Shown here: piece after piece, positions 1-26,219 of the stretch | Numbering within the stretch: the first letter of the stretch is position 1 | Layout: every line of letters starts with the position of its first letter | IMG/VR virus record: IMGVR_UViG_3300037462_000335 | Span: 1-26,219 of that record | Source of the DNA: a virus | Lineage: Duplodnaviria; Caudoviricetes | Direction: 5' to 3' (one strand) | DNA length: 26,219 nucleotides | Translations under genes and position numbers: made by a program | Notes under the pieces: model-generated | What the model saw: the letters and a program-made list of their open reading frames with translations, nothing else | Told to the model about the DNA's origin: nothing | Databases searched by the model: none

Positions 1-179
1 TGCTGGACGAGACCATCGCGGGCGGGGCGGACTTCGTGCAGCTTCCCGTCGAGCCGCTGGTGCCCCGCCACCGCCCGTGGCTGGCGCGGCACATCGGCAG
101 CCATTATTGCGAGGAATTTGCCGAGGCGATGTGTTCACTATCGCAACGAGCCGGCGGCGCGGCAAACATAGGGACTTGA
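1..179 (+). pseudogene. Interrupted host GT2 glycosyltransferase, NfrB-like (phage N4 adsorption protein B family); enters from the left window edge and loses homology after nt 128
   Basis: Frame 3 (from nt 3) reads LDETIAGGADFVQLPVEPLVPRHRPWLARHIGSHYCEEFAEA. This matches my recollection of the NfrB-family motif (QLPV...HYCxEFAEAHGK). The expected HGK continuation is replaced by MCSLSQRAGGAANIGT and a TGA stop at 177-179. Not in the ORF track. Confidence 0.75.
110..150. other. Probable prophage attachment junction (attL or attR) at about nt 128/129
   Basis: Host-protein homology stops abruptly at GCCGAGGCG|ATGTGTTCAC, and the sequence shifts from GC-rich host codons to more AT-rich moron DNA. 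The partner att site and the integrase lie outside the window. Confidence 0.55.
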
Positions 180-201
180 GCCCTAGCGAACGGTAGCACG
201 G

Positions 202-229
202 TTGCCAGCGCCGAACCTATTCTGGCAAT
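202..229 (+). promoter_or_regulatory. Inverted repeat TTGCCAG-N13-CTGGCAA, possible promoter or operator for the 271 gene
   Basis: Perfect 7-bp inverted repeat (202-208 / 222-228). TTGCCA is -35-like, with GGCAAT 16 nt downstream. Confidence 0.25.
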
Positions 230-270
230 CCGTCATGTGATTGATTCGCGGCGAATTTGGGGGCTGATTT

Positions 271-864
271 ATGGAGTGGGGTACCATCTCAATTGTAGCT
301 GCATTGATGGCGTTCCTCTCATTGTGTCTGCGATGGCGTTTTCCTTCAGTTCCTCCCTTTTTGGCGAGCGCAGGCGTTGGCGTTGGGCTGTGTGGACTGC
401 TCCTTACGCAGATTTCCCTAGGGTATTGGCTTTCTGCGTCACTGCTCTTGAATGCAGCATTTGTTTTTGGCGTGCTTGATCAATGGTTATTTTCGCCGAA
501 ACAGCTTAGTCCTGCGCTTGACACATCAGGCGCAACCCTGCGCCTAAACTTCTTCGGTGATGACCGGCACCCACTTGCGACGAAAACCGACAACGTCGGT
601 ACGTGGGTTGCCTATTTTTCTCCAGAAATCAGAGCGAAAGTGACCTTAGATGATGGCACGGATCATTATTTGGGGCGCACTCCGAAGACTTGGGTCATCT
701 TCACATCCTTTGAGAACCTGGTCGAATCTACTCAAATCGTGGTGTCGCACAATTCCGGTACGCTACCGCCTTACAACGTTTTGATCTCGACAAAGCAGGC
801 TTGTGCCATAGCTTTCGCTGGTGAGATCCCCCCCGGCGTTTTGGAAATTGACGTTTTGGGATAG
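271..864 (+). CDS. Orphan membrane protein (about 3 N-terminal TM helices plus a soluble beta-rich domain), 197 aa; moron
   Basis: ATG preceded by GGGGG, three hydrophobic stretches in the first ~70 aa, AT-richer codons, and opposite orientation to the late operon. Confidence 0.75.
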   Translation: MEWGTISIVAALMAFLSLCLRWRFPSVPPFLASAGVGVGLCGLLLTQISLGYWLSASLLLNAAFVFGVLDQWLFSPKQLSPALDTSGATLRLNFFGDDRHPLATKTDNVGTWVAYFSPEIRAKVTLDDGTDHYLGRTPKTWVIFTSFENLVESTQIVVSHNSGTLPPYNVLISTKQACAIAFAGEIPPGVLEIDVLG

Positions 865-955
865 ATCGATGGTCAAGTTGACATCACCCGTGTGAAGGTC
901 GGACCGTGTTTGCGCTATGGCGCTGTGATCACCGGCAAAATCAGCGACCGCAAAA

Positions 956-1050
956 GCACCCTTGTACGGGCCTTGTACCATAAAGGGGACGGCCGTTCGG
1001 TTTGCCCGAGCAACCGCCCCCTCCGTCGCACCCTTGGTGCATAAGGGCGC
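956..1050. repeat. Duplicated GCACCCTTG...CATAA(A)GGG hairpin motif containing GTAC-N7-GTAC
   Basis: GCACCCTTG at 956-964 and 1028-1036. CCTTGTAC occurs twice, 11 nt apart (960-967, 971-978). Each copy can pair CCCTT with AAGGG. Confidence 0.5.
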
Positions 1051-1099
1051 AGGCCCTCGATATAGGTTGGTCACCCACGTTCAAGTGAGGAGACCAGGT

Positions 1100-1351
1100 A
1101 TGGAAGATTTTGACGCACTTCGACGCGAGTTCGAGCGGGTGAACTTCTTCCCCGGCTTCGACAGCAGCCAGCGCATCTGGTGGATCTATCTTCGCGCAGC
1201 TGTCGAGAAATGGCTGGAGCGCAACGAAGACCCCGAGATCCGCGCTGCCTATGATCGGCTGAAGGAGTCTCCCGAGAACCTGCCCAACGAGGCGGCGCGG
1301 TGGATTGATCTGCGCGATGCGGTGGGGAAGGTGCTGGGCGAGATCTGTTGA
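1100..1351 (+). CDS. Hypothetical helical protein, 83 aa (MEDFDALRREF...)
   Basis: Strong SD (GAGGAG, 1087-1092) ahead of ATG 1100 and GC3-rich codons. The start is revised from the ORF-track 962. Confidence 0.7.
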   Translation: MEDFDALRREFERVNFFPGFDSSQRIWWIYLRAAVEKWLERNEDPEIRAAYDRLKESPENLPNEAARWIDLRDAVGKVLGEIC

Positions 1352-2215
1352 CTAAGCGGACTTGCGGGACAGCACAAACCAAGCGCTGTCACCGTCTCCC
1401 CTGACATTCGCCTGATCGACCTGTGCATTGAGCTCTGCTGCGCGCTCAGGCGAAATCACGAGGTTGCTCTTGCCATCCGATTGCAGAGGAATATCCTGCT
1501 CGTATAGCTCGCTGCCAGCAATTGAAAACAGGGTGCCATCGAAGCCCTTATCGACCACGGCGAAGCCCGATTGAGCAGCCATGCTCTCGAAGCCATCGAC
1601 GGTCCACAGGAAGAAGTGGCGTGGCGGATCTAGGTGCGCCCAGTTCAGCCCATATCGCCTCCACGCGTAACCTTGTCGCACCGGGATGCGGATCACAACG
1701 CGACCTTGATCAGCTAGCAATTCATCGATCTCGGACATCGTTGCCAACGGGTCAGGCACATGTTCCAGCGAATGATGCATCATCACGATGTCAAAGCGCT
1801 CGGAGGGGCGAGCTTTGGTAATCAGCACTGGATCCACCAAATCCCGCGAAAGAAACGGGTCGTAACCGCGAAGGCGGGTAAACCCCCAATCCTTCATGGT
1901 GTGTAGTAACGCGCCTCCTCCACAGCCGATATCAAGCACTGATTGCTCTGCAATAAAGCTGCGTGCCCAGTCCGGTTTTTGGGGAGCCTTAAGTAAGCGC
2001 CTCAGCCGGTCTTTTATCGTCGGCTTGCTCGGAGTAAATGAATAGTATGACCCCTCAGGATAGTGAGCGGTCATGTCTGCTGGGATGTCTTTGATCTGCA
2101 ATGTATCGCAACTTGCACATCTGACATATTCAAATTCTTCGCGAGTGCCGAACATCATCTCACGAAGCACCACAGGCGGTTCGAGCTGGTCGGATTTACA
2201 GATTCGGCAAAGCAT
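1352..2215 (-). CDS. Class I SAM-dependent methyltransferase with N-terminal Zn-binding motif, of the type found in polysaccharide gene clusters
   Basis: CRIC...CASC, VLDIGCGGG (motif I), FDIVMMHHSLEHVPDP, and the LDPPRH motif. Confidence 0.9.
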   Translation of the reverse strand: MLCRICKSDQLEPPVVLREMMFGTREEFEYVRCASCDTLQIKDIPADMTAHYPEGSYYSFTPSKPTIKDRLRRLLKAPQKPDWARSFIAEQSVLDIGCGGGALLHTMKDWGFTRLRGYDPFLSRDLVDPVLITKARPSERFDIVMMHHSLEHVPDPLATMSEIDELLADQGRVVIRIPVRQGYAWRRYGLNWAHLDPPRHFFLWTVDGFESMAAQSGFAVVDKGFDGTLFSIAGSELYEQDIPLQSDGKSNLVISPERAAELNAQVDQANVRGDGDSAWFVLSRKSA

Positions 2216-2221
2216 TCGGGC

Positions 2222-2249
2222 AAACTAGCCAAAATCGTTGCAGCAGCAA
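2222..2249 (-). promoter_or_regulatory. Candidate sigma70-type promoter of the methyltransferase, possibly leaderless
   Basis: Minus strand reads TTGCTG-N16-TAGTTT-N6-ATG, with no SD motif before the ATG. Confidence 0.35.
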
Positions 2250-2263
2250 GACTTTAAGATGGC

Positions 2264-5200
2264 TCAGGCTGTCGGCTCCAAAGGTTGCCCCGTTGCCAAC
2301 GCAGCAGAGAGCGCCGCATATGGCTGATGTGTGGTGGCGAATGGCGTGTCCATGATCTGCCACTGGCCGAAGCGATAGCTGCTTGCCTGCCGCCTGCCGG
2401 GGCCAGCAAAAAACACATGATCGCCGCCGATGCGCTTCAACAAAGTGAAGTAGTCCACCTGTTGTTGGCCGTGCGTTGCAGATGTGTAGAGGGTGTTTAG
2501 CTGTTCCCGGTAGGCGTTCGTGAACACGCTTGTTGTGGCGGTGATCGCCGTCGAAGCAACCGTCTGGCTGATGCTAACAGTATAGGTGCCCGTCCCGCGC
2601 GTGCCGGTGCCAAATCCGGTGATCGTCGTTCCTGCGGCAATACCTGTCCCGGTAATCACATCGCCGACCGCCAAAGTGGCCCGAGCCGCTGCGGTGACAG
2701 TAAGGGTGTTCCCGCTGATTGAGCCGGTGACACGCGGGCTGCTGTCATCGTCGATCCAGTGCTGACCGCTGACCTCGTAGGACATACGACGCAGGGCACC
2801 CGGTTGCAGCCCTCGCGCGACCTCGAAGCTGGTGAGGTACTGATGGATATTGGCCCACTCAGTCATGCCAGCAGTGATGCGCGCGGCATAGCGGGCGTTC
2901 CAAAGGTTCCGGAAGCCGGTCGGGTCGGTGAGAGCTGTGTAACGCTCTGCTTCAGTCATGTAGCTGTTCGAAAAATATGCTTCCGAGCGAGCGACGTAGG
3001 GCGCAATTGCATAGCCGTACAGCTTTTCAAACAAGTTCTCTTCGGCAAGTATCTGGTGGACGGTGGTTTCACCAGCCACCGCCTGCCATGCCGAAACCCA
3101 GCGGAAACGAGGATCGACGCCAATAGCCGCTTCGAAGAGGTCGATGACGTGGCGCAGCGTGCGGGCATACTGAATATGGATGCCGACGCCTACCGATGTC
3201 GCCGTGATCGTACCCTTGCCTGTCACAGTAATTGAGCCGGTCGAGAAGATGGGATCGCACTCGGCGGTCGTTTCAGTCGCGGTCACTTCGATGTAGCCCG
3301 CCGCATTGCCGCCCGCGAACGAACCGGACGTGACCTTGATGCGCCGAACTGTGGCGGTCAGGGCGGATTGGGTTATGGTGTCGCCTTCGACAATCGGCGT
3401 CGTCAATGTGCTGGTGAAGGCAATTGAACGCACAGCGCGATTGCTGTTTTCCTGCGACTGCTGAAACGCCGCGCCGAAGTTCCAGACTTCGTTCGAGTAT
3501 TCGAGCACAACCGGCCCGGTCGTGTTGTCGCGCAGCCATGTCGCCAGAGCGCCGACGCCCGTGCTGTCCTTGCGCAGCCGGTCATATATGTTCACCCACG
3601 GGCGCATCCCAGCCTCGCCGATCGTGGCGAGTGCCTCGTCATAGGATGCTCCAATCACGCCGAGCGAGCAGAAGCGCGGGCTGTTCAACTGCGCGAAGGT
3701 CACGTCCAGGAAGCGCCGTCCCGTCGCTGCCGCACGGTTCGTCAGCAACGCATCCATGCACCGCATATAGCCCTTGGAGAACGGGTCCAGATAAGAGAGC
3801 GTGCCGGGGGCCGAAACCTTTGTGCGGTCTGCACCCTGCTTGTAGATGCGGAAGTAAAAGCTGCCAGCAGGCGGCAGCGCCACGACACCGTTAAACCGCA
3901 CGTCGCTAAAGCCGAACGTGATCTGGCTTGGATTGCCCGGAGGCGCAGCGAGACGAAGAACGCCCGTCCCAGTCGCAAAGTTGGGGCCACTAACCCAACT
4001 TACCCCCGCAGCCGCAAAGCTGAAATTCGTCCATGAGAGTTCCGGCGTGAACTCCACATCGTAATCGCCATATTCGGCGGGATCAAATGCGTCCCCGGCG
4101 TAAAGGAACGCGTAATTGGTGACGCCGCTTGGTACCGTAGTCGGCTTGTTGTCCGAGTTGATGCCCCAGCTCGTGGCGTCGGCAGCGTTGAACGCCCACT
4201 GGTTTGAAGGCACGCCAAGATCGGCCTCTTGCACGGCGATGCGGCGCGAGCAAACATCGCGGAACGTGGGGCCACCAGCAACGCCGTTCCCGCCGTCCGA
4301 CAATTTGAACCGCTGGAACAGGTTGTTGTAGAATATATTGCTGAAGTTCATGCCGAGCGAGAATGACTGCGCCGCCGCTTCAATCGGCACGGCTCGCGTG
4401 CTGCTTGCGATAATGGTGGGCGCTGCCTTGCTGCGAACCCAAAGGCGTACAGTCTGCCCGAAAGCCGCAGCCGGGAGAGCGACCGTGCTGGCCGAATATG
4501 CGCCGCTCGCAGGCGTGATGGTGCCCTGCCAATCGAGCAGAATGCGTCCTGTCGCATTGTTCGTGACGAGATATTCCAGATCGCCGGTTGTGCCGCTTGC
4601 GGTGCCCGAGAAGTCCAGTCGCTTCGATTGAGGTTGGAACTGCACCACATCTACAAGCCCAGGGGTGGCCAGAGTGATGCTGTTTGCCGGAACATTGCTG
4701 ACGCGGATGGCGTCGAAGCACGGAATAGGAAGTGTGAAAGTGGCATCGCTTAGCGCCTGCGTTGCCACGCCAAAATTGCTCGAAGTCGGAACGCCAGACA
4801 CGTCCCATCCCAAACCGCCATTCGCCGCCGCCGACGCGGGAGTCTCCACGCCATTAATGAACAGCTTGGCGTAGTTGCCAGCCACGCGCAGGCGAACGTT
4901 CATCGTTCCCGAGAATGGGTTGGCTGGAAAGCCGACAACCGTAGATGCTTGTAGCTGCACATTTGTGCCGCCGATCCGGCGATTGACGCTGTAACCGTTG
5001 TTCTGCAAATCAACGGTAATACGGTTGTTTGCATCAGATCGACGCGCTTCAATAATCCGGCGAGTGGAAAGGTTTGATGCCGGAGCTACGCCCATGATCA
5101 CGTCGACGCTAATCTCAGCGTCTGGCGATCCGGCGTTGATGAAATAGAAATCGGAATTGTTGCTGTTCCGCGCCAACACCTGCCCACCCTGAATATCGTG

Positions 5201-5605
5201 AACAGAAGTGCCGCTTTGGCGCGTCATGATTGTGGAGAGCAGCGTCCCGTTTGGACGCGCGTTGAAGTCTTCGTTGAACACATCGGTGTTCGGCACACCA
5301 ATCAGGAGGTTTGACCGGGCGGTGATGCCGTTGCGGGTTTCCAGAACGCTGATCGCCCGCCCGTCATCGGTGGCGGCGACATAGGTGTAAGTCGAGCCTG
5401 TAGCGCCAGCAATGTCCACGCCGTCCCGCTGCCACTGGCCCGTCGTCACGCCGGGGCCAGACCATACACCATTGGTCACCGTCAGCGTGCTGCCGTTAGC
5501 AGGCGTCCCGCTGATCGAGGGCGTGGTGATGTTCGCGGCCAGTTGCCCAATCACGCGAGACAGCGGCGACCTGATCCCGCTCAGCGGCGATACGATCTCA
5601 CGCAT
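2264..5605 (-). CDS. Large multidomain virion-accessory protein (Ig-like + lectin-like + putative clan GH-A glycoside hydrolase); candidate depolymerase or head fibre, 1113 aa
   Basis: Ig-like N-terminal motif (PSISGTP...[17 protein letters not shown]). EYSNEVWN (3479-3502) is acid/base-like and YEVSGQH (2759-2779) is nucleophile-like. Overlaps the upstream gene by 8 nt. No signal peptide. Confidence 0.65.
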
Positions 5606-5885
5606 GGCTGACGAACACCTGCTGGGTGCCGTTGCTCGAGCGGGCCCAGACGCGGTTCGCGCCGCTCACGCCTGGGAAGAGCTCGGCGAGTGAGCGGTTG
5701 GACTCCCCCTGGCCGGCTGCATAGGTCAGCCCGCCGGCATCGGCAGCGGGGGGCGTGGTGCCATTGGTCGCGGTCACCACGATCGGCATCGCGCTGACGT
5801 TCTGGAACGTGATGCTGGTGACGTTGGCGTCGGTCAGTTCGGCCCAGTTGATGGGGCCGACGGGCTTGTTGGTGTGCTGGGGCAT
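5598..5885 (-). CDS. Small beta-sandwich-like protein, 95 aa; candidate spike base or adaptor for the downstream large protein
   Basis: Strong SD (AAGGAG), alternating beta-strand pattern, and translational coupling to 2264..5605. Confidence 0.6.
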
Positions 5886-5910
5886 GAAACTCTCCTTCGT
5901 GTGCTGGTGA

Positions 5911-6246
5911 TCAGAAGATGCCGAGGAACTTGGGCCCCGAGCGCTTCACAGCCTCGCGGTCGCGCAGCTCGCAGCGCTCGACGATGCCGATTGCGGAAAT
6001 GACCCTGTCATTGGCCTTGTCGAGCTGGCCGGTTTGCGCGTCGGCGAAGGCGATCCAGTCGCCTGCGGTCTCGCCGTCCGGGAGCGGGGCGCCGGGGACA
6101 GGCTCGCGCCATTCGTCAGGGAGAAGGCTGCTGCAGGCACTCGGGGCGGCCACGATAACTGGCTCTCTTACAAAGAGCCCGCATCCCGGCAGCATGAACG
6201 CTATCGGAAACAGCAGCATCAGCGCCCGGGGCAGAGCGGATTTCAT
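5911..6246 (-). CDS. o-spanin (Rz1-like lipoprotein), 111 aa
   Basis: GGAG SD before ATG 6246, signal peptide with lipobox LPGC, Pro-rich mature region, and overlap with the 3' end of the i-spanin in another frame. Confidence 0.75.
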   Translation of the reverse strand: MKSALPRALMLLFPIAFMLPGCGLFVREPVIVAAPSACSSLLPDEWREPVPGAPLPDGETAGDWIAFADAQTGQLDKANDRVISAIGIVERCELRDREAVKRSGPKFLGIF

Positions 6247-6499
6247 CGGCATTCTCCATGGTGGTGCGGTCGGTTGCGGCAGCGCGTGCGCTCGCCTCGC
6301 CGACAGTGTTGGCAGCATCGGCCCCGCTGGCGATCGCGGCGCCGGTCTGGCCCGTCGCAAGCTTGGCCTCGGTCTTCGCAATGGTGGCGGTCTGGCAGGA
6401 TTGCAGGATCAGGAACCCGGCCAGCAGCAACGCAAGCACCAGGCCGATGATCACCCGGATCGCCAGCGGGGTGAGGCTGCGCAGGAACCGCGGCAACAT
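6116..6499 (-). CDS. i-spanin (Rz-like), 127 aa
   Basis: TGATG coupling to the endolysin stop, one N-terminal TM helix, an Ala-rich helical body and C-terminal cysteines. Confidence 0.75.
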   Translation of the reverse strand: MLPRFLRSLTPLAIRVIIGLVLALLLAGFLILQSCQTATIAKTEAKLATGQTGAAIASGADAANTVGEASARAAATDRTTMENADEIRSAPGADAAVSDSVHAAGMRALCKRASYRGRPECLQQPSP

Positions 6500-7080
6500 C
6501 ACAGCCCTCTCAGGCAGATCGCCCGCTCCCTCTGGCGGCGCAGCGCCAGGCCGCGAATGCGCTGCCCGCCCGCCTTGTCCCACATCAGGAAGGCATCGCA
6601 ACCAGCGCGCCATTGGCCGGCGTTAAAGCGGCGGGCCGCGGTCGATCGGCAGAAGCCGGATGTCCCGATGTTGTAAGCCAGCGAAACCGAGGCGACGAGC
6701 TGGTTCTCGCGGCCCTGACCGGCAAGCCCGGGCACGCATGCGATCACCGGCTTTGCATGCGCCACCAGCTGGCGTTCGAGCCGGGCGGTGCATCCAGCCT
6801 CCGTCTCGCGCATGCCAGGGCGCACACCCTTGGTATCCCCATCGCAGATCGTCCAGACGCCGACGATATCGGCATAGGCTGCAAGGAACTGCGGCCCTTT
6901 CTTGTGCTCGACCAGCAAGGCACCGTCGGTGGTGACGCTGGCCTTAACCTCGCGCCCGCTTTCATCCTTGGGGATCAGCGTGGCGAGGGCAATGGCAGCA
7001 GCCGCGCCGACCAGCGCGACCAGCGGGCTCTTGGGCGTGCCTCCACCCGGGGGCGGGGCGGGATCAATCGGCCTGTTCAT
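6499..7080 (-). CDS. Endolysin, GH24 phage lysozyme with a SAR-like N-terminal hydrophobic segment
   Basis: AYADIVGVWTICDGDT, SLAYNIG, WDKAGG...GLALRRQRERAIC, and an N-terminal LVALVGAAAAIALATLI. Confidence 0.92.
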   Translation of the reverse strand: MNRPIDPAPPPGGGTPKSPLVALVGAAAAIALATLIPKDESGREVKASVTTDGALLVEHKKGPQFLAAYADIVGVWTICDGDTKGVRPGMRETEAGCTARLERQLVAHAKPVIACVPGLAGQGRENQLVASVSLAYNIGTSGFCRSTAARRFNAGQWRAGCDAFLMWDKAGGQRIRGLALRRQRERAICLRGL

Positions 7081-7330
7081 CGGTCTTCACTCCCTGTTTC
7101 CAGAGCCGCAGCACGGTCGGCCCGAAGAAGGCGACGCCGCCGATCGCGATGGCGGCGAGAGCGCGCTCGGTCGGATCGGCGGGCATGTAATTGATGATGG
7201 AGAGCAGCAGCTGCGGCTGCGCGGCGAACGCCGTCACAGCGGCGCTGATCAGCGCGGCGAGCTGCACGCTCGACCATTTCCATGCCCGGCGCCATTCCGG
7301 CACCAGGTGCTTGTCGAGCCAGTCCATCAT
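7064..7330 (-). CDS. Putative holin, 88 aa, 2 TM helices
   Basis: WRRAWKWSSVQ motif, two hydrophobic segments, a charged C-tail, and position directly upstream of the endolysin. Confidence 0.75.
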   Translation of the reverse strand: MMDWLDKHLVPEWRRAWKWSSVQLAALISAAVTAFAAQPQLLLSIINYMPADPTERALAAIAIGGVAFFGPTVLRLWKQGVKTDEQAD

Positions 7331-7566
7331 GGGGCGTCCTTTCGGTTGCGTTCTTCACGCGCCAGTTCGGTGAGGAAGGTGACGTTGGCGTCGATGCGTT
7401 CGACCTTGGGGCCCAGCGCATCCATCTTCTGTTCCTGCTCTTCGATGCGGCGGGCGTGATCCTGCTGGGTCTGCCAGAGCACCCCGAGGTTGAAGATCTG
7501 CGCGGCCACGGTCAGCAGCAGGGCGGCCGTCGCGATCCAGTCGGCCCGGTTGAACTTCTCGCCCAT
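7327..7566 (-). CDS. TM + coiled-coil lysis-region protein, 79 aa (MGEKFNRADW...)
   Basis: TGATG coupling upstream and ATGA overlap with the holin. One TM helix followed by a heptad-like segment. The start is revised from 7722. Confidence 0.7.
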   Translation of the reverse strand: MGEKFNRADWIATAALLLTVAAQIFNLGVLWQTQQDHARRIEEQEQKMDALGPKVERIDANVTFLTELAREERNRKDAP

Positions 7567-7685
7567 CAGCCGAGATTCCGGCTCATCACGACTTCGCCCT
7601 CGCGCCAGACCACCCATTCTCCCGGCGCGCAGATGCGCTGCGCCTCGCCGTTTTCCACGGCGGCGATTGCCTCTTCTTTTGTCAT
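7566..7685 (-). CDS. Small hypothetical protein, 39 aa (MTKEEAIAAVENGEAQRICAPGEWVVWREGEVVMSRNLG)
   Basis: Translated by hand because it is below the ORF-track cutoff. AGGGG SD, fills the gap exactly, and its TGA overlaps the next ATG. Confidence 0.6.
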   Translation of the reverse strand: MTKEEAIAAVENGEAQRICAPGEWVVWREGEVVMSRNLG

Positions 7686-7696
7686 GATAACCCCTG

Positions 7697-10600
7697 TCAG
7701 GTGGCGATGATCGTCGGCTCAAGAGCCGTGTTGGTGGCCAGGATGCGCCCTGTGCCGCTGGTGCGCCGCATCTGGATGGCGAAGGTCCGGTTGCCGCTCG
7801 TCACCGGGTAGGAACCGGCGAACAGCTGAGTCCATTCGGTGAATTGCAGCGCGCCGCCCGACACCACGTTCTGCGAAAGCACGCTGGTGAGCGTCGACCC
7901 GTCCATCGTCAGGCGGGCCTCATAGTCCGCCGTCCCGGTCGCGCTGGTCACCGACAGCCGAGAAACACCGGTAAGCAGATCAAGGCTCCCGAACGTCACC
8001 CGCCCGCTCGGCACATTGCTGACCGTCAACGAAAGGATCGTCTGCCAGTTGTTGTCGTTATCTGTGCCGTTGGTGGACGTCGCCCGTCCGGTCCGTGCCG
8101 AAGCGGCCGCTGCGATGGGACTTGGCACAAAGGTGACGTTGAACTCTTCGAGGTTCGCAAGGCCGTCCGTATGCACGTACAGCAGCACGTACTTGCCGGA
8201 CTGCCCGATACCCGACAGACTGACTGTTCCGGTGCTGGCGTTGACGGTCGCGTCGCCGGAGCCAAGATCCTCGGCCACCAGTGACCATGTGCCGCCCGTG
8301 AGCTCGATTGTCCCGCCCGCACGGTATGCCTTGTGGGTGACTGTCCGCGTTCCGACGTTGCCCGCCTCGCCCTGCTTGATCTCGATAACCGGGAACTGAG
8401 CCAGGATGCTGCGCTGTTGTACGACAGTGACGTCCGCCGTGGGTTGCCAGATGAAACCATCCCACCTGAAGAACTCGCGCGTGTCGGTCGCAGCATATGT
8501 TTGGCCGAGATAGCTTCCCGAGGCGGGCCGCGCCGCCAGCGTTCCGGCCAGGACGACGTTGACGTTGCGTAGATTAGGGTCCGCCTTGCCGGTCGGCAGT
8601 TGCCCGATCAGAAGCGGCCCGCCTGCATCCACTGCTTCGAGGCCGTCCGCATTCAGCGCGCCGGTGTTGCGGGTCGCGCCATCCACGGCATTCGGGCCGG
8701 GCGTGTAAGGCGGATGAACCGTTTGCACGGGTGATGCCGAAGTCACAATCGGCTCAAGGAACGCCATTCGGATCGTCCCCGCGCCCGCCGACTGGACGCG
8801 AATGTTTATCACGGCCCGCACGGCGTTGGCTGGCACGGTGACAAACCCCGACAGACGGTTGCTGATGGCGCTTGGCGAAGCACCATTTCCGGAAGCAATG
8901 GTCGCCCCACCGACGTTGGCCCCAGAGCTGTTCAGGAAGTCGATGTAGAACTGCCAGAATTGAGGCTGCGGGCCGGCCAGTGAAAAGGCGTCGATGCCTG
9001 CCGAGACAGACAACCGCTCATTGGGCGTCACTGCAAACGGCGGGTCATTGAAGATGTAGTGGTTCTGGTTGGCCGCTGAGAACACTGGGTCGGCGTTGAT
9101 GAAAGGCCGCCCATCGAACGTAAGTAGGCCTGGAGCGCCGCCAGTCGATCCATCAACAAAACGATTCCACCCCTGCCCACCTTCGAACCGAGAGAATGGC
9201 ACGCGGTTGGCATTACCAAGTGGCACCAGAGCGTTCTGCAGGCCCGGAGCCGCCTTGTCAGTCGGCAGCTGCCCGATAAGCAACGGGCCTCCCGCGTCGA
9301 TGGGTCCGGTCAGGACAGGCCCGGGCGTGAACGGCGGATGCACGGTCTGTCCCGGTGCTGCCGAAGTCACCATCGGCTCGGAGATGACCAGATCCATCAG
9401 CCCAGCAGCGCCAGAAACGCCATAAACCTCGATGCGCGCACTCACGACATCGCTAGGGACAGTGACAAAGAAGCGCACGGGATCGTTGGCGATGAAGCGC
9501 GGTGCGCTTCCAGATGCTACGCTGCCTGCCTCTGCTGGTATCGCGTATTGCGAGCCATCGGCGCGAAAGCCCCAGAGTGCCAGAAACCAGTTACCCGCAC
9601 CTGCCCCCGCCAGCTCGACGCGCGTCTGAAAAGAGATCCGCTCACCAGGGATCAACCGGAAATGAGGCAGTCCAGAAGGAAGACCGCCGATGGAGATGGT
9701 CTGTCCCGCTGCCGTCGCCGTTGCCTTGACGCGGAAGAACCGCATCCCTTCGAACGTACCGTAATCTGTCGGAGCCGACAGCCCAGCCCCGTTGAACTGA
9801 AGCACCCACCCGCTGTCACCTTCCATGCGCGAAAGCGGCACGCGATTGGAGTTGGCGGGGGCAACGCTGGCCCCGGCAGGAGCCTGAAACAGACGCCAGT
9901 GAGCGTTCGACGTAACCGGCCACACCGGCAAGGTCTGCCCGGCCGCGGGGGCCGCGTTGATGTAAGCCCAGGCCGCGCCATCCGGGCCGGTCACAACATC
10001 ATCGCGCCGGTACACGCGGGCAGCTGCATACTCGCCCTGCCAGCGATAGTTGAACGCGGCTTCGTCCGCGCTGTGCACTTCGAAGGTGAGTTCGGCCTCG
10101 GTCGCCAGACGCCAGCTGGGGGCGGCCTTGGCCAGCTCCTCGACCGGCAACACGCGCATCGCGCTCGTATCGTCCGGTGCCAGAGTGTCCGACGGAGTGC
10201 CGATCGCCAGCGCCTGCGCAAACAGTTCGCCCCGCAAGGACACCCCGGCAACCGCGCCCACGCTGTCCGCGATTTGCGCGATTACATCCCGCGCCGAAAC
10301 CTGCTCGCGCAGCTGCAGCGCCAGATTGTAGGGGCGCGCCGTATCCAGCGCGGTCAGGCTGGACGCGTTGACCGTGCCCCCGGCCAGATCGGCAATCCGG
10401 CGGATCATCGCCCCCGGCCGCCGGACATAGCCACCGGTCCCGCTGTTGCTGCCAGAGACATCGAAGCTCACCCGGCCATCCGGCGGTGCGCCAAGCCGCA
10501 CCAGCCCGAGCGCCAGACAGGTCCCCCAGCCACCGTTCGGAATGCTCGCCGCCTTCAGCGCGGCCAGATTGGCGAAGTTGCCTGCGCTCGCGCCGAGGCT

Positions 10601-11224
10601 GGCGAGCCGGTCATAGACGGCATTCACCGCCTGCACCGGTCCATTGCTGACCATCCAGATGTTGTCGACGTTGTCGATCAGCGTGCCGCCGCAGAATCGC
10701 GCGTTGCCCAGCACCAGCGGCTCGACCTGCCCGGTCAGATCGGCAGGCCCCTCGATCCCGCCCGTGCCCGCAAACAGGGCGAGCAGCGGCTTGTCGGCCC
10801 AGCTGTCCTGCACCGCCGCATCGAAGCGTGCGATGCGGGCCGCCTCGTCGACATCGGGCTCGCCGGTGATCCGGCCATCGAAGCGCAGGGTCAGCGGGCC
10901 GAGGTCGACCGTTGCCGGGCTGGTGATGTCACCGGTCCAAATCCGCACGCGGGCATCGGCAAAGCGCGGACGGGTTGCTGGCGAGCCAGTGAACCCCGCC
11001 AACCCTCTTGCCGTCACGGTAAAGCCGGTGCGCGGTGCGGTTACCTGCCCGGCGAAGGCGCCGCCGAAGAAATCGAGCGCGAAGTCTGGCAGGGTGGCCA
11101 GCGCCGGTTCCCACTCTTCGCCGCCCAGATGGCAGGCCTCGGGGATATCGTGGCTGGCGATCCGCACGGGCACGGCGGTGCCTGATGCGTCCTGCGCGTC
11201 GATCCGGATCAGGGTCACGTTCAT
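7697..11224 (-). CDS. Tail-tip hub / host-specificity protein with a C-terminal fibre carrying duplicated carbohydrate-binding-like domains, 1175 aa
   Basis: Last tail gene. Conserved-type N-terminus (FAGTGGIEGPADL...PLVLG), an internal ~213-aa duplication, and a more AT-rich 3' half. Confidence 0.8.
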   Translation of the reverse strand: MNVTLIRIDAQDASGTAVPVRIASHDIPEACHLGGEEWEPALATLPDFALDFFGGAFAGQVTAPRTGFTVTARGLAGFTGSPATRPRFADARVRIWTGDITSPATVDLGPLTLRFDGRITGEPDVDEAARIARFDAAVQDSWADKPLLALFAGTGGIEGPADLTGQVEPLVLGNARFCGGTLIDNVDNIWMVSNGPVQAVNAVYDRLASLGASAGNFANLAALKAASIPNGGWGTCLALGLVRLGAPPDGRVSFDVSGSNSGTGGYVRRPGAMIRRIADLAGGTVNASSLTALDTARPYNLALQLREQVSARDVIAQIADSVGAVAGVSLRGELFAQALAIGTPSDTLAPDDTSAMRVLPVEELAKAAPSWRLATEAELTFEVHSADEAAFNYRWQGEYAAARVYRRDDVVTGPDGAAWAYINAAPAAGQTLPVWPVTSNAHWRLFQAPAGASVAPANSNRVPLSRMEGDSGWVLQFNGAGLSAPTDYGTFEGMRFFRVKATATAAGQTISIGGLPSGLPHFRLIPGERISFQTRVELAGAGAGNWFLALWGFRADGSQYAIPAEAGSVASGSAPRFIANDPVRFFVTVPSDVVSARIEVYGVSGAAGLMDLVISEPMVTSAAPGQTVHPPFTPGPVLTGPIDAGGPLLIGQLPTDKAAPGLQNALVPLGNANRVPFSRFEGGQGWNRFVDGSTGGAPGLLTFDGRPFINADPVFSAANQNHYIFNDPPFAVTPNERLSVSAGIDAFSLAGPQPQFWQFYIDFLNSSGANVGGATIASGNGASPSAISNRLSGFVTVPANAVRAVINIRVQSAGAGTIRMAFLEPIVTSASPVQTVHPPYTPGPNAVDGATRNTGALNADGLEAVDAGGPLLIGQLPTGKADPNLRNVNVVLAGTLAARPASGSYLGQTYAATDTREFFRWDGFIWQPTADVTVVQQRSILAQFPVIEIKQGEAGNVGTRTVTHKAYRAGGTIELTGGTWSLVAEDLGSGDATVNASTGTVSLSGIGQSGKYVLLYVHTDGLANLEEFNVTFVPSPIAAAASARTGRATSTNGTDNDNNWQTILSLTVSNVPSGRVTFGSLDLLTGVSRLSVTSATGTADYEARLTMDGSTLTSVLSQNVVSGGALQFTEWTQLFAGSYPVTSGNRTFAIQMRRTSGTGRILATNTALEPTIIAT
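8565..9850 (-). repeat. Tandem diverged domain duplication inside the tail-tip gene
   Basis: NRVPLSRMEG / NRVPFSRFEG lie 639 nt apart. Also EPMVTSAAPGQTVHPPFTPGP / EPIVTSASPVQTVHPPYTPGP, and DAGGPLLIGQLPT twice. Confidence 0.9.
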
Positions 11225-11225
11225 G

Positions 11226-12044
11226 TCAGTCGACCGCGACGAAGTTCACTTCGGCCTGGAACGCGCCCGGCTGCCGGTGGATGCTGCCGAGGTTCCCGGT
11301 CAGGTGGCCAATGCCCATGCGGTTTTGGCGGTGCGGGTGGGGATCGGAATCGGTCACCAGCACCACGGGATCGGTGTTGCCGACCTGCTCGAACAGGCGC
11401 TGGAGCGTGTCTTCCAGCTCATCCCGGCGAACCGAGGAGAATGTCAGGCCCATGCCGCGCAGCTTGACCCCCGGACGTCGAAGCACCACGCCGCGCGGGC
11501 TGTAATCCACCTGCCCCAGATCGCGGACTCCGAACGCGGCGCCGTAGCTGTAATTGCGCGCTGGCTGGAAGCGCTTGCCGACCGCGATCATGGCGATCTG
11601 GATTGCCGCGCCTGACAAGCCAGAGACATTCAGGCGAACATATCGCATCGTAGCCGGGGCACCCGACGGAGCAAGCCATAGTGCTTTGCCGCGTCCGGAG
11701 ACAGGCAGGATCGACCCGGCGAGGAGGGGTAGCTCTGGGCCAGCCCACCAAGTGGAAGTGAAAGGCCCCTGGGCGTCCGACGCGAGGTCGACATTCCAGT
11801 TCCAGCTTGCAGACGGCGCGGCGTTTCCTGCGCCAACCCCGAACAACGCAATGGTGTCGACGGGTTGATCCGAACCCAGATCAATCAAGAGTGCGCGGCT
11901 GCCGAGGCCGGTATCGCTCCGCCAGACACGTCCCATGCGCGGAACGGGCCAAGGGGCGAGATTCGCCGCCGAAAAGCCGCTTGCGGTGTTGCTCGGCGCG
12001 ATCGACACCCACGGCAGCGGGCGCATCAGGAATGCGTTTGCCAT
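11226..12044 (-). CDS. Tail-tip protein (distal-tail-like, with a galactose-binding-like insertion), 272 aa
   Basis: Position after the tape measure, the IDLGSDQPVDTIAL...RYVRL jelly-roll pattern, and coupling to both neighbours. Confidence 0.65.
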   Translation of the reverse strand: MANAFLMRPLPWVSIAPSNTASGFSAANLAPWPVPRMGRVWRSDTGLGSRALLIDLGSDQPVDTIALFGVGAGNAAPSASWNWNVDLASDAQGPFTSTWWAGPELPLLAGSILPVSGRGKALWLAPSGAPATMRYVRLNVSGLSGAAIQIAMIAVGKRFQPARNYSYGAAFGVRDLGQVDYSPRGVVLRRPGVKLRGMGLTFSSVRRDELEDTLQRLFEQVGNTDPVVLVTDSDPHPHRQNRMGIGHLTGNLGSIHRQPGAFQAEVNFVAVD

Positions 12045-12406
12045 CAGCCAATCACCTCGAGCTCGGTCCGTTCTTCGTTCAGATCCACCCGCCAGCGCGT
12101 CACCAGCACCGGCCCGTCAAAGCCCAGCTCGGCATCGGTCAGCGTGAAGGTCGGGATGCCGGCAGCGGGATCGATCCACAGCAGGCCATCGATCACCACC
12201 GCGAAGCGGCGCCGGAAGGTGCCGGTCAGGGACGCTTTCGCTGCCAGCACCGTCGCGGCGTCGGCCGCGCTTTCGAAGAAGCCGGGCTCCGGCGCGCTGG
12301 CCTGGTCGCCTGCCGAGGGAAAGCGCGTCCGGATCGCGGTGTCTTCACGCGTGACGATGCGCGCGCGGCGCGTGGCGCGGATGATATCGGTCGGGAGGGC
12401 GGTCAT
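12044..12406 (-). CDS. Tail-tip accessory protein, 120 aa
   Basis: ATGA overlap with the tape-measure stop and TGATG overlap with the next gene. Confidence 0.75.
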   Translation of the reverse strand: MTALPTDIIRATRRARIVTREDTAIRTRFPSAGDQASAPEPGFFESAADAATVLAAKASLTGTFRRRFAVVIDGLLWIDPAAGIPTFTLTDAELGFDGPVLVTRWRVDLNEERTELEVIG

Positions 12407-15400
12407 TGGATGTAGGCTCTCGGCGCGCCGATGAAGTCGCTGGCGGGACCACCTCTGACGCCGTTGTCATTGATCGCTTCGAGGATGCGGTTGAGGATCG
12501 CGGTCTGGTCGGCGAGGATGTACGCGGCGTCCTGCGTGTTCTTGGCGATGGCCGAACCGAACGGATCGCGGGTGTCTGCCCCGCGTGCGCTGGCCTGATC
12601 GACAAACCCGATGGCCTGTCCGGTCAGCGCACGGATGCGGTCGAAGTCTGAGAAGAACGCGCCCGAGCTGGCGTTGCTCTGGCGGCTGATCGATAGCAGC
12701 AGCTGGCTCGCTTGCGTGAACCCGTCCTGGTTGATGGCACCGGCAGCCGCGCGGGCGCGTTCCTCGGCAGCGGCGATGTCGGCGGCGCTGGCGCCCGATC
12801 CGCGCAGACGCTCGGCCTCGGCCCGAGCCGCCTCGGCGGCGCTGATCTGGGCGATGAAGGGCTGCAGCTGCCGCTCGGCCTCTTCGCGCTGTTCGCGCAG
12901 GGACAGCGGAGAGTTCGAACCGGCGTTAAGGGAGGCGAGGAAGTCCTTGAGAGTCTGGCTGGCCGCGCCGATGCTGGCAATGGCATCGGCCTTTTCCAGC
13001 TCCCACAGCTGGCGCGCCTGGGCAATCTGTTCGGCGCTGGCCGATCCTTCGATCAGGGCGTCATTGACCTTCTTGAACTTGTCGTAAAGGTCATCCAGCG
13101 CCGCACCGAGCGGGTCGAGCCGCTGGCGCAGCAGCTTCGGGATCTGTTCGATCAACAGCGCCTTTTCGATCTGCTGGTCCAGATCGCCGCCCTTGGACAG
13201 CAGGTTCTGGCTGGCCTGGCTGATGCCGGTGATAACCCCGTCCTTGATCAGGTCCTGAATGGCGAAGCGGATCGCCGCTTCCTGATCGCTGCCGAAGTCA
13301 ATCGCGCCGTTGCCGACCTTGGTGATCCCGCGCCCGGTCGGATCGACCCGGAAGCTGTCCTTGCGCATCCCGAAGGACACGCTCCCGCGCGAGGCATCCA
13401 CCCCGCCGCCCAGCTGGTCCGCGATCTGGAAGATGGCATCGATCAGGCTGCCCGCCCCGGCATTGGCCGTGTCGCGGCGCGCCGCCGAATTGCCCTGCGA
13501 ACCGGTGATCCCGAGCGTGCCGTTGCGCCCGCCGACCGTTACGCTGGCGCGCTTCGTGCCTTTGAGAGCGCCGCCGATGAAGCCGCCCAGCATGCCGAAC
13601 AGGCTTCCGCCGGTCTTCGAATAATTCACGCCGAGAAGGTCGGCCAGCCCGCTGCCGAGCGTGTTGCTGACCTGCGTCAGGGCAAGGAAAGCCCCCACCT
13701 GAGGTATGACCGCGCCGATATTGCCGAGGCCGGAGAGAATGCCTGCACCGCCTGCGGCACCCCCGCCGCCCACGCCCAGCGCGCGCGAGGCGGCACCACC
13801 AAGGCCGCGCGCGCCGCTGGCGACTGACGAACCATTGCCGAACGCAGCCGCGAAGCCATTATCGTTGGCCGCCGCGCCCCCGCCGCCCAGCGCGCCGACA
13901 CCAGCGAAGATGCTTGCGAGCGGCGAACGGTTCATGGCCCCGCCCAGCGCCGAGTTGAGGTTGAAGCCCTGCCCGGACAGCATCGCCAGCGTCCACTGCG
14001 CGGCGATCTCGGCGATGATGCGGGTGCCTTCGTCCTTAAAGCTGCGCCACAGATCCTTGGTGCCACCCCGGAACGCGATCTCGTAGAAGTCGGCGACATC
14101 GAGGATCGCCTGCTCGTGAAGCCGGCGGAACACCTCGGCCTGTTGCTCGGCAAGGCGCTCAGCCTCTTCTGCCTGTCGCTTGGCCTCGCGGTCTTGTTCG
14201 GCGCGGGCCTTCTGGGCAGCGGCATCGCCGGTCGCCTTCTGGGCGGCGTTGCCCTGATCGATCAGCAGCTGCAGCCGGTCGCGGTCCGCCTGGGTGAGTT
14301 CCTTTGTGATCCCCAGCGCTTTGGCCAGCGCCTCGACCGTTTCGTTCACGACAAGCGGATGCTGGCGCAGAAATCCGAGTTCCGCCTCGGCGCGGGCGGC
14401 GGCTTCCTCACCCTGTTCGGTGCGGATCCGCGCAACCTCGGCGCTGTCTTCCTGCGCGCGCAGGGTGCGGGCGATGGCGTCGCGCAGCTGTTCCTCGTTG
14501 CGGATCGCTTCCTTGGCCGCGCGCTCGGCCTCGCGCTCGGCAGCGGACTGGGTTGGATTGCGGGCACCGCCACCACCGGTCCGCCTTTGGGAACTGCCGG
14601 TCACGCGCGGCGGGGCAGAACCCGCAGGACCCTGACGGGCTTGTGCAAACTCGTCGAGCAGGGTTTGACCGAAGGTGCGGCTGCCGAAAACGCTCGGATC
14701 GCTCAGGGCGTTCGGCTCGAAGCGGACGTCTTTCGTCGTGATGAGACCGCCAAGATAGGAGCCGGTCACCGTTTCACGGCGGCCAAACCGCCGGTTGAGG
14801 TCACCGACTGCAGCAGCGCGCTGATCGGGGCTCAGGCCCTGTGGCAGGCTCGCAACCGAGTTGCGGTAACGCTGTTCGGTATCGATGAACTTCACGAACT
14901 CGCCGGTTGCCTTGATGGCCCCATCGGCAAGCGTGAACAGGCTGTCGGCCAGCGCGTTGATCGATTCCGCATTATCGGCCACCACCTTGGCAACGTTGCG
15001 GGACAGCTGGTTTTTCAGCTCTTCGATCTTGGCATTGGTTGCCTGCAGGTCCTGAATTTCCTTTGCGCTCAGCGCGCCGCCGAACCGGTCGACCTCTGCC
15101 GCAGCGACATTGAAACCGTCCGCGCCCTTGAGCAGCAGCGGATAGAGGATCTGGAATTCATCGCCGAGCAGCTGCGCGCCAAGCCGCATGCGATCGGCAG
15201 GATCCTCGATCGCGGCAATCCGCTTGGCGAGGTCGAGCATCACGGCATCGGTGGCGCGCGCCTGACCGGAAACCGTCTGGAAGGAGACGCCGAGATCGAC
15301 GAAACCCTGCTGGGCCTGCCGGTTGCCGGCATTGGCCTCCCCGATCTTCTGGGTGAGATTGGCCAGCTGGTCGTTGAAATTGTCGGTGCTGATCCCGGCA

Positions 15401-15702
15401 GTCTGGGCCGCCTGCCGCCACACCTGAAGCTGTTCGGCCCCGATGTTGAACTGGCGCGAGGTGCTGGCAATTTCCGCGCCGAGATCGGCAGAGCTGCTGA
15501 TCGCGGTGCCGATCGCCGCGCCCAGCGCGCCAAGGCCTGCAGCGCCAAGAAATCCCTTGGTGAAGGTCGAACCGGCGCGCGCGCCAGCATCGCCCGAAGC
15601 CTGATCGGCGGCGTTGGTAAGGTCCTGAAACTTGACCTTGAAATCGCGGTCGAATTGCTCCCCGGCAAGGCGCAGCTTGACGATGATGTCATTGCGGGCC
15701 AC
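12403..15702 (-). CDS. Tail tape measure protein, 1099 aa
   Basis: Long Ala/Gly-rich helical protein downstream of the chaperones. AGGAG SD before a GTG start. Confidence 0.92.
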   Translation of the reverse strand: MARNDIIVKLRLAGEQFDRDFKVKFQDLTNAADQASGDAGARAGSTFTKGFLGAAGLGALGAAIGTAISSSADLGAEIASTSRQFNIGAEQLQVWRQAAQTAGISTDNFNDQLANLTQKIGEANAGNRQAQQGFVDLGVSFQTVSGQARATDAVMLDLAKRIAAIEDPADRMRLGAQLLGDEFQILYPLLLKGADGFNVAAAEVDRFGGALSAKEIQDLQATNAKIEELKNQLSRNVAKVVADNAESINALADSLFTLADGAIKATGEFVKFIDTEQRYRNSVASLPQGLSPDQRAAAVGDLNRRFGRRETVTGSYLGGLITTKDVRFEPNALSDPSVFGSRTFGQTLLDEFAQARQGPAGSAPPRVTGSSQRRTGGGGARNPTQSAAEREAERAAKEAIRNEEQLRDAIARTLRAQEDSAEVARIRTEQGEEAAARAEAELGFLRQHPLVVNETVEALAKALGITKELTQADRDRLQLLIDQGNAAQKATGDAAAQKARAEQDREAKRQAEEAERLAEQQAEVFRRLHEQAILDVADFYEIAFRGGTKDLWRSFKDEGTRIIAEIAAQWTLAMLSGQGFNLNSALGGAMNRSPLASIFAGVGALGGGGAAANDNGFAAAFGNGSSVASGARGLGGAASRALGVGGGGAAGGAGILSGLGNIGAVIPQVGAFLALTQVSNTLGSGLADLLGVNYSKTGGSLFGMLGGFIGGALKGTKRASVTVGGRNGTLGITGSQGNSAARRDTANAGAGSLIDAIFQIADQLGGGVDASRGSVSFGMRKDSFRVDPTGRGITKVGNGAIDFGSDQEAAIRFAIQDLIKDGVITGISQASQNLLSKGGDLDQQIEKALLIEQIPKLLRQRLDPLGAALDDLYDKFKKVNDALIEGSASAEQIAQARQLWELEKADAIASIGAASQTLKDFLASLNAGSNSPLSLREQREEAERQLQPFIAQISAAEAARAEAERLRGSGASAADIAAAEERARAAAGAINQDGFTQASQLLLSISRQSNASSGAFFSDFDRIRALTGQAIGFVDQASARGADTRDPFGSAIAKNTQDAAYILADQTAILNRILEAINDNGVRGGPASDFIGAPRAYIQ

Positions 15703-15720
15703 GCGATGCTCCTGTAGTTT
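15692..15720 (+). promoter_or_regulatory. Candidate promoter for the antisense moron, overlapping the tape-measure start codon and SD
   Basis: TTGCGG-N17-TAGTTT, ending 28 nt upstream of ATG 15749. Confidence 0.4.
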
Positions 15721-15748
15721 CTTCGAAAATCACCGCACGGGGCGCGCG

Positions 15749-15964
15749 ATGCTTGACCGGTTTTTTCTGCATATCGCCAACATGATCGCCCTTGCGGGCA
15801 GCCTGCTGGCGGTCCTTTTCCTGTTCTTCGCGGTGGCTGGCCTGCTCGCCGGGAACTCCCCGATGGGCGACCTCGCCTTCGCGGCGACGATCAGCATCGT
15901 CACCTATTGCCTTGCCGGGACGATCCACCGGATCGTGGCCACGCCCGGCGCGCCGCGGGACTAG
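15749..15964 (+). CDS. Small 2-TM membrane protein, 71 aa; antisense moron, candidate superinfection exclusion
   Basis: Fills the only large gap in the tail operon. Two hydrophobic helices, GGGG SD, and a stop that shares the CTAG at 15961-15964 with the convergent gene. Confidence 0.7.
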   Translation: MLDRFFLHIANMIALAGSLLAVLFLFFAVAGLLAGNSPMGDLAFAATISIVTYCLAGTIHRIVATPGAPRD

Positions 15965-16617
15965 ACCAGCGCGGCCACCCGCTTCGCGAATTCATCGATC
16001 ATCCGGCTGCCCGCGCGGTTCACCGCGCTGCCGATCGACACGCGGTTCGCGTGCGGCTGCTGTTCGATCAGAGCGAACACCGCGATGGTGCCCGTCTGGC
16101 CGACACGCTGCCCGCCCGCTCGCCGCTCTCCCGCCAGCTTGGCGGGGTTGAAGCCGCCCGGACCGATGGCACCATCGGCCACCAGCAGCGGGGTTTTCCC
16201 GGGCCGGAACAGCGGGCGCAGCTTGGCGCGGAACCGCCCCTCCCACTGGCGCGGGCTGATGTTCCGCCCCAGACTGGTGCCCAGCGCCGCCTTGAGCGGC
16301 ACGGCCAGATATTTGTTGCCCACCGCCCGGTTAGTGCCGGGCAGCGACCAGTATTCGATCAGGCCCTGCGTGCGGCGTCCGCCATTGCCGAACACCTCGC
16401 CCGCCGGATCCTTGGCGGGGGTGTCGCCGCGCGGGTAGACCGCGCTTTTCCATGCCCGCCAGGCATTGCCCTTGGCGGCGGCGCGGGTCTGCGCTTCGAG
16501 GTCCTGTTCCAGCTGGCGCGTGGCCCGCTGCACCGAACGTGTGGCAGCGCGGTAGATCTCGCCGCGCAGCGCGTGGCTGACCTCGTCGACGCCCGCCAGT
16601 TCAATCTGCGTTCGCAT
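15961..16617 (-). CDS. Phage morphogenesis protein, DUF6441-like, 218 aa
   Basis: Basic protein with AWKSAVYP and KYLAVPL motifs recalled from alphaproteobacterial prophage proteins. Confidence 0.6.
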   Translation of the reverse strand: MRTQIELAGVDEVSHALRGEIYRAATRSVQRATRQLEQDLEAQTRAAAKGNAWRAWKSAVYPRGDTPAKDPAGEVFGNGGRRTQGLIEYWSLPGTNRAVGNKYLAVPLKAALGTSLGRNISPRQWEGRFRAKLRPLFRPGKTPLLVADGAIGPGGFNPAKLAGERRAGGQRVGQTGTIAVFALIEQQPHANRVSIGSAVNRAGSRMIDEFAKRVAALV

Positions 16618-16918
16618 CAGCCTGACCTTCTGTCGCCCAGTGATCGAACAGGGCGAAGGCCTCGACGGCCAGCGCGGGCTGCTCGCAATATCCGCCAGCC
16701 AGCGGCATCACCATCGGGCCAAGTCCGGCCATGCCCCCGCCGCGCGCGGCGCGCAGCCTTGCCCAGGTCTCGACCAGCGCCAGCGCCCAGCTGGGCGTGG
16801 TAAAACGCGGGTTTTCGGCGAAGGTGAAGCCCCCGATTTTCCAACCGCCTTCGACGCTCCGCGGCAGCCGGAAATCGGCCGGGACGGTGAACAGCGCGAA
16901 GGCGGCTCTCAGTTTTTT
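16601..16918 (-). CDS. gpT-like portion of the tail assembly chaperone, reached by -1 frameshift
   Basis: The -1 frame is open from the slippery site to TGA 16601-16603: KKLRAAFALF...ENPRF...MPLAGGYCEQPALAVEAFALFDHW...ANAD*. It has no start codon near its 5' end. Confidence 0.8.
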   Translation of the reverse strand, partial: KKLRAAFALFTVPADFRLPRSVEGGWKIGGFTFAENPRFTTPSWALALVETWARLRAARGGGMAGLGPMVMPLAGGYCEQPALAVEAFALFDHWATEGQADANAD

Positions 16919-17484
16919 TCCTCGCCCACCGCGTACTGGAAGTTGTGGGCGCGGTTGCCCGCGGCGTAGATCAGGGCGGGGTGAATGCGGCGCAGCACGG
17001 TATCAGGAATGTTGCCCGCCTTGTCGCGCTCGTATTCGACCGTCTTGCCATCGGTCCCGTCGAGATTCTCCCATCCATCGACAAAGCGCTGGAAGGCAAG
17101 GATCGGCATCAGGTTGCGATAGCGGGCGTTCTGTTCGACCAGCTGGCGGTAGGGCGGCCAGCTTTTGGCAAGGATGGTCTGGATTTCCGCGATCTGGGTC
17201 TGTTCGGCCTCGCTGATCTCGGCAGGGCCCGCCTCGCTGTTGACGCTGCGCAGCAGCTGCTCGAGCTCGTCGGCATCCTCGCCCGCAAGCGCGTGCACCC
17301 CGGCGATCGCCGTGTCGAGCATCACGAAGGCCGGGACAGGTGCGGCCTGATGCCGCCCTTCGAGTTCCGCGTCGAACGCGGCGCGCTCCATCAGGCTGGC
17401 CATGCGCAGGCGGAAGGCGGGGCGGGTGTCCGCCTCGCCTTCCTTGGGCTCTGCGCCGGGGCGGTACCAGGTATGGTCCTGCAT
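16909..17484 (-). CDS. Tail assembly chaperone (gpG-like), 191 aa
   Basis: Follows the tail tube gene, GAGG SD before ATG 17484 (start revised from 17610), and ends EEKN* at a slippery site. Confidence 0.85.
   Translation of the reverse strand: MQDHTWYRPGAEPKEGEADTRPAFRLRMASLMERAAFDAELEGRHQAAPVPAFVMLDTAIAGVHALAGEDADELEQLLRSVNSEAGPAEISEAEQTQIAEIQTILAKSWPPYRQLVEQNARYRNLMPILAFQRFVDGWENLDGTDGKTVEYERDKAGNIPDTVLRRIHPALIYAAGNRAHNFQYAVGEEKN
16912..16918 (-). promoter_or_regulatory. -1 programmed ribosomal frameshift heptamer A AAA AAC
   Basis: GAG GAA AAA AAC TGA at the end of the gpG-like gene fits X XXY YYZ. Confidence 0.85.
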
Positions 17485-17494
17485 CCGCTGCGCC

Positions 17495-18721
17495 TCAGTA
17501 GAAGCACAGGACAGCATCGCTGTCCCGCGTCTGCGGATCGACGCCCGAATTGAGCGTGAGCAGCGACAGTTCTTCGGTGCGGAAAATGCCGCGCCGGCCC
17601 GGCGTGACATCGGCGGGCTGGGTCAGCGGCGTGGTCAGGGACCAGCGGTTGCCCGCCGCCGTGCCGCAGCGGATCACCGCCGGATATCGCGTGCCTGCCT
17701 CGATATCGGCGATGACGTTGCGGACCGACACCAGCGTGTCGATCGGGTCGAGCGTGAGGGTCCCGGCGCGGCGGCTGATTTCCGCCGGACCGAAGCCGAA
17801 CGGCGTGTTCGGATCGTCGCTCACTTCCATCGCCTGGTTCATGCCGAGCTGCCAGTTGCGCACGGCGATCGGCAGGCGGTTCAGCAGGACCGAATTGTTG
17901 ACGCCGCTCGAACCGATCGCGAGCGTCGGCGCGGTGTGTTGCGCCACGGTATCGGCCGGACGGGCGACATCGGACTTGCCGAGGTAATTGCCCATGAAGC
18001 GGAAGGTCATGAATCCGGGCCGCGCCGTCTCGCCGGCGAAGTCGACCGAACCGCGCAGGCCCACGAACTTCCGCAGGACGCCGTCTTCGTAGATGTAGAG
18101 CGTGCCCGAAGGGTGATCGGTCGCCCGCGCGCTGAGATCCGCAGGGCTGGTCGGCGCATAGGTCCAGTTGGCGGGCAGGGCAGCATTGACGGTCGCACCC
18201 AGCGCGGTGCCGAACGCATCGGCCAGCGTCGCCGCGCGGCCAGCGGTGTAATCGGTGATATGCGCGGTGCGCCCACCCGAAGAACCGCCCGACAGCACCA
18301 GCGGCATGCCGCGATAAAGCTGCGCCGTTGCCGCGAAGGGCGCGGCGAGCGTGGCCGAGCTGACCGTACCCGATGCCAGCGCGGTCGAAGCCACTGCGTC
18401 GGTGAACAGGCCGCGCCAGCCACAGGCCTGCAACAGCGCGTGGTGCGGCGGGCGGATGCTGGCGGAATAGGTCGCACCTGCTCCCGCGCCCTTCATGCGC
18501 ACGCGGAAGGTCACTTCCACCGCCTGACCGATCACCAGCGGCGCCGCAGCAGCCAGCGATCCGTTCGCTTCTTGCGAGGCTTCGGAACGATACGGCCCGT
18601 TATATTCGACGCTGTCGAATTCGAAGGGGAAGGCATCGGATGCACCCGGGGCCGCATCGACCCCTTCGGTGGTTTCGATCTTGAACCGCATGGCAACATT
18701 GCCGTGGCGAATTCTGGTCAT
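17495..18721 (-). CDS. Major tail tube protein, 408 aa
   Basis: Position between the terminator and the chaperones, N-terminal KIETTEGVDAAP, LLQACG, and an AGGAG SD. Confidence 0.85.
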   Translation of the reverse strand: MTRIRHGNVAMRFKIETTEGVDAAPGASDAFPFEFDSVEYNGPYRSEASQEANGSLAAAAPLVIGQAVEVTFRVRMKGAGAGATYSASIRPPHHALLQACGWRGLFTDAVASTALASGTVSSATLAAPFAATAQLYRGMPLVLSGGSSGGRTAHITDYTAGRAATLADAFGTALGATVNAALPANWTYAPTSPADLSARATDHPSGTLYIYEDGVLRKFVGLRGSVDFAGETARPGFMTFRFMGNYLGKSDVARPADTVAQHTAPTLAIGSSGVNNSVLLNRLPIAVRNWQLGMNQAMEVSDDPNTPFGFGPAEISRRAGTLTLDPIDTLVSVRNVIADIEAGTRYPAVIRCGTAAGNRWSLTTPLTQPADVTPGRRGIFRTEELSLLTLNSGVDPQTRDSDAVLCFY

Positions 18722-18742
18722 GTTGGTCTCCTAGGCAGGTTG

Positions 18743-19177
18743 TTATGCGGGTTCTTGGGGTTCACCGAACCGCGTGTGGTAAAGAATGGCGAGCTCGAGC
18801 CCGAAGCCGAGCCGGTGATCGGCAGCGTTCTCGGCCACCGCCATGTTCAGCCGCTCGATGCGGATCTCGGTGGCGAGACCGCCGAGCACGGGTTGCGGGA
18901 ACAAGGCCTCGATCACAGCGGCGTAGAGCGCGTTGGCGGCGCTGTGCGGGGCATCTCCGGCAACGAAGCCGTCAATGCCGACCGACATGACGAACGCCAT
19001 CGTGTCGGTTTCTTCTTCTTCGCGGGCAGCGGCATCGCCCTGGTCGAAGATGAACAGCGCCGGGAACTGGGTCGGATTGCCGCCCGGCATCCGGCGCACC
19101 TCGCCGATCGCCGGGGTGGTGATCGCTGCAAGCCGCGCATCGATCGCGACGAAGATCTGTTCGCGAACCGCCGTCAT
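18743..19177 (-). CDS. Tail terminator (lambda gpU-like), 144 aa
   Basis: Acidic protein, REQI...AI...L start, LGGLA motif, and position. Confidence 0.75.
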   Translation of the reverse strand: MTAVREQIFVAIDARLAAITTPAIGEVRRMPGGNPTQFPALFIFDQGDAAAREEEETDTMAFVMSVGIDGFVAGDAPHSAANALYAAVIEALFPQPVLGGLATEIRIERLNMAVAENAADHRLGFGLELAILYHTRFGEPQEPA

Positions 19178-19491
19178 GCCGATTTCACCGTGACGCGGAA
19201 CGCATCGACATCGTCGATATCGACCAGCGCGATCACGTTCCAGATCGCGCCGGCGCCATTGCCCTCGATCAGGATATCACCCTCCCGCGGGGTCCCGGCG
19301 AGGTCTTCCTTGCGGATCTCGAAGGTCAGGCTTCGCGCGCTTTCATCGGCATAGAGCGAACCCGCCGCACCATGCGTTCGCACGGCGACAAGCGATTTCG
19401 AGACCACCCCGGCGCCAGTGTAGCGCACCAGCTTGCCCATCGCATTGTGGATGGCGCGGGCTGCGGCATCGCCGCCGGGGAGATCGGTCAC
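19174..19491 (-). CDS. Head-tail joining protein (gpFII-like), 105 aa
   Basis: PREGD motif, size and position. Confidence 0.7.
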   Translation of the reverse strand: MTDLPGGDAAARAIHNAMGKLVRYTGAGVVSKSLVAVRTHGAAGSLYADESARSLTFEIRKEDLAGTPREGDILIEGNGAGAIWNVIALVDIDDVDAFRVTVKSA

Positions 19492-19497
19492 GGGACG

Positions 19498-19707
19498 CTA
19501 TTCCGCTTCGTCCGAGGCCGAGTCGGGCACAATACGCGAACGGCTGCGCGCCGCCGGGGCCTCGACAGCCGAGGAGGCATCGACCAGCGCCTTGGCAAAC
19601 TCGGGCGTGATGTCACGCTCGCCTTCGCCGACGGTGACGGTTTCGCCCGCATCGCGGCGCGCGCCGGCATTGTCGATGGCGGGCGTGTGAAGAATGATCG
19701 CTTTCAC
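19498..19707 (-). CDS. Small head-region hypothetical protein, 69 aa
   Basis: GTGA overlap with the upstream gene. Motif AGETVTV...AKALV. Confidence 0.65.
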   Translation of the reverse strand: MKAIILHTPAIDNAGARRDAGETVTVGEGERDITPEFAKALVDASSAVEAPAARSRSRIVPDSASDEAE

Positions 19708-19994
19708 TGACCCGACCCTCTGTTGTCGTCAGCGTCGTTCCCAGTGCCCGCGTCGTCGCCGTCGCCATCGTCTTCGACTTCATCGCCGCCCAGATCTGGC
19801 GCAGGGACACCAGCGGCGAGCACCTCGTAGACGCTCCGGCGCACAACGCGCTTCTGGTTGGCGGCGATGTCGATCTGTTCCTTGGGAACGCCGGTGATCC
19901 GCTCACCCGCCTCAAAGGCCTTGCCGTCGATCAGGATGGTGGTGGCCGCAACCAGCGGATCGGCCTTGGTCTTCTTTTCAGTGGTCATGGTCAT
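19704..19994 (-). CDS. Small head-region hypothetical protein with an acidic tail, 94-96 aa
   Basis: AAGGA SD (start 19994 or 19988), DGKAFEAGERI motif, and a D/E-rich C-terminus. Confidence 0.7.
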   Translation of the reverse strand: MTMTTEKKTKADPLVAATTILIDGKAFEAGERITGVPKEQIDIAANQKRVVRRSVYEVLAAGVPAPDLGGDEVEDDGDGDDAGTGNDADDNRGSGQ

Positions 19995-20024
19995 GGTCCT
20001 TGCGCTTGGAGTGTCGCTTGGGGT

Positions 20025-20117
20025 CTGCCCCGCTCTGTCGCTTCAGGGGGAGGAGGAGAGAGGAGGGAGCGGGGCAGGCCGCAAGTCCGGGGACGGCAGG
20101 CGGCCGCCGCCCCCGGA
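20025..20117 (-). terminator. Two strong hairpins downstream of the capsid gene (mRNA stabiliser or attenuator; no U-tract)
   Basis: Perfect 11-bp stem 20025-20035 / 20067-20077, and an imperfect GC-rich stem 20086-20117. Confidence 0.5.
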
Positions 20118-20132
20118 TGCTCAGATCGGCGG

Positions 20133-22172
20133 TCAGGTCGCCGGAGTGAGCGCGTCAACCATGGCGGCGAAGCTCGCGGCGTTGCGCACCGCGAAATCGA
20201 CGTCCTGGAAGGCATGCACGCGGACGGCACCCTGATCGGCCAGCGCGTACTGGTTGACCATCAGGTCGAGCCCGCTCCACATGCCGAGGATCAGGTCCGA
20301 CCAGTTGCCGAAGATCACGGCCGAGCAGACGCCCGAGCTGCTGCCCTTGGTGAGGTTGCCCGGCACCTGGTTGGATACGCCGGTCCGGTAGCCGTTGAGC
20401 GGCTCGTTGCCGCCGTCCCAGATCGTCGCCTCGGTCGAGGAGCCGAACTTGGTGGTCTTCTTGGCGTGGCCGCGGGTCTTTGCGTTGATCAGGTAACCGA
20501 GGTTGCCGATCGCCGCGTTGGCGGTGGCAGCCTGCGTTTCCAGATCGACGATGTGACCGTAGCTCAGCGCCGCGCCGTTGGTCCCGCCAATCACCGAACC
20601 GATACCGGCGGTGTTGAGGATGCCGCGGGGCTGGTTCGATGCGCCCGTGCCGTTGATACCGGCCGCATCGATCGCCAGTGCGAGCACCAGCGCCAGATCC
20701 GAACGGACGAAGGCTTCGACATCGATGGAGCTCTGCAGCAGCAGGCGGCGGCTGATGTCGGTGAACGCGCCCACCGTCTTCGGGGTGAGCGGCACCTGCC
20801 CGAAGCTCTGCTGGCTTTCGGTCGGCACGCCGGATTCCGCGACCCAGTAAGCGGTCGCGCCGCCGGTCTGACGCGGGATTGCGAGGTTGCCGTTGAGGTC
20901 GGCCATCATGCGGATGCCCATCTGGTTCAGCGCCAGCTGGTTGCGCAGCAGATCGATGAAGGCCGAGGCCATCAGGTCGGTGGAGACGGTGTTGCCACCA
21001 TCCGCCGCCGTGCCGACGGTCAGGTCGCGCTGCCCTTCGAGAAGAGCGGTGCGGATGACGTCAACCGGAACGGTTGCGTTGCCGCGATGCTCGCGGCCGG
21101 AACGGGCGCGGGCCGCGTTCGAGGCTTCGAGCTCGAAACCGGCAGCGTCCTGCGCAGCGCGGTCGTTCGGATTGGCGAGCGCATTCAGCATGCGAATGAA
21201 GCTGAAGTTGCGGGCCTCGCGCTGGGTCAGGCCGATTTCCGGGTTCTCGGCCGTGCGGATCTGCGAGGCATTGCCGGCACGGGCCTGATAGTCCGAGATG
21301 AACTGTTCGAGGCTGCGACCTTCGGTGATCGCGGTTTCGGCCAGCTCGGCGCAGTTGAGTCGCTCGCCCATCGCCCGGATATTGGCAATGCGGCTGCGTT
21401 CCTCGCGGCGCACTTCGTCGGCAGTCGGTCCAGCGGGTGCCGCCGGAATGACCGGCGAACCGGCTTCGCGGGTTTCGATGACAGGGGTGGCCGTGGCGGC
21501 CGTGGCGACAGCAGCGGGCGCAGCGCCCCCGCCGGCATTACGGAATCCAGACATATCGTCTTCCTCTTCGGTTTCGGTTTGGAGAAGTGTGCGCGGGTCG
21601 AACCCCGCAGGTTCGCCATCGCGCCCGACACCGACCGACGGATCGGCAGGCACGGCCACGAGGCTGATTTCGTAGGGTTCCCAGTCGGTGGCGCGGTAGG
21701 TTTCCGCTCCATCCTTGGCCTTTTCGAGGACCAGTTCATGGATGCGGTAGCCAACGCTCACCAGCTTGCGGATGCCGTCCTTGACATCCTGAAAGACCTC
21801 TTCCGCACGCGCCGATCGACCAAACCGGACAACCGCGTAGGCCTTGCGCCCTTTGATCCAGGCGCGTTCCACAACACCCACCTGGTCGCGGGTGTTGTGG
21901 TCCATCAGCAAGGCACCGCCCGCGTTCAGGCGGCCAAGCCTGACGGAGGCGGACTTGTGATCCAGAACCTCGGTCCCCCACCAACGCTGGTAGGGTTCTT
22001 CCGAGGAGAAGCTGAGCTCGACCGTGCGAGCCTCTTCATTGATCGTTTCCGCGCGGACCTCGAAGGCCAGCTCGCGGGTCAGCTGCTCGGCGGGCAGGGC
22101 CTCGCCATCGCGGGCAAGCATCGTCGCGGCGACCGCCAGATTGGCGGCGCCGAGCAGGGCAATCTTTTTCAT
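20133..22172 (-). CDS. Fused HK97-type prohead protease + major capsid protein, 679 aa
   Basis: Protease motifs LLMDH, VSVGY and YEISLVAVPAD, followed by a capsid fold with GG..V..DL, AYWVAE, QPRGIL and IFGNWSDL. Confidence 0.95.
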   Translation of the reverse strand: MKKIALLGAANLAVAATMLARDGEALPAEQLTRELAFEVRAETINEEARTVELSFSSEEPYQRWWGTEVLDHKSASVRLGRLNAGGALLMDHNTRDQVGVVERAWIKGRKAYAVVRFGRSARAEEVFQDVKDGIRKLVSVGYRIHELVLEKAKDGAETYRATDWEPYEISLVAVPADPSVGVGRDGEPAGFDPRTLLQTETEEEDDMSGFRNAGGGAAPAAVATAATATPVIETREAGSPVIPAAPAGPTADEVRREERSRIANIRAMGERLNCAELAETAITEGRSLEQFISDYQARAGNASQIRTAENPEIGLTQREARNFSFIRMLNALANPNDRAAQDAAGFELEASNAARARSGREHRGNATVPVDVIRTALLEGQRDLTVGTAADGGNTVSTDLMASAFIDLLRNQLALNQMGIRMMADLNGNLAIPRQTGGATAYWVAESGVPTESQQSFGQVPLTPKTVGAFTDISRRLLLQSSIDVEAFVRSDLALVLALAIDAAGINGTGASNQPRGILNTAGIGSVIGGTNGAALSYGHIVDLETQAATANAAIGNLGYLINAKTRGHAKKTTKFGSSTEATIWDGGNEPLNGYRTGVSNQVPGNLTKGSSSGVCSAVIFGNWSDLILGMWSGLDLMVNQYALADQGAVRVHAFQDVDFAVRNAASFAAMVDALTPAT

Positions 22173-22177
22173 CGGGT

Positions 22178-23731
22178 TTACTCCTGATCGTCAGCCGGTC
22201 GCGCCGGAGCCTGTCCGGTCGCCCGCGGGGCGGCAAAGCCGCGTTCGTCTTCCGCCTCGAGCTCGGACCAGACCTCTTCCGGATCCCGGCCACGTTCGCG
22301 GATGATTTCGGCGCGGCTCTTGATCCCGAGCGCCACCGCCTCGCGCAGCGCGGCGATATCGCTCTTGGGATCGACCCATTCCCAGCGCCGACCGAAGAAC
22401 ATCGGGGCGTTGAACTTGTCGAACTGCGCGTATGGCAGGCGCGAAAGATCGCGATCGTAGATCAGCGCGCGAGCCAGCCACCACTCATAGACCGGCACCT
22501 TGACCGCATCGATGTACCAGCCCTGCAGCTGCTTCCACATCTCCCGCTCGTCGAGCGTGCCCGCCCGGATCGAGGAGAAATTCACCTGCGTCAGATCTCC
22601 GGTCAGCCCGTGGTAGCTGACCAGACAACCGGTCGCGATCGTGCGGCTGACCGCCTTGACGAAGGGGTCGTAATTGGCGTGCGGATAGTCCGGGTCCCAG
22701 TCGACCAACTCGTACCCGTCCGGGATCACATCGAACTGGCCGGGGGCAGCCTCGCTGATGAAATCCTGCCCCTGATCGTGGGGCTCGCCGTCCGCTTCAT
22801 CATCGACCCGCATCGGGGGCCCGCCATCGGGATCCTTCTGCTGGAAAAAGCCCATCTTTGCCGCGCCGACATTGGCGGCAACCTGCGCCGCTTCCTGATA
22901 CTGGTCGAGCATCTTCGCGCTGCGCAGCGCCGCAAACGCCCATGGCACGCCGCGCCACTGGTTGATCTCTTCCGGCACGAAGAGGTGAATGATCTCCTCG
23001 GCCGGAATGCGGTCATAGTTGCGCGACCAGTTGCCTTGGATGTCGCTGTTGTTCGTCTCCTTGCGGATCCAATAGGCGACCGGCTTCATGAACCCGTCGA
23101 ACTCCACACCCATGCGGATGCGATGCCCGTTCTCGATCTCGCGGTTCAGTTCCTCGTCGAGCACATGGCCGGGCAGCAGCTGCAGCTGGCACCCGTGAAT
23201 GCCGCGATCGCTGCCTTCGACCTTGCGGATCAGAACTTCGCCGTCGCGCGCAACCATCGCGATGGCCAGCGCATCGAACAGGTTCTCACTCAGCCGGCCA
23301 GTGACATCGTACTGGCCCATCTTGGCCCAGCGCGCATAGGCAGCCTGCAGCCGCGCGCTGTCTTGCTCGTCGCGGCTTCCATCGCTGCGCCGCGCGTCGA
23401 CCTTGAGCGTGAAGCCCGCCGGACCAACCACATTGTTGCGCACCAGGCTGCCGAACTTGCGCCCGTATTCGTGATTCCGGAAGAAGTCCCGGCTGCGCGC
23501 CCGCATCACCCTGAGGTGACGATAGAGCGACTGATTGATGTTCTGGTCCGTCGTCGTCCAGCTGCTGGTGAGCCGGTCCTGCCGTCCCACCTCAAAACTG
23601 CGCGACAGGCCCTGCCGCGCTGCGCGAGACATCATGTGCCGGGGCAGGCGAGCGAACGGCGGCAGTTCCGGCACCAGCTCGACATCATCGTCTGGCACTG
23701 CGCGGCCGAATTCGAAACCGAGGATCTTCAT
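22178..23731 (-). CDS. Portal protein, lambda family, 517 aa
   Basis: RARSRD..RN, DGEV, RMGVEFD, QWRGVP, NFSSIRAG and WVDPKSD. Confidence 0.95.
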   Translation of the reverse strand: MKILGFEFGRAVPDDDVELVPELPPFARLPRHMMSRAARQGLSRSFEVGRQDRLTSSWTTTDQNINQSLYRHLRVMRARSRDFFRNHEYGRKFGSLVRNNVVGPAGFTLKVDARRSDGSRDEQDSARLQAAYARWAKMGQYDVTGRLSENLFDALAIAMVARDGEVLIRKVEGSDRGIHGCQLQLLPGHVLDEELNREIENGHRIRMGVEFDGFMKPVAYWIRKETNNSDIQGNWSRNYDRIPAEEIIHLFVPEEINQWRGVPWAFAALRSAKMLDQYQEAAQVAANVGAAKMGFFQQKDPDGGPPMRVDDEADGEPHDQGQDFISEAAPGQFDVIPDGYELVDWDPDYPHANYDPFVKAVSRTIATGCLVSYHGLTGDLTQVNFSSIRAGTLDEREMWKQLQGWYIDAVKVPVYEWWLARALIYDRDLSRLPYAQFDKFNAPMFFGRRWEWVDPKSDIAALREAVALGIKSRAEIIRERGRDPEEVWSELEAEDERGFAAPRATGQAPARPADDQE

Positions 23732-23732
23732 C

Positions 23733-24266
23733 TCAGAGCCTCACCAGCACGCGCTTCGGCCCGCGACCCTTGGTCGCCTCGCGGGCGACGATCCGGGCGT
23801 AATGCTTGCGCAGCGCCAGAAGATCAGCGTGCGGGACTTTGTCCAGCGCGCGACCGTCGGCGAAGGTGAACTTCATGTCTTCAGAACTGGCGCGGTTTTC
23901 CAGCACAGCATCGATCGCATCGAGCGCGCGCCGCGCCGGGCTGCGCTGGTCCTGCGCAGTCTTCGCCGGATCGGGCAGCACCTCGATTTGTCCGCTGTCG
24001 ATAGTCGAGCGGTCCCCATCCTTGGTCGCTGCGATCATATAGCGATACGGCCCCGGATCGAACGCGGTCGAAACCGCCGAGGTCACCGCAACCGCCCAGT
24101 CCTCACCGTCGGCCGTTGCGGCGACAGTCACCGGATCCCCGCCCGCGAGCGCCTGCAGCACCAGAGCCACCGCCCAGCCTGCCGATTCCGGATAGTCCCC
24201 GGACGGGACCGCCAGACGCAGACTGTCGCCCGCAATCATCTGCGCGGGCATCCGGTTCAGGGTCAT
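23733..24266 (-). CDS. Head-tail adaptor (gpW-like C-terminal part), 177 aa
   Basis: Lies between terminase and portal, with ARRALDAIDAVL...GRAL...DLLALRKHY. Confidence 0.75.
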   Translation of the reverse strand: MTLNRMPAQMIAGDSLRLAVPSGDYPESAGWAVALVLQALAGGDPVTVAATADGEDWAVAVTSAVSTAFDPGPYRYMIAATKDGDRSTIDSGQIEVLPDPAKTAQDQRSPARRALDAIDAVLENRASSEDMKFTFADGRALDKVPHADLLALRKHYARIVAREATKGRGPKRVLVRL

Positions 24267-24274
24267 GGCATGTC

Positions 24275-26101
24275 CTAATTGAGGCGGCCCATCCAGCCTT
24301 TGCCCCTGCGCACCGGCACCTTGCGGCGTCGGGGCGCAGGGACCGGCGGGGGCTGGTCAGTCTCTGTCTCTGTCTCGGTTGGCAGCAACTCTGCCTCGGG
24401 CACGGGGTCAGCTTCGGACGCAGTTGCCGCCTTGTTCGGCCACAGCACTGAAAATCCGCGCCACACCCAGCGCATGTCCACACGGCTCTGAGCATAGCCC
24501 GGCCGCAGCAGCGTCGCCTCGCCGTAGACGAGATGGTCCCAGGTCTCGTTACGGGTGCGCCGCTTTTTCCACTTGCCGTCGACCAGCTCTTCGGCGGCGA
24601 TTTCCTCGACGTATTCCATGCCCAGATCACCGGGCAGATGGATGTATCCCGGCCCCGGCTGCGTGCGCCGCAGGCGGGCATCGATCATGTTCTTGATCCG
24701 GTGGACATTCGGGATCCACAGGCGAGCGGAACGCCGCTTGGCGCCGCCCCTGATTTTCTGGTCGGCAAACTGCCCCGCTGGCATCAGCGGCGCTGTCGGT
24801 TTTGACCCCCCCTTCAACAGGGTTATCCGCCGCTCGTGCACACCCAGTGCCACAGCCGCTGCGAAGAAGAATTTCGCGCCTTCCGTCGCCTGGTCACCAC
24901 TCTTGTCGGAACCGCCGGTGTCGACCGCCACACCCATGATCGGGGCATGGCCAACGATTTGGCCGACCTCGATCACCTCGCCCCGATCGACATTGACCCG
25001 GGCACCTTCCACCATCGGGACCTTGCGGTCGAACAGAGGGAGCAGGGCCTTCCAGTGTTCCTTATGCACGAAGGGCTGCACGCCGGTGATCCCGTCGTCC
25101 AGCACGGTGATCGCAAACCGATCCACCACCCATGTCTCGCGCCCCGCGGCAAATCCGAGGATCGCCACTTCGAAGCGATCGTTCTGGACGTCGACCTGCG
25201 CCAGCAGCACCTTAGGGCCGCGCGGCACAGTGCCGACGCGCCATCCAGCTTCGCGGCGGCGGGCCAGTTCCTTGGCTTCGATCGGGCGTTCGCCCGACAA
25301 TTGCGAGCGGTAGTTCTTCCCGCCCTTAACGTTCCAGAAGGTGCGCAGCAGGCTTTCGTCCTGCCGTTCCTCCCAGGCAATCTCGGCCTCGCGCTGTTCG
25401 CGTGCCAGCTTCTCCCAGCTTGTGAAGCCCATCAGCCCGTCGCGCCGGAAGGTCCGGCGATACTTGCTGGCCGCCTTGTTATTGGCGACAAAGCCGCGGT
25501 TCGGCAGGTCCGCGAGGCTGCGCAGCACTTCGAACCGGGCGTCCGGCTCGAGGATGCAGCCATTGGCCCCGCATACCACATGTGCAGATGCCGCCGCCTC
25601 ATCCGGCGAGCCCTTCGCGAACTTCAGGTCACGGCGAATGTCGATTTCCCACCGCTCCCCGCAGCTGGGGCAGCGCGGATGCAATCTCTCGTCGGTCCCA
25701 CCCTCGACAAAGGCCTCGATACCGCCGCCTTCGACCGCGGGGCTTGACGAAACCAGCGTGGTCTCGCGCCCTTCGAACGTGGTCTGGCGACCGCGCAAGA
25801 GGCCGAGCAGGCCGCCTTCGCCCTCGATATCCTCGGGCATTGCATCGAAATCGTCTGCCCAGGTATTGCAATAGGGCCGCTGGCGCAGCTGTGATTTGAC
25901 GGGCCATGCCGCGCCGACATAGCAGCCCTTGAACAGCTTCAGGTGCATGTTGTCCGCGCTGCTGTCGGGCAGCAATGCATTCCGCAGCACCGGCACCGAT
26001 CGCACCAGTTCGTTGATGCGCAGCTTCACGAACGCCTCGGCAGCAGCCTTGTCGGGCTGCACCATCAGGAACGGCACGGCCGACCGGTCGACCGTCCACA
26101 T
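24275..26101 (-). CDS. Terminase large subunit (lambda GpA family), 5'-interrupted
   Basis: FLMVQPD, Walker B-like WADDFD, SSP, CPSCG, nuclease VDVQ and RNETWD are present. No Walker A-like motif is present, and an in-frame TGA lies at 26132-26134. Confidence 0.9.
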   Translation of the reverse strand: MWTVDRSAVPFLMVQPDKAAAEAFVKLRINELVRSVPVLRNALLPDSSADNMHLKLFKGCYVGAAWPVKSQLRQRPYCNTWADDFDAMPEDIEGEGGLLGLLRGRQTTFEGRETTLVSSSPAVEGGGIEAFVEGGTDERLHPRCPSCGERWEIDIRRDLKFAKGSPDEAAASAHVVCGANGCILEPDARFEVLRSLADLPNRGFVANNKAASKYRRTFRRDGLMGFTSWEKLAREQREAEIAWEERQDESLLRTFWNVKGGKNYRSQLSGERPIEAKELARRREAGWRVGTVPRGPKVLLAQVDVQNDRFEVAILGFAAGRETWVVDRFAITVLDDGITGVQPFVHKEHWKALLPLFDRKVPMVEGARVNVDRGEVIEVGQIVGHAPIMGVAVDTGGSDKSGDQATEGAKFFFAAAVALGVHERRITLLKGGSKPTAPLMPAGQFADQKIRGGAKRRSARLWIPNVHRIKNMIDARLRRTQPGPGYIHLPGDLGMEYVEEIAAEELVDGKWKKRRTRNETWDHLVYGEATLLRPGYAQSRVDMRWVWRGFSVLWPNKAATASEADPVPEAELLPTETETETDQPPPVPAPRRRKVPVRRGKGWMGRLN

Positions 26102-26219
26102 GGGGTAATCGCGGGAAGCGAGTCGCCCCCTTCAGCAGGACATGGATCGGGGTGGCTGTTCCCCGATAAGATGAAAATACGGGCTCATGGCGTGGTGCCG
26201 GGCCCAAGCATCTGATGGA
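26102..26219. mobile_element. Unidentified non-terminase segment (end of an IS/transposon or intron-like insertion) interrupting the terminase
   Basis: None of the three minus-strand frames gives GpA-like sequence. Three hairpins occur in 118 nt, and the segment begins GGGGTAATC on the plus strand. Confidence 0.5.

Follow-up and report, generated by a model that had tools for sequence, protein, structure and literature searches.

Introduction

Listeria A118 in comK and the Bacillus skin element in sigK are gene-intervening elements with serine integrases, and the genes they occupy are regulators for which a switch has been demonstrated. The element described here likewise appears to be a gene-intervening serine-integrase element, but its target is a GT2 glycosyltransferase (synthase) and not a regulator. 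Large serine recombinases (LSRs) are also known to enter conserved genes, among them a magnesium-chelatase gene that we take to be comM. In Bacillus subtilis, the prophage SPbeta lies in spsM; its serine integrase is SprA, its directionality factor is SprB and its excision is tied to sporulation, according to PMC5499854. The present locus would share with SPbeta a serine-integrase prophage in a polysaccharide gene, an excision that rebuilds the reading frame and a short inverted repeat around a dinucleotide core. It differs in that excision was demonstrated for SPbeta, whereas here the host is alphaproteobacterial, the target is a GT2 synthase and the frame was restored in silico. Magnesium-chelatase and prolyl-isomerase genes are named as LSR targets in the accessible passages of Durrant et al. 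(PMC10083194). As with those targets, the LSRs that enter a single site in one conserved gene here are diverged members of one clade (50-89% identity); in contrast to them, the gene encodes a surface-glycan synthase, with tyrosine-integrase satellites and an IS1595 at other sites within it. This gene is named neither in those passages nor in eight supplementary files of PMC10083194, and the full LSR database may go further. The available parts of PMC11436027 and PMC11990801 contain nothing on this target, and no report of this integration target was found in the open-access literature searched. The pattern, a conserved gene as LSR target, is known; the surface-glycan synthase would be an addition to it.

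The stretch analysed (hereafter the window), 26,219 nt long, comes from a virus record. Its minus strand encodes a lambda-like late region that runs from the gpA terminase to lysis and cargo genes. The record consists of the window alone and ends inside the terminase gene, the far prophage end and the phage's own integrase end lying outside it.

Results

The interrupted gene and its product

From nt 3 onwards, frame 3 reads LDETIAGGADFVQLPVEPLVPRHRPWLARHIGSHYCEEFAEA, after which 16 further codons lead to a stop codon at nt 177-179. The first 41 residues (nt 3-125) belong to a PRK14716 (NfrB-like) GT2 gene, and phage DNA follows thereafter; GC content falls from 0.75 at nt 1-100 to 0.45-0.57 at nt 201-900. 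The initial annotation had placed a prophage inside an NfrB-like glycosyltransferase gene, and database comparison bears this out. Among NCBIfam models, the 42-residue window peptide matches those of PRK14716 (NF011307, E 8e-7) and has a weak match to NfrB (E 0.11); it is 100% identical over 42 aa to a 477-aa Erythrobacter-type protein, P0001, whose named relatives at 93-95% come from Erythrobacter and Porphyrobacter. The same fragment gave no useful match to E. coli DNA or to plasmid proteins. The read-through tail and its stop also hold as first described, but the putative crossover core is the GA at nt 123-124 and not the break at nt 128 given earlier; nt 125-128 are compatible with the element arm as well as with uninterrupted host sequence. 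In an alignment of 22 of 120 listed homologues, picked mostly for shortness, intact relatives of P0001 run on past the break as HGKA.VVR; homologues therefore do not end here naturally, as had been considered. Eight of the aligned homologues stop directly after EEF.E, with tails (e.g., TNWSLSQ, TNSSLSQ, PNWTLSQ) that parallel the AMCSLSQ of the window. P0031 and P0078 break one codon later (EEFAD-AQR.ASEPI) and possibly represent a further element type. No promoter or terminator consensus was found in window nt 100-1400. The features of the window are collected in Table 1.

Table 1. Positions of features in the window
Feature	Position (nt)	Strand	Remarks
Host DNA, end of 5' half of PRK14716 GT2 gene	1-124	+	Residues ~182-222 of 477; cut in Glu codon of EEFAE
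GA central dinucleotide, putative LSR crossover core	123-124	+	Sole position common to 13 other left and 9 right junctions
Element arm of attL, somewhat degenerate	125-146	+	Register matches family consensus, 14/22
Read-through tail of truncated gene (Ala + 16 codons + stop)	126-179	+	Parallel tails in other truncated homologues
197-aa cargo ORF, hydrophobic N-terminus, low GC	271-864	+	No family; 8 homologues at 39-52%; other DNA in slot of kin
tRNA-Val(CAC) attP-like core and start of tyrosine-integrase P arm	885-902	-	G001 homology ends here
83-aa ORF common to tRNA-Val-site and glycosyltransferase-site phages	1100-1351	+	G001 88%, G616 84%, L069 84%, G009 and G010 56%
SAM methyltransferase cargo gene	1352-2215	-	Slot has glycosyl- and acyltransferases in kin
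1113-aa likely virion protein (tail-fibre/Hoc-like segments)	2264-5605	-	SASA/GDSL carbohydrate esterases in slot of kin
Lambda-like late region: lysozyme, tail, capsid-protease fusion, portal, gpA terminase	5598-26101	-	Record ends here

The window itself holds a fragment only, and the family was judged on P0001. This protein scores 554.7 against PRK14716 (NF011307), above the cut-off of 431, and 259.6 bits against NfrB (NF008411), below the cut-off of 1170, covering model positions 12-472 of 723. It is indeed an NfrB-like GT2 with the motifs DAED (DxD), TED and QKSRW (QxxRW), as the earlier family call implied, but it lacks the C-terminal MshEN c-di-GMP domain; on these scores the target gene is a short PRK14716 homologue and not a true NfrB. 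No solved structure was found for P0001. The gene is overlapped downstream by one for a 416-aa protein that has no Pfam or NCBIfam match and whose predicted structure resembles the NfrA_C barrel (TM 0.47), which would make the locus a short nfrBA-like polysaccharide locus. The E. coli NfrB/NfrA system is similar in its homologous GT2 domain with the same three motifs and in the downstream gene, here with a predicted NfrA_C-like barrel; NfrB differs in its length (745 aa vs 477 here). According to PMC8669469, E. coli NfrB makes the receptor glycan of phage N4, and the substitutions D267A (in TED) and W330A (in QxxRW) abolish its function. Since both motifs lie beyond the break, in the 3' half, and their E. 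coli mutants lose function, the split gene is likely inactive, and its 5' half would be dead.

The junction as an LSR attachment site

Taken at the level of sequence, the window junction is an LSR attachment site. Pattern scans of virus records, GTDB genomes and metagenomes recovered the same junction; the exact pattern gave 0 matches in viral contigs, and two of three matches in the right-junction scan, which had neither glycosyltransferase nor LSR, were discarded as chance. The 13 other left and nine right junctions all share the GA core and have inverted 22-nt arms with a symmetry of 15-20 of 24. With a matrix built from the 22 other arms, the 22 nt after the window core score 8.8, second best among 52,394 window 22-mers, while moving the start by 1-6 nt gives scores of -13.8 to -26.0, and the sequence that continues in intact host genes has -10.9 to -18.0. 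The arm lies on the weak side of the family (leave-one-out range 5.9-22.7), and 21 of the 22 known arms outscore it in leave-one-out scoring. When the two halves are rejoined in silico, one open frame with TED and QxxRW results in 7/7 relative pairs run; the eighth pair, G238, was left out because it escaped the search pattern. The elements supply no replacement half, right-side matches beginning at residue 207-220.

A separate assembly exists for run X1, which may derive from the source sample; a single contig in it spans nt 99-1129 unbroken, with 0 differences. Loose ends at nt 127-128 in this run continue as HGK, and intact alleles are therefore present in the same sample. Among the X1 contigs, which drop rare variants, none enters from another left arm, and an excision (attP) product was accordingly not seen; depths of 57 (5' contig) and 27 (junction contig) are not taken as a lysogen fraction. 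That the junction is real but decayed, in a grounded prophage, or an assembly chimera is decidedly unlikely. Eight consensus mismatches in the arm, the absence of an excision contig from X1 and the nature of the record, a metagenomic fragment, would be consistent with it, but the unbroken contig in a separate assembly, the exact register of the arm and the open frames of the late genes argue against it. For the window junction, a chimera in particular is very unlikely, grounding less so.

Elements at the same codon in relatives

In Erythrobacter NE805 (G009), the two halves of the gene flank a whole 39.7-kb prophage. Its tail end adjoins the 5' half, an arrangement also found in the window, and a 520-aa LSR with resolvase, recombinase and zinc-ribbon domains lies 2 kb away from the 3' half. 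The halves are 41 kb apart in W302b (G008); the island between them is not a phage and encodes the same LSR (85%). The remainder of the gene, starting from HGK near an integrase, which the initial annotation had expected at the far prophage end, is thus seen in these relatives, beyond the window's own extent. The 11 LSRs seen at this site group together in a single clade (98/98) that is separate from eight others. Seven LSRs from the genus at 50-53% have no piece of the glycosyltransferase gene within 1.5 kb; relaxed tRNA calls beside five of them were dismissed as noise.

LSR elements occur in both orientations relative to the host gene (G009 and G621 against G011, L070, G619, G620 and G238). 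One of them, 16.9 kb long (L108, G292), carries an MmeI-type restriction-modification gene. The W302b island has its own GT2 synthase and a TPR/PgaA-like barrel (L060:5620-8893) directly before the right junction, possibly a replacement polysaccharide system.

A probable tRNA-Val relic and the choice of integrase

Against the LSR reading stand the window, which has neither integrase nor right junction, and the closest complete relative, G001, which uses a tyrosine integrase and tRNA-Val. The structural proteins of G001 are 97-99% identical to those of the window (capsid, portal, terminase and tail tube 98-99%), and nucleotide identity over the late region is 89-97% to G001 (aligned blocks) and 73-78% to a further record, G618 (long blocks). 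G001 integrates through a 48-nt tRNA-Val(CAC) core. The window is homologous to it as far as nt 879-898, and 14 of the 48 core nt remain at that point; the displaced tRNA-Val 3' half of the G001/G002/G616 type is absent from the tail-end boundary of the window. The tRNA-Val site at nt 885-902 is probably an internal relic and not a prophage boundary. Its 18 nt are invariant in 6/6 aligned phages, while the adjoining DNA towards the tRNA has been exchanged at varying points. The motif may be an active cargo-swap site.

The relic could also be explained by nesting, a G001-type tyrosine-integrase phage having entered a secondary tRNA-Val-like site (nt 885-898) in an older LSR element, with nt 125-884 foreign to it and the true boundary at nt ~890. 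Consistent with this are the homology to G001 and G616 that ends exactly at the core, the invariant 18 nt with a tRNA side replaced at different points, loose ends at 884/885 in three runs and the weak window arm. We nevertheless consider nesting quite unlikely. G003, a complete prophage between tRNA-Pro sites with a different integrase, has a single copy of the tRNA-Val site, ~160 nt in from its end, and lacks a second tRNA-Val core. In L069 and run X2, the host sequence of the window recurs (at 95% and 100%) and breaks at the same point; different cargo comes next, and then the segment of nt 885-1100. The order of gene half, arm, variable cargo and tRNA-Val relic recurs in L069, G010 and X2, and independent secondary-site hits within 1 kb of one junction are unlikely. 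G618 has the window phage family with an LSR alone: its late genes are of this family (capsid 72%, TerL 85%), its LSR sits at the position of the G001 tyrosine integrase and is nested among the LSRs of this site (100/99). The ends of the G618 record are trimmed, and its integration site is therefore read from the tree; the record holds no piece of the glycosyltransferase gene.

An early reading, with the prophage end at ~890 and an unrelated gene break, was weakened by G003, G618, L069 and X2, and a match of G617 to the tRNA-Val core, within an ORF of an unrelated record, was dropped. A search of 212 genomes of the genus and 401 of the family gave no window-type prophage in full context, apart from one distant portal match.

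Tail-end cargo

A variable tail-end cassette (window 1352-5605; L035, L038, L069, L090) encodes a large virion-like protein, replaced in kin by a SASA/GDSL esterase, with GT4, acyltransferase, methyltransferase or 2OG-Fe oxygenase genes as neighbours in these loci; this suggests surface-glycan conversion. For the 1113-aa protein of the window, leads to a catalytic fold stayed under 0.9. Glycan-modifying cargo is present both in tRNA-site phages and in the glycosyltransferase-site phage L069. An esterase slot together with glycosyl-, acyl- and methyltransferase cargo in both kinds suggests that the phage modifies its own receptor, which would still be present, and does not remove it.

A hotspot for mobile elements

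The target gene was found in 367/401 family genomes. Mobile elements of four kinds interrupt it in at least 17 of the 366 sampled, while a neighbouring HerA-domain control gene (found in 345/401) is split in 0/344. With this one control gene and related genomes, Fisher's p is 1.4e-5, or 0.007 if four control breaks at contig ends are counted. The target count is a lower bound: from 36 candidates (24 with several matches, 12 weak), 23 were retrieved, and 13 were excluded as adjacent pieces, a paralogue or near full length. The 38 control candidates showed no such split, four ending at contig ends. Left uncounted for the target were G408 (break near the site, without arm or LSR), G211, G258, G280 and G380 (contig ends) and G314 (frameshift).

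The LSR site accounts for five of the 17 split genomes. In three, the break lies ~20 nt upstream of it beside tyrosine integrases, two of these with terminase or capsid genes; seven have an IS1595 of 3.5-4.4 kb at residues ~131 and ~150-155, single-copy in 5/5 genomes checked; two are split at a TEDY site. The elements ~20 nt upstream (L107 in G057, L119 in G363, L125-L126 in G325, and L045) include one of 10.9 kb in G057 with portal, capsid, terminase and helicase genes that resembles a capsid-forming satellite. The IS1595-family element (L111-L117 in G333, G277, G139, G302, G261, G405 and G202) carries passenger genes and terminal inverted repeats, with 8-bp target duplications read by eye in five of seven genomes; it is a candidate target-specific element. 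At the fourth site, TEDY/EL (L109-L110 in G398, L130-L131 in G264), the 22.7-kb element of G398 has E2/ThiF/JAB and patatin genes, presumably resembling a CBASS-type defence operon.

Such an excess of splits by four unrelated kinds of element could indicate that the site is chosen because loss of the glycan shields the cell from phages that use it as a receptor, or because excision is a regulated switch, either of which is compatible with the LSR mechanism. The predicted NfrA-like barrel downstream points the same way, as do the N4 receptor made by the E. coli homologue (PMC8669469) and the switch precedent of SPbeta in spsM (PMC5499854). We regard this as fairly unlikely. Near-identical phages integrate at tRNA-Val, and G003 at tRNA-Pro; together with the glycan-modifying cargo in both kinds, this argues against the knockout being needed. 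Non-phage islands and an IS1595 also use the gene, and the insertions fall at four short sites as sequence-specific targeting predicts, whereas selection for any knockout would scatter them. No phage with this receptor was reported in the open-access literature searched. Unlikely, too, is the broader proposal that a short nfrBA-like system is a major phage receptor across the family and that four unrelated systems (LSR prophages and islands, capsid-bearing tyrosine-integrase satellites, a target-specific IS1595 and the TEDY element) converged to shield the host by switching it off, the LSR acting as a reversible switch.

Discussion

The most probable reading, and one we hold to be likely, is that an LSR prophage cuts the PRK14716 gene where EEFAE is encoded, at the GA of the Glu codon, and that the enzyme stays inactive until the prophage is precisely excised. 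The integrase, a 520-aa large serine recombinase encoded at the unseen far end, would insert the phage at the GA core, and the window's own integrase would be an LSR of this clade. Precise excision would rejoin the halves and restore the frame of the enzyme, the surface polysaccharide likely being off until then. The gene would serve mainly as a conserved, mostly single-copy and dispensable landing pad, much as comM-type genes do, with loss of the glycan a tolerated side effect. We favour the landing pad over receptor loss because the gene is near-universal and evidently dispensable, because its four fixed insertion sites serve phages, islands and a transposon alike, and because near-identical phages do without it.

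The LSR clade, with defined attB and attP in a gene of about nine in ten sampled sphingomonad genomes, offers a ready integration tool. Erythrobacter NE805 and W302b are cultured natural knockouts of an uncharacterised nfrBA-like polysaccharide locus. With this locus, a surface-glycan gene joins the short list of multi-element hotspots, and use as a landing pad and receptor loss are separable there by simple adsorption tests.
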